Source: Thermoplasmatota archaeon (lineage in GTDB: Archaea > Thermoplasmatota > JAKEGO01). From it: a DNA stretch of 52,775 nt. Location: positions 1 to 52,775 of the forward strand of contig JANQNK010000009.1 of NCBI GenBank assembly GCA_028279595.1, in the 5' to 3' direction. Below, piece after piece: positions 1 to 52,775 of the stretch; positions within the stretch are counted from its first letter, which is position 1; every line of letters begins with the position of its first letter. A model generated the notes under the pieces. The model made no database searches and was not told the origin of the DNA. It was given only the letters and a program-made list of their open reading frames with translations. A program made the translations under genes and the position numbers.

Positions 1-385
<385 letters not shown>

Positions 386-530
386 GCGGCCCAAGGCGAC
401 ATTAGGAACTTGCGTATGCGTCACATCAGTTTTCGATTGATGTCGATGGTCCAGCGTGAGCTACGTCCAAATTGGTATGTTCGCTCGAATAAATTCAAAT
501 AATGTGAATAAGCGTCCATTACAAGGATAC

Positions 531-558
531 AATAACCTTTTTATATACTCTATATAAA
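531..558 (+). promoter_or_regulatory. BRE/TATA promoter of the giant surface protein gene; TTTATATA-ctc-TATATAAA inverted repeat
   Basis: AATAACC followed by TTTTTATATA. 540-547 and 551-558 form a perfect 8-bp inverted repeat. SD-like GGAGTGA precedes ATG 662. Confidence 0.6.
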
Positions 559-661
559 GCATTGTCGGGACCGTGTTGGGGGACCGTCCATCCTTCAAGG
601 GTCCGTATAGGTGGCGGGACATCATGTGAGGCTCCGCTGCACGAAGCTAAGGAGTGAGAAG

Positions 662-3600
662 ATGCAGTATAATGTATCGAAGCGATCCATTGACCGCAGG
701 GTATTGAGTCTTGTTATCGCGTTCGTTCTGGTAGGAGCGTTCGCGATCATGATTGCGGGAACGTCATCGGCCCAGGTGAACATCGACGACGTCACCCCTA
801 CGCCCTCCGGATCGTACATAACGCCGGGAAGCTACGTGAACTACAACATCGTGATCCAGACCAACAGGACGAGCGGGGCTACTGACATATATGCCAACCT
901 GTCCGCTGGTGCGAACGCCTGGACCAACGTCCTCGACGGTTCGAGCACCTGGATGGGCGTCAATACGTCGACGCTGTTGATGACAACGCTCAACGTGACG
1001 GCTCCGGCAGGGGCCGAACCGGGTGACTCCCTCACCACGACGGTGACGGTGGAGTCGACCAACGGAACTGACATGTTCATCCAGGTCGAGACCATGGTCC
1101 AACTGCGAACCCCGGTCATCGATGTGCAGGGGACGGGCAACGGGTCTGGAGACCCCGGTGACCAGGTCTCGTTCCTGTACACGATAGAGAACCGGAACAA
1201 CAGGACCGAGAACTTCACGCTCAGCTACATCACTCCGGCTGGGCTAAGCGCCACAGGTGCACCATACCTTTCGATCGGGGCACTTGGCTCCTCAGGGATC
1301 TGGGTTTTCTACGACATCGACTCCGACGCGGAGACCGGCGTATATCATCCGACCCTCTACGCTAACATCAGCGCGGGTTCTGACCATGCACAGTTCAACG
1401 TAACCGTGGATCCCGTGTATTCATACAACCTCACGGTCGAGGATGCTACCCTCAGCACTGCACCAGACGAGTGGGCCGAGTACTCCCTCGAGCTCGTGAA
1501 CAACGGGAACGACGTCGTGGACTTCGACATCGAGACATCGTCGATATCACCCTGGACCGTTTCCATCGTACCTCTCAGTGGAACCCTGTTGCCCGCCGGC
1601 GACGTCAATATCTCCGTCAAGGTGAAGCCCCCCTCCAACGCGTCCGCGTTCTCCGACAAGATCCTCTGGGTCTATGCGGTACCGGAGGCTGGGAAGGGTT
1701 CCAACAGTTCGATCATCCTGACGACATCGGTCATCCAGGAGTTCGACGTATGGGTCTCAGGTTCGTCCCCGTCCGGTTCGACCCTTCCGGGCGAATGGGC
1801 GCAGACGGATGTCACCGTCAACAACGACGGGAACGGCGAGGACACCTTCGTCATGAACTCGACGCTGCCCGAGGGCTGGGAGGCCCAGTGGGTCCCTTCC
1901 GCCACACTGACCGTTGACGGTTTCAGCAACGATACGGTGACGATCAGGGTCTTCATTCCGCTCAACGAATCCTATGGACCGAAGAACATCTACGTGAACG
2001 CCACCTCAACGGGGAATGCGTCCGTGACCTCGCTCCAACTGCCTCTCTCGGTCTCGGTCGCCCAGCGCTATGACGTATCACTCGTCGGAGTGGGCGCATG
2101 GAGCAAGGACGCGCACGTCGAGACTGGCTCCGACACGCTACTGTTCAACATGACCGTGACCAACCTCGGCAACCGACGTACCGATATCTCATTGAACAAG
2201 ACGGACATCGATGCAACAGGATGGTCACCGGTGACCCTCAATCCAACGAGCATCAACCTCGACCCTGACGAGGAGGGCTCGGTCCAGTTGACGGTCAGGG
2301 TGCCGCTCATGGAGGATGCGGACGATTACACATGGAGGGTGGTTGCGACGAGCGGCACAGCGACATCCTCGGTCAATTTCATCGTCTCTGTCCAGGAGGT
2401 CCACGACTTGCAGATCAACTCGTTTGCATTGAACACCAGCATCTCAGAGCTCGATCCCGACGGCGACATCTACTTCGATCTAGAGGTCGAGAACATCGGC
2501 AATGTGGAGACCAGGGCGGAGTTCGCAGCCTACCTGCCGACCGACTGGTCGTTCTGGAACGCCAATCCATCGAACATTGTGCTCTCGAGGGGTTCGACCG
2601 GCATCTCACAGGTCCAGGTCGTGGCCTCGGACGAGGCCGACTCAGACACCACATACAACGTGACCGTCGAGACCTATCCAGCAGCAACATCAATCGTTAC
2701 GGACAGCGTGACAGCATTCTTCGATCTGAACCAGACCTTCGACACAAGGATAACCTTCATCGGCGACGATTCGATCCACGCATTCCCCGATACTGAGGTC
2801 CAATTCTCGATAGAGCTTCACAACGAGGGGACCGGCGAGGACGAGATCCAGATCGAGGTGATGAACCCGATCCTCGGGTGGACCTATGAGTTCAGTCCAT
2901 CGGACAGCCCCACGATAGCCCCCTACTCCAGCGCGAATTTGACACTGACGGTGACATCTCACGCCTCTACGTCCAAGGGGACATACAGTGTTGACCTCAA
3001 CGCAACCACTGGGCCGGGGGCAAGTGTCTACGATGACACGCAGTCGGCCGTCGTCATCATCGATCAGGTCTACGACCTCTCCCTGACATCTCCCACGCTG
3101 CAGCAGAGCTCGGAACCAGAGAACACCGTGGAGTACTACGTGAAGATCGAGAACAGGGGCACCGGTCAGGACACCTTCGTCATGGAGAAGGTCAATGACA
3201 CGCTTCCCATCCAGGCGACCATCATCCTCAGGAACACGACCCACACGCTCAACTCGTCCGATAGCGCGTGGAGCACACTCGAGATCGACATCCCCGAGAA
3301 GGAGGACATTGATGTCGGCTCATACTGGGTGAGATTGAAAGCTACATCAGACAACGGGACGCCGTTCAACACCGACGACGACATATCGAAGACGATCACA
3401 TTCACCCTCGTGATAGACCCGATCTACGAGATCTTCGTCGCCAGCAGCGACACATCGAAGTCCGCAAAACCGGGCAATTCCGTGTCATACAGCATGGACA
3501 TCACGAACATCGGCTCGGGATCGAGCCTCTTCTGGCTCAACAAGACAGGCGCTCAGAGGGAATGGGGTTCTAACTCTCCAACGTCATTCTTCCTCAACGC

Positions 3601-6600
3601 ATCCGACCAGCAGTCGGCCTATCTCAACGTCACGCTCCCCGATTGGAACGACATCCCGCCCACCGTCCAGAACGATGGCTATGTCGTCCTCGGGCTTCGC
3701 GTCACATGTCTGAACGATCCATCCGTGACTGACATAATCTTGTTCAACACCACGATCCTGCCACACTACGAACTCGAGGTCCAGCAGATCAATCCTAGGA
3801 CGGTCTTCCCTGGAGAAGCGGCGATATCCAACGTGACGATAACTAACAAAGGGTCGACCACGGACCGGTTCAACACCACATTCGACAGCATTCCGACCAA
3901 CTGGTACATCGACTTCGTGGATGTGAACGATTCGTCTGTCGAACTCGATGCGGACGAGAGCACTGTCATAGGCATCAGGGCAAATGTGCCAAATGACATG
4001 GACGATGCAGCAGAAGGATCATATTACATTGACGTCGAATTCGGGTCGGACGGTGCAGACATGGTCATCGAGACGGACATCATCCCCGTCATTGTCGACC
4101 AGTATCACGATGTCAGCCTGTTCACGGCCAGCTCCACCCAGTCCGGCGAGGCGGGGGAATCGTTCGATTTCGTCGTGAGGGTGACGAACGAGGGCAACGC
4201 CAACGACACGTATCTCATCGATCTCCAGGGAGATGTCGAGAACTGGGGGACCGCGAGAACGATGCCTGACGAGGGCGGTCAGCCAATGTCGTCATTGATG
4301 CTCGAACCGGAAGAACAGGCCTTCATATACATCTGGACGGAGATCCCGAACGATGAGGACCCCGGGGACTACTTCCTCGAATTGAACGTCAGTCATGACA
4401 GGAGACACGAGATACTGAACCTGACCGTCGAGGTCGAGGACACGTATGACATCGAGATAGATGCCTTTACGACATCGATCCCTGCCGATCCAGGCTCATT
4501 GGTCACGTTCAATTTGCGCATTAGGAACACCGGTACGGGGACCGACAGTTACACGTTCGACCTCGATGACGAGATGGCAGGCTGGTCATTCGAAGGTAAC
4601 TCCACTGACATCTACGATCGTCCGGTGGACGATCCCAACAGGACACGGCTGACCACCCTCGGACCGATGTTAACGAACGAGGTCATGATCGTATATCTGA
4701 CCGTGGCCGTCCCCGAGAAGATCGGTGGGGAGCTCGTGACCCCCGGTATCCATTATATCAACGTAACGGGGGAGTCCGAGAACGCATTTGATAAGACAGA
4801 CACGGTCTCCCTGAGAGTCGATGTCGGATATCAATACGATTTCACGATCTCCGGACATGAGCGGAGGGAGGTCGACCCCGGCAGCAACACGACGTTCACG
4901 ATAACCATCGAGAATGACGGGAATGACGACGATACCTATGGCATCCAGATCGTCCTGAACGAGGGCGGGGACGACTGGTCGTTCGGTATGCCCAGCCATG
5001 TGACCGTCAATGAGAGCTCATTCCAGAACTTCGACATAGACGTCAGCGTACCAGAAGACGCAGAAGCGCTGGAATACACCATGATACTGAGGGTCAGGTC
5101 CCAGAGCAACACGGACCTTTACGAGGACTTCAACTTCACCGTTGCCGTGAACACCGTATACGATATCGAACTTCAATCCCCGGCCGACACCAAGACCGGT
5201 CGTTTCGACAGGAACCTTACGTTCCAGTTGAACGTGGAGAACAAAGGGAACGGGGAAGACACCGTACATCTGTATGTGTCCTCCGGTAAACTCGCCGGAT
5301 ATGTCTACTTCACCCATGGCGACACGAAGAACGTGGACGAGATCGATATCATCCTCGAGAATGCAAGCGTCATAAAATCGGTGAACGTGACCGTAAGGGT
5401 CCCAAACAGGGACACCATCAACGACCTCTATGGGTCAGACACGATACCAAGCGACCGGTTCACGGTAAAGGGCAATTCCTACAATGACGAGGACAAGGTC
5501 GACAATATCAATCTGACCGTCGAGTTCAGGGCGGTCTACGACTTCGATATCATCGAGACGGTGGACAATATAGACGTCGACGCTAATAGCGTCAATGACG
5601 CTGAACTGGAGTTCGAGATCCAGAACGAAGGGACACGGACCGACTCCTACACAATACTCAGATTGTCCAGCCCCCAGAAGATGAGCGTCGATATCGACTA
5701 CGGGGGTCAGCAGATAGAACCTGGAGGTTCCAGAACAGTGGACGTAACGGTAACCCTTCCGGCCAACGATAGGGATATCGTTTCCGGATCATATCAGATC
5801 GAGATCGAGGTGACATCCCGGTTTGATGACGACGTGGTACAGACATTCTTCCTCAACTTCAATATCGAGGAATTCTCCATCGAGTTCGAACTCCAGCCTC
5901 TGGATACGAACATCAACTGGAACCCGGACCCGGACGAGGGAACGGACGATGTTGAATTCAACTTCCGGATCAAGAACATCGGAACCAGAGACGACAGATA
6001 CACCATCGATGTCGTCTCCAATCCATTCCCTGGCAAGGTATCGTTCGCGACGACCGGCTACACGGGAGCTATGATACCCAACAGGACCGGGACGGTCGAT
6101 GTAACGACAACGATGAGCCGGACCGGCCAGCCGAAGGATATCGAGGCGGGTTACCACGAGCTCATCATCGACGTCCTGTCGAACGGGAACACCACGATCG
6201 TTGAGTCGATAACCATGGGCCTCACCGTCGAGCAGTTCTACGACCTGGACCTGAACATCGACCAGAACTCCAAGGACGTTAAGGTCGAGGAGATGACCGA
6301 GTTCGAGATCAACGCGATCAACAGGGGCAATGGCGACGACTCCTTTGACATCTCCACGGCGCAGGTCGATCCTGTCAACGACTGGTATATGTTCGTGAGA
6401 GGTGCAGATATGGGATCGAGCCTCCAGAACGTTCACCTCGGCCACGACACCGAGGTCACCGTGAAGCTGCAGATAACTCCTGACAGCGATGAGGTCCTCG
6501 ACGAGTTCGACGCCGCCGATGACAACGAGATCATGTTCGAGTTCATGCTCGTCTCTGACGACGGGACGACATTCCCATTCACAGGCGCGGATGAAAGGAT

Positions 6601-9175
6601 ATATGCGACCATCATCGATCTCTACAGATTCGAATTGGACCTTCCACCGCAGCTCAAGCAGACCATCACAGACCCGAAACAGGGTGAGGACGTCGAGTTC
6701 GAAATTACGGTGAGGAACACCGGCATCTCCGAAGATAAATACAGTGTCAACTACAATACGAACAACAGTTTCATCGAAATAAGCCACAGCTTCGATAGAA
6801 GCGGAATGATCGAAGATAGTGTCAGGCTGACAGTTACGATAGAGATGGACATCGATGATACGAAGCACGAACTCTGGCGTATCCCGGCTGCTGATTATGA
6901 GATCCCCGTCACTATCAAGTCGCAGGAGGATCAGATCCAGAGGGAGACCTTCACTCTCACCGTCGGCATCGACCGGAAGGCGGACCTCGAGGAGGAACGG
7001 CTTGATAGCGATTCATCAGTTGAAATGGGCGGGAACACGACATACACTTTCAAGATAACGAACTATGGGAATACCGTGGACACGGCAAAGGTCAGACTGA
7101 CAGACAATGAATTCCTGAGATACGGCACCCTGGTCTGGATCGACAATCAGGGTGTGGAGAAATACGGCAAGTCGATCAATGTCCCGATCAAGAGAGGACA
7201 GGACGAACTGATCGACTACATCGTCCGGGGCGACAAGGACTTTATTCAGGAAAATCAGATCCAGGAGATATCCGAACGGATCGAGATCGTCTCGAGCATA
7301 GACTCGAACGAAAGGATCACAATAGATTTCAACACCGAGGTCGAGGAGCAGGATTACGCTGTCGCGGTCGATTTCGCATCGACCATGGTTCAGGTAACCC
7401 CCGATGAGGATGACCACAACGGGACCCTGCCATTCGAGATCGAGAACATTGGCGACAATCCGGACGACATCGAGATCCGAATATACGAGACCCCCGACCT
7501 GGAGGATTCGAACAAATATCCCGGTGACATAACATGGGTCAGATTGAGGACCGGCTCGATCATCGCAGGAGCGTCAATGGTAATCGAGGACATGCCCGTC
7601 GGGGACCCGCAGACTGTCTACATCGATTTCGACGTCGGGACCATCCCGGTGGATGCAGAGGAGGGTGATTACTCCTACATGGTCCAGATAGAATCCAAGG
7701 GCGGTGGTCCCGCCGACCTTCTGTCCAAGGCATGGCAGAACATCACCCTGTCAGTGGAAATGACCTCCAAATTCGATATGAACATCGACCTAACCAGCGC
7801 CGAGATAGATCCTACCGGCCTTGACAAGTCGGACGAGGTCGAGGTTCCCATAACGATCCACAACGAGGGAAACTTCGAGGACATCTTCAGGGTGCAGACC
7901 CTCGGTCTTTCCTCCGACCTCGACGTCAGCTTCTCCAACAGAGGTGACCCGGCGACCTTCCAGATCGATCCTGACCAGGAGGAGATCATCACCATGATCG
8001 TCACTGCCGACGAGGATGCAAGGGAGGATGTTCACACATTCCAGATCCGAATCTCCTCCTCCGAGGGCGGTGTTTCGCGGACAGAATCGTTCGAGGTGAC
8101 AGTCCTCGCCGCAAACATCCGGATAAGCAAGCACGACATCAAGTTCGACAGGCATCCACGATCCCTCGATGAAGGCGAGAACGTCAACGTGGAGGTAAGG
8201 GTCTGGAACAATGGTTCCGGTCCGATCACAGACCTCGAGGTCAGGTTCCTTGAAGGCGGCATAGTCAGGGAATCCTACACGATCCAGGAGATCGGTGCGA
8301 GCCGATTCCGTGATATCACCTTCTACTGGGAGGACATTCCCGGTGGTGCCCAGGTAATTCGCATACAGACCACCGGAGCACAACCCATCGAGCTCAATGT
8401 GGCAAAGGATGTGACCGTCTACACCGATGACGACGACGATGGCGGATGGGGCCTTCCTGCAATGGAGTTCGACGCGAACGCGGCCGGCATCCTGGCCGGC
8501 ATCATCGCGGGAATATTGATCGGCCTATTGATCCTGCTCATTGTTGCCGGAAGACCGGCGGACAAGGAGGAAGAGAAACCCGGCACCCCACCGAGGGCAC
8601 CGATGCGACCGATGGGTGGTCCAATACCGCCGTCGAGGACGGCCCAGAAGATACCGATCGAACCGCCGACTCCTGCTGATTCACGGGTACCCGAGGACCC
8701 GGAACGGCTCCCACCGTGGGAGGACGAACGCGACCTGCCCCCGCCCCCGCCGGGATGGGCAGGGACAGCCGATGACGGGGGACCGAAACCTGACGAGGAA
8801 CCCTCACCCGAGGAGGAGCCTGGACCCGATGATGGCCCTCCTGAGGACATGGACGCTCCCGCGAAACCGCCGCTAGAGAGACAGGAGCCTGACGTCGAAG
8901 GCGCACCTTACCCTGACGACATCGGAGAGATCGACGATGAGCCAGCCGATTGGGACAGCATCATGGGCATGGTGGACGAGGTCTCCACACCGATCGATTC
9001 CCCTGAACCCGCTCCGGCTCCAAGACCGCCTGCCAGGGCCGCTCCGCCCGGGAAGGTCAGGATGACCCGAAAGCCAAAGAAGGTCGTCAAGCGCAAGAAG
9101 ATCAAGAAGAAGGTGGTCAAGAGGGTGAATCCTCCCGTCGAGGACGACGGCCTCGGCGACGACCAACTGCTCTGA
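662..9175 (+). CDS. Giant cell-surface protein (~2837 aa): signal peptide, ~22 tandem Ig-like (NEW3/CARDB-like) domains, C-terminal TM helix, Pro/acidic and Lys-rich cytoplasmic tail
   Basis: Hydrophobic N-terminus ending SSA-Q. Recurring motif hxhxhxNxG(N/T)xxDx(F/Y) about every 110-130 aa. Many NxS/T sequons. TM AAGILAGIIAGILIGLLILLIVAG. ATG 662 chosen for its SD. Confidence 0.9.
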   Translation: MQYNVSKRSIDRRVLSLVIAFVLVGAFAIMIAGTSSAQVNIDDVTPTPSGSYITPGSYVNYNIVIQTNRTSGATDIYANLSAGANAWTNVLDGSSTWMGVNTSTLLMTTLNVTAPAGAEPGDSLTTTVTVESTNGTDMFIQVETMVQLRTPVIDVQGTGNGSGDPGDQVSFLYTIENRNNRTENFTLSYITPAGLSATGAPYLSIGALGSSGIWVFYDIDSDAETGVYHPTLYANISAGSDHAQFNVTVDPVYSYNLTVEDATLSTAPDEWAEYSLELVNNGNDVVDFDIETSSISPWTVSIVPLSGTLLPAGDVNISVKVKPPSNASAFSDKILWVYAVPEAGKGSNSSIILTTSVIQEFDVWVSGSSPSGSTLPGEWAQTDVTVNNDGNGEDTFVMNSTLPEGWEAQWVPSATLTVDGFSNDTVTIRVFIPLNESYGPKNIYVNATSTGNASVTSLQLPLSVSVAQRYDVSLVGVGAWSKDAHVETGSDTLLFNMTVTNLGNRRTDISLNKTDIDATGWSPVTLNPTSINLDPDEEGSVQLTVRVPLMEDADDYTWRVVATSGTATSSVNFIVSVQEVHDLQINSFALNTSISELDPDGDIYFDLEVENIGNVETRAEFAAYLPTDWSFWNANPSNIVLSRGSTGISQVQVVASDEADSDTTYNVTVETYPAATSIVTDSVTAFFDLNQTFDTRITFIGDDSIHAFPDTEVQFSIELHNEGTGEDEIQIEVMNPILGWTYEFSPSDSPTIAPYSSANLTLTVTSHASTSKGTYSVDLNATTGPGASVYDDTQSAVVIIDQVYDLSLTSPTLQQSSEPENTVEYYVKIENRGTGQDTFVMEKVNDTLPIQATIILRNTTHTLNSSDSAWSTLEIDIPEKEDIDVGSYWVRLKATSDNGTPFNTDDDISKTITFTLVIDPIYEIFVASSDTSKSAKPGNSVSYSMDITNIGSGSSLFWLNKTGAQREWGSNSPTSFFLNASDQQSAYLNVTLPDWNDIPPTVQNDGYVVLGLRVTCLNDPSVTDIILFNTTILPHYELEVQQINPRTVFPGEAAISNVTITNKGSTTDRFNTTFDSIPTNWYIDFVDVNDSSVELDADESTVIGIRANVPNDMDDAAEGSYYIDVEFGSDGADMVIETDIIPVIVDQYHDVSLFTASSTQSGEAGESFDFVVRVTNEGNANDTYLIDLQGDVENWGTARTMPDEGGQPMSSLMLEPEEQAFIYIWTEIPNDEDPGDYFLELNVSHDRRHEILNLTVEVEDTYDIEIDAFTTSIPADPGSLVTFNLRIRNTGTGTDSYTFDLDDEMAGWSFEGNSTDIYDRPVDDPNRTRLTTLGPMLTNEVMIVYLTVAVPEKIGGELVTPGIHYINVTGESENAFDKTDTVSLRVDVGYQYDFTISGHERREVDPGSNTTFTITIENDGNDDDTYGIQIVLNEGGDDWSFGMPSHVTVNESSFQNFDIDVSVPEDAEALEYTMILRVRSQSNTDLYEDFNFTVAVNTVYDIELQSPADTKTGRFDRNLTFQLNVENKGNGEDTVHLYVSSGKLAGYVYFTHGDTKNVDEIDIILENASVIKSVNVTVRVPNRDTINDLYGSDTIPSDRFTVKGNSYNDEDKVDNINLTVEFRAVYDFDIIETVDNIDVDANSVNDAELEFEIQNEGTRTDSYTILRLSSPQKMSVDIDYGGQQIEPGGSRTVDVTVTLPANDRDIVSGSYQIEIEVTSRFDDDVVQTFFLNFNIEEFSIEFELQPLDTNINWNPDPDEGTDDVEFNFRIKNIGTRDDRYTIDVVSNPFPGKVSFATTGYTGAMIPNRTGTVDVTTTMSRTGQPKDIEAGYHELIIDVLSNGNTTIVESITMGLTVEQFYDLDLNIDQNSKDVKVEEMTEFEINAINRGNGDDSFDISTAQVDPVNDWYMFVRGADMGSSLQNVHLGHDTEVTVKLQITPDSDEVLDEFDAADDNEIMFEFMLVSDDGTTFPFTGADERIYATIIDLYRFELDLPPQLKQTITDPKQGEDVEFEITVRNTGISEDKYSVNYNTNNSFIEISHSFDRSGMIEDSVRLTVTIEMDIDDTKHELWRIPAADYEIPVTIKSQEDQIQRETFTLTVGIDRKADLEEERLDSDSSVEMGGNTTYTFKITNYGNTVDTAKVRLTDNEFLRYGTLVWIDNQGVEKYGKSINVPIKRGQDELIDYIVRGDKDFIQENQIQEISERIEIVSSIDSNERITIDFNTEVEEQDYAVAVDFASTMVQVTPDEDDHNGTLPFEIENIGDNPDDIEIRIYETPDLEDSNKYPGDITWVRLRTGSIIAGASMVIEDMPVGDPQTVYIDFDVGTIPVDAEEGDYSYMVQIESKGGGPADLLSKAWQNITLSVEMTSKFDMNIDLTSAEIDPTGLDKSDEVEVPITIHNEGNFEDIFRVQTLGLSSDLDVSFSNRGDPATFQIDPDQEEIITMIVTADEDAREDVHTFQIRISSSEGGVSRTESFEVTVLAANIRISKHDIKFDRHPRSLDEGENVNVEVRVWNNGSGPITDLEVRFLEGGIVRESYTIQEIGASRFRDITFYWEDIPGGAQVIRIQTTGAQPIELNVAKDVTVYTDDDDDGGWGLPAMEFDANAAGILAGIIAGILIGLLILLIVAGRPADKEEEKPGTPPRAPMRPMGGPIPPSRTAQKIPIEPPTPADSRVPEDPERLPPWEDERDLPPPPPGWAGTADDGGPKPDEEPSPEEEPGPDDGPPEDMDAPAKPPLERQEPDVEGAPYPDDIGEIDDEPADWDSIMGMVDEVSTPIDSPEPAPAPRPPARAAPPGKVRMTRKPKKVVKRKKIKKKVVKRVNPPVEDDGLGDDQLL

Positions 9176-9273
9176 AGTAACCCAACCCAGCCGGTTTGAA
9201 CCTGTGAATCACAGCGTCGTCTCTCAAAAACCTTTAAACCCTTGCCCATTATCACGGAGCGGTGACACCCAAA

Positions 9274-10137
9274 ATGAAAGCAGATGATATTGTCAAGATC
9301 GGAGTGGTCGGCGCCGGAACTATGGGCAACGGCATCGCCCAGGTCGCTGCGGCGTCGGGCTACGAGGTCGTCATGGCCGACATCAAGGAGGAGTTCGTCG
9401 AGAAGGGAATGGCTGCAATTAGCAAGTCCCTCGACAGGCTCGTCAAGAAGGAGAAGATCACAGGAGAGGAGAAGGACGCAATACTTGGACGGGTCCACGG
9501 CACCGTCGACCTGAATGACATGGCGGACTGTCAGTTAGTGGTCGAGGCGGTCCTCGAGAACCTGGACATCAAGAAGCACGTCTTCGCCGAGCTGAACACC
9601 ATATGCCCGCCGGAGACGATATTCGCATCGAACACCTCTTCGATATCCATCACATCCATCGCTGTAGCGACCGGAAGACCCGACCAGTTCATCGGCATGC
9701 ACTTCATGAACCCGGTGCCGATGATGAAGCTAGTCGAGGTCATCCGCGGACTCGGGACGTCGGACGAGACGACCCAGGTCATCTGCGAGACCGCGGAGAG
9801 GATGGGAAAGACAACCGCGATGTCGAACGACTATCCGGGATTCATCGCGAACAGGATACTCATGCCGATGATCAACGAGGCGATCTACTGCCTCATGGAG
9901 GGAGTTGGCACACCAGAGGACATCGATACCGTCATGAAGCTGGGAATGGCCCATCCAATGGGCCCGCTGACCCTCGCGGACCTGATCGGGCTCGACATCG
10001 TCCTCGCCATCATGGAGGTCCTCCACGACGGCCTCGGTGATTCGAAGTACAGGCCGTGCCCGCTCCTGCGGAACATGGTCGCGGCCGGATACCTCGGACG
10101 CAAGTCCGGCAAGGGATTCTACGATTACGGGGAGTGA
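9274..10137 (+). CDS. hbd: 3-hydroxybutyryl-CoA (3-hydroxyacyl-CoA) dehydrogenase
   Basis: [16 protein letters not shown]-binding motif, [43 protein letters not shown]. Confidence 0.95.
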
Positions 10138-10142
10138 ATCGA

Positions 10143-10934
10143 ATGACATGCGGATCTGAACAAGAGTTCGTGAAGACCGAGATAGCGGAAAGGATAGCGA
10201 CCGTCACCATCGACAGGGAGGCGGCTCTCAACGCGCTGAACAGCGATGTGCTCGGCGAGCTGGAGTGCACCTTCTACGGCCTGAACATGGACGAGAACGT
10301 CGACGTCATCGTCCTGACAGGCGCGGGGCGCTCGTTCGTCGCCGGTGCCGACATCGCCGAGATGTCCAAGCTCAGCCCGATGGAGGCGAAGGCCTTCGCT
10401 TCGAAGGGGCAGCGCGTCTTCGACCTCATCGAGAAGGGGCCAAAGCCGGTCATCGCTGCTGTCAACGGATTCGCGCTCGGCGGAGGTACGGAGATCGCCA
10501 TGTCCTGCGACATCAGGATAGCCAGCGAGAAGGCGAAGTTCGGACAGCCAGAGGTCGGTCTGGGCGTTCCCCCCGGGTTCGGTGGGACACAGAGACTGCC
10601 TCGACTGGTCGGCCGCGGAGCGGCGAAGATGCTCATATACACAGGAGACATCATCGGCGCTGACGAGGCTCTCAGGATCGGACTGGTCCAGAAGGTCGTC
10701 CCGCCAGAGGAACTCATGGACACCGCCATGGAACTCGCGAAGAACATCGCGACCAAGGGACAGGTCTCCGTCCGTCTGGCGAAGGAGCTCATCGACCGCG
10801 GTATGGACATCGATCTCCGGGCAGGACTCGAGCTCGAGGCCGATGGATTCGCCCTCTGCTTCTCCACGGAGGATCAGACCGAGGGGATGTCCGCTTTCCT
10901 CGAGAAGAGGAAGCCGGACTTCAAGGGCGAGTGA
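10143..10934 (+). CDS. crt: Enoyl-CoA hydratase (crotonase)
   Basis: FVAGADI, AAVNGFALGGGTE, FGQPEVGLG, PGFGGTQRLPRLVG, AFLEKRKP. SD GGAGTGA precedes ATG 10143. Directly follows hbd. Confidence 0.95.
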   Translation: MTCGSEQEFVKTEIAERIATVTIDREAALNALNSDVLGELECTFYGLNMDENVDVIVLTGAGRSFVAGADIAEMSKLSPMEAKAFASKGQRVFDLIEKGPKPVIAAVNGFALGGGTEIAMSCDIRIASEKAKFGQPEVGLGVPPGFGGTQRLPRLVGRGAAKMLIYTGDIIGADEALRIGLVQKVVPPEELMDTAMELAKNIATKGQVSVRLAKELIDRGMDIDLRAGLELEADGFALCFSTEDQTEGMSAFLEKRKPDFKGE

Positions 10935-10994
10935 GCATCTGGAGCATTCATTTCAACCCACAACGTTGAAATAAGCCAGCCTCGATTCAGCCCC

Positions 10995-11723
10995 ATGACG
11001 GGGACCAAGAAATTCCTAGAGAGCGACAGGAACTGGGGACTCGTAGGTATCATTCTGGACACTCTCAAGGAGAACGGTCTATATACAGAGTTCGTTGTGA
11101 AGGATTGCGACCTCGATTCCTTTCTGGAATTCTGGTCCCGGACGACCTCCAATATCGGTTTCGAGAATCACAGGGATTCGAAGACCCCCGACCACGCCAG
11201 CCGTATAGACATCCTTGGTAGCAAGCTCAAGACCACACTTTTCGGCATGCTTCCCGGGGGACAATTCCTGAGGTCCGGAACGAGGATCGGGGCCGAACTG
11301 AACATAGTACGTGACGAAGGCGACATCGCCGTCAATCTGATGGTGATCCCCTACATGAACCTCATCGACGATCGCGAGGCCCTTTTCGCTAGCCAGGGGA
11401 TCGTGGAACGATTGACGGACAATGCCTATTGTCGCGAGACGTTCGCGAAGCTCGAGCGGAAGATACACAAGTCCGAATTCACCGTGGAGTTCGGGATCCC
11501 GGACGAGGTCAAGGCCAGGGTCAGGGAATCGATGTTCGCCTACGATCCCAAGGCGAATGCATATACATTGAACCAGGACGTCTCCTGCACCCATTGCGGA
11601 TACGAGTTCGGTGCCTTCCTGTGGATCGACACCCAGACGCAGGAGACGACGAGCACCAAGTGCCCGAACTGTGCCAAAAGCTTCGATGTGACGATCGACA
11701 GGTCGAGTGAAGCAAATGAATGA
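10995..11723 (+). CDS. Hypothetical protein with C-terminal zinc ribbon
   Basis: CTHC...CPNC pair at the C-terminus. Stop overlaps the start of the SET gene. Confidence 0.75.
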   Translation: MTGTKKFLESDRNWGLVGIILDTLKENGLYTEFVVKDCDLDSFLEFWSRTTSNIGFENHRDSKTPDHASRIDILGSKLKTTLFGMLPGGQFLRSGTRIGAELNIVRDEGDIAVNLMVIPYMNLIDDREALFASQGIVERLTDNAYCRETFAKLERKIHKSEFTVEFGIPDEVKARVRESMFAYDPKANAYTLNQDVSCTHCGYEFGAFLWIDTQTQETTSTKCPNCAKSFDVTIDRSSEANE

Positions 11724-12225
11724 AGGTTTCCCCGACAAGTGGCTGAGCCCGAAGGTCGAGATATTCGACAGCCCGATACACGGCAAGGGAATGCGGGCTC
11801 TCACAGGGATATCCGAGGGGGAGCGGATCGTGGTTTGGAGCGGAGACTGCTACACCGACCGTGAAGGGGCGGAGAGGGCGAAGGCTGAAGGGAAGGCGAC
11901 CATGCAGTGGGACGACGACGTCTTCAGCATCGAGACCAGCGAAATGGAGGACATCTTCCGTATCAATCACTCATGCGACCCGAACACGTGGATGAAGGAT
12001 GCGTTCACGCTGGTAGCGATGAGGGACATCAATGTCGGCGAGGAGGTCCTCGTCGACTACGGGTTGATGATCTACGAGGAAGGTTTTGCCGAATGGGACT
12101 GCAGCTGCGGCTCGGACCAGTGCAGGGGCAAGATCTCTACCGATGACTGGAAGGACCCTTTACTTCAGGAACGATACCGGGGACACTTCACCCCCTGGTT
12201 GAACAAGATGATCGAGCGGCTCTGA
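11716..12225 (+). CDS. SET-domain protein-lysine methyltransferase with post-SET motif
   Basis: SPIHGKG, INHSCDPN, GEEVLVDY, post-SET CSCGSDQCRG. Confidence 0.93.
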   Translation: MNEGFPDKWLSPKVEIFDSPIHGKGMRALTGISEGERIVVWSGDCYTDREGAERAKAEGKATMQWDDDVFSIETSEMEDIFRINHSCDPNTWMKDAFTLVAMRDINVGEEVLVDYGLMIYEEGFAEWDCSCGSDQCRGKISTDDWKDPLLQERYRGHFTPWLNKMIERL

Positions 12226-12474
12226 TCATTCGAGATATCTCAGGACCAGCGCCATGAAGATCAGTGTGAATATTACGCCCAGATAGGCGAACAACCGTGT
12301 CTGGCGGATATCGCGCCAGATGTGCTTCGCTATCCAGGCAAGGCCTCCGAAGCCCAGTGCGCTTATGATCGAGAAGATCATTATTATCCCGACGATCGGG
12401 GGAGCTGCCATCGGACGAGGAAGGTCATTACCGGATATAAGGATTGTCGGATTACCCGGAGCGCTCCCGATCAT
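12226..12474 (-). CDS. Putative small 2-TM membrane protein
   Basis: Two hydrophobic segments; fills the gap convergent with the SET gene. No family recognised. Confidence 0.45.
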   Translation of the reverse strand: MIGSAPGNPTILISGNDLPRPMAAPPIVGIIMIFSIISALGFGGLAWIAKHIWRDIRQTRLFAYLGVIFTLIFMALVLRYLE

Positions 12475-12535
12475 CGGGATAGAGTGGGCCCCAGATATTC
12501 GATAGATTCATATTGTCCTATGATTTCACATTAGT

Positions 12536-12739
12536 ATGTCGTATCTCTGGGGTATGATGATGATACTGATTGGCCTCTTCGTGACGATATCTGGCACCAT
12601 CAAGAGCGATTTCATCGTCTATCGCATGTTCGTAGCCAGATCGAAGATCATGTGGGGAGATCATGTCCATCGATTCTATCAGGTCGTGGGTATTGTCATT
12701 ATGATCTTTGGTGCAGTAATCGCACTTGGATACGTCTGA
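12536..12739 (+). CDS. Small 2-TM membrane protein (67 aa)
   Basis: ATG start; two TM helices around a basic loop KSDFIVYRMFVARSKIMWGD. Confidence 0.7.
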   Translation: MSYLWGMMMILIGLFVTISGTIKSDFIVYRMFVARSKIMWGDHVHRFYQVVGIVIMIFGAVIALGYV

Positions 12740-12782
12740 CATCAATGAGAATCATTTTTAATCACGGCTTCCTTCTAGGTGC

Positions 12783-13565
12783 ATGCTCGACAACGTGACG
12801 TTAGCACTTCTACTCACCGTCATAGCAGGACTGTCGACAGGGATCGGCAGTGCCATCGCATACTTCATCCGGAAGCCGAAGGTAGTCTACCTCTCGTTCT
12901 CCCTGGGATTCTCCGCAGGTGTGATGGTCTACGTGTCGTTCGTCGAGATCCTCCCCCACGGCGTCGAGGAGATAGGCGAGGCATGGGGCGTCGTCGCGTT
13001 CTTCATCGGGATCCTCTTTATCGGCATCATCGACATGCTCATCCCGGAGGTCGAGAACCCCCACGAGTTCAAGGAGTTCTCCACCGACAAGAAGAAGAGG
13101 GACAGGAAGGAGGATAAAGCGCTGATGCGGGCGGGGGTCTTCACCGCCTTCGCGATCGCGATACACAACTTCCCGGAGGGCCTTGCGACGTTCGGGACGG
13201 CATTAAACGATCCAAAACTCGGAATTGTCATCGCCCTCGCGATCGCCATCCACAACATCCCCGAGGGTATCTCTGTCTCTGTCCCGATATACTACGCGAC
13301 CGGGGACAGGAAGAAAGCGTTCTGGTGGTCGTTCATGTCGGGCGTCGCGGAACCTGTAGGCGCGGTCATCGGATACCTCATCCTCATGCCTTTCATGTCG
13401 GCATGGATCCTCGCCGCTCTTCTTGCCTTCGTTGCAGGGATAATGGTGTACATCTCCCTTGACGAGATCCTACCGATGGCCCACAGGTACGGACACAGCC
13501 ATGCGGTGATATTGGCGGTGGTACTCGGGATGCTCGTGATGGCTGTGTCCCTGCTGATGCTCTGA
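12783..13565 (+). CDS. zupT: ZIP family zinc/divalent metal transporter
   Basis: [45 protein letters not shown]. Confidence 0.95.
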
Positions 13566-13637
13566 CGGGTTCAAAAAGCCGTTTTCAACGCTATAAACGA
13601 AGGCCTTATGGGGAAATATGCCATTATCTGGGGCTGA

Positions 13638-14225
13638 ATGTGGGACAAGTTCGACAAGAGGACCCTCGATTACGACTCGTGGTACGATAGACATCCAGAC
13701 ATCTATCTGAAGGAGCTGGACCTGCTGACCATCGATTCTCCCGGACCGAAGCTCGAGGTGGCGGTCGGAACGGGCCGTATGGGTTCCCGACTTGGATATG
13801 ATGTCGGGCTCGATCCCTCCCTCAATTCCCTGCATATGGCGCAATCAAGGGGGATCGATTGTGTCCTGGGCGTTGCTGAAACACTACCCTTCGCAGAAAG
13901 CTCCCTGGGCACCGTGCTGATCTGCATGTCGCTCTGGCTCTTCGAGGACAGAAGGAAGGCGTTGGAAGAGGCCCGTCGGATCCTTCATCAAGATGGAAAG
14001 CTGATCATCGCGATCACATACGCCGAGAGCCCGCTCGGGATCGAATACGCCGGAAAGCGCGACGCGGACCCTGGTTCTTTCTACGGCGACTGCTGGCTCC
14101 TCACACGGGAGGAGCTCCGAACGATTATCGAGGAGACCGGATTCACGGTCGTTTCCGAGAAAGAGGCGGGATTGGACACTCCCGACGTTTGGGCGGTCGT
14201 CTGCAGGAAGAAACCCACCTCCTGA
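13638..14225 (+). CDS. Class I SAM-dependent methyltransferase
   Basis: YDSWYD, motif I LEVAVGTG, GLDPS, AETLPF, EARRIL. Confidence 0.88.
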   Translation: MWDKFDKRTLDYDSWYDRHPDIYLKELDLLTIDSPGPKLEVAVGTGRMGSRLGYDVGLDPSLNSLHMAQSRGIDCVLGVAETLPFAESSLGTVLICMSLWLFEDRRKALEEARRILHQDGKLIIAITYAESPLGIEYAGKRDADPGSFYGDCWLLTREELRTIIEETGFTVVSEKEAGLDTPDVWAVVCRKKPTS

Positions 14226-14261
14226 GGGAACCCCTTATAACCATAATCGACATGCCGTATC

Positions 14262-15047
14262 ATGGTCCAGATCGTCTTTCTGGGTACGGCGGGAGGCCGT
14301 TTCGCCACATTCCTTCAGACCCGGAGGACCGGCGGAATCCTCGTCAAGGGCGACGTCCAGATGCACATCGATCCAGGACCAGGTGCGCTCCGCGCTGCAT
14401 GGCACTTCGGCGAGGACCCTACCAATACCCGCGTCATATTCGTTTCACATTCCCATACTGAACACTACTCCGATGCGGAGGTCATGATAGAGGCCATGAC
14501 CGACGGCGGATGGAATCCCAGAGGGACCCTGCTCGCTGCCAGGTCGGTGATCGAGGGCATCGACGGGATGGGTCCGTCGATATCCCGTTATCACAGGGGA
14601 ATGGTCGATTCCGAGTCCGTCGTGGAGCCCGGGTTGACCTATCAGGTGGATGGAATGGAGATGGTCGCGACCCCGACGGACCACACCGACCCGAGCGGGG
14701 TCGGTCTCAAGCTCCGGACGGACAGCGGCGTCATCTCGTTCGTATCCGACACGGCACTTTCCGAGGAAGTGATCAATGCCCATTCAGAAGCCCGCCTGCT
14801 GATTCTGAACGTCACGATCGTCAAGGACATCGGCGCCGCCAAGCACCTGACCCCCGAGAACGCTGCCGAGTTCATCTCCGCGATCAAGCCCGAACTAGCA
14901 GTCATCACACACATGGGCAAGCACATCATCCAGGACGGACCCGACGAACTGGCGAAAATGCTAGCGTCAAGGACAGGCGTCCCGGTCGTCGCGGCCGATG
15001 ATGGAATGGACCTCGAGTTTGACGATGCGATCGTCGTAACCCGGTGA
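14262..15047 (+). CDS. Metallo-beta-lactamase fold hydrolase (RNase Z/PhnP-like archaeal family)
   Basis: FLGTAGG, IDPGPG, HSHTEH (variant of HxHxDH), SDT, THMG. Confidence 0.88.
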   Translation: MVQIVFLGTAGGRFATFLQTRRTGGILVKGDVQMHIDPGPGALRAAWHFGEDPTNTRVIFVSHSHTEHYSDAEVMIEAMTDGGWNPRGTLLAARSVIEGIDGMGPSISRYHRGMVDSESVVEPGLTYQVDGMEMVATPTDHTDPSGVGLKLRTDSGVISFVSDTALSEEVINAHSEARLLILNVTIVKDIGAAKHLTPENAAEFISAIKPELAVITHMGKHIIQDGPDELAKMLASRTGVPVVAADDGMDLEFDDAIVVTR

Positions 15048-15070
15048 AACCATTGTCTCGCACCATTTCT

Positions 15071-15175
15071 CTCGACGACGCGTTGACGGTGACACTTCGG
15101 GCCACCTTATCCTCGGAAAGGACGAATGGTTCGGGTATCGTCCCGAGGATGACGGCCAACTGAGTTGCCGTCGAG
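15071..15175 (-). ncRNA. Candidate structured ncRNA (three-way junction, 105 nt)
   Basis: Four nested helices fill the convergent intergenic gap. Three G-U pairs form only on the minus strand. Confidence 0.5.
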
Positions 15176-15214
15176 CGCTTACGCTAGCTTAGTAAAAGTG
15201 AGTTCCAGTTCCGT

Positions 15215-17905
15215 TCAGTCCAGCTCGATCTCCTTTCGGAGGTAGACGTGGCTGTTCCTGCCCTCGCGGGTTATCTCGATGACCTCCTGGCCCTCGAGCG
15301 CCTTTATGTGATAGTTCACGAGCCTCCTGCTCGCTCCTATCAGCTTCGCGATGTTGGACTGGCTGATCCCAGGGAAGTCATGGACGACCTTGAGGATCCT
15401 GTGCTTCACGTCGCTGAGGTGCTCCTCGTCCACATGTGTCCCGGTGAGGTAATAGCGCCTGTACACCCCGTCGCGTATCGACTTGACATACTTCTCCCTC
15501 TCGAGGACGTTGAGGTGATAGGTCAGCGTGCCGTTGTTAAGGTCGAAGTACCTCAGTATCTGCGAGAAGTTGACGCCTGGATTCACCTTGACGTACTCGT
15601 AGATCCGACCGCGGAGGAAGTGGTCGAGGACGTTGTTGCGCTTCATCCTCGTGTATAGCGGGAAGAACAGAGCCAGCAGCGGCAACCGGGTCGCCTCGAA
15701 CTTGAACACTGCAAACATAATCATTATCCCGCTAAAAGAAGCTATCGCAACGTTCGCGGCGTCCTCCCTCGTGAAGACGTCAGGTTCGCTGGACTGGACC
15801 TCCTTTATCTCGAATCCTATCTCGTCGTAGTCGAACTGGGATACGTAGACCTTCAGGGAGTAGTAGCCATCCGGGTAGAGCTTCGACTTGCCGTTGTATG
15901 TTATCGTCCTCTCGTACGATGCTCCGGACGGGACTATCTGGTGGTGGCCGTCCCAGGTCTGGAGATCTGCCACGTCACGCCCCTTCATCAGATAGGAAGG
16001 AAGGTGATCGGGATCGAACATCACGGCATCGCCCTTGTTCAGGTTGGTGACCCTGAGGTTGAAGTCCATGTTCTGACCGTAAAGGAACGTCTCGGGACAG
16101 GTCAGGACAGTGTCGAGATCGGTGTAGTAGACGTAGAGGTGGACCGGCTCCAGCCAGACGGATATGTCCCCGGCCGTGATCTGAACCTCGAGGATGTGGT
16201 CCCCGGTCTCCTCGGGGATGTCGATGTCCACGCGGAACGACGTGATGATGGAGTTGACGGGCATGAAGGCCGTCGACATCTTCTCCTCCACGACCTCCTC
16301 GCCGTTCGAGAGGGAAGTATAGATCTTGCCGATGAGCGTTGTATCGCTTATCTTCCTGGTGAACGTGATGTACCATTGGTGTGTGTCGCCAGGCTCGACT
16401 ATCATATCGACGATGTTCTGCTCGAGCTTGATGTCTGGCTGTCCAAAGGTCGTGACGTTCATGGAGGTCTCGAAGGACATTCCGTGGGCCGCCAGCACGA
16501 CCTTCTCCGCGACGATGTTGTGGACCCCGTAATCCAGGTTCGGGACATAAAGTCTGCCGTCCTCGTTGGTAAGGCCGATCCTCGTTCCGTCGATCCAGAT
16601 CGTAGCCCTGTTGACTCCCTTCTCGTATGAATTGTTGACCGTGATGAGGACATCGTCGTGGTATCCGTCGCCATCGTCGTCCAGGACATCCCTCGTGATA
16701 TCGATGGCCCAGTCCTGGGGACTTCTCCCATCGGATGTGAATTCGTCGTCAGCACCGTCGATAGCGCTGCCGTTCTCGTAGGCCTGGGCGGTGAAGTCGC
16801 CGTCTGGAAGGTTGTGGAAATGTGCCATACCCAGGTCGTTCGTCTTCTCGACCCACACCTCGTCGTAGATCGGGATCTTGACCGTAACGTTCTCCTGGGG
16901 GCCGTAGGCGTCGATCACCGTGATGTTGATGTCGTTCCTCCAGGTGTTGTCGTCTGCCCAGGGTTCGGCGATGAGGATCACGCTGTCGGGGCTCATGTTG
17001 CCGAACGAGAAGAACTCCTTGCTGGAGCGGATCGTGAAATGTCTGCCAACTATCGAACCCGACCATTCGATCCAGACCTTGTAATCGCCCATGGGCATGT
17101 CAACGGCCTGTATCCTGCCATGATCGTCGGTCTGGCCCCTGGTGAGGAAGTTCGACGCTTCGCCCATGTCGACAGCGGCCCCAGCTCCGGTCACAGGTGT
17201 TTCGTCGAAGTATATGGTCGCGTATATGTTGGCGTCATTGTACTCCGACCCGTTGAAGGCATCGATCTCGACGTCGATGTCCATGTAGACGACCGGAGGG
17301 ACCTCGGCCTCGAACTCGGTAGCGTCCGTCTCCTCCGAGAAGGTGGCATTCACCTCGTGCTCGCCCCTGACGAAATCGTTTGCCCTGAGTATCCCGTTCT
17401 CGTTGGTCTTCCCGACGTACTCTCCGTCGATCTCGACCTCGGCGTCAGGAATGGCGACGTCGCTGTTCCCCTGTTCGTGGACGTAGACATGGACGTCCTC
17501 ATCGTAATCGTCACCGTCATAGTCCTTCGGTGTTGCGACGACGTTGATACCCTGGTCAGCCTGGGTCGTCACGATGAGTGTCGCTGTTGCGTCGCCGTCG
17601 GAGGCATCGGCTATGAGTGTGACCAGATAGGTTCCCTCGGTGTCGACGCCGACCGTGATGTAGTTCTGGTTGGACACACCGGGCTCTACGTATACTGTAT
17701 CGGGGGCATCGACCTCGATGCCGACCGATTGGACCTCTATCCTCACGTCCTCACTGAAATGTACGTCAGTGATCACGAATTCGGCGGTCCCCGCCTCGGT
17801 GACGATGAGCTTGTTCGGTGTGAACTCTACGTCGATCGATGCGGCGGTCCCGGCTACGAGAAGGACTCCCAGTAACATCATCAGGCAAACGTGACGTCCA
17901 CTCAT
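15215..17905 (-). CDS. Membrane-anchored one-component regulator: signal peptide, large acidic beta-sandwich ectodomain, TM helix, cytoplasmic tandem winged-HTH (COG3398-like)
   Basis: N-terminal signal. PDAEVEIDGEYVGKTNENG-type repeats. TM near VAIASFSGIMIMFAVF. C-terminal RGRIYEYVKVNPG...GTLTYHLNVLE and PGISQSNIAKLIGASRRLVNYHIKAL. Confidence 0.88.
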   Translation of the reverse strand: MSGRHVCLMMLLGVLLVAGTAASIDVEFTPNKLIVTEAGTAEFVITDVHFSEDVRIEVQSVGIEVDAPDTVYVEPGVSNQNYITVGVDTEGTYLVTLIADASDGDATATLIVTTQADQGINVVATPKDYDGDDYDEDVHVYVHEQGNSDVAIPDAEVEIDGEYVGKTNENGILRANDFVRGEHEVNATFSEETDATEFEAEVPPVVYMDIDVEIDAFNGSEYNDANIYATIYFDETPVTGAGAAVDMGEASNFLTRGQTDDHGRIQAVDMPMGDYKVWIEWSGSIVGRHFTIRSSKEFFSFGNMSPDSVILIAEPWADDNTWRNDINITVIDAYGPQENVTVKIPIYDEVWVEKTNDLGMAHFHNLPDGDFTAQAYENGSAIDGADDEFTSDGRSPQDWAIDITRDVLDDDGDGYHDDVLITVNNSYEKGVNRATIWIDGTRIGLTNEDGRLYVPNLDYGVHNIVAEKVVLAAHGMSFETSMNVTTFGQPDIKLEQNIVDMIVEPGDTHQWYITFTRKISDTTLIGKIYTSLSNGEEVVEEKMSTAFMPVNSIITSFRVDIDIPEETGDHILEVQITAGDISVWLEPVHLYVYYTDLDTVLTCPETFLYGQNMDFNLRVTNLNKGDAVMFDPDHLPSYLMKGRDVADLQTWDGHHQIVPSGASYERTITYNGKSKLYPDGYYSLKVYVSQFDYDEIGFEIKEVQSSEPDVFTREDAANVAIASFSGIMIMFAVFKFEATRLPLLALFFPLYTRMKRNNVLDHFLRGRIYEYVKVNPGVNFSQILRYFDLNNGTLTYHLNVLEREKYVKSIRDGVYRRYYLTGTHVDEEHLSDVKHRILKVVHDFPGISQSNIAKLIGASRRLVNYHIKALEGQEVIEITREGRNSHVYLRKEIELD

Positions 17906-18020
17906 CTATTAGTTATCTAATGGAAACCGTATTTAAACATTTTGAAAAATGCGTGACAGTTGAAACGCCCAAATTCAGGCATGGCCAGTACATTGGACTA
18001 TATAAAGGCCGAACGACCGT

Positions 18021-18254
18021 TCAGGCTGTAACGATCGCGATCACCACAGCGACCAGTATTGTGAAGGAAATGAGCATGATAAGATAAACATGGGGCTGTA
18101 TCAGCTCGTCCGAGAGAAGGTCCTTGATCGAGTCAGCATCCCTCACGGCATCCATGAACGCGGGGGGCTCATCCGGGATGGTCCTCTGGGTCACTGGAGC
18201 GGTCTGCTGGACTGGCGGAACGACCTGCTGTGCCGTACTGGACGGATCCTCCAT
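18021..18254 (-). CDS. Small tail-anchored membrane protein
   Basis: Pro/Gln-rich N-terminus and a C-terminal TM helix; co-oriented just downstream of the serA-like gene. Confidence 0.6.
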   Translation of the reverse strand: MEDPSSTAQQVVPPVQQTAPVTQRTIPDEPPAFMDAVRDADSIKDLLSDELIQPHVYLIMLISFTILVAVVIAIVTA

Positions 18255-18278
18255 GTCGGGCAATGCCGGCCTCGATAT

Positions 18279-19211
18279 TTAAAACTTGTTGACCTGATGA
18301 TCGGGCTTCCGTCCGTCGAGGACGGCCAGGACCTGCTCGGCCACGATCGCACCGGCCCGCGCCTGACCCTCGTACGTCGATGCGCCGAGATGGGGTGTGA
18401 GTACGACGTTGGGAGCTTGCAGTATCTCACCCTCTGCGGGTTCGACCTCGAAAACGTCCAGTCCGGCTCCGGCTATCTTGCCATCCCTGAGAGCGGCAGC
18501 GAGTGCAGCATCGTCGACGACGCCTCCCCGGCTGCAGTTGATGAGATATGCCGTATCCTTCATGACCTCGAACTCGTCCTCGCAGATGAAGTGCTTCGTC
18601 TCTGGAACGAGAGGTATGTGAACGGATACGAAATCCGCGCGCTCGAGCACGTCGTCGAGGTCGACCTTGCAGGCCTGACAAGCAGCTATCTGGTCCTCGT
18701 CGAGGAACGGATCGTAGGCGATGACCTCCATACCGAAGGCGGTGGCGATCTCCGACACCCTGCTGCCGATCCTTCCGACGCCCACAAGGCCCAGGACCTT
18801 TCCGTTCAGTTCATGGCCCTTGAGCTGCTTCTTGATCCATTTCCCGTCCTTCATCGACGAGTCGGCCTCCGGGATCCTCCTGGAGCAGGCGAGCATCAGC
18901 CCGATGGCGAGCTCCGCTACGGATTGCGTGGCACCGGTGGGAGCGTTGACCACTGGTATCCCCCTTTCCGTGGCAGCCGCCTTGTCGACGTTGTCCACTC
19001 CAACGCCGGCCCGGCCGATGACCTTCAGTTTGGCGCCCGCAGCGATCACTTCTGCGTTGACCTTCGATCTACCGCGTACGACGACCGCGTCGAAATCCGG
19101 GATCAACTCGAGGAGTTCCTCGGGCGTCGGCGTGGCCTCTACGACATCATGTCCTTCACTTAGCAGAGCGATCCCTTCCGGGGATATCCCATCGCAGGCG
19201 AGTATCCTCAT
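18279..19211 (-). CDS. serA: D-3-phosphoglycerate / D-2-hydroxyacid dehydrogenase (short type, no ACT domain)
   Basis: IGRAGVGVDNVD, GLVGVGRIG, INCSRGGVVD, LDVFEVEP, TPHLGAST. SD GGTGA precedes ATG 19211. Confidence 0.88.
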   Translation of the reverse strand: MRILACDGISPEGIALLSEGHDVVEATPTPEELLELIPDFDAVVVRGRSKVNAEVIAAGAKLKVIGRAGVGVDNVDKAAATERGIPVVNAPTGATQSVAELAIGLMLACSRRIPEADSSMKDGKWIKKQLKGHELNGKVLGLVGVGRIGSRVSEIATAFGMEVIAYDPFLDEDQIAACQACKVDLDDVLERADFVSVHIPLVPETKHFICEDEFEVMKDTAYLINCSRGGVVDDAALAAALRDGKIAGAGLDVFEVEPAEGEILQAPNVVLTPHLGASTYEGQARAGAIVAEQVLAVLDGRKPDHQVNKF

Positions 19212-19271
19212 TTCGTCACCGAACATGGATTCGAGGATGGGTTTTAAAGGTATCGGGACATTGACGGTCCA

Positions 19272-19865
19272 ATGCCGTCCGAGGAAGAGATCCGACTCGA
19301 GACCAGAGAGGAATGGTCGACTTGGCTCGAGGAGAACCATGCTAGTTCCAATGGCGTCTGGATGCTATTCTACAAGAAGCATACGGGCCGACCGAGGGTC
19401 CCATACGACGATGCGGTGATCGAGGCCATTCGTTACGGTTGGATCGACGGCAAGGTAATGACCGTGGACGAGGATTCCTACAAGCAGAGGTTCTCACCGA
19501 GGCGAAAGCGAAGCAACTGGTCAGCGATCAACCGTGAACGGGCGGAAAGGATCATAGAGGAGGGATCGATGACCCCGTCCGGATCTGAAAAGATCGATGA
19601 GGCCAGGCAGAACGGCATGTGGGAACGGGCCCTGTGGGACAGGAGGATGCCGCCCATGCCCGCCGAGCTCGCCGAGGCCCTCGGGTCCGATCCCGATGTC
19701 GCACGTTCCTTCGATTCACTCGCTGAAGGATACAGACGCGAATTCGTCCGTTACGTTGCCGAGGCGAAGAGGTCCGAGACCCGGGTCCGCCGGTCCGGGC
19801 GAGTGGTGGATATGGTCCGGAACGGTGAGAGACCCGGAATGTGGAAACCCTCTTCACAAGAGTGA
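19272..19865 (+). CDS. YdeI/OmpD-associated family protein
   Basis: WLEENH, KKHTG, YGWIDG, FSPRR..SNWS..N, AKRSETRVRR. Confidence 0.88.
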   Translation: MPSEEEIRLETREEWSTWLEENHASSNGVWMLFYKKHTGRPRVPYDDAVIEAIRYGWIDGKVMTVDEDSYKQRFSPRRKRSNWSAINRERAERIIEEGSMTPSGSEKIDEARQNGMWERALWDRRMPPMPAELAEALGSDPDVARSFDSLAEGYRREFVRYVAEAKRSETRVRRSGRVVDMVRNGERPGMWKPSSQE

Positions 19866-19908
19866 ATTAAATAATTAGGCGAGTTAATTAACCTGCATCG
19901 GTCGAGGT

Positions 19909-20334
19909 TCACTCGGAGTCGATGGTGATGCCCTTCTCTCCGAGGAACCTGCCGAACTCGACATCGACGGTCTTGATGTGGTTGATCAACCAGTTCACCA
20001 GGAACGTGTTGATGGCCTCCGATAGAGGTTCCGTCGCACCATCCTCCTCGAAGTCCTCGACGAGTCCGTTGAGGGTGTTGACGAACTCACCGTGGAACCT
20101 CCTGTGCCTCTCGAGGTCGGGATATTCGAGCTCCATCATATGCTGGATCTCGGTCGAGAAGTGGAAATCGGTGTAGTCAACGAGGTAGTCTAGTGTCTTG
20201 GCGATCTCGGCCTGCCCGAGACACTGCTCGACAGCGTCCGAGAGGTCATTTATCCTCGCGATGAGCGCCTTGTGCTGTTCGTCCACCAGTCCGATGTTCA
20301 CCGACAGGCTGTCGTCCCATTCTACCTTGGCCAT
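19909..20334 (-). CDS. Bacteriohemerythrin
   Basis: WDDSLSV..VDEQH, YTDFHFSTE, HRRFH, WLINHIKTVD di-iron ligands. SD GGGGGAG precedes ATG 20334. Confidence 0.92.
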   Translation of the reverse strand: MAKVEWDDSLSVNIGLVDEQHKALIARINDLSDAVEQCLGQAEIAKTLDYLVDYTDFHFSTEIQHMMELEYPDLERHRRFHGEFVNTLNGLVEDFEEDGATEPLSEAINTFLVNWLINHIKTVDVEFGRFLGEKGITIDSE

Positions 20335-20800
20335 GTATTCTCCCCCGTTGCTAGTTCGGGAAAATTGATGCTCCCCTAAATACTTAACTACGGAATCGTC
20401 CTGGAACATTTGACCGACCGTCCTCCCCTTTCGGACCATATTCGATGACATCGGCACCCTTAGTCCTCCTAGGATATGAACTATTTCCTGTTTTATAATT
20501 TGATTTTAGTTAATTAATCATTTGTTAATTTATTGACCCAACGAGGAGGTTCTTCCCATTGCACCATTGAATTTTCCTTGATGAGGAGTGGTTCACTCGA
20601 CCTTCGATCATATCGGAAGATACCGGATGCCCCGATATCACTTAATCATTGTATAATAATGCGTATTGCGTTATTGATGATAATTATTGCAAATATGCAT
20701 TATATGGCCCTTGGTGATATCGCTCTTTCTTTAATTTATCATGCATTTAACGATATAGATGTAATTATTCACGATAATCTGTTTAACTGCCGATCTAGGC

Positions 20801-21631
20801 TCAATATTCGGGCCCATATTGGTCGTACATGTTCCGGATCATGGCGTCGTCGACATGGGTGTAGATCTGTGTCGTCGCGACAGAGCGATGTCCAAGAAGC
20901 TGCTGAATGAATCTTATGTCGCCCCCCCGCCTCAGTATCGTCGTCGCGAAGGTGTGCCTCAGCACATGGGGGGTGACGTTCTTCTGGATCCCTGCGTCCA
21001 AGGCCGCCCTCTTGACAAGCCTTTGTACCGAACGGGTGGTGATGTGGCCTCCTCCGTTCCCCTTGAACAGGTACTCCCCCGGCTTCCCCTTGACGAACTC
21101 CAGGATACCGTTCAGAAGGTTCTGTGGGAGCACTACCAGTCGGTCCCTGTCACCCTTGCCTGAGCGTACCAGTATGGTCCTGTTGGACACATCCAGGTCG
21201 GTGACCTTCAGACCGCAGAGCTCGCTCACCCGGACCCCGGTGTATGCTAGGATGGAGACGATCAATCCGTCCCGGGGATCGTTCTTCGCTGCAGCCTCGA
21301 TCAGCCTGCCGACCTCCTCCTCGGTGATGAACCGGGGCGCGGACATCGGCCTCTTTGGCCTCGAGAGACCGTCGGCGGCATCCGTGCCGATGAACTTGAA
21401 GAAAGCGACCATTGCCTCGACCGATGTGTAGAGGCTGTTCTTCGAGTAAGCCTGCTCGAGGGCGAGGTGCTGCTGATATAGAGAGGCATCGCCGGCCGAG
21501 ATGTCATGCGGGTCCTTCCCCGACCACCGGACGAGGTCGTCTATGACGAGCGTGTAGGTCTTGACGGTGTGCTCGCTCCGCTTGATCGTCCTGAGATGAA
21601 GTGCAAAATCCTCCACCGCCCCATGTCGCAT
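20801..21631 (-). CDS. xerA: Tyrosine recombinase XerA
   Basis: Catalytic set intact: TGVRVSEL (R), GKG (K), HVLRH (HxxR), LLGH, TTQIY (Y). 276 aa. Confidence 0.92.
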   Translation of the reverse strand: MRHGAVEDFALHLRTIKRSEHTVKTYTLVIDDLVRWSGKDPHDISAGDASLYQQHLALEQAYSKNSLYTSVEAMVAFFKFIGTDAADGLSRPKRPMSAPRFITEEEVGRLIEAAAKNDPRDGLIVSILAYTGVRVSELCGLKVTDLDVSNRTILVRSGKGDRDRLVVLPQNLLNGILEFVKGKPGEYLFKGNGGGHITTRSVQRLVKRAALDAGIQKNVTPHVLRHTFATTILRRGGDIRFIQQLLGHRSVATTQIYTHVDDAMIRNMYDQYGPEY

Positions 21632-21650
21632 AACAGTAGTTATGCGACTT
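21623..21650. other. dif-like Xer recombination/binding site (11-6-11)
   Basis: ATGTCGCATAA-CAGTAG-TTATGCGACTT. Arms are 10/11 inverted, with the ATAA-N6-TTAT core typical of dif sites. Confidence 0.8.
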
Positions 21651-21652
21651 TA

Positions 21653-21665
21653 CGTATAAAAATCT
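21653..21665 (-). promoter_or_regulatory. TATA box of a probably leaderless xerA transcript
   Basis: Minus-strand TTTTTATACG begins about 30 nt upstream of ATG 21631. Confidence 0.55.
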
Positions 21666-22024
21666 ATGTTTTTCGCCCAGGACTGTACGAAAATGGAAAA
21701 ATCGGAACTTCAACCCCCCCCCCTTTTTCGTCCTCAGGCGGCGTTTTTCGAGGTCGGAGGATCCGACGCATCCGAAATTTCGAAGATCGCGGTGAAAAAT
21801 CCGTGTTTTTTGCCCATTATTACGTTTTATACAATTAATAACGCTATTTGCGTTATAGTTGATAAATTGTGTATAAAATGGTTAAATCGGTGGGAAAATC
21901 GCATATTTAGTAAGAATTGTTCTCTTTCTTCATAATTGTTGCCCGCCGTGACATTGAGTGCCGTGGCAACAATTGACATGGTGAGATGACAGCGGCATGA
22001 CATGGAGTGCCATGGTAGAGAATG

Positions 22025-22684
22025 TCATGGTATCCGGCCGCGGGTCCCGCAGCTCGCGCATTCGATGAGGTCTCCGGGTCCCGCCTCCATCTCTGAGATC
22101 GCACCGCAGTTGGGACACCGGACCTTTTCGAGGATTAGAGCGTCCACCATGAACGGCTCGGCCTCGTACACCTTGGCCTCGTACTTGTCGCACTGATAGC
22201 AGTACCATCTGTCGTAGTTCTCGACGTACTTCATGATGAAACCGCAGGTCGTGCAGAAACGCATAAGCGGATCGAGGGGCATCTCCTCGGCAGCATGCTT
22301 CTCGGCACGGCTTCCGGCGATGTAGAGGATGATGCCGATGATCAGGAAGATCGCGATGGGGAAGGCGAACATGTAAACGGAGTACATCGATTCGATGACG
22401 ATGCCGTCGCCGTTCTTCTCGACGTTGATCAACACGTAATCGCCCTCGTCGGCCACGTCCTTGTTCGAGTAGAGTTGTGTGTCAGAGCCCTTGATCTCGT
22501 AATAGTAGTAGTCCTCTGCCGGATGCTCCTCCGACTCGATCCTCGCAAGGACAAGTGTCCCGTCCCCGTCGGACGCGTCGTCGTACCATGAATCGAGCTC
22601 CGACGGGTTGGTTGTCATCAGGAAATAGAACAGCAGGGGCACTATGATGGATATGAGTACCATCGCACCTCCTACCCGTTTCAT
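22025..22684 (-). CDS. Two-TM membrane protein with cytoplasmic double zinc ribbon
   Basis: TM-extracellular loop-TM, then CTTC..CYQC and CPNC..CASC. Alternative start 22717. Confidence 0.8.
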   Translation of the reverse strand: MKRVGGAMVLISIIVPLLFYFLMTTNPSELDSWYDDASDGDGTLVLARIESEEHPAEDYYYYEIKGSDTQLYSNKDVADEGDYVLINVEKNGDGIVIESMYSVYMFAFPIAIFLIIGIILYIAGSRAEKHAAEEMPLDPLMRFCTTCGFIMKYVENYDRWYCYQCDKYEAKVYEAEPFMVDALILEKVRCPNCGAISEMEAGPGDLIECASCGTRGRIP

Positions 22685-22933
22685 CCGGGTTCCCCTCTTG
22701 CGAGCCGTCGTAAGCATGGCTAACCTCGCAGGTTAGATGCTATATCGTGGAGAATATTTAGTGTTTTCTCGCCTTCGGAGGTGCCGGATTGAGGTCATTT
22801 GCGGATGTTGATTTATTATATTCAATAATAACGATATTAGCATTATTAATTAAAGAATTAGCGGATTATTACGAGGGAGCGGCTGATCGCGTTTCATGAG
22901 ACCACGGCCGGGTCGACGGATGGACGCGAGGAC

Positions 22934-24052
22934 ATGGTCACCATGGAAAGTAAGAAATATCGTAGCGGACATGTGGCATCGATGACGGGACTGTGGGACC
23001 TCAACGTCGAGACAGCGAGGAAACGCCAGACCTGGTGGTGGTGGTTTTGGCTCTTCTTCATCGACGGCGGGAAGGACCCGCGCCAGATGATGGTACTATG
23101 GTCCACCAAGAACTGCAAGAGGATCCGGGTGGACGACATGTGGTGGACCCGGGAGAAGGGGATCGTGAAACGGAAGGACGGACTGGACTTCGATGGCATG
23201 GCCGCGTCCTGGTTCTTCGATGGCAAGAGGATGTACGACCCCAACACGCTGGTCAGGAACGACTTCAGGACCGAGACGGACGGTAGGAACGGATCTCTCG
23301 TCCCGCAGATAGAGGACGGTCACGATCACCTCTTCACTCATATCGACGGAAAATACAGGGTGAGGGTCGCCAAGAAGGGTTACGCCCTCGATGCTACAAT
23401 GACCCCGGACGGGCCGTTGGGCGACCACGATTACCGCGACAATGTCGGGAAGGGTAAGTACGGATTCGACATCCTGAGGATGAAACGGCTGCCGTTCACC
23501 GGGTCCCTGGAACACAAGGGAAAGATGGAAGACATCACCGGCACCGCATACTTCCAGAAGGTGATGGTGAACGCTCCAGCGCCACCGTGGTTCTGGGGTG
23601 CCGTGCACATCAAGGACGGGTCGTACCTGCAATACTTCATGCCCCACGTCGGTCTACCGATGTTCCGGAGGTTCCTGACGGAACGTAGCATCTTCAACCG
23701 GGGCCTTCACCCTGCCGTGAAGAACATAGAGTACTACCATGCGGCCAATGGAAAGAGCTACAAGATCAAGAACCTGAAGGTCAAGCGGAGGATCGTCGAT
23801 GGACATCCGGAGTTCACGGTCTCGGCGAATGACGGGGACGTGGAAATGGACTTCGTTCTAAGGACATACGCTCGGGCCTGCTGGCGGTTCAGACAGCCCC
23901 TCCTCGGCCCACTGGCCACCGTCCTCTACTACAACGAATATCCGTCCCACCTGATAGATTACAACTTCAGGGACGGTGACGAAAGATGGACGTTCGACGA
24001 CGTCGGCGGGGGCGTGGGGAACGTCGAACACAGCTGGGGACTGCTGTTCTGA
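22934..24052 (+). CDS. Hypothetical protein, possibly tocopherol-cyclase/CrtC(AttH)-like beta-barrel
   Basis: Aromatic TWWWWFWLFF, GTAYFQK, PPWFWG, GNVEHSWG pattern. Fold assignment is inference. Confidence 0.75.
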   Translation: MVTMESKKYRSGHVASMTGLWDLNVETARKRQTWWWWFWLFFIDGGKDPRQMMVLWSTKNCKRIRVDDMWWTREKGIVKRKDGLDFDGMAASWFFDGKRMYDPNTLVRNDFRTETDGRNGSLVPQIEDGHDHLFTHIDGKYRVRVAKKGYALDATMTPDGPLGDHDYRDNVGKGKYGFDILRMKRLPFTGSLEHKGKMEDITGTAYFQKVMVNAPAPPWFWGAVHIKDGSYLQYFMPHVGLPMFRRFLTERSIFNRGLHPAVKNIEYYHAANGKSYKIKNLKVKRRIVDGHPEFTVSANDGDVEMDFVLRTYARACWRFRQPLLGPLATVLYYNEYPSHLIDYNFRDGDERWTFDDVGGGVGNVEHSWGLLF

Positions 24053-24137
24053 ACGACGATCAGCGACATCGGGATCCCATGACGAAATCCGTCCCTTCGA
24101 TGTGAAGGTTTATATCGGATTTGGTAATAGTAGAGCC

Positions 24138-25163
24138 GTGAAATCCATTGCCAAGAGCATCAAGGAATTCGACAGTCTGGGAATGCTTGAGGCCGCGTTC
24201 GCACTCCCTAACCAGATAGAGACCGCTTTGAAGTTGAAGGCCGATATCGACGAGCTGGACATCGACAACATCGTAGTGGCCGGCATGGGAGGTTCGGCGA
24301 TCGGGGGCGACATCGTAAAGACGTGCATCGAGGACGTCTCGGACGTCCCGATGGAGACACGCAGGGGTTACGATCTGCCCAACTACGTGAACGAGAGGAC
24401 CCTCCTCATCCCCGTCAGTTATTCTGGAAATACAAGGGAGACCCTCACTCTGACAGAGGCGGGACTGAATGTCGGGGCCCAGGTCATCGGCGTATCCACG
24501 GGCGGACGTCTAGGTGACGTCCTGGACCGGAAGGGTAAACCCTGGATCAGGATACCGAAGGCCCCGATGCCGAGGGCCGCTCCGGGATACCTGACCATAC
24601 CTATCTTCAACATCCTCGAGGCCGGCGGGATCGCTTCGTTCTCGTCGGAACTCGCGACAGTGGCGAAGGACCTCAGGGAGATAGCTCCGAGGTACAGGCC
24701 AGGCACCGCGAACAACACACCGATGGAGATCGCCGCATCCCTCGCCGGAAGGGTTCCGTTGGTGTATGCACCCGGAGCCTACGAGCCTGCCGCAAAGAGG
24801 TGGATGACGCAGTTCAACGAGAACTCCAAGACCATCGCCCACTGGGGGATGATGCCGGAGATCGCCCACAACGAGATCGTCGGATGCGACGGAGGACTGA
24901 GGGGCGCCGAGCACATCATCATACTGCGCGGAGACGCGGAGGGCGAGACGACCATCCTCATCGAATACCTGAAGGAGACGCTCACCGGAAAGGCGGGCGG
25001 ATGGACCGAGGTGAACGCCGATCCCATCAAGGGGAGGTTCGGCCTGTTCCACCACTTGATGGTAGGCGACATAGCGAGCATCTACCTGGCTCTGATGAGA
25101 CAGATGGACCCCGCGGAGATCGACGCGATCATCGAACTGAAGAAACGCTACGAAGAGGGGTGA
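24138..25163 (+). CDS. Bifunctional phosphoglucose/phosphomannose isomerase
   Basis: GMGGSAIGG, SYSGNTRET, STGG, QFNENSK, PEIAHNEI. GTG 24138 lies about 25 nt after a TTTATAT box. Confidence 0.92.
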   Translation: MKSIAKSIKEFDSLGMLEAAFALPNQIETALKLKADIDELDIDNIVVAGMGGSAIGGDIVKTCIEDVSDVPMETRRGYDLPNYVNERTLLIPVSYSGNTRETLTLTEAGLNVGAQVIGVSTGGRLGDVLDRKGKPWIRIPKAPMPRAAPGYLTIPIFNILEAGGIASFSSELATVAKDLREIAPRYRPGTANNTPMEIAASLAGRVPLVYAPGAYEPAAKRWMTQFNENSKTIAHWGMMPEIAHNEIVGCDGGLRGAEHIIILRGDAEGETTILIEYLKETLTGKAGGWTEVNADPIKGRFGLFHHLMVGDIASIYLALMRQMDPAEIDAIIELKKRYEEG

Positions 25164-25167
25164 GGAG

Positions 25168-25983
25168 ACGGGCCAGATCATCGACGGTAAGGCGATCGGA
25201 CGCGAGATCGAGGAGGGTCTTTCCGATCTTGTCAGCGATCTCCCCGAACCACCAGTCCTGGGAATTCTCAGACCCGGATGCAGCGAGGGTACACGGATAT
25301 ACCTCAGACAGATCTCCGGAGCGGCCAAAAGGATCGGAGCAGAGGTGAAGGAATACGATCCGGAACCGGAGACGGACGCGGTCATGGAAACGCTCGATAT
25401 CGCTGTCAGGGAGACGTCCGGCATCCTCGTGGGACACCCGCTTCCAGAGGGATTGGACTTCCATAGAATCATCGAGGCGATACCACCAGAGCGGGACATC
25501 GAGGGATTGAACCCTGCGAACCTCGGCCTGATCATCTCCGGTGAGACAATGGTACTGCCGCCGACACCGGCCGCAGTCATGGAGATCGTGTCCAGGACGG
25601 AGACGGAGCTCAAGGGCTCCGAGGTCGTCATCGTGAACCATTCTCCGATCCTCGGGAGACCGCTGGCGGTGATGATGCTCCGTGAGGATGCGACGGTCAC
25701 TGTTTGCCATGTCTTCACCGGCGACCTTTCCGATCATACGAGAAGGGCAGACGTGCTGGTGGTCGGGGCTGGAGTGCCCGGTCTGATCACTCAGAAACAC
25801 GTCAAGCCAGGCGCCGTCGTGGTCGACGTGGGAATGAACCGGGTCGATGGCAGGGTCTGCGGCGACGTGGACGCTGAAGGTGTGCTCGAGGTGGCTGGAG
25901 CGGTAACTCCCGTTCCCGGTGGGGTCGGCCCCGTGACGGTGGCCATGCTCATGAGGAACCTGGTCGACCTCGCGACCAGATGA
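25168..25983 (+). CDS. folD: Divergent FolD (methylene-THF dehydrogenase/cyclohydrolase family); no canonical start codon
   Basis: In-frame GQIIDGKAIG from 25171, PERDIEG, ATVTVCH, VVDVGMN, TPVPGGVGPVTVAML. Only ACG (25168) follows the SD. Confidence 0.8.
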   Translation, partial: TGQIIDGKAIGREIEEGLSDLVSDLPEPPVLGILRPGCSEGTRIYLRQISGAAKRIGAEVKEYDPEPETDAVMETLDIAVRETSGILVGHPLPEGLDFHRIIEAIPPERDIEGLNPANLGLIISGETMVLPPTPAAVMEIVSRTETELKGSEVVIVNHSPILGRPLAVMMLREDATVTVCHVFTGDLSDHTRRADVLVVGAGVPGLITQKHVKPGAVVVDVGMNRVDGRVCGDVDAEGVLEVAGAVTPVPGGVGPVTVAMLMRNLVDLATR

Positions 25984-26071
25984 TCATAGACCCATGGATA
26001 CGTTCTGACATCCATCATACCAAAGGATTATATTCAGGCCGGACCTTCACGGCCCGTAAGTGGTGGCGAAC

Positions 26072-26590
26072 ATGGAGAAGTACAGGGTTCAGAGGATCTC
26101 CGGCGGAAGCATGGACGAGCTCGAGACCAACCTGAGGACATTCCTCAACGGACTCTCGGAAGAGGAGGAGTGCATATCCCTCAGCATGGGCCTCAAGGAA
26201 GCCCTGATCGTGACTGGAAAGGTAAGTAAACCCGTCACCAATCCCCCGCTGATGCCACTGCCCGTACCGCAGCCAGCGCCGACACCGCCGCCGGTCATTG
26301 ATGTTCCAGCTCCGGAACCACAGCCGACACCGGCACCGCAGCCGGTCCAGAAGGCTCCAGCGGCACAGGTCCCGAAGACGGTACAGTTCATACCGAAGGT
26401 GGACAAGACAGAGGAGGTGGAGGAGGTCGTCGACGTCGAGCCGGACACGGCACCGGCAGAGGACGGACCCCAGAGACCTGACCTCATCTTCAGAAAATGC
26501 TCGTTCTGCAACAACCAGCTGATCGTCCCGCACGTCCCGATATCGGTGATGTGCCCCCACTGCAAGTCGACGGTATCAATTGACGAATGA
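26072..26590 (+). CDS. Hypothetical protein with Pro-rich linker and C-terminal zinc ribbon
   Basis: PQPAPTP-rich middle; CSFC...CPHC. Confidence 0.75.
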   Translation: MEKYRVQRISGGSMDELETNLRTFLNGLSEEEECISLSMGLKEALIVTGKVSKPVTNPPLMPLPVPQPAPTPPPVIDVPAPEPQPTPAPQPVQKAPAAQVPKTVQFIPKVDKTEEVEEVVDVEPDTAPAEDGPQRPDLIFRKCSFCNNQLIVPHVPISVMCPHCKSTVSIDE

Positions 26591-26690
26591 GGACTGGATC
26601 CCAGCACCCAATCGTCTCGATCTCCTGTCAATTCTCCAGTTTCATGACACCGGGCGTCATCGATATATATCCCCCGAGCGATAGCGCCGC

Positions 26691-28994
26691 GTGTACGTAG
26701 AGCACCCGTTGATCACAGAGGACTCCATCGAGGTGAGGGACTACCAGGTCAACCTAGCGAACATGGCGAAGAACGAGTCGACCCTGGTTGTCCTGCCGAC
26801 GGGGATGGGCAAGACCATCGTTGCATTGATGCTCATCGCCGAACGTGTGGACAGTGGGAAGGTCCTCTTCACGGCACCCACGAAACCGCTCGTCGAACAA
26901 CACCACAGGTTCATGAAGGAACACCTGAGGACCGAGGAGCAGACGATGTTCACCGGCGAGACCTCGCCCAAGAAGAGGGCCGTGCTCTGGAACGAGTCCC
27001 GGGTCGTCATCGCCACACCGCAGGTGATCGAGAACGACCTACTCAACGGCAGGATCTCCATGAAGGACGTCTCCCTGGTGGTATTCGACGAGGCACACAG
27101 GGCGGTGGGCAACTACGCATACGTCTACATTGCCGACCGGTTCCTCGGGGAGTCGCCCAACGGCATCACCCTGGGAATGACCGCATCGCCAGGCAATCGT
27201 ATGAACAAGATACTCACGGTCTGCCAGAATCTCGGGATCACGTGGATCGAGGCCCGCACCGAGGAGGACCCTGACGTCAGCCCCTACGTTCACAAGATCA
27301 AGATCCAGTGGGTCAAGGTCCCCGTCCCGGCGAGAATCAAGAAGATATCCGCTGTCATCGGCGAGATCTACGAGGAGCAGCTCGAAAAGCTTCGAAGCTA
27401 CGGGTTGCTCCCCAAGAACAGGAAGCCCAACGTCAGGCAGCTCCTCGACGTGCAGAAGACCATCAGGAAGAGGATGGCAACCGGGAACAGCTCCTCGCTC
27501 TACCATGCCGCGACGGTCCAGGCGATGGCCATCAAGACGAACCACGCGATGGACCTTGCGGAGACCCAGGGACAGGACGCATTGCGCAACTACCTCGACA
27601 AGCTGGAGACAGAGGCGGGATCCAGAGGCTCGTCCAAGGCCACCAGGATGTTGGTCGCACATCCCCTGTTCGCCGAGGTGGTGGCTCTCAGCCAGGTGGA
27701 TATAAACCATCCGAAGATGGACGCAATGGAGAGGATCGTCCGCAACCAGCTGCAGGCGGACCCGGAGAGCAGGATAATAGCATTCACCCACTATCGCGAC
27801 ACCGCCGAACTCGTCACGGAACGATTGAACGGGACCGAGGAGGTCAAGGCGGTCCGCTTCGTCGGGCAGGCGAGCCGGGGCGAGGACCGCGGACTGAGCC
27901 AGAAGCGTCAGGGGGAGATCATCGAGGCCTTCAAGAAGGGGGTGTACAACGTCCTCGTCGCAACCAGCGTCGCAGAAGAGGGGCTCGACATCCCCTCGAC
28001 CGACCTCGTGGTCTTCTACGAGCCGGTTCCCTCCGAGATCCGCACCATACAGAGGCGGGGGAGGACAGGCCGGCGACGTCTGGGAAGGGTCGTCATCCTC
28101 ATATCCGGAGGGACCCGGGACGAGGCCTACTACTGGTCCTCCAACCGGAAGGAGAGGAAGATGATAGAGGAGCTCGACAGGATTCGCAAGAAGCTGAGCG
28201 GTACAAGCCGAAGGGCCCCGAGGGTCGATCCCGGTCAGACCACCTTCGGCGGAGAGGACGCCCTGAAACGGGAGGCGAGCGTGGACGACATGATGGATGA
28301 GAACGGTGAGGAGGTCCCCGAGGACCCCGAATCGCAATCGACGCTGGACACGTACGTCGTTGACGTCAGGATGATCGCGGACATGCAGGAGTTCAGGTCG
28401 GCGGTCGTGAAGGCCGTGTCCCGGAGGGGGATACTGGTCGAGGGAAAGAAGCTCGAGGTCGGCGACTACATCATCTCCTCCCGGGTGGCCGTCGAGAGGA
28501 AGACCCCGGAGGACCTCGCCGCCTCGGTCCAGGACGGGCGCCTCTTCGCGCAGCTGAAGGCACTCAAGAACGCATATCCGAATCCCCTGCTGGTGATAGA
28601 GGGGCCGATCTTCTCGGAGAGGATGGACGACAGGGCCCTCATGGGCGCCATCGCATCCGTTATGATCGGGTTCAGGATCCCCGTCATAAATACTCCCGGA
28701 CCGGAGGAGACTGCCCGGCTGCTCGCCTCACTGGCTCGCCGGGAGGCGCGGGAGAAGCGACCGCCGACGGTCAGGCACGACACCTCCCCGAAGGACGGGG
28801 AGGACATGAAGCAGTACATTGTCGAGGGGCTTCCCAGCGTATCGGGAACCCTCGCAAGGCGGCTCCTGGACGAGTTCGGTTCGGTGAAGAACGTCATGAA
28901 CGCGGAGGAGGACGACCTGAAGAGGGTCAAGGGCCTTGGGAAGGTCAAGGCCGCCGAGATTGTCGAGATCATTGAAGGAGAGTGGAAGGGATGA
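26691..28994 (+). CDS. hef: Hef: FANCM-like SF2 helicase fused to XPF/ERCC4 nuclease and HhH
   Basis: PTGMGKT, DEAH, TAS, ATSVAEEGLD, QRRGRTGR; GDY...VERK..D; HhH VKGLG. Confidence 0.95.
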   Translation: MYVEHPLITEDSIEVRDYQVNLANMAKNESTLVVLPTGMGKTIVALMLIAERVDSGKVLFTAPTKPLVEQHHRFMKEHLRTEEQTMFTGETSPKKRAVLWNESRVVIATPQVIENDLLNGRISMKDVSLVVFDEAHRAVGNYAYVYIADRFLGESPNGITLGMTASPGNRMNKILTVCQNLGITWIEARTEEDPDVSPYVHKIKIQWVKVPVPARIKKISAVIGEIYEEQLEKLRSYGLLPKNRKPNVRQLLDVQKTIRKRMATGNSSSLYHAATVQAMAIKTNHAMDLAETQGQDALRNYLDKLETEAGSRGSSKATRMLVAHPLFAEVVALSQVDINHPKMDAMERIVRNQLQADPESRIIAFTHYRDTAELVTERLNGTEEVKAVRFVGQASRGEDRGLSQKRQGEIIEAFKKGVYNVLVATSVAEEGLDIPSTDLVVFYEPVPSEIRTIQRRGRTGRRRLGRVVILISGGTRDEAYYWSSNRKERKMIEELDRIRKKLSGTSRRAPRVDPGQTTFGGEDALKREASVDDMMDENGEEVPEDPESQSTLDTYVVDVRMIADMQEFRSAVVKAVSRRGILVEGKKLEVGDYIISSRVAVERKTPEDLAASVQDGRLFAQLKALKNAYPNPLLVIEGPIFSERMDDRALMGAIASVMIGFRIPVINTPGPEETARLLASLARREAREKRPPTVRHDTSPKDGEDMKQYIVEGLPSVSGTLARRLLDEFGSVKNVMNAEEDDLKRVKGLGKVKAAEIVEIIEGEWKG

Positions 28995-29719
28995 CGACCG
29001 CAATAGTCACCGGGTCTACGAGAGGTATAGGAAGGGCGATCGCATTGGAGTTGGCGAGACACGGGATCGACATCGTTGTCAACGGAAGGGTCCGTGACGA
29101 CGAGGCCGAGGTGACGGTCGATTCCATACGCGATCTCGGATCCGAGGCCGTCGTCGCCATGGGCGATGTTTCCGACCCTGCGGTCGCGGAGCTCCTGGCC
29201 CATGCCGCCAACGACGCATTCGGCTGTATCGACATCCTGATAAACAACGCTGGGGTTTACGACCGTCAGGTCGTCGATGATATGTCCATCGATGACTGGA
29301 AAAGGTCCATCGAGGTCAACCTCTCCAGCGCGTACTACCTGACCAAGGCGTGTCTGCCGTCCCTTCGCAGGGCGGAGTGGGGACGCATCGTCAACATCTC
29401 CTCAGTCCTCGCGTTCATGGGATCGCACCGTGGCTCTCATTATGCTGCAGCGAAGGCAGGGATGATCGGGCTCACGAAATCCCTTGCAAAGGAGCTTGGA
29501 CCCGGCATCACGGTCAACGCGGTGTGCCCAGGGATGACACTGACGGACATCATGATGGTCTACACGGAGGAGGAGAGGGCTGCGAGGGCGGAGACCCTGC
29601 CCATGAAACGGATCGGAGAACCAGAGGACGTCGCGAAGGCAGTTGCCTTCCTCGTGACGGAGGCAAGGTACACCACGGGATCGGTGATAGACGTCAACGG
29701 CGGACAGTACATGCGCTGA
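28991..29719 (+). CDS. Short-chain dehydrogenase/reductase (FabG-like)
   Basis: TGSTRGIG, NNAG, YAAAK, VNAVCPG. ATGA overlap with the hef stop. Confidence 0.92.
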   Translation: MTTAIVTGSTRGIGRAIALELARHGIDIVVNGRVRDDEAEVTVDSIRDLGSEAVVAMGDVSDPAVAELLAHAANDAFGCIDILINNAGVYDRQVVDDMSIDDWKRSIEVNLSSAYYLTKACLPSLRRAEWGRIVNISSVLAFMGSHRGSHYAAAKAGMIGLTKSLAKELGPGITVNAVCPGMTLTDIMMVYTEEERAARAETLPMKRIGEPEDVAKAVAFLVTEARYTTGSVIDVNGGQYMR

Positions 29720-29721
29720 CC

Positions 29722-31197
29722 CTAGAGCGATTCCACTACCCGCTGCCCCTTCATCCAGGTTCCCTTCCTGAACCAGATCACGGAGACGATAGCGGAGAAC
29801 AGGTTTCCTGCAGCGATGCCGAGCCAGAGCCCGGTGGCGCCGAGTCCCAGCGGATACATCAGGAAATATGCGACAGGTGCCGCGACGAGGATCATCCTCG
29901 ATGCCATTATGACCATCGGCGGGAAGGCGGTCCCCGCTCCCTGGAATGCTCCGGAGATCACTATCGTCATGGAGACGAACACCGTAGCGGGAAGCACTAT
30001 GCGGAGGAATATCGCGCCCTCGTCGATGACCGTGCTGTCATTGGTGAAGACGGCTATCATCGAGTCTGGAGCGAGGTTCACGAGAGCGGCCACTATGATC
30101 ATGTAGATAGCGACCATCCGGATCCCGGTCTTGACTGTTTCCCTGACCCTGTCGAAATTGCCAGCGCCGACGTTCTGGCCCACGATCGTGATTATTGCCA
30201 TATTGAACCCGAAAGCAGGGAACATGGCGATCGAATTGATACGGAAACCTAGGCCGAGCGCGGCGACGCTCTCATCCGAGATCCCCGCGGCGAGGCCGGC
30301 CCAGATGAAGACACCGATGGATATCATCAGGTGCATCACCGTCGACGGGAATCCGACGTTCAGGATCTCCCTGATCGCCTTCTTCCTGGCCCTCAGCCTC
30401 CTGAAGCGGATCTTCACCGTGGTCTTGTCGAGGACGATGTACAGGACGACAATGAGCATCACGGTCATCTGCGAGAGCACAGTTGCGAGGGCCGCACCGG
30501 CGACCTCCAGCCGCGGCGCGCCGAACCATCCGAAGATCAGGATCGGGTCCAGGATGATGTTCATCACGGTCCCGATGATCAGAGCGTACATCGGGACGAG
30601 CATGTTCCCCTCTGCGCGGATTATACCGCTGCAGGCGAGGTTGACGAAGACGAAACCGGTGCCGAGGATGATTATCGAAACATAATCCCACGTCATCGAT
30701 TTGACCTCTGAGGATGCGCCCATTCCGAGGACGACCCCTTCGAGTGTCGCGTAGGCGATGGCCATCATCACCACGGTCATGAGCAGTGCCAGGGTGATCC
30801 CGTGGGAGGCCAGCTGACCGGCGCTCTTGACCTTCCCGGCACCAAGAAGACGCGCGACTCCCGAGGTTATCCCGATCGATATGCCGATCCCGATGGACCA
30901 TATCAGGAAGATGAACGGGAACCCGAGCGTGATGGCGGCGATGGCGTCAGGACCGAGCCTTCCGACCCAGTACGCGTCGACGAGGTTGTACAGGATCTGG
31001 AAGACGTTGCTTACGATGACAGGGATCGAAAGGAGGAGTATGGTCCTGGATATCTTGCCGCCGAGGATCTCCTCGGAGTAGTCCTGCCCTCCCCTCATGA
31101 TGTCCCTGAAACGAAGCCGTTCCGTCGACGGACCCTTCGGTGTGGTCTTGGTCTTCCCTGGACCGCCAGTCCGAGCCGTCTTACTGGGCTCGCTCAT
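29722..31197 (-). CDS. MATE family efflux transporter
   Basis: YNLVDAYWVGRLG, NIILDPILIFG, GAALAT, GQNVGAG; about 12 TM. Confidence 0.94.
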   Translation of the reverse strand: MSEPSKTARTGGPGKTKTTPKGPSTERLRFRDIMRGGQDYSEEILGGKISRTILLLSIPVIVSNVFQILYNLVDAYWVGRLGPDAIAAITLGFPFIFLIWSIGIGISIGITSGVARLLGAGKVKSAGQLASHGITLALLMTVVMMAIAYATLEGVVLGMGASSEVKSMTWDYVSIIILGTGFVFVNLACSGIIRAEGNMLVPMYALIIGTVMNIILDPILIFGWFGAPRLEVAGAALATVLSQMTVMLIVVLYIVLDKTTVKIRFRRLRARKKAIREILNVGFPSTVMHLMISIGVFIWAGLAAGISDESVAALGLGFRINSIAMFPAFGFNMAIITIVGQNVGAGNFDRVRETVKTGIRMVAIYMIIVAALVNLAPDSMIAVFTNDSTVIDEGAIFLRIVLPATVFVSMTIVISGAFQGAGTAFPPMVIMASRMILVAAPVAYFLMYPLGLGATGLWLGIAAGNLFSAIVSVIWFRKGTWMKGQRVVESL

Positions 31198-31289
31198 CGT
31201 TTCCCGTTACCGGACGGTGGTAGTTAACACTTTGCCGGGAACTGGTTATTCACCGAAAAAGGCTTATTCAATAAACATCATAATAATTC

Positions 31290-32837
31290 GTGAAATTCAC
31301 TCTCGACGATTATTATCCATGGCGTGGAAAAATCGGTAAAAAGAAACCTTGGGATAGAAGTTTCGTAAATTCTGAATTCCTAACTCATGAAAGTATTAGA
31401 ATCAATAAGATGACCGATTGGAATAATCAATTCATTGATGCTTCACATGGCCATGCATTGGATGAAGTCGAATGTTATGCAATTCCTATTAAGCATTCAC
31501 CATCATGGATTGAGAGTATAGATTCACAAACCAACAGTAACACCATAGGATTATCCGCACTAATGCATTCGACACCCATTCTGATACCAGCAATCTTTCC
31601 TAAAGATGATAGTCTAAGACCCTACACGTTGATACGGATAAATCAATCACGAAAGATTGGAATTCATAATCGTAAATTGAAACAATCAGAATATTACGTT
31701 CAAATCGAGGAATGGACTGAGCTACCTCAAGATTCCCTCTATTTAGATGTGCCAAAACGAGATATCACAATCAGCGATTTCTTAGCAGAATCAGTTCTTG
31801 GTGACGAGTTTTTATCGAGAGCGATACAAGCAACAATGATAAGTTCGCCGTCATACGAAAATGTGGTTGGAGGTGTTTCAATTGCTTCCTTGTCATCAAG
31901 TTCTGGATTCGCTGAAGAACTAGAAAAAACGTTTACTTTAATGGTTCCACCAGAATATCGATCGAGTTCGCCACCGAAATTTACCTATAACGGAAAATTT
32001 GTCCATTATTCACGAGGAATCCAATTTCATGTTGCTGATCGCCCACAACAAACTTCGAATTTGTACGATACAATAAGAACCCCAACTATGAGAGGCATTA
32101 TCCGCGAACTAGATTCACATTATCGTCATGATGGAGAATACTCTCTATTCTCAGCAATTTTACCAAAAGAATCAGCGCGCAGTAGAGAAATTAAGGAGAT
32201 ATTTAACAACTTTGGGAGAACAGAGTTTACGATTCCGCAGAATTTGGATGAATTAATTGAATCGGATATTGAAATCGACAAAGCGAGAAAACTCATAGAT
32301 GAGTCACTATGGATCCACATCGCTCATTCTCGAGAATTGACACCTCGAGTTAACATGAAGAATCCCATATTTCAATCAAGAATTGAATATCTTGAGAAAT
32401 CATTTGATGTAATGCTCTCCGATATTATCCCTAATGAGACAGATCGGAATTATTACTTAGCTCAAATGATCACCCAGATTCCAGTTCCATTTCGAAAGAT
32501 GGCCCAGTCGTTTGCAAGAGTTAAGTTTGAAGATGATGTCATCGAAGAGGACTTGATTCTAGCATCAAAATCAATCATTCGGTGTTTCGATGAGACTTGT
32601 CAAGCACAAGTTGGTAAAGTTGAACCCAGGAAGATTAAAAACAAGATCTCTTTAAGGTATAAATTGATTGAAACATTATTGCTCCAATATGGACCAACAT
32701 CTCCAGATGTGCTGTGGGATCGGCTGGAGTCTACTGAATTTTTCCGAGATATGAAGGATTTAATGGATTTATTGAAGTGGGCTAGACGAAAGGACAAGCT
32801 ATTCATTGACAATCAAGGTAGATACGGACTACCATGA
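31290..32837 (+). CDS. AT-rich orphan protein; probable highly degenerate MCM-like AAA+ protein
   Basis: 515-aa open frame, much more AT-rich than neighbours. MCM-like segments LAESVLGDEFLSRAI, LWIHIAHSRELTP, FRKMAQSFARVKFEDDVIEEDL and a C-terminal winged-helix-like segment. Start uncertain (GTG 31290 or ATG 31410). Confidence 0.75.
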   Translation: MKFTLDDYYPWRGKIGKKKPWDRSFVNSEFLTHESIRINKMTDWNNQFIDASHGHALDEVECYAIPIKHSPSWIESIDSQTNSNTIGLSALMHSTPILIPAIFPKDDSLRPYTLIRINQSRKIGIHNRKLKQSEYYVQIEEWTELPQDSLYLDVPKRDITISDFLAESVLGDEFLSRAIQATMISSPSYENVVGGVSIASLSSSSGFAEELEKTFTLMVPPEYRSSSPPKFTYNGKFVHYSRGIQFHVADRPQQTSNLYDTIRTPTMRGIIRELDSHYRHDGEYSLFSAILPKESARSREIKEIFNNFGRTEFTIPQNLDELIESDIEIDKARKLIDESLWIHIAHSRELTPRVNMKNPIFQSRIEYLEKSFDVMLSDIIPNETDRNYYLAQMITQIPVPFRKMAQSFARVKFEDDVIEEDLILASKSIIRCFDETCQAQVGKVEPRKIKNKISLRYKLIETLLLQYGPTSPDVLWDRLESTEFFRDMKDLMDLLKWARRKDKLFIDNQGRYGLP

Positions 32838-33935
32838 TCAGTTCAATATGCCCATCTCGGTGAGCCTCTCCGGAAGATAGGTGTCCGTGACGTAGTCGAG
32901 CCCGTACTTGGCGAGGGCCTGCTGCTCGGACTTCTTGTCCATGTCCAGCTGGAGCTTGATCTCGCCCTGCCAGTACTCGTCACCGAACCGCGGGTCCGTC
33001 AATTCCGACTTCAGCGCATGGACGTCCTGGTCCGTCAGTTTGTCCGTTGGGAGCTCGTAGTTGACGATGTCAGACGGTGTGATCCCGAGATAGCGGGCTG
33101 TAGGTGTGGCGAGGTATTCCGAGATGTGCGCTGTCTTGATGGCGCCGTACGCGACGGACGCGAATATCCTGAACGACCATGGGTCTCCATCGGTGAAGAC
33201 CACGACCGGCAGCTTCGTCTCCTCGTTCAGCCGTTTGATGAAGCGCCTCGTCGACCTCGCGGGCTGACCCTTGAGGTGGACCAGCACGGCGCGGGAGTCC
33301 TCGTCGAACCCGTTCTCCACCAGCCTGTCGAACATACCGCCTGTCTCAATGGCGACGACGAAGTCCGCGTCGACGTCCTTGAACGTCAACTTCTCCTTCT
33401 CGACGTTGTATGGAATGCCGTACCCCGAGTCACCGACATCGTCACGGCAGTTGAAGGTCTTCTTCTCGCCCTTCCTGTTGACCTCCTGGATGGTCACGTT
33501 GCCGATGACCCTGGCGCCGTCCTCCTCGGGCCTCAGCTTGAAGTCCTCTCGTAGCGATTTCGTGATTATCTCGAGGTCCTCGGCGAGCCTGTTCGACGTG
33601 TTCTGGTCCGGGAACTTCGCTATCTCCCAGCCCTCGGAGATGTAGTACATCTCCCTGAGGGTGGAGGATTTCTTGGTCTTGATCATCTCCCTGATGAAAT
33701 CGATGATGTACATCGTCCTGAGTAGCGTGTACGCCGAGCCGAGCTCCTTGGCGGAGCGGTGGGTCAGGTTCGACCCGTACTTCCACACGTGGAGGTCGTC
33801 GTCGAAGACGATGTTCTTCTTCGTCCGGACAGGGATGCTCATCTTGGGGATGTCGCCCTTGATGAAGTCGTTGTAGACCTCCTCGGCGATGGCCTCGAGT
33901 CCCTTCACGGCCTTCTTGTACCTGTCAGTAGCCAT
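32838..33935 (-). CDS. top6A: DNA topoisomerase VI subunit A
   Basis: STLREMYY (catalytic Tyr), IETGGMF, TDGDPW (TOPRIM), KSEQQAL. Confidence 0.97.
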   Translation of the reverse strand: MATDRYKKAVKGLEAIAEEVYNDFIKGDIPKMSIPVRTKKNIVFDDDLHVWKYGSNLTHRSAKELGSAYTLLRTMYIIDFIREMIKTKKSSTLREMYYISEGWEIAKFPDQNTSNRLAEDLEIITKSLREDFKLRPEEDGARVIGNVTIQEVNRKGEKKTFNCRDDVGDSGYGIPYNVEKEKLTFKDVDADFVVAIETGGMFDRLVENGFDEDSRAVLVHLKGQPARSTRRFIKRLNEETKLPVVVFTDGDPWSFRIFASVAYGAIKTAHISEYLATPTARYLGITPSDIVNYELPTDKLTDQDVHALKSELTDPRFGDEYWQGEIKLQLDMDKKSEQQALAKYGLDYVTDTYLPERLTEMGILN

Positions 33936-33946
33936 ATCTGATCACC

Positions 33947-35857
33947 TCACAGCGGCTCCGCGCCTATCACGTTCTCCGCCCTCATTCCCTCGAAGTAGAG
34001 GTCGGCCTCCTCGTAATCGCCCTTGTCGAGGCCCACCAGCTTGAATATCACGTGCCGTTTCTCGGTCGGCTTCATCTTCGAGACCTTCCATATCAGCAGA
34101 CCCTCCTCCCGTTTGAACGGTTTGGGGTCAGTATCGCCGATCTCGGCCTCCACTGGCACCTTGCAGTAGATGGTGATGTTGCGCTGTTTCGGGGTGTAGT
34201 TGGTGAACTCGATGTCGACGGTCGTGAACTTCTTGTCATCCACCTTCTCGTGCTCGACCTTGTCGTCGATCACCACGACGTTCATGATCTTGGTGACGAC
34301 CACCTCGATGGAGGGGACATCCTTGCCGATCACCGCGGCGCTCTTCTTCGCCAGCTCCGGAAGCACCTTCTGGATGAGCTCGTACTTCTCCGCTATCTTC
34401 TTGAGCTTCTCCTTCTTGTTTATGTGCGCCTTCATCTTCCTGGCGCACTCACGGAGCGCGAGCTGGATCTCCTGGTATATCTCCGGGACGTCGGCTATGG
34501 ACTCCTTGGATTCGGACGTGAACGGGACGTTCGTCGATCCAACGTGGATGATGACCATGGCGGGTCCGACCGGGATCCCCTGGCCGCCGCGCTGTTCCAG
34601 ACCGTAGGGACGCCAGTCTATCCCCTCGACGCCGTGGGTCGTGACGCAGCCTCCCTGCTGGTAGAGCAGTGGAACGCGGTTGGCATACCGGAGTATCTTG
34701 ACCTGGTTCTCCTGGACGATGTCGCCGCCGTAGACGATGCCGACCTCGACCTGGAACGGGTTGCCCGAGAAGACCGTCGGAGCCCTTGTGACGGTGTACG
34801 CGAACTTCGCGTCGATCTCCTTCTTCAGGCCCTTCCTCATGAGGAGGTCGCCGATCGGTGATAGACAGTCCGTCGGAGGGGCCATTATCTTCACCATGTT
34901 GAAGGCCTCGAGGATCCTGCTGGCCTGGACCCGGTTCATGTCCTGCGGCCTTAGAAGGCTATCGACATCGGCCTTCCTGCAGATCTCCTTCGCGGTCCGG
35001 TTGGTTATCCTCGAGAACTCGTTAACGAGGAATGCCGTGATCTTGTAGCTCTCCGAGGACCGCGCCATCTTCATGAGGGTCCCGAGCTCGATGCCGAGCG
35101 GATGCGGCTTGATGGCTACGGTCTTCTCCGGTGGTATCTCCGTGACCCTCGGGAAGACGTATTCCTCCCCGTGAGGATCTATGAAGGTGATGTGAGCGTG
35201 CGGATTGACGATCGCTGTGGCCTTGAGGTATTCGTAGACCGACTGGCGCCTCTCCTTCGCGTACCTTGCGACTATGTTGATCATGACCTTGGTCCCGTTC
35301 GGCTTGTCCCAGTGGACAGCCTCGGTGCGAAGGGCCTCGGGCCTGTTGCGCTTGGTGTCGATCAGAAGGTCGACCTCGTACGCCGGCATGTCCTCTCCGA
35401 TCTTGGAAATGACCCGTGTGGGATGACCGGTGGTGAGCTGGCCGTACATGACGACTGCCGAGATGCCGATGCCCTGCTGACCCCTGGACTGCCTTATGGC
35501 ATGGAAACGGGAACCGTACAGGAGGCGGCCGAAGATGTTGGGGATCTGGTTCTTGACGATCCCTGGCCCGTTGTCCTCGACCGAGAGGATGTACTCGTCC
35601 TTCTTGACCTTCTCGATCTGGACGGCGATGTCCGGAAGTACCTCCGACTCCTCGCAGGCGTCGAGGGCGTTGTCGACGGCCTCCTTGACCGCCGTGAGCA
35701 TGGCCCTGTGAAGGCTGTCGAAGCCCAGGATGTGCTTGTTACGCTCGAAGAATTCCGCGACGGATATCTCCTTCAGGTCCTCCGCGAGCCTGTGCGCGAT
35801 AGGCTCCTCTACGACTCCTGCAGGTATGCCGTTCTCGACAACTTCTTCCTGTGCCAA
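33947..35857 (-). CDS. top6B: DNA topoisomerase VI subunit B with C-terminal extension
   Basis: [41 protein letters not shown] start after GGAGG. Confidence 0.97.
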
Positions 35858-36065
35858 ATGTCTACCCTCCGCTGGATTTATGCCGGTTGCATGTGCCCGT
35901 TGAGAGCATCCCGCAACTCCCGTTTCACGATGGTCCTGAAGGGTATAAAGTTATCGGTCAAAAGGGCCCCTCTGGCACCCCCTCTGGCCCCTTGGCCGGG
36001 GAGCGGGGTGAAAGTGACGTCGGAACCGTGGTCGAAAAAGGCCCGGATAGAAAGACGATCCCACC

Positions 36066-36689
36066 TCATATCTCGACGCCGAACTCGCCGACGAGGGGGA
36101 CGAAGATGCACCCCCCCAAATTCTCCTTCGAGAACCCCTTCCCGGTGACCCGGACGCGGATCAGGTCCTGATACCTCCGCCCGACGGGTATCAGCATCAT
36201 TCCGCCCTCCGCCAACTGCTCCTGGAGCGGTGGAGGGACCTTCGGGGCTCCGCATGCCACGAGTATCCTGTCGAAGGGCCCCTCCTCCCCCAATCCGATG
36301 GAACCGTCCCCGGTATGAACGGTCACGTTGCCTATCCCTGCGCTTTCCAGGGCGTTTTCGGCCATTTTGGCAAGCTCAGGGACCACCTCGACGGTATGTA
36401 CAGTCGCGGGATGGGCCAATTTGCCCAATATCGCGGCCTGATATCCCGATCCGGCCCCGATCTCGAGTACCGACATGCCTGGCTCGAGTTCGAGAGCCTC
36501 GGTCATTATCGCTACCATGTGAGGTGCCGAGATGGTCTGGCCAGAGCCTATGGGTTGAGGCGAATCGATATAGGGGTTGGAAGTACAGAATCTTCCGCGA
36601 TCGACGCTCATGAACGCATCGATGACACTTTCCGTTCTCAGAAGTCCTTTCCTAACGAGGCGGTCGACCATCTCGTCGTTACTGGCCAT
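36066..36689 (-). CDS. pcm: Protein-L-isoaspartate O-methyltransferase
   Basis: GQTISAPHMVA, LEIGAGSGY, GDGSIG, PFDRI, FVPLVG. Confidence 0.94.
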   Translation of the reverse strand: MASNDEMVDRLVRKGLLRTESVIDAFMSVDRGRFCTSNPYIDSPQPIGSGQTISAPHMVAIMTEALELEPGMSVLEIGAGSGYQAAILGKLAHPATVHTVEVVPELAKMAENALESAGIGNVTVHTGDGSIGLGEEGPFDRILVACGAPKVPPPLQEQLAEGGMMLIPVGRRYQDLIRVRVTGKGFSKENLGGCIFVPLVGEFGVEI

Positions 36690-37170
36690 CCGAACCACCG
36701 GAGTTCGCCCAGGCGGTCTGGCCCGGCCCCTCCTCGACCCCAATGGCTATGGATTCTATGTTATCGGCGGTGATCTCGGACATCACCCTCCGGAGTATGG
36801 AGACCGCGAGGTTCTCGGCGGTGATGGCGGGCACGTCCAGAACCACGACGTCCCTGGCTGGCAATACGTATCTCCTGCCGTCGTGCTCCATCCTTACCTC
36901 ATCGTCGACCACATCCACCGTCAGCACGCCGTCCCCCGGGACGAGGACATGGTGGTCCATCGAATCAGCGATCTCGCGAAGGACCCTCTTGACCACGGTG
37001 AAGTCGATGACCATGCCGGAGGCATCTGGCACACCCCGAACCCTGGCGCTGACTATGTAATTGTGACCGTGGACCCTCTCGCACTTGTCCACGTCCACGA
37101 GGAAATGGGCGGCCGAGAAGTGGATCCCCGCTCCGTGACCGTCGATCTCGACTGACATTGGGACCGTCAT
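36679..37170 (-). CDS. queD: 6-carboxy-5,6,7,8-tetrahydropterin synthase / PTPS family
   Basis: FSAAH, CERVHGHNY, DFTVVK, TAENLA. Confidence 0.88.
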   Translation of the reverse strand: MTVPMSVEIDGHGAGIHFSAAHFLVDVDKCERVHGHNYIVSARVRGVPDASGMVIDFTVVKRVLREIADSMDHHVLVPGDGVLTVDVVDDEVRMEHDGRRYVLPARDVVVLDVPAITAENLAVSILRRVMSEITADNIESIAIGVEEGPGQTAWANSGGSDGQ

Positions 37171-37315
37171 GACCGTGTATCCACAGCCCACGATTAAAGG
37201 TTTCCGAAAGAAATTGGAGCAAAGGGCTCTCGCGAGGCCTCGAGCAGAAACCTTGACCGCGATATCGCCGACCTGATACGTCGATGCGTGCGTTGGCCAG
37301 TCCCTTCCTGAGGAC

Positions 37316-38503
37316 TCAAACGTGAGCGACGATCTTTACAATGTCGCCGTCCTCGAGCTCGTGGTCGCCGCCCATGATGCGCTGGGTCCTCGCGTTTATG
37401 GCCCTGATGAAGTGCTCTCCGATCTCCGTATGCACCTTAAACGCGAGGTCCTTCGCCGTGGACCCCCTCGGCATGAGGAAGGCGTCCGGAAGGACGTTCC
37501 CGTCCTTGTCGGTGTACTTGTGCTCGTCCTCGACCGGGTAGACGACGATGCGGTCCAGGAACTCGAACACGACCTGTTCGATGACGTTCTGGACCCCAGT
37601 TGTGCCGCCCTCCTTCAGGAACGCCGCGATCCGTTCGAGGGCGTGAAGCTGGGCCGTGCTGAGTTCCTCCGTTTTCAGGATCTCGAACCCGTCCTCTCCG
37701 GGATTGTACGCTATCAATCCTGCGTCGGTTGCCTTCCGTAGGGCCAGTTCGTATTCGCCGGAAGCGGGGATGACCGGGTCCTCCAGACCATTCAGCGCTT
37801 CGATGTTCTCGGCCGGTGCGATGTCGGCCTTGTTCGCGACTATCATGATGGGTTTGGATACCTTTCTGATGGACCGGGACAGTGTGAGCAGGTCCTCGTC
37901 CGACCACTTGGCCGTCTTCTCGTCGAGGTCGAGGTGTCTCAGCGCCGCGTGGACGTCGTACTCGTTGACCTTCAGGCCGGACAGCCGTTCGGCGAGGGCT
38001 TTTTCCACCTTCAGCCCCTCCAGGTCGACATGCCTGGTCATCTTGTTCCAGTCACGTTTTATGATATCCCGGATCCAGAGGGCGATCTCGTCACGCAGGA
38101 ACTGGACCTCGTCCATCGGATCGTTGTCGCCGACATTGCCGGGATTGCCCTCGAGGTCCGTCGCACCGCTCGCGTCGACTATATGGATCAGAGCGTCGGC
38201 CGCGCTCAGGTCATCGAGGAACTTGTTGCCGAGACCCTTCCCCTGATGTGCGTCCGGGACCAGCCCGGCGACGTCGATGAGCTCAACGGGGATGTATCTG
38301 ATGCCGTCGACGCACTTCGAGTGCTTCGGACTGCAGTCCCCTTCCATGCCCTTGCACGGACATTCGGCCCTGACGTAGGCCACGCCCCTGTTGGCCTCGA
38401 TGGTCGTGAAGGGATAGGACGCGATCTCGGCCTTGGCCAGTGTGCTCGCGGAGAAGAAGGTCGACTTTCCGACGTTAGGCTTGCCTACGACACCGATCTC
38501 CAT
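37316..38503 (-). CDS. ychF: Obg-family translation-associated GTPase (archaeal YchF/Ygr210-like) with TGS domain
   Basis: GKPNVGKST, YPFTT, DVAG, NKAD, Cys-rich insert, C-terminal TGS. Confidence 0.92.
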   Translation of the reverse strand: MEIGVVGKPNVGKSTFFSASTLAKAEIASYPFTTIEANRGVAYVRAECPCKGMEGDCSPKHSKCVDGIRYIPVELIDVAGLVPDAHQGKGLGNKFLDDLSAADALIHIVDASGATDLEGNPGNVGDNDPMDEVQFLRDEIALWIRDIIKRDWNKMTRHVDLEGLKVEKALAERLSGLKVNEYDVHAALRHLDLDEKTAKWSDEDLLTLSRSIRKVSKPIMIVANKADIAPAENIEALNGLEDPVIPASGEYELALRKATDAGLIAYNPGEDGFEILKTEELSTAQLHALERIAAFLKEGGTTGVQNVIEQVVFEFLDRIVVYPVEDEHKYTDKDGNVLPDAFLMPRGSTAKDLAFKVHTEIGEHFIRAINARTQRIMGGDHELEDGDIVKIVAHV

Positions 38504-38534
38504 GTGACCGAATCCAGGTCGTGGTATAAAACCC

Positions 38535-39431
38535 TCACTGGAGCATCTCGCTGACTGCCTCCATTCCGACCTCGAACTTGCCGAGGCGCTCCTCGATCTC
38601 GGCCTTCGGCGGGTCAGTGAACTTGAGGCCTCCGGGTGCGACGATCTCTCCGGTGACGACGGAATCCCTTGCCATCGTAACTGACGCAGCCCTCAGGGAG
38701 CCTCCGACGCGAACGTCGGGACCTATAATGAGTCGTCCCTGCGCCTCGACGTCCCCATGGACCAGGACACCCTCTGCGAGGGTCGTGTCGCCGCCCGAGG
38801 CGATCGGACCCTGGACCTCAGCGGCCAGTCCGACCCGGACCCAGTCGCCTGCTGCGATGGATGGGACATGGGACCTGTCCCCGACCCTTACACCGCCCTT
38901 TGTCCTGAGCTCGTCGCCTATCCTGCTCCCTGACGGCAGGAAGGCGTAGCCCTCGTTGACCTGGATCTCCTGCATCTCCTCGAGCTCCTCGAGTATCCTC
39001 TCCACCTCGTCGCTGCGGCCCTGTCTGAGGAGCTCCATCAGGACGATGAAGAATTGGATGACCAGAGGGACCGGCGAACGGACGTTGATCCATCCCTTGA
39101 CGTCGAAACCGCCGTCGATCTCGACCTCCGAGGCTACGTCGAGGTCCCTGGCCTTGACCTTCCCCGAGATATGGACCCGCTCGCCGGCAAAGACGCTCCC
39201 CTCGGAGGTCACATCCCCCTCCACCGAGGAGCTCCTGTCGATGACGATGTCGCCGACCGCTGACAGGCCGCCCTTCATCGAGACCCCCTGTCCCGCGAAT
39301 ATACGTCCCTCTGTGGAGACGTCCATCGACATCGACGAGTGATCGCTTATGACCACGTCGCCCGTGAACTCCGCCTTGCCCTCAGCAAGCCTGCTGGCCG
39401 GCGGAATGATAAGGTCCTTCCTCTCGGACAT
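38535..39431 (-). CDS. Bactofilin-like beta-helix protein (COG4801-like)
   Basis: Repeated GxxVxGxh..xGxhxh units in two blocks separated by a helical insert. Alternative start 39437. Confidence 0.75.
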   Translation of the reverse strand: MSERKDLIIPPASRLAEGKAEFTGDVVISDHSSMSMDVSTEGRIFAGQGVSMKGGLSAVGDIVIDRSSSVEGDVTSEGSVFAGERVHISGKVKARDLDVASEVEIDGGFDVKGWINVRSPVPLVIQFFIVLMELLRQGRSDEVERILEELEEMQEIQVNEGYAFLPSGSRIGDELRTKGGVRVGDRSHVPSIAAGDWVRVGLAAEVQGPIASGGDTTLAEGVLVHGDVEAQGRLIIGPDVRVGGSLRAASVTMARDSVVTGEIVAPGGLKFTDPPKAEIEERLGKFEVGMEAVSEMLQ

Positions 39432-39554
39432 GCGCATCCATCCCGTTCCCTGTAATGGGCTCAGGATATAAGACCCTATCGCCAGGAAACGGCACTTCTT
39501 TTAAATACCGAGGGTGGAAAATGCCAAAGTTGGGTATGCCGAGGACCACGGGGC

Positions 39555-40277
39555 ATGCGAACTTACCCTCGGGCCAACCTATTAATGCGGAGGGCCGGAT
39601 TCCACGACATGGATGTCGCCGCGTCCGTGAAGTACTACGACCATGCCATGGAGATCCTGGGCTCCTGCTTCGGCTGGAGGTCGGACCTGATGGACGGATA
39701 CGAGGTGCTCCTCGACAGCGGCAACAGCGAGGCGCTCGAGGTACTGGCAGAGCGTATCGAGGCCGTGCATCAGGTACAGCGCAGGGCCTTCGACATGCTC
39801 CAGGTCATGAGCCGCCACTTCCTGCAGGTACTCGACGCGGAGAGCTGTCTCGGGCTATTCGAGGCTCTGAGCGAGACGCCGATCGACCTCGATGACGGCG
39901 AAGCCGTCCTTGCCGTCATCAGGGAACTGGCATCTCGGGCGGAACTCACCTCGGAAGGGTCCCGCAAGTGGCTGGACGACGGCCTTGCGGAGTTGACGGA
40001 CCCGACGGAGGACGACCTCCGTTCCCTCGTCACCGGGGCAGTCATGCTGATAATCAGCGAGAACTTCCACGAGGTCGTAGACAGGCACCAGGTGCTGTCC
40101 GACAGGATGATAGAGCTCGTACACAGGGCCAGGGACCAGTTCCCGGACCTGCCGGTGGTCCCGTCGGATTACATACCGGTACTAAATCCCGGAGAGACCG
40201 CGAGATCCGCCGAGCGGACCCTGAAGGAGTACACCGAGACCTACCTGGACCCGGACATGAGCAAGGCCTACCGCTGA
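39555..40277 (+). CDS. Hypothetical all-alpha protein
   Basis: Host-like codon usage, divergent from the previous gene. Start uncertain; no motif recognised. Confidence 0.65.
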   Translation: MRTYPRANLLMRRAGFHDMDVAASVKYYDHAMEILGSCFGWRSDLMDGYEVLLDSGNSEALEVLAERIEAVHQVQRRAFDMLQVMSRHFLQVLDAESCLGLFEALSETPIDLDDGEAVLAVIRELASRAELTSEGSRKWLDDGLAELTDPTEDDLRSLVTGAVMLIISENFHEVVDRHQVLSDRMIELVHRARDQFPDLPVVPSDYIPVLNPGETARSAERTLKEYTETYLDPDMSKAYR

Positions 40278-40377
40278 GGACTGGCCACCCTGGTGGAGCC
40301 TAAAATGGGAGGAAAACGCTACTAATAGATTTATATTGTATCAACATTACAGGGCAGTGAACACGCAGGGTGATGCA

Positions 40378-43300
40378 ATGAGGTTCTGGTCAACCGCTTT
40401 ATTCTTGCTCGCGATCGCGATCGTCGTGACAGGCAGCGCAAGCGCGGCCGACGGCGGCTCCGAGGACATGCTCGTGAGGGTCAACGACATCGACGATCAC
40501 AAACTCGATTATCTCTCGTACTTCATGGACGTCCGCTACGTCGGCGAGGAGTCCGGCTGGATCGGCGGATCCACCGAACACTCCCTCGAGACCATGGCGG
40601 CACTCTCGTTCGTCGAGGAGGCCGAGATGGCTCAGGACTACTACGTGCTCCTCAACATCTCCGCCCGCAACGTCAGGGCCCGGAACGACACCTACGAGGA
40701 CGAGTACTCGTACTCGCCCGAGACGATCTGGGACCTCGGATTCATGGGCGAGGGCGTCATAGTCGCCGTGCTCGACACCGGTGTCGACGACCAGTACCAG
40801 GACAGGCTCGACGACCAGGACGACGACTCGGAGACCGACGATCCCAAGTTCATCGGCGGATACAACGCGATAACGGACACCGAGGAGAATCCGGACGACG
40901 ACAACGGTCACGGGACCCATGTGGCCGGAGTCGTGATGGGTACGGCAGGGGGCACCGAACCGAGGCACGAGCGGTTCCTCGGACTGGCACCCAAGGCGAG
41001 GCTGGTGGACGTCAAGATCGCGGGATCGAACGGCCAGACGAACAGCGTCGACCTGCTTCAGGGCCTCCAGTGGTGCATCGACAACGCTGACACCGACTGG
41101 GACAACGACGGAGAGGGCAATGACGGGATCGACGTTGTGCTCATGAGCGTCGGGACGACGGACACCAGCGACGGTTCGGACCAGGTCTCGCTGCTCGTCA
41201 ACGACGCCGTCGAGTCCGGCATAGTCGTCGTGGCTGCCATGGGCAACTCGAACACCACGACCGTTCCGTCGCCGGCCGCAGCCGATCTGGCGATCGCAGT
41301 GGGCGGCAGCGACGACAGGACCACCGTGGAGCGCGACGACGACAGACTGTATCAGGAGGATGCCACGACAGGCACGAACCGAGGTCCGAGGAACGACGAC
41401 GGCGACGCGGACCCGTACGACGAGATGAAACCGGACATCGTCGCTCCTTCCTACAACATCACATCCGCCGAGGGAGGTTCAAATTACACCGAGGTGCTTC
41501 CCGGCGTCTACGTGACCACGAGCAGGGCGACCCCCGAGGACGGGACCAGCCTCGCCGCGGCACACGTGGCAGGGATAGCGGCATTGATGCTCGAGGCGAA
41601 CCCTGGTCTGGTACCCGGCGTCGGATGGCATCCCGTGAGGGACATCCTCCGGGACACCGCCGAGGCGCGAGGCACCCCGGACGAACCGGGCCTGAGCGCC
41701 AAGTGGAACGCCGCGTGGGGTTACGGAGCTGTCGACGGCTACGGCGCAGTTCTAAGGGCGCATGAGCTCTCGAACGTCGTCTTCTCCGTGCCGGACGAGG
41801 TCGAGTCCGATTTCAACACCCCACTCGTTGCAAAGACGAGGATAACCTGCACCGAGTACACGCTCAATGAAACGATCAATCTGACCTACGTCATCCCGCA
41901 AGGATGGAGGGAGGTCAACCACGTCAACTTCGAGTTCGACAACGTGACCGTCCTCGACGACTGGGGCAGTGATGAGGAGTATGGCATCTTCATCACATCG
42001 ACACCGAAGGACTCGGACGCGTGGACGATCTCGGCCTGGGTCAACATGACGACCGACCCCGGTGAGCACCTCATCAACATCGAGCTCATGACGAGGGCAC
42101 CCGTCGTCGGCAGTGAGGACGGAATCGACCATTACAACATGTCCTTCAACGGGACGGTGAACGGCAATTACTCGGCAGACCTTCACAGGCCGATAGCCGT
42201 GACGACCGAATGGGGTTCGATCACGGGAACCGTGACGGATTCCGCCGATTCCGCACCCCTCGAGGATGTCAGGGTGAGGATCACGGACTATCAGACATCC
42301 ACCGTCCGCAACACGACCTACACCGATGCGAACGGCACCTACAGCCTGATCGATATACCGGAGGGGTTCTACGACATGAAGTTCGACCTCGACGGGTACG
42401 ATGACGACGACAGCCTGACCTACATCCAGGTCGTCAAGAACGAGGTCAACTCGGGCAACGACGTCGAACTGGTAAACGAGGGAGGCGACGGATTCATCCG
42501 CGGTTACGTACTCACCGACAACGGTACGGCCATCGAGGGGGCCCGCGTCAGGGCCTTGGACGGAGACGTCATGGTTGACGACGACATTACGGACGTCGAC
42601 GGTTGGTACTCCATAGAGCTCGCCCCGGCGACGTACGACGTCGAGGCGACGATGAACGGTTACGAGGACAACCTCGAGGAGGACGTCGAGGTCGAACAGG
42701 GCCTTGTGACCGACCTCAACTTCACCATGATCGAGGCGCCGCTGGACGGAAGGCTCTGGGGAAGGGTCACGTCGGGTGGGAACCCGGTGTCCGGTGCGAC
42801 GGTGAAGGCCTATCTCGACGGGTCACTCGAGGACGAGACCACCACGCCAGGCAACGGATCGTACAGGTTCGTCATGGAGGCCGGCACCTATTCCCTGAGG
42901 GTCATCAAGTCCGGATACGAGACCGAGGAGAAGACCGGGATCGTCCTCTCCGAGGGCGGCAGCAAGGAGGTCAACGTCCAGCTGACAGAGGAGGAGAACC
43001 TCGGTTGGATATACGGAACGGTGCTCCGCTTCGGCTCTGGGGATTTCGTCCCCGACGTCGAGGTGACCGCGACACGGGGAGCCTACGAGCGCACTGCCAC
43101 CTCTGACCAGTTCGGCGACTTCAGGATAGACGTCTCCGACGGCGAGTACGACATCACCGCCGAGGCGACCGGATACGAGGACAACGATGACATAACGAAC
43201 GTTGATGTCGCAGAGGGCCAGGGCACCGAGATCTACCTGTCGATGGTACTGATCAACGTCGGACCGTCCGTCATCGAGGTCAACATCGAACCGGATACCG

Positions 43301-43698
43301 CCATCGCGGACGGGCGCTCCCTGATACTCATCACGGCCGAGGTCGAGGACGACAACGGCCTCGAGGACATAGACACCGTGACCGTGGACCTGTCGAAGGT
43401 CGGCGGGTCCGGTGCGCAGACGTTGTACGACACCGGGACGCGGGGTGACGAGACCAGGGACGACGGGATCTTCTCGTACGAGACCGTCATCGCCGACGGG
43501 ACCCCCGAGGCGGACTACAAGATAGATGTCACGGCCACCGATTCGTTCGGCGAGACCGACACGGGATCGTTCACCTTGAAGGTGGAGAAGAAGGACAGCG
43601 GGGGCAGCGACAACGGTTCGCCCGGCTTCGAGATGATCACGATAATAGCGGCACTTGCAGCCGTTTCCATGCTGGCCGGCAGGAAACGATTTAAATAG
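40378..43698 (+). CDS. Secreted S8 subtilase with carboxypeptidase-regulatory-like repeats, choice-of-anchor-X-like domain and PGF-CTERM
   Basis: Signal peptide; triad VAVLDTG / HGTHVAG / GTSLAAAHVAG; G.h.G.V repeats; LYDTGTRGD...DDGIFS; C-terminus SPGF + TM + RKRFK. Confidence 0.93.
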   Translation: MRFWSTALFLLAIAIVVTGSASAADGGSEDMLVRVNDIDDHKLDYLSYFMDVRYVGEESGWIGGSTEHSLETMAALSFVEEAEMAQDYYVLLNISARNVRARNDTYEDEYSYSPETIWDLGFMGEGVIVAVLDTGVDDQYQDRLDDQDDDSETDDPKFIGGYNAITDTEENPDDDNGHGTHVAGVVMGTAGGTEPRHERFLGLAPKARLVDVKIAGSNGQTNSVDLLQGLQWCIDNADTDWDNDGEGNDGIDVVLMSVGTTDTSDGSDQVSLLVNDAVESGIVVVAAMGNSNTTTVPSPAAADLAIAVGGSDDRTTVERDDDRLYQEDATTGTNRGPRNDDGDADPYDEMKPDIVAPSYNITSAEGGSNYTEVLPGVYVTTSRATPEDGTSLAAAHVAGIAALMLEANPGLVPGVGWHPVRDILRDTAEARGTPDEPGLSAKWNAAWGYGAVDGYGAVLRAHELSNVVFSVPDEVESDFNTPLVAKTRITCTEYTLNETINLTYVIPQGWREVNHVNFEFDNVTVLDDWGSDEEYGIFITSTPKDSDAWTISAWVNMTTDPGEHLINIELMTRAPVVGSEDGIDHYNMSFNGTVNGNYSADLHRPIAVTTEWGSITGTVTDSADSAPLEDVRVRITDYQTSTVRNTTYTDANGTYSLIDIPEGFYDMKFDLDGYDDDDSLTYIQVVKNEVNSGNDVELVNEGGDGFIRGYVLTDNGTAIEGARVRALDGDVMVDDDITDVDGWYSIELAPATYDVEATMNGYEDNLEEDVEVEQGLVTDLNFTMIEAPLDGRLWGRVTSGGNPVSGATVKAYLDGSLEDETTTPGNGSYRFVMEAGTYSLRVIKSGYETEEKTGIVLSEGGSKEVNVQLTEEENLGWIYGTVLRFGSGDFVPDVEVTATRGAYERTATSDQFGDFRIDVSDGEYDITAEATGYEDNDDITNVDVAEGQGTEIYLSMVLINVGPSVIEVNIEPDTAIADGRSLILITAEVEDDNGLEDIDTVTVDLSKVGGSGAQTLYDTGTRGDETRDDGIFSYETVIADGTPEADYKIDVTATDSFGETDTGSFTLKVEKKDSGGSDNGSPGFEMITIIAALAAVSMLAGRKRFK

Positions 43699-43721
43699 GT
43701 CTAGGGTTTTGAGGGATTCGA

Positions 43722-44600
43722 ATGGCACTTGAAGATCATAAGTATCTGTCGTACTACCTCGCCATCCTGGTGATAGCGGGACTGCTCGTGGTAGCCGCGT
43801 TCAATCCGCCCGAGGAGACGAAGCAACGAGAGCAGAAGGCGCAGCTCGGCGACGAGGTGAGCGTCATCTACGTCGGCAAGTTCACCGACGGTCGGATCTT
43901 CGACACTAACAATCCAGCCGCGAACGCGGACGACGTCCTCTATCCCAAGGCGGCCAGTTATCTCACGAAGGACCCTGCCCAGATACAGCCGCTGCGGTTC
44001 ACCATCGGCGCTGGACAGCTCCTGACCGACTTCGAGATGGCGGTGGTCGGGATGAAGGTCGGGGAGATGAAGACGATCACGATCCCCGCGGAGCGGGGGT
44101 ACGGCCTCGACGACGAGAACCTCACCATCGACGTGGACATCATCCAGGAGCTTCCCGTCTTCGAGAGGATGCATCTCGACGATTTCAACAACACCTACGG
44201 CGATACATATGACAGGGGCCAGGATGCGCCCCCGATCAACCTGTCGTTCTCGCATTACGCCTACGGATGGAACGTAACGGTCGTCGCTATTGACGGCGAC
44301 TGGCACGTCCGCCTCATGAACCTCCCGGTCGCGGGGCCGGTCGACACCTTCCCGTGGAACGCGTCGGTAATAAACGTCACGACCGAGGGCAACGGGACGA
44401 TCCTCGTGGAGCACAGACCGATCGTCGATCAGATGCTCTCCGCCCAGTACCAGCTGATCGATCCATGGAGGCCGCAGGACACATCCGCGTCCGATGGACG
44501 GGTTATCGCGACCAACGCGACGACGTTCACACTCGATTACAACCGAGAGGTCGTCGGAGAGACGCTGGTCTTCGACATCGAGCTCATAATCATCCATTGA
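43722..44600 (+). CDS. Membrane-anchored FKBP-type peptidyl-prolyl isomerase with enlarged insert-in-flap domain
   Basis: N-terminal TM; GDEVSVIYVG..DGRIFDT, PLRFTIG, GMKVGE, PAERGYG ... GETLVFDIE. Confidence 0.88.
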   Translation: MALEDHKYLSYYLAILVIAGLLVVAAFNPPEETKQREQKAQLGDEVSVIYVGKFTDGRIFDTNNPAANADDVLYPKAASYLTKDPAQIQPLRFTIGAGQLLTDFEMAVVGMKVGEMKTITIPAERGYGLDDENLTIDVDIIQELPVFERMHLDDFNNTYGDTYDRGQDAPPINLSFSHYAYGWNVTVVAIDGDWHVRLMNLPVAGPVDTFPWNASVINVTTEGNGTILVEHRPIVDQMLSAQYQLIDPWRPQDTSASDGRVIATNATTFTLDYNREVVGETLVFDIELIIIH

Positions 44601-44652
44601 CGGCCTGCCTAGCAGTTCATTATTTCAAAGGGTAGTGGTATCCCTGTCCCGG

Positions 44653-44946
44653 ATGACCGAGTTCAGGATAGAACTGTTCTACAGCCTCAGCGACCCCACG
44701 TCGGTGGAGGTGAGGGAACGAATGAAGACCCTCTCCGCCAAGTACGACATCGATGTCAGGGAGACCCTAGCGTCGATCAGGCGGATAAGGGCTTGGAGGT
44801 GCAAGGTGAAGGCCGTCCCGACGATACAGGTGTCCGGGAGGACGGTGTGGGTCGGCAACGTTCCAGACGGAGTCCTGGAACGTATCTTCCGTGAACTGGC
44901 GGGACTCGGGCCGATGGAAGAGACCGACGAGGACGAAGAGCTCTAG
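44653..44946 (+). CDS. Thioredoxin/glutaredoxin-fold protein lacking CxxC
   Basis: IELFYSLSDPTS at the expected CxxC position; cis-Pro motif VKAVPTI. Confidence 0.7.
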   Translation: MTEFRIELFYSLSDPTSVEVRERMKTLSAKYDIDVRETLASIRRIRAWRCKVKAVPTIQVSGRTVWVGNVPDGVLERIFRELAGLGPMEETDEDEEL

Positions 44947-45003
44947 CGCCTGTCCCTCAGTACTCATTTAATAGAGACCACCAATTGATAAAATGTTGCG
45001 GCT

Positions 45004-46056
45004 TCAGTCCTCGGGATATTCGTCGTCGATGTCGGGGAATGGGATATCCATATCGGTGGTTTCGCTGCGGTTTGCCGTGAGGTCATCCAATGGATGGTCC
45101 AGGAATCCGTCATCCTCCACCTTCGCCGCAGGTGCGACGAAATCGGTTCTATCTTGGTCGGTAGGTTCCCTCGTGACGGGCTTCGGACGGTGAGATCGAT
45201 AACGCGGTGGAGAACGACGATGGGCTTGAATCCTGGATCTACCCCCGGACTTGCCATCCCCGATCTCCTTCAGGAACGTGATGGCGAAGAACAACGCTGC
45301 GACGACGAACAATGAACCTCCGGCGAGGAAGAGATAGAAGCCAATGGCCGGGCCCCAGGTGGTGCTGTTCGGGCCGGCGCTGTCGTGTCCCGAGAAGGTG
45401 GCCCACGGACCCTCTGTTTCGGGGAGGAAGCCTTGCCGTGTGTCGTCCCTCCATGCCTTCGGATGCTCGTCCACGTAATGTATGGTCGTTGCAAGGACGA
45501 TGATCATGATGATGATGGAAAGAGCCACGACCGTGCGCAGCGTCGAAGGCGTCCGGAACCTCGGATGCAACGTCATCCCGAAGAAGGCGAAGGCCGCTGT
45601 TGCGATGATCAAGGTGAGGAATGCCGCAAGGCCCACGTTGTTGTAGAGGTCCGCCATGTTGTCGAGGCCCATATCGCTGTCGTCCCAGTCGAAGCCGTAG
45701 CTGTAATCGTCGTTCCCCCATTCATCACGCGATGTCTGGTCGACCTCGACACCGTCGAAGTCCATCTCGATGGTGCTCTCCCTGTAGGATTCGTAATAGC
45801 CTGTCTCCACGGTCGTGATCCTCGCCTCGTACCACGGCATCGTCATGGCCAGGCCGATGAGTATCAGGCCGATCAGCGCAAGGACGACGGGGATCATGTT
45901 CTGTTTCGAGGTGAGTAGGGCTGGTCCCCGATAGTATCCTGGGGGGTAATGTCGGTATACCGGCCTTGATATGGGTGCAGAGCAGGCTGTACAGGCGTTC
46001 GAACTGCCGGAATTCGGTTCACCACAAACTGGACAGTAGATCAGGTCGACAGGCAT
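45004..46056 (-). CDS. Zinc-ribbon + 4-TM (claudin-like topology) membrane protein with acidic tail
   Basis: CPVC..CTAC; TM1-PWY, long loop, TM2, TM3, EGPWATFSG, TWGPAIGFY-TM4. Confidence 0.8.
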   Translation of the reverse strand: MPVDLIYCPVCGEPNSGSSNACTACSAPISRPVYRHYPPGYYRGPALLTSKQNMIPVVLALIGLILIGLAMTMPWYEARITTVETGYYESYRESTIEMDFDGVEVDQTSRDEWGNDDYSYGFDWDDSDMGLDNMADLYNNVGLAAFLTLIIATAAFAFFGMTLHPRFRTPSTLRTVVALSIIIMIIVLATTIHYVDEHPKAWRDDTRQGFLPETEGPWATFSGHDSAGPNSTTWGPAIGFYLFLAGGSLFVVAALFFAITFLKEIGDGKSGGRSRIQAHRRSPPRYRSHRPKPVTREPTDQDRTDFVAPAAKVEDDGFLDHPLDDLTANRSETTDMDIPFPDIDDEYPED

Positions 46057-46114
46057 CTCGGTCCCCGTGTATCATACGGATTCATCGTTAATAACATGTA
46101 TGACCTGAACGGGA

Positions 46115-47368
46115 TCAGGACCACTCCTCGTGGTCCGCTCGCTCCTTCGGCCTTTCAGCCGTATCCCCCGACCCGGCCTCATCCCCGGACCCGTCCTCAG
46201 GCAGCGGCCCGTCATCGAGGTCGCCGTACCTGTCGTCGGTCGGCGGCAGGTACTGGTCCTCGGCGTCGTCCCCGTAGGGATCGTCGTCCATTCCCCGGTC
46301 GTCGAAGGGGGCCCTGTAGACGTCAGGGTGGGGGCCGTCGTCGTAGCCCATACCTCCCTTGCCGTCCGGAGCATCCTTCCTGCCGCTTCCGTAGACCGGG
46401 AAGTCCTCGAACTCGTCGGCCCCCTTCTCGTCCCCGGGAGGCGTCGTTCCAGGTGTCCAGCCTGGGGGCGGAGCGCCCCTGGCCTCCCCGTATCGCGGCG
46501 GGGCCCGGTCGGGTTCCCTGCCAGGCATGCGGACCTCCTCCTCTGTAGGCTCGTCGTCCATCCTCTCCCTGACAACGCGGTCAGGGATCCTTCGCGGTAT
46601 GTCCGCATCCCTGTCCCTCCATGCGAGGTACATCGCGCTGACGCACAGGAGTGCGGAGCCCATGGCGAGGACGCCGCTGAAGAGTGCGGCGAACCATCCG
46701 TTCCGAGGACCCCATGTGGACCGGGGCAGGCCTTCACCCTCGGTCCCGCTGAACGAATCCCACGGGCCTTCGTCCTCCCGCAGTTCTCCGAAGGCCTCGT
46801 TGCGGGCGTAGGTGTCAGGGTGTTCATCCATGTAATAGAGGGAGGAGCCGAGGATGAGGAGTCCTGCCACCAGGAGCAGGACGAGGGATGCAAATCCGGC
46901 CTTCCCCGGATTGGCCGAATATGGTGTGAACGCGGAAACGATGACGCCGATCACGAGGACCGTGAGCGAGGAGAGGAGTACGGGATTCATCTCGAGGTAG
47001 AGGTCGCCGGTCTCGAGGGTCCCGTTCCAGTCTCTGGAGGTCCGGTCCGTCGTTCCCTGAGTCTTGTCGGTGCTCTGGATCTCCCATCCCCCGAGGTCCT
47101 CGAAGATGACCGCCTTGTCGGTGTTGGACTCGGACTCGAACTCGTACCAGTCGGAAACGAACGATACGGTCAGGAGGACGATGGCAACGGCACCGAGGAT
47201 CGTTGCGAGGAGGAACAGGACACGCTGGACCTTGGGCATCGTTCGGGACGGCCCGTTCGAAGGTGGACCGTCGGGTCGCAGCGGTTCGCCGCAGTTGGTA
47301 CAGAAGGGGTCCTTTCCCCTGGAAGGCGCTCCGCATTCGGGACAGAAGGCCGGGTCGTCCATGTCCAT
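46115..47368 (-). CDS. Paralogous zinc-ribbon + 4-TM membrane protein with long acidic/Pro tail
   Basis: CPEC..CTNC; DWY, EGPWDSFSG, TWGPRNGWF. SD AGGAG precedes ATG 47368. Confidence 0.82.
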   Translation of the reverse strand: MDMDDPAFCPECGAPSRGKDPFCTNCGEPLRPDGPPSNGPSRTMPKVQRVLFLLATILGAVAIVLLTVSFVSDWYEFESESNTDKAVIFEDLGGWEIQSTDKTQGTTDRTSRDWNGTLETGDLYLEMNPVLLSSLTVLVIGVIVSAFTPYSANPGKAGFASLVLLLVAGLLILGSSLYYMDEHPDTYARNEAFGELREDEGPWDSFSGTEGEGLPRSTWGPRNGWFAALFSGVLAMGSALLCVSAMYLAWRDRDADIPRRIPDRVVRERMDDEPTEEEVRMPGREPDRAPPRYGEARGAPPPGWTPGTTPPGDEKGADEFEDFPVYGSGRKDAPDGKGGMGYDDGPHPDVYRAPFDDRGMDDDPYGDDAEDQYLPPTDDRYGDLDDGPLPEDGSGDEAGSGDTAERPKERADHEEWS

Positions 47369-47488
47369 GTTCTCCTGGATGGAAATCGACTCCGAGTTAT
47401 TAATATCATCCGGTGAGCCCGAGAAGTAACGCATCAAGCGAAAATACTAAATGCAGGATTCGGAATACAGATATCCGGTGTAAGCGGG

Positions 47489-47707
47489 ATGGGGTCGCTG
47501 GCATTCGTCAACACAATAGGTGGAATCATACATGGGTCGACACTAGCTGTATTCGTAGAGCTAGCTGTCCTCAATCTCTTCACCTACCTGAAAGCGGTCG
47601 ACAAGTTCGACCAGACTCTCGTCCTTTTGGTCGTCGTCGTGAACGTCGCGACGCTTATCACGCTCGATTGGTTCCGTAACGGAACAGAACAGTATGAGAC
47701 CGCCTAA
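47489..47707 (+). CDS. Possible small hydrophobic protein
   Basis: 72-aa ATG ORF with two hydrophobic stretches; no family support. Confidence 0.35.
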   Translation: MGSLAFVNTIGGIIHGSTLAVFVELAVLNLFTYLKAVDKFDQTLVLLVVVVNVATLITLDWFRNGTEQYETA

Positions 47708-47808
47708 CCTCCTCAAGGTTTTTGACGGTACCTCGACTCGCTTGCACCTCATTCATCATTCATCCCAATCGCAACGGTCATATACCAGACAAATTATCCT
47801 TCGCCGAA

Positions 47809-47880
47809 AGCCCCGTGGTGTAGCGGTTATCATGGGAGACTCTGGATCTCTCGACACCAGTTCGAATCTGGTCGGGGCTG
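47809..47880 (+). tRNA. tRNA-Gln(CUG), intronless, CCA not encoded in register
   Basis: Acceptor AGCCCCG/CGGGGCT (A1-U72), anticodon arm GGAGA-CT CTG GA-TCTCT, T arm ACCAG-TTCGAAT-CTGGT, discriminator G. Confidence 0.96.
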
Positions 47881-47906
47881 TCCATTCTTATCAACCACTT
47901 AGTGAA

Positions 47907-47951
47907 GACAGCCCCGACATCCAGTAATTTGCATGCAGCCCAGATTCGAAC
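47907..47951 (-). repeat. Inverted copy of the tRNA 3' end, interrupted by 22 nt
   Basis: GACAGCCCCGAC (47907-47918) + CAGATTCGAAC (47941-47951) is the exact reverse complement of 47860-47882. Confidence 0.8.
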
Positions 47952-47952
47952 G

Positions 47953-48149
47953 AGGGTGAGATGAGTTCAGAGCAATATGTTCCATCTCACCCGAAGCCGG
48001 ACGATTAAGAAGGAAGAAACCTGCAAGATTTACGTCCGGAAGTTAAAATCCGTAATTAATCAAGGGTGAACCGCTTTCCAGGTCTGCGATCGGTTCACCC
48101 GAAGCCAGGCGCTTAAGAATGAATTGATCTGATGGATTAACGCCAGGAA
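47953..48149. repeat. Two tandem copies of a structured double-stem motif (~88 nt each)
   Basis: Units 47954-48041 and 48064-48149: 10-bp hairpin + GAAG + 7-bp stem, with compensatory changes. Confidence 0.85.
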
Positions 48150-48186
48150 ATCGTTATCCCTTCCACCCCTAAATCATCCGTGTCGT

Positions 48187-48201
48187 GAAAAGTTTTTAAT
48201 A
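48187..48201 (+). promoter_or_regulatory. BRE-TATA promoter of tnaA (leaderless or short leader)
   Basis: GAAAAG-TTTTTAATA ending about 30 nt upstream of ATG 48230. Confidence 0.6.
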
Positions 48202-48229
48202 CAGCGACCCGCTGGAACGCCTGAGACCC

Positions 48230-49609
48230 ATGAAGACCATAATCGAACCCTTCAGGATCAAGATGGTCGAGCCAATGAAGATGACCTCCCGCGAAGAGCG
48301 GGCCAAGCTGATCGAGGAAGCGAGGTACAACCTGTTCTTCCTCAAGGCCAGGGACGTCATGATCGATCTGCTGACGGACAGCGGGACGAGCGCGATGAGC
48401 TCGGACCAGTGGTCCGCGGTCATGCGCGGCGACGAGGCCTACGCCGGGAGCGAGTCCTACTTCAGGTTCGAACAGGCGGTCAGGGACATCTACGGCTTCG
48501 AGCATATCATTCCTACTCACCAGGGCCGTGCTGCGGAGAAGATCCTCTTCTCGAACCTGTGCAAGGACGGCGACGTCGTTCCGAACAACACCCACTTCGA
48601 CACCACCCGGGCGAACGTGGAGTACACCGGCGCAGAGGCCCGGGACCTCGTCATCCCGGAGGGGAGGGTGCCGTCCGAGATACATCCGTTCAAGGGAAAC
48701 ATGGACATCGACGCCCTGCAGAGGACGATCGACGAGGTCGGTGTGGACAACATACCGCTTATCATGCTCACGATAACCAACAATTCGGGGGGAGGCCAGC
48801 CGGTCTCGATGGAGAACATCCGGATGGTGAGCGAGATCGCACATTCGAATGGGATCCCGTTCTTCCTCGACGCTTGCAGGTTCGCTGAGAACGCATACTT
48901 CATCAAGCTGAGGGAGGACGGTTACTCCGACGTCAGCATGATGGACATCGCCAACGAGATCTTCTCCTACGCGGACGGCTGCACCATGAGCGCAAAGAAG
49001 GACGGCCTCGCGAACATGGGAGGATTCCTGGCATTGAACGACGCGGAACTTGCGGAGAGCTGCCGCCACCTTTTGATCCTGACCGAGGGATTCACCACCT
49101 ACGGGGGCATGGCGGGCCGGGACCTGGATGCGGTCGCGACAGGTCTGAGGGAGGTCCTGAGCGAGGACTACCTCAAGTACAGGATAAGCTCGACGGACTA
49201 CCTCGGCCGGAAGATCTCCGAGAACGGGGTACCGATCATGCAGCCGCCGGGCGGACACGCCATCTACATCGACGCCAAGGCGATGCTGCCTCGCATACCT
49301 CCACTTCAGTATCCCGCCCAGGCCCTCGCGGTGGAGCTCTACATCGAGGCCGGCATCAGGGCCGTCGAGATAGGTACCGCGATGTTCGGGAAGTACGACC
49401 CGGAGACCGGCGAGGAGACCGCCGCCCCCATGGAGCTGCTTAGACTCGCAATACCGAGGAGGGTCTACACCCAGAGCCAGATCGAGTACGTCATCGAGGC
49501 CATCCTCAACGTCATGGAGAGGAAGGATTCGATCGTGGGTCTGAAGATGGTAAAGCAGGCGCCGTTCCTCCGCCACTTCACGGCGGAGTATGAGCCGCTA
49601 TCGGACTGA
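48230..49609 (+). CDS. tnaA: Tryptophanase (beta-eliminating PLP lyase; tyrosine phenol-lyase less likely)
   Basis: [23 protein letters not shown] (PLP Lys), [13 protein letters not shown] (Trpase-like; TPL has ERG here), RLAIPRRVY. Confidence 0.88.
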
Positions 49610-49677
49610 AGCTCCGGCCGGATGACAGATATATCTATGAGTACACCATTACGGTTGAGTACAAGGGGATAGGACCG

Positions 49678-51351
<1,674 letters not shown>

Positions 51352-51352
51352 T

Positions 51353-51877
51353 TCAGCGGCAGAGGTCGTCGAGGTCGTAGCCGCAGAGTTCCGACAGTTC
51401 ATTGTGAAGGACGGCCGCGCGTTCGGCCTGTTCATCCAGGCCCTTCTCCCTCATGCTCTCCTGATGCTGCGAAGAGGTCTGGCGTCGATAGCCCGCGATG
51501 AGATTGTCCGCATGAGCGACGATCTTCTGCTCGAGAGTCTCGGGAAGGTAATCCTTGAAGGGGAGTCCGAGACGTCCCGCCTCGCCAGCTGTGATCCCCG
51601 CTCCGATATGCCGTTCGACTATCTCGACCACATCGTTGTGGACGCCCCGGTCCCGGAGGATGTTGGCGCCCTGGACGGCATGGTCGATGCCGTGAGACCT
51701 CGATCGGCCGATGTCATGGAGAAGGGCGGCCGCATGGACGAGGGATATGTCGGCACCGGCGCACTCGGCGATCTCCAGGGCGAGTTCGGTAACGACCTCG
51801 ATATGGATCATAACCTCGTCGGAGATCCCCTCCTCGACGAGGATCGTCAGACATGCTTCGTCCGTGGGATAGGACAT
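51353..51877 (-). CDS. HD-domain (HDIG) phosphohydrolase, archaeal TIGR00295-like
   Basis: [30 protein letters not shown]. Confidence 0.9.
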
Positions 51878-51923
51878 TGGCTCTGAAAATGCACAGCGGA
51901 TATTTACGTCTTCCTGAGGACCT

Positions 51924-52775
51924 TCACTTCCGGCGCCTGACGAATGCGAGGACCGCGACGGCGGCCCCGGCGACCACCTGGACCATGATGGTCCCTGCCG
52001 GCAGGAGGTCCCTGAACACCTCGTCGAAGGCGACCTCGGTGCCCTCGGCCTCTATGCCGGGATCGTGGAAGATGTCGCTTCCGGCGGGATAAACGAACCC
52101 GCCGACCACGCTGAGGCCAGTTATCCGCTTCCCATTGGTCGAGATATCCTCGTACCCGACCTTTAGGACGCTGAACCTTACCTTCACATTCCGGCCGTCC
52201 ACCGTGGCGTTGTCGACCCATGTCAGGTCCGCCAGGACGTCCCCGTTGTCGGCAATGCTGACCTTATCCTTGGCCGATAGGGACTCCGGGATGCCATCCT
52301 CGTTCGTATCAGTGCGCTCGTCGGTCGACAGCGAGTGTTCTTTATCGTCCTCGTCCTCGAACCTTGCCTCGCCATTTATCCCGAGGTCGCTGACGACCTT
52401 GCTACCAGCCCATTTCTCCGTCGCTGGTGAGGCGATTACGCCCGCTGACGTCCTTGTCAGCAGTATCATCGAGTTGTTCACATCGTAAACGGGCCAGTCG
52501 TCGATGGTGACATTGTACTTGAAGGAGCCAGTGGTCCGGATGGTCCTCGCAGTCCGATTCCGCAGACGATGGACCGACCTGACCTCGTTGTCCTGCCCCT
52601 CGACCTTGACCCTGTAGACAGGGATGGACGTCTCGGTGACCTCGCGGTCGACCTGAAGGACGAACTCGAGCTCTATCGATCCGAGGACCTTGTTCGCCTG
52701 GACCGTTCCTGTCGAACGGTCGCGGACCGTAACGTTCCATGCAGTAAGTGTGAAGAGATAGAAGGTGGTGTCCCC
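51924..52775 (-). CDS. Partial secreted/surface protein with C-terminal membrane anchor (5' end outside window)
   Basis: Frame of ORF 51924..52481 stays open to the window edge ([11 protein letters not shown]...). C-terminal HDPG, TM helix and RRRK. Confidence 0.8.

Follow-up and report, generated by a model that had tools for sequence, protein, structure and literature searches.

A bacterial-type glutaminyl-tRNA synthetase beside a G73 tRNA-Gln(CUG) and its putative take-over of glutamine charging in Thermoplasmatota

The tRNA-Gln(CUG)-glnS locus

The window, meaning the whole stretch of 52,775 nucleotides analysed here, is part of a metagenome-assembled Thermoplasmatota genome (G000; 86% complete, 0.2% contamination). 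It contains a single tRNA gene, tRNA-Gln(CUG), called at 47809-47880 of the plus strand by both ARAGORN and Rfam (57.9 bits). On the same strand, 1.8 kb downstream, lies glnS, the gene of a bacterial-type glutaminyl-tRNA synthetase (GlnRS), with a tryptophanase gene in between (Table 1).

Table 1. Features of the tRNA-Gln(CUG)-glnS locus, numbered from the first nucleotide of the window
Feature	Position	Strand	Remarks
tRNA-Gln(CUG), archaeal scaffold	47809..47880	+	72 nt; A1-U72, G2-C71, C3-G70, C32/G37/A38; glnS-linked sequence type
D-loop of tRNA-Gln(CUG)	47822..47829	+	8 nt; 1 nt below the 9-nt loop of glnS-free phylum members
Discriminator G73	47880	+	A73 is the norm of the phylum
Trailer with split antisense copy of the tRNA 3' end	47907..47951 (47907-47918 and 47940-47951)	+	Antisense copy spans N73
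Two 55-nt hairpin-motif copies in the trailer	47987..48149	+	75% alike
Tryptophanase-family gene	48230..49609	+	Between tRNA-Gln(CUG) and glnS
glnS, bacterial-type glutaminyl-tRNA synthetase	49678..51351	+	Intact, 557 aa, GC3 0.86 (host-like)
Codon of Asn236 (E. coli Asp235 position)	50383..50385	+	Same residue as in the E. coli variant PDB 1QRS

The acceptor stem comprises seven base pairs, including A1-U72, G2-C71 and C3-G70, and is followed by an unpaired G at 47880, the discriminator N73. The archaeal-style tRNA-Gln body with A1-U72 and G as N73, described in a first-pass annotation of this DNA, is seen directly in the sequence. An alternative reading, in which the TCCA 3' of the tRNA would be an encoded CCA end and the discriminator would move, was rejected, since the identical gene in G001 has TCAC there. 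G73 is regarded as real because the same 72-nt gene is found in G001, which belongs to another genus of the same family; a sequencing error is unlikely, with the same base in G001 and the complementary C in the antisense copy of the trailer.

With G73, a weak 1-72 pair, G2-C71, G10 and Y34-U35-G36, the tRNA carries the glutamine identity set of E. coli (PMC9976931), the 1-72 pair being A-U, not U-A. The E. coli identity elements G3-C70, A37 and U38 are absent, their places being taken by C3-G70, G37 and A38. Regarding the features of a GatDE substrate, A1-U72 is present, whereas A73 is absent. The only other tRNA-Gln found in the host genome, tRNA-Gln(UUG) on contig C18, does have A73, and so does tRNA-Glu. 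CAA, about 15% of the glutamine codons in a crude ORF count, is read by tRNA-Gln(UUG) only. Unless the assembly misses genes, the single GlnRS would charge one G73 and one A73 tRNA in this genome.

The trailer behind tRNA-Gln(CUG) and its hairpin motif gave no match in Rfam. The antisense copy is also conserved in both G001 and G098, and in every case it matches N73 of its host, mirroring A73 in G098. Antisense trailers are found behind 20 of the 45 tRNA genes of the host genome (shuffled mean 0.9). Such elements have the antisense copy, which always matches its host tRNA, at 20-30 nt past the gene, together with hairpins; at 80-210 nt many of them also repeat the tRNA end in direct orientation. 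They are seen at window positions 47881-48150, on contigs C1, C2, C4, C7, C9, C10, C11, C14, C18 and C19 of the host genome, in G001 and G002 (two sampled order-mates of G000) and in loci of family f16. Since the other trailer-bearing tRNAs of the host genome keep their normal N73, the trailers probably did not create G73. Contig C18 of the host genome also holds a 1113-aa ORF (L249:27-3368) with tandem repeats that, judged by eye, are Hcp-like (type VI secretion tube).

The glutaminyl-tRNA synthetase and its relatives

The window GlnRS scores above the cut-off of profile TIGR00440 (721.8 against 425.8) and below that of TIGR00463, the archaeal GluRS profile (357.1 against 401.75). It has the same domain layout as the E. 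coli enzyme (PDB codes 1GTR and 1QTQ; P. aeruginosa 5BNZ; TIGR00440), with no N- or C-terminal appendix. The HIGH and MSKR motifs, the catalytic and glutamine-pocket residues, the loop reading G36 (Arg402), the contacts to U35 and C34 and the unpairing loop (Leu136) are all retained, with residue roles taken from PMC2978374.

The closest protein relative of the window enzyme is from a Thermoplasmata archaeon. In a tree of archaeal and bacterial rows, which took in no eukaryotic rows and identifies no single donor, the 59 Thermoplasmatota-type rows form one clade (SH-aLRT 100) amid bacterial enzymes and separate from the Heimdallarchaeia clade, the window GlnRS grouping with the family f16 enzymes (support 97). 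Within the phylum the presence of glnS is patchy, with 15 changes on the EF-2 tree. Because vertical descent was not rejected by AU tests of families f1+f2, f16 and f35 (p 0.19-0.47), one ancient gain followed by many losses is still as possible as repeated transfer. Transfer of glnS from archaeon to archaeon is not supported by these tests.

Five alignment columns distinguish the Thermoplasmatota-type clade from the bacterial enzymes, among them the column of E. coli Asp235, with Asn in 54/59 members of the clade and in 6/46 bacteria. Asp235 of E. coli GlnRS contacts G3-C70, and the E. coli D235N variant (PDB 1QRS), which carries the same Asn that occurs naturally here, reportedly shows relaxed discrimination at base pair 3-70. 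Such a relaxation would fit the archaeal C3-G70; its effect in an archaeal background is putative, and adaptation of Asn235 to C3-G70 is considered a lead only. As a strict partner of C3-G70 Asn235 fails in bacteria; Asp235 is kept alongside C3-G70 tRNAs in five archaeal enzymes and in Acidobacteria. The differences from E. coli are, taken together, the archaeal host, A1-U72, C3-G70 and C32/G37/A38 in the tRNA, Asn at the Asp235 position of the enzyme and A73 in the sister isoacceptor.

In bacteria, residue 235 and N73 are correlated. Of 32 genomes with Asp, Asn or Ala there, 31 have a G73 tRNA-Gln, and all 9 with Val, His, Ser or Pro have A73, counts that cover few independent lineages and many genomes which may also carry GatCAB. 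By this pattern, A73 does not bar bacterial GlnRS in general. With Asp or Asn at 235 in the Thermoplasmatota enzymes, the pattern also suggests that the tRNA-Gln of the donor may have had G73. Inside the archaeal clade no GlnRS column follows N73. Bacterial tRNA-Gln can have A1-U72 as well, as observed in G313 and G342 (via L058 and L106): a Terriglobales CUG tRNA has the acceptor features of the window tRNA, and both tRNA-Gln of Coraliomargarita combine A1-U72 with A73.

GlnRS in Heimdallarchaeia has been mentioned in passing (bioRxiv 10.1101/2024.07.04.601786). It is likewise a bacterial-type enzyme in archaea, and its gene adjoins tRNA-Gln in two of three loci (L088, L091, L103). Unlike the window enzyme, it belongs to a separate clade with Val or Ile at 235, five of six tRNA-Gln have A73, and gatE is kept. 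Its acquisition is regarded as separate from that in Thermoplasmatota, and the combination of Val or Ile at 235 with mostly A73 fits the bacterial pattern.

Distribution of G73, short D-loops and GatDE

Among 301 Thermoplasmatota genomes, glnS is present in 59 from 13 families (57 genes over the cut-off and two partial ones, in G161 and G285). Archaeal-type tRNA-Gln with G73 occurs in 37/59 genomes with glnS and in 17/242 without, as counted after removal of bacterial-type and false matches, with G189 set aside and by a pattern search that misses intron-bearing or unusual tRNA genes. A73 as the usual archaeal state, which the first-pass annotation had named, is borne out in the phylum by the latter figure, and G73 is not equally common in relatives with and without glnS. 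By family the proportions are 9/13 and 5/35 (p=5e-4). Family f14, in which glnS-bearing and glnS-free genomes intermingle on the EF-2 tree, has G73 in 22/22 and 1/12 of them, respectively, and five genomes of this family have two sets of tRNA-Gln, one with G73 and short D-loop flanking glnS and one with A73 and long D-loop elsewhere, together with gatDE. Independent pairs on the EF-2 tree give 7.7 in the same direction and 0.5 in the opposite one, with a median p of 0.02 that is optimistic and favours the association, as the subsample omitted the glnS-free G73 family f34.

In most glnS genomes the distance between glnS and a tRNA-Gln(CUG) is at most 2.6 kb. The 47 linked genes have G (27) or A (20) as N73, with at least six changes on the GlnRS tree. 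In f16 the linked tRNA has A73 and gatDE is kept; in G304, a single-contig chromosome in which gatE was not found, glnS lies between two A73 tRNA-Gln genes, one for each isoacceptor. G73 is also found in the tRNA-Gln of four glnS-free families (f34, f36, f29 and f4), which rely on GatDE. As far as gene sequences tell, G73 is neither needed by GlnRS nor exclusive to glnS genomes, and a strict requirement was rejected on account of A73 in tRNA-Gln(UUG) of the host genome, in G304 and in 20/47 linked tRNAs and of G73 in 17/242 glnS-free genomes. The earlier proposal that the acceptor end had been remodelled for GlnRS holds in so far as G73 is enriched with glnS; as an obligatory change it does not. 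G73 may have been selected for GlnRS.

Shortening of the D-loop tracks glnS more tightly than G73 does. It is found in 39/59 genomes with glnS, including both tRNA-Gln genes of the host genome, and in 4/242 without, the D-loop of glnS-free phylum members being 9 nt long. Of these four exceptions, three are <82% complete and three are closely related to glnS carriers. Bacterial tRNA-Gln in the GlnRS-bearing genomes checked is nearly always 71-72 nt long. The glnS-linked tRNA-Gln(CUG) genes cluster by sequence away from the unlinked ones (3 changes against 16.8 when shuffled).

Several smaller variations were noticed in these tRNA genes. Some glnS-type tRNA-Gln (G204, G216, G222 and G243 of f14; also G189 and G022) have G1 opposite U72, so that the A1-U72 pair that GatDE reads is gone and the first pair is still weak. 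Beside glnS, A73, long-D tRNA-Gln-like genes with an abnormal anticodon loop are found at L024:1343-1415 (G158), L134:5323-5395 (G005) and L091:6538-6612; they are either decaying old copies or conserved non-decoding RNAs. At f14 and f16 glnS loci (L004, L006, L007, L024, L033) tRNA-Glu often follows directly after glnS, resulting in a cluster of Gln and Glu tRNAs.

The host genome encodes one GlnRS and one archaeal-type GluRS. In its 86% complete assembly gatD, gatE, gatB, any GatB/GatE N-terminal domain, any amidase and gatCAB were not found. It does encode AsnRS and glutamine synthetase, so the organism could live without amidotransferases. The hand-over of glutamine coding to GlnRS claimed in the first-pass annotation agrees with these gene contents, as gatD and gatE were not found in G001 and G002 either. 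In the whole survey gatE was not found in 22/59 glnS genomes and 5/242 others, and, one genome apart, gatD is absent wherever gatE is. Both are missing from G000, G001, G002, all four f35 genomes, G088 and 13 f14 genomes; since gatD and gatE sit on different contigs in several relatives, their joint absence points to loss. Tested by independent pairs, the association of glnS with gatE loss was not significant (median p 0.22), despite the skew of these genome counts. A column signature in GluRS separating gatE-less from gatDE-only genomes was not found either, the largest difference being 0.47 and the 95% level of the shuffled null 0.56.

A putative hand-over from GatDE to GlnRS and its alternatives

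Judged by the residues retained, tRNA-Gln(CUG) is most likely charged directly by GlnRS. The explanation preferred here, which is considered fairly probable, is that an acquired GlnRS took over glutamine charging and that the tRNA then moved toward the bacterial form, with G73 being optional. A bacterial-type GlnRS would have entered Thermoplasmatota once, long ago, and would have been kept beside the archaeal tRNA-Gln(CUG) gene. With the presumed loss of GatDE in the G000 lineage it would have become the sole route to Gln-tRNA. The enzyme would read the anticodon, use its retained Leu136-type loop to open the weak A1-U72 pair, and tolerate C3-G70, probably aided by Asn at 235. Later the tRNA would have approached the form of the bacterial partners by a shorter D-loop and a change from A73 to G73. 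GlnRS of E. coli reads G73 indirectly, through stabilisation of the folded-back 3' end by the 2-amino group of this base; G73 probably speeds charging by favouring this conformation, which GlnRS needs, and would be optional. A gain in rate would explain the repeated A-to-G changes without G73 being essential. On the best reading of the gene contents and sequences the hand-over from GatDE to GlnRS appears real, and G73 would be an optional tuning, not its key.

A broader proposition is conceivable though somewhat doubtful, namely that several archaeal lineages have fully swapped non-discriminating (ND) GluRS and GatDE for GlnRS in a stepwise and repeatable manner, with relaxation by Asn235, then the short D-loop and G73, loss of GatDE and a GluRS that now avoids tRNA-Gln. 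If true, this stepwise replacement would mean that the change from indirect to direct glutamine coding is being replayed in living organisms.

The preference for G73 with glnS could also reflect drift after release from GatDE, with G73 and the short D-loop free to change and GlnRS indifferent to A or G. The D-loop is indeed read by GatDE (PMC9499178), A73 suffices in G304 and for the UUG tRNA of the host genome, and among glnS genomes G73 is found in 20/21 without both gatD and gatE, as compared to about half of those keeping them. Drift is nevertheless unlikely, as G73 is fixed on the tRNAs flanking glnS even where gatDE and an A73 set are kept, the direction of change is toward the bacterial state, and GatDE does not forbid G73, which it works with in f34 and f36. 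Alternatively, G73 and perhaps the short D-loop might be anti-determinants against the archaeal non-discriminating GluRS, whose Glu-tRNA-Gln would be beyond repair without GatDE; the tRNA would then have departed from GluRS instead of approaching GlnRS. This is distinctly improbable: in the GatDE-only families f34, f36, f29 and f4 G73 tRNA-Gln must still be glutamylated, and A73 tRNA-Gln persists without gatE in G000 and G304. It would be consistent with the archaeal-type GluRS that remains, with A73 in tRNA-Glu of the host genome and with the GluRS columns, none of which separates gatE-less from gatDE-only genomes beyond the shuffled null, so that discrimination may sit in the tRNA.

An origin of G73 without functional meaning, either via the trailer element or by hitchhiking with a transferred tRNA-glnS cassette, is very improbable. 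The antisense copy spans N73, and the linked tRNA-Gln(CUG) genes are a sequence cluster of their own; against this, other trailer-bearing tRNAs keep a normal N73, the G098 trailer mirrors A73, the G73 tRNAs of f14 have no such trailer, N73 switched at least six times within the linked type, and vertical descent was not rejected. An artefactual origin of the locus, through a sequencing error or a bacterial contig in a metagenome assembly, can be considered refuted. The contig starts with an archaeal 23S rRNA, contamination is low, GC and GC3 are host-like, all 59 archaeal GlnRS fall into a single clade, G001 has the identical tRNA, and the linkage recurs in dozens of genomes.

Reviews from 2008 to 2022 describe archaea as being without GlnRS and propose the archaeal tRNA-Gln, including A73, as a barrier (PMC2330236, PMC2978374, PMC9499178, PMC8762117), PMC8762117 with the wording 'almost all archaea'; the E. 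coli and yeast enzymes are unable to charge archaeal tRNA-Gln (PMC2330236, PMC2978374, PMC9499178). GlnRS is found here in about a fifth of the sampled Thermoplasmatota genomes, many of them without GatDE. No paper analysing the Thermoplasmatota GlnRS system was found in the literature searched, most subscription journals lying outside it. The barrier idea becomes testable on substrates that occur naturally with A73 or G73 and with long or short D-loops, and on enzymes with Asn or Asp at 235; G000 itself offers two substrates of a single enzyme, one with G73 and one with A73. The question is raised how the archaeal GluRS avoids mischarging tRNA-Gln, and the archaeal GlnRS/tRNA pairs may serve code engineering. 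A comparable displacement of an amidotransferase route by a direct synthetase is the acquisition of archaeal AsnRS in place of GatCAB (PMC9499178). In that case, however, tRNA-Asn already had compatible identity elements, whereas tRNA-Gln has been held to be an absolute barrier.

With the route via ND-GluRS and GatDE, as in Methanothermobacter thermautotrophicus (PMC2978374, PMC9499178), the window system shares the A1-U72 scaffold and the archaeal-type GluRS. It departs from that route in that gatD and gatE were not found in G000, in having G as N73 and in a D-loop shorter than that of relatives with GatDE only. Several other genomes hold a second gatD-gatE pair, which is divergent and whose two genes are divergently transcribed (L130 in G204:C55; G014:C13, G158:C3, G225:C1, G249:C71, G119:C1, G016:C144). 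This pair adjoins tRNA-Gln(CUG) in G204 and G016 and looks like either a further mobile module for glutamine charging or a GatDE of changed role.

Follow-up and report, generated by a model that had tools for sequence, protein, structure and literature searches.

An undescribed family of hairpin units carrying copies of tRNA 3′ ends in Thermoplasmatota archaea, and its local variant behind a tRNA-Gln gene

The stretch of DNA analysed here (the window, 52,775 nucleotides) is an archaeal contig that carries the 3′ end of a 23S rRNA at positions 1-388, as identified with Rfam. Near its other end, a tRNA-Gln gene is followed by an array of two hairpin units and by a gene for a beta-eliminating lyase (Table 1), which is a downstream neighbour and lies outside the element. 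Comparison with a genome from a sister genus (G001) and another from the same order (G002) showed that a lyase gene is present between the tRNA-Gln array and the GlnRS gene (window positions 48230-51351) only in the window genome; a small ORF is found between the array and glnS in G002, and in G001 glnS is divergent from tRNA-Gln. Since this gene order is restricted to the window genome, the lyase gene looks like a later insertion or rearrangement at the tRNA-Gln locus.

Table 1. Features of the tRNA-Gln locus, numbered from the first nucleotide of the window.
Feature	Position	Strand	Basis	Remark
tRNA-Gln(CUG)	47809..47880	+	ARAGORN; Rfam RF00005, 57.9 bits	host tRNA of the array
26-nt trailer between tRNA and inverted copy	47881..47906	+		counterpart of the canonical 21-35-nt A/T-rich trailers
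Inverted copy, part 1	47907..47918	+		exact reverse complement of 47871-47882 (acceptor 3′ strand + 2 nt)
21-nt variable insert	47919..47939	+	sequence	splits the inverted tRNA-end copy
Inverted copy, part 2	47940..47951	+		exact reverse complement of 47860-47871 (T-loop + T-stem)
Unit 1, hairpin 1	47954..47992	+	inverted repeat I7; fold	10-bp stem, 19-nt loop
Unit 1, GAAG linker	47993..47996	+	sequence	
Unit 1, hairpin A (= hairpin 2)	47997..48039	+	model R1, 58.3 bits (circular seed score); family alignment A4	
T-loop-like remnant GTTAAAATCC	48042..48051	+		compared with GTTCGAATCT of the tRNA
Unit 2, hairpin 1	48064..48100	+	inverted repeat I8; fold	10-bp stem, 17-nt loop
Unit 2, GAAG linker	48101..48104	+	sequence	
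Unit 2, hairpin A	48105..48147	+	model R1, 62.5 bits (circular seed score)	7-bp stem, one A.A mismatch, loop CTTAAGAATGAATTGA...
A/T-rich TATA-like box	48193-48201		sequence	downstream of the units, before the lyase gene
Beta-eliminating lyase gene (tnaA-like)	48230..49609	+	Pfam PF01212, E = 8.8e-85; ORF list	

The first-pass annotation of this DNA had described two double-hairpin units behind tRNA-Gln. The units are real, and all of their elements lie where that annotation had placed them. The arms of hairpin 1 are GGGTGAGATG/CATCTCACCC in unit 1 (47954-63/47983-92) and GGGTGAACCG/CGGTTCACCC in unit 2 (48064-73/48091-100); in either case the 10 bp are 100% complementary. Three adjacent compensatory changes had been reported between these stems, whose loops measure 19 and 17 nt, and each of the three is indeed compensated; the comparison set for hairpin 1 consists of the two window copies and a truncated G001 ortholog only. 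The invariant GAAG and the gap-free block behind it were also recovered, as part of a gap-free direct repeat of 55 nt (47987-48041 vs 48095-48149; identity 75%, spacing 108), and the window pair is a tandem duplicate, with a period of 108 nt, of a two-hairpin module in the tRNA-Gln trailer. The sequence TCACCCGAAGCC has only two sites in the window, which are in the two units (chance expectation 0.26). The stems of hairpin 2, CCGGACG/CGTCCGG (47997-48003/48033-39) and CCAGGCG/CGCCAGG (48105-11/48141-47), differ by the A-U to G-C swap and the single mismatch noted at first, the latter being A.A. Unit 1 has a predicted folding energy of -34.6 kcal/mol (z = -5.8; 0 of 200 shuffled sequences as stable), and the fold of unit 2 is less stable relative to shuffled sequence (z = -1.6).

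The first element of the array, 27 nt behind tRNA-Gln, is a split inverted copy of the tRNA end (47907-47951), and the hairpins behind it are followed by T-loop-like remnants. The two parts of the inverted copy were detected as inverted repeats I4 and I2, each of 12 nt and 100% complementarity, and both are conserved in G001. The insert between them has a different sequence in G001 in spite of the conserved flanks, and no second copy of 47919-47939 was found in the window's own genome. The tRNA-Gln array of G001 starts in the same way as that of the window, and the 5′ arm of unit 1 hairpin 1 is conserved as far as the end of the G001 contig, which falls inside this hairpin.

Searches with Rfam 15 matched only tRNA and rRNA in the window, and for region 47700-48300 a threshold of E < 10 gave nothing beyond the tRNA and a chance miRNA match. 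Nine other loci bearing the motif also had no Rfam match, which agrees with the initial view that the motif is unrecognised. Full-text literature searches gave no description of such units; the nearest case is a short palindrome behind tRNA genes of Methanopyrus, which has an unrelated form. The location between a tRNA gene and a lyase gene, together with the stability of the hairpins, might suggest a local function in cis, either as terminator or 3′-processing signal of tRNA-Gln or as leader or regulator of the lyase gene. This is highly improbable. The same hairpin and layout occur behind many tRNAs with unrelated downstream genes, G001 and G002 lack the lyase gene at the tRNA-Gln position and yet have units there, and the T-rich tracts directly behind the tRNA would already terminate archaeal transcription. 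The TATA-like box at 48193-48201 is downstream of the units, and together with the recurrence of the hairpin behind many unrelated tRNAs this fits the earlier remark that the units are probably not a tnaA leader.

Hairpin 2 was found to be a member of a dispersed family and is called hairpin A below. In the window's own genome (G000; 2.29 Mb, 21 contigs, 86% complete), BLAST with the region revealed a third copy of the hairpin 2 loop on contig C19 and a word scan a fourth hairpin A on contig C11. These first four copies are 43 nt each and combine differing 7-bp stems (CCGGACG, CCAGGCG, CTCGATG) with a 29-nt loop starting CTTAAGA. Construction of a covariance model from the units and a scan for copies 3′ of tRNAs had been proposed with the first-pass annotation. 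The model (R1) was seeded with both window copies and two others, and the scores of these seeds are therefore circular. It gave 13 matches at E < 1 in the own genome, among which independent, non-seed copies scored 20-35 bits, and a relaxed scan added one further hairpin A next to an integrase gene. At least 12 copies are present in this genome; 10 of the 12 are in tRNA trailers, including two that are displaced by integrase-bearing islands. Matches were found behind Arg, Met, Glu, Pro, Trp and Ala tRNAs.

The family alignment (A4) comprises 14 gap-free copies of 43 nt; 12 are from the own genome, and G001 and G019, the latter from another family, contribute one each. Pairing in the outer stem amounts to 96% and six of its seven pairs have changed on both sides, values that were reached by 0 of 500 shuffled alignments. 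The covariation that had been proposed for hairpin 2 from the two window copies thus holds in the larger alignment. The consensus has a 7-bp stem whose sequence is free, a single bulged base, a UUA/UAA extension that does not vary and a 22-nt loop starting AGA; the pairs U9-A36, U10-A35 and A11-U34 are invariant. Hairpin A of unit 1 has all these elements (7-bp stem, bulged A, UUA/U-U-A extension and 22-nt loop starting AGA), and that of unit 2 shares 88% identity over 33 nt with the copy behind tRNA-Arg(CCG) on contig C19. An armless mini-tRNA, with a 5-bp inner stem and a 7-nt anticodon-like loop, was considered for this structure and rejected, as the inner helix is only 62% paired in the 14 copies.

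The copies behind tRNA-Arg(CCG), tRNA-Met and tRNA-Glu(UUC) are located exactly 40 nt from the tRNA 3′ end, on the opposite strand. Each is flanked by the reverse complement of the last 10-13 nt of its tRNA on one side and by a direct copy on the other, which gives a long hairpin with a small internal loop of the GGGA/GCCAG type. A K-turn, C/D-box, H/ACA and bulge-helix-bulge intron at this junction were rejected by inspection only, because the consensus geometry of these motifs is absent.

Examination of every tRNA gene in the genome showed that, for 18 tRNAs, the next 700 nt contain the tRNA's own 3′ end again, in direct orientation, inverted orientation or both. Direct copies typically occur at +80 to +230 nt, with +120 to +160 as the most frequent distance, and a further copy is common at +270 to +300. 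Units of about 100-160 nt are present behind about 21 of roughly 45 tRNA genes, in numbers of one to three and in tandem where there are several. The canonical unit consists of an A/T-rich trailer, an inverted copy of the host tRNA 3′ end, the hairpins and, at the end, a direct copy, and the inverted and direct copies are able to zip into a closing stem around the hairpins. As to which direct copy is tracked by the inverted copy, the arrays give conflicting indications: the one behind tRNA-Pro points to the upstream copy and the tRNA-Gln array of G002 to the downstream one.

Two main unit types can be distinguished. Type 1 reads on the tRNA strand as an A/T-rich trailer of 21-35 nt, an inverted copy ending in ...GAACC, a short hairpin P2, GUU, a hairpin P3 with a 17-25-nt loop, AAC, a hairpin P4 (often GAUGAnGC-GAAG-GCnUCAUC), GG and a direct copy that runs from the T-loop (TCRAATCC) to the last base of the tRNA, including CCA where this is gene-encoded. 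RNAfold predicts a cloverleaf-like four-way junction. Among 13 aligned copies, compensatory changes were found in 16 of the 24 predicted pairs; in an alignment of 38 distinct units from several genomes, which was fitted to the type-1 model R2 and in that way favours structure, 94% of the cells are paired and 20 of the 24 pairs show double changes. In this alignment (A6, columns 124/180) the third pair of P4 is non-standard in half of the units, mostly G.A, beside a conserved one-base bulge, so that this position may belong to a structured motif and not simply be mismatched. Type 2 consists of hairpin A, sometimes followed by hairpin B (GTCGAT...ATCGAC), in an orientation opposite to that of the tRNA. 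The 14 copies of hairpin A and the 38 type-1 units support the earlier suggestion of selection on a folded single strand.

The window units correspond to neither type. They are composed of a P3-like hairpin 1, GAAG and hairpin A, and are oriented like tRNA-Gln. A search of 47700-48400 with R2 gave no match (best score 4.4 bits), and the likeness of hairpin 1 to P3 is one of layout only. A direct copy of the tRNA-Gln end of at least 10 nt, canonical copies being 10-24 nt, was not found downstream of tRNA-Gln, which would be explained by decay; judged by the family layout, GTTAAAATCC probably occupies the slot that the direct 3′-end copy has in canonical units. The window units represent a third, partly decayed arrangement, which also occurs in the sister genus. 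Their membership in the tRNA-end family is well supported by the presence of hairpin A, by the inverted copy of the tRNA-Gln end and by their position. The tRNA-Gln gene of G002 is followed by two ordinary type-2 units, with the CTTAAG hairpin antisense to the tRNA, so that the orientation of hairpin A is opposite to that in the window and G001, and a unit behind tRNA-Ala in G001 joins hairpin A to a P4-type hairpin. By sequence comparison, the hairpins behave as interchangeable modules and hairpin A faces either way. Three aspects are absent from the first-pass annotation: the occurrence of the motif throughout the genome, the tRNA-end framing of canonical units, and the atypical and partly decayed nature of the window copy.

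Integration by tyrosine recombinases characteristically leaves tRNA 3′ ends directly repeated, and the own genome contains six tRNA-linked tyrosine integrases as well as intact islands in tRNA-Trp and tRNA-Ala. The units might accordingly be scars, att-flanking remnants of deleted tyrosine-integrase islands in which the direct copies are old attL/attR sites. We consider this improbable. All six integrases belong to ordinary islands outside the units, and the two intact islands have no unit-like inner ends. They have instead displaced pre-existing units: behind tRNA-Trp and tRNA-Ala(CGC), two more units were found beyond islands of 8.7 kb and about 10 kb. As the island is located between the tRNA and the unit, the unit predates the island and is not part of it. 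Moreover, scars would not keep their helices by compensatory change over several families, nor would they carry an inverted tRNA-end copy or a single architecture behind about 20 tRNAs.

The tRNA-Trp island is located in the region C19:187620-196760, with the far att copy at about 187888-187905 and, beyond it, a displaced type-2 unit with hairpin A at 187772-187814. At tRNA-Ala(CGC) (C9:44140-54576) the integrase is at the far end of the island, the att copy is at 44275-44292, and a displaced type-2 unit (hairpin A at 44193-44234) with two short tRNA-end copies lies beyond.

Incomplete and tRNA-free copies also occur. Behind tRNA-Lys(UUU), a type-1 unit (C11:19799-19913) is truncated: the inverted copy and P2 are followed by only the 5′ half of P3, where the unit breaks off; this is a decayed copy. 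Three orphan units of about 170 nt have no tRNA nearby (C7:33820-34010; C19:256850-257070, minus strand; C18:97330-97580, minus strand). They are found between housekeeping genes, namely one with thyX downstream, one between pcp and carA and one at another site, all start with GGTGACAAnGGGCGGGTGGGA, and they share common pseudo-tRNA flanks. In a search for empty sites, the G001 ortholog of the thyX spacer proved to be related and seems to be without the hairpin A loop; the G002 spacer is unrelated. The only match to PF07282, a weak one in a gene next to an orphan unit, raised the possibility of a TnpB omega RNA, which was rejected as the match is to the zinc ribbon of a ribonucleotide reductase, whose gene is followed by thyX.

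The model R2 detected 16-17 type-1 copies in the own genome, depending on the E-value cut-off, 7 in G001, of which several are at contig ends, and 1 in G002, and type 1 also occurs in three genomes of two other families. In total, 6 of the 151 Thermoplasmatota genomes sampled contain type 1, spread over four families, and the distribution is patchy. The class to which the window belongs is represented by three genomes, all of which have units; the named records with units are Thermoplasmata and Thermoplasmatota MAGs. All R2 matches that were checked begin 28-36 nt downstream of a tRNA encoded on the same strand, and they terminate with that tRNA's own 3′ end repeated. Isoacceptors that carry type 1 in distant families are Leu-UAA, Leu-UAG, Ser-GCU, Gly-GCC and Arg-UCU. 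The G019 genome further harbors two units behind a tRNA-Asn gene, both of which close with 24 nt of the tRNA end, CCA included (positions 1383-1750 of locus L022, G019:C61:62836-65878). Their interiors are a hairpin-A-like stem with a TTTAAGAAG loop and a plain long hairpin, respectively, and because of these different interiors the layout must be wider than either model detects.

With the tRNA flanks removed, the mean likeness of unit interiors is 0.75 within G001 and 0.77 within G009, whereas units behind the same isoacceptor in different genomes reach about 0.5. One interior variant is found behind tRNA-His and tRNA-Pro in G001 and behind tRNA-Leu(UAG) in the own genome, and the length of the tRNA-Leu(UAG) array differs between two species of one genus. 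The interior likeness, the shared variant, the differences in array length and the orphans point to spread or homogenisation within genomes and to arrays that grow, shrink and decay. An exact-pattern scan for the junction of hairpin 1, GAAG and hairpin A in metagenome and genome collections gave no match, a type-1a pattern had only chance matches in metagenomes, none with a tRNA, and viral contigs contained no convincing hairpin A or type-1 unit.

The reading that we favour, tentatively and at somewhat less than an even chance, is that the units are small non-autonomous, self-propagating insertion or duplication modules which home to the 3′ ends of tRNA genes and are active as a single strand in folded form. 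In such a module, the inverted and direct tRNA-end copies would rebuild a duplex image of the tRNA gene end that could serve as recombination or target site, with the hairpins as structural or protein-binding modules, and arrays would lengthen and shorten by exchange between direct copies. The window array would be an old, rearranged member in which a 21-nt insert has split the inverted copy and the direct copies have decayed to T-loop-like remnants, while the hairpins were kept intact by compensating changes despite the decay of the array. Mobility is favoured because interiors are alike within a genome, one interior variant recurs behind different tRNAs, array length differs between congeners, orphan and truncated copies exist, hairpin A can face either way and the spread is patchy. 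If a unit were a MITE, its inverted tRNA-end copies would take the place of the terminal inverted repeats and its direct copies that of the target-site duplications; both are, however, host-derived. Of the three identities suggested in the first-pass annotation, those of a MITE-like tRNA-targeting element and a recombination-site hairpin come closest to this reading, and that of a guide RNA array was not borne out (see below).

Several results weaken the mobile reading. No transposase or recombinase is tied to the units, the integrases belong to islands outside them, and an autonomous, transposase-bearing partner was not found in the own genome. Genome searches (86% completeness) also gave no IS110 (PF01548), no Y1 transposase (PF01797) and no reverse transcriptase. 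No pair of empty and filled alleles, which would define the insertion boundaries and any target duplication, was recovered. A tRNA-specific inverted copy inside a conserved element fits no standard transposition chemistry, and the window units fail the type-1 model and are without a clear direct tRNA-Gln copy. Finally, the compensatory evolution, the bias in G.U pairs and the A/T-rich trailers, which might serve as archaeal promoters and terminators, would fit expressed RNA genes equally well.

An RNA gene is the main rival of the mobile module, although we regard it as rather unlikely. Each unit would be a gene for a small RNA that acts on tRNA metabolism, either as a mimic of the acceptor end that is recognised by processing, CCA-adding or charging enzymes or as an antisense RNA to the tRNA 3′ end. 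Such an RNA would start at the A/T-rich trailer, end at a T-rich stretch and have a cloverleaf-like or long-hairpin body whose closing stem is formed with the cognate tRNA 3′ strand. Strong covariation in all internal helices argues for this, as do the pairs that are sensitive to the strand: on the tRNA-sense strand of type 1, G.U exceeds A.C by 16 to 6, and the alignment of hairpin A has 2 G.U and 0 A.C in the hairpin-A orientation, to which hairpin B adds at least five G.U by eye, not by computation (at least seven for the type-2 helices, with no A.C). This bias indicates that one particular strand folds, as RNA or as single-stranded DNA. Each unit also repeats the exact tRNA 3′ terminus, with the CCA that the gene encodes, and behind this repeat comes the T-rich trailer that the tRNA has as well, and the recurrence of type 1 at the same isoacceptors in distant families points in the same direction. 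TATA-like boxes are present in the trailers about 20-25 nt before the inverted copy; yet they are weaker and closer to the predicted start than the real tRNA promoters, which are of the TTATATA type. Further arguments against an RNA gene are that the 5′ segment of several units is paired to the CCA end itself and would bury the 3′ end, that hairpin A is found in both orientations to the tRNA, that some copies are truncated or orphaned and congeners differ in array length, and that no Rfam family matches.

The first-pass proposal of a repeat-scaffold guide RNA array, with the stems as scaffold and the variable loops as guides, was based on the combination of conserved stems with unrelated loops, and canonical units do hold a segment complementary to a tRNA end. 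It is nevertheless very unlikely. The loops have no complementary target in the own genome beyond chance words of 11-13 nt, and in IMG/VR the 19-mer loop had no match and the 17-mer 11 exact matches, which is about chance according to an estimate that was not computed. Neither the surroundings of the units nor the genome searches revealed a Cas, TnpB, IscB or IS110 partner, and a reverse transcriptase is likewise missing from the search results. An identity as omega RNA or IS110 bridge RNA was rejected because no gene for TnpB/IscB or an IS110 recombinase adjoins the units. Archaeal C/D-box sRNAs are about 50-70 nt long with a C box (RUGAUGA) and a D box (CUGA) at their ends; in the 14 copies neither box (C, RUGAUGA; D, CUGA) occurs at a conserved position, and there was no Rfam match to C/D families, so that this candidate was discarded as well.

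In several respects the units resemble known systems of folded repeats. Like REP, BIME and REPIN sequences they are short (about 40-150 nt), gene-less, intergenic and multi-copy, with strong hairpins and tandem clusters behind genes. REPs are thought to act as folded single strands, have one consensus sequence and are mobilised by a RAYT (Y1/HUH) gene. In the family described here, in contrast, the stems vary freely, the outer arms are copied from the neighbouring tRNA and no Y1 transposase was found. Integron attC sites, which are recombined as folded single strands, are also structure-conserved imperfect palindromes that occur in tandem next to a fixed site, and there too the crossover site is repeated at the end of every unit. 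The resemblance is one of logic only, as the tRNA-end units have no adjoining integron integrase, no cassette genes and no GTTRRRY core, and their arms correspond to the tRNA from T-loop to 3′ end. With the att sites of tyrosine recombinases in tRNA genes the units share a direct repeat of the tRNA 3′ end that starts in or near the T-loop, and the occurrence of tandem sites; they differ by the distance of only 80-140 nt between repeats, by the lack of genes, by the inverted copy inside and by selection on structure, and real islands in this genome lie between tRNA and unit. Plant mitochondrial t-elements and the tRNA-like structure before haloarchaeal 5S rRNA are partial tRNA mimics that are cut by tRNA-processing enzymes. 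They are adjacent to genes and share acceptor-type stems with the units, but they are single processing signals and not tandem, modular, multi-copy or matched to a tRNA.

The units form an undescribed family, of which the window pair is a local variant. tRNA genes are the main landing sites of mobile DNA in archaea and bacteria, and in this little-known class of Thermoplasmatota about half of them bear structured, tRNA-matched units that fit no database family. If mobile, these would be smaller than any element known to target tRNA ends, and the question arises how the inverted image of the target is acquired. If they are RNAs, they would form a set of companion RNAs, one per tRNA, which is believed to be without precedent. 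It is conceivable, albeit doubtful, that the units represent a new class of programmable element or RNA, in which a hairpin scaffold is combined with a segment that derives from the 3′ end of one particular tRNA and is complementary to it. This would be either a mobile element that homes to tRNA ends and incorporates a copy of its target, or a companion RNA for each tRNA which, by mimicry of the acceptor end or by pairing with it, controls maturation, charging or integration at that tRNA.

The units also have practical consequences. Several G001 contigs among C92, C74, C182, C140 and C161 start or end inside arrays, and the tRNA-His array of this genome is distributed over two contigs. The position of arrays at contig ends indicates that the repeats break short-read assemblies, and units are probably under-counted for this reason. 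By mimicking tRNA ends they may in addition mislead programs that call att sites and genomic islands.
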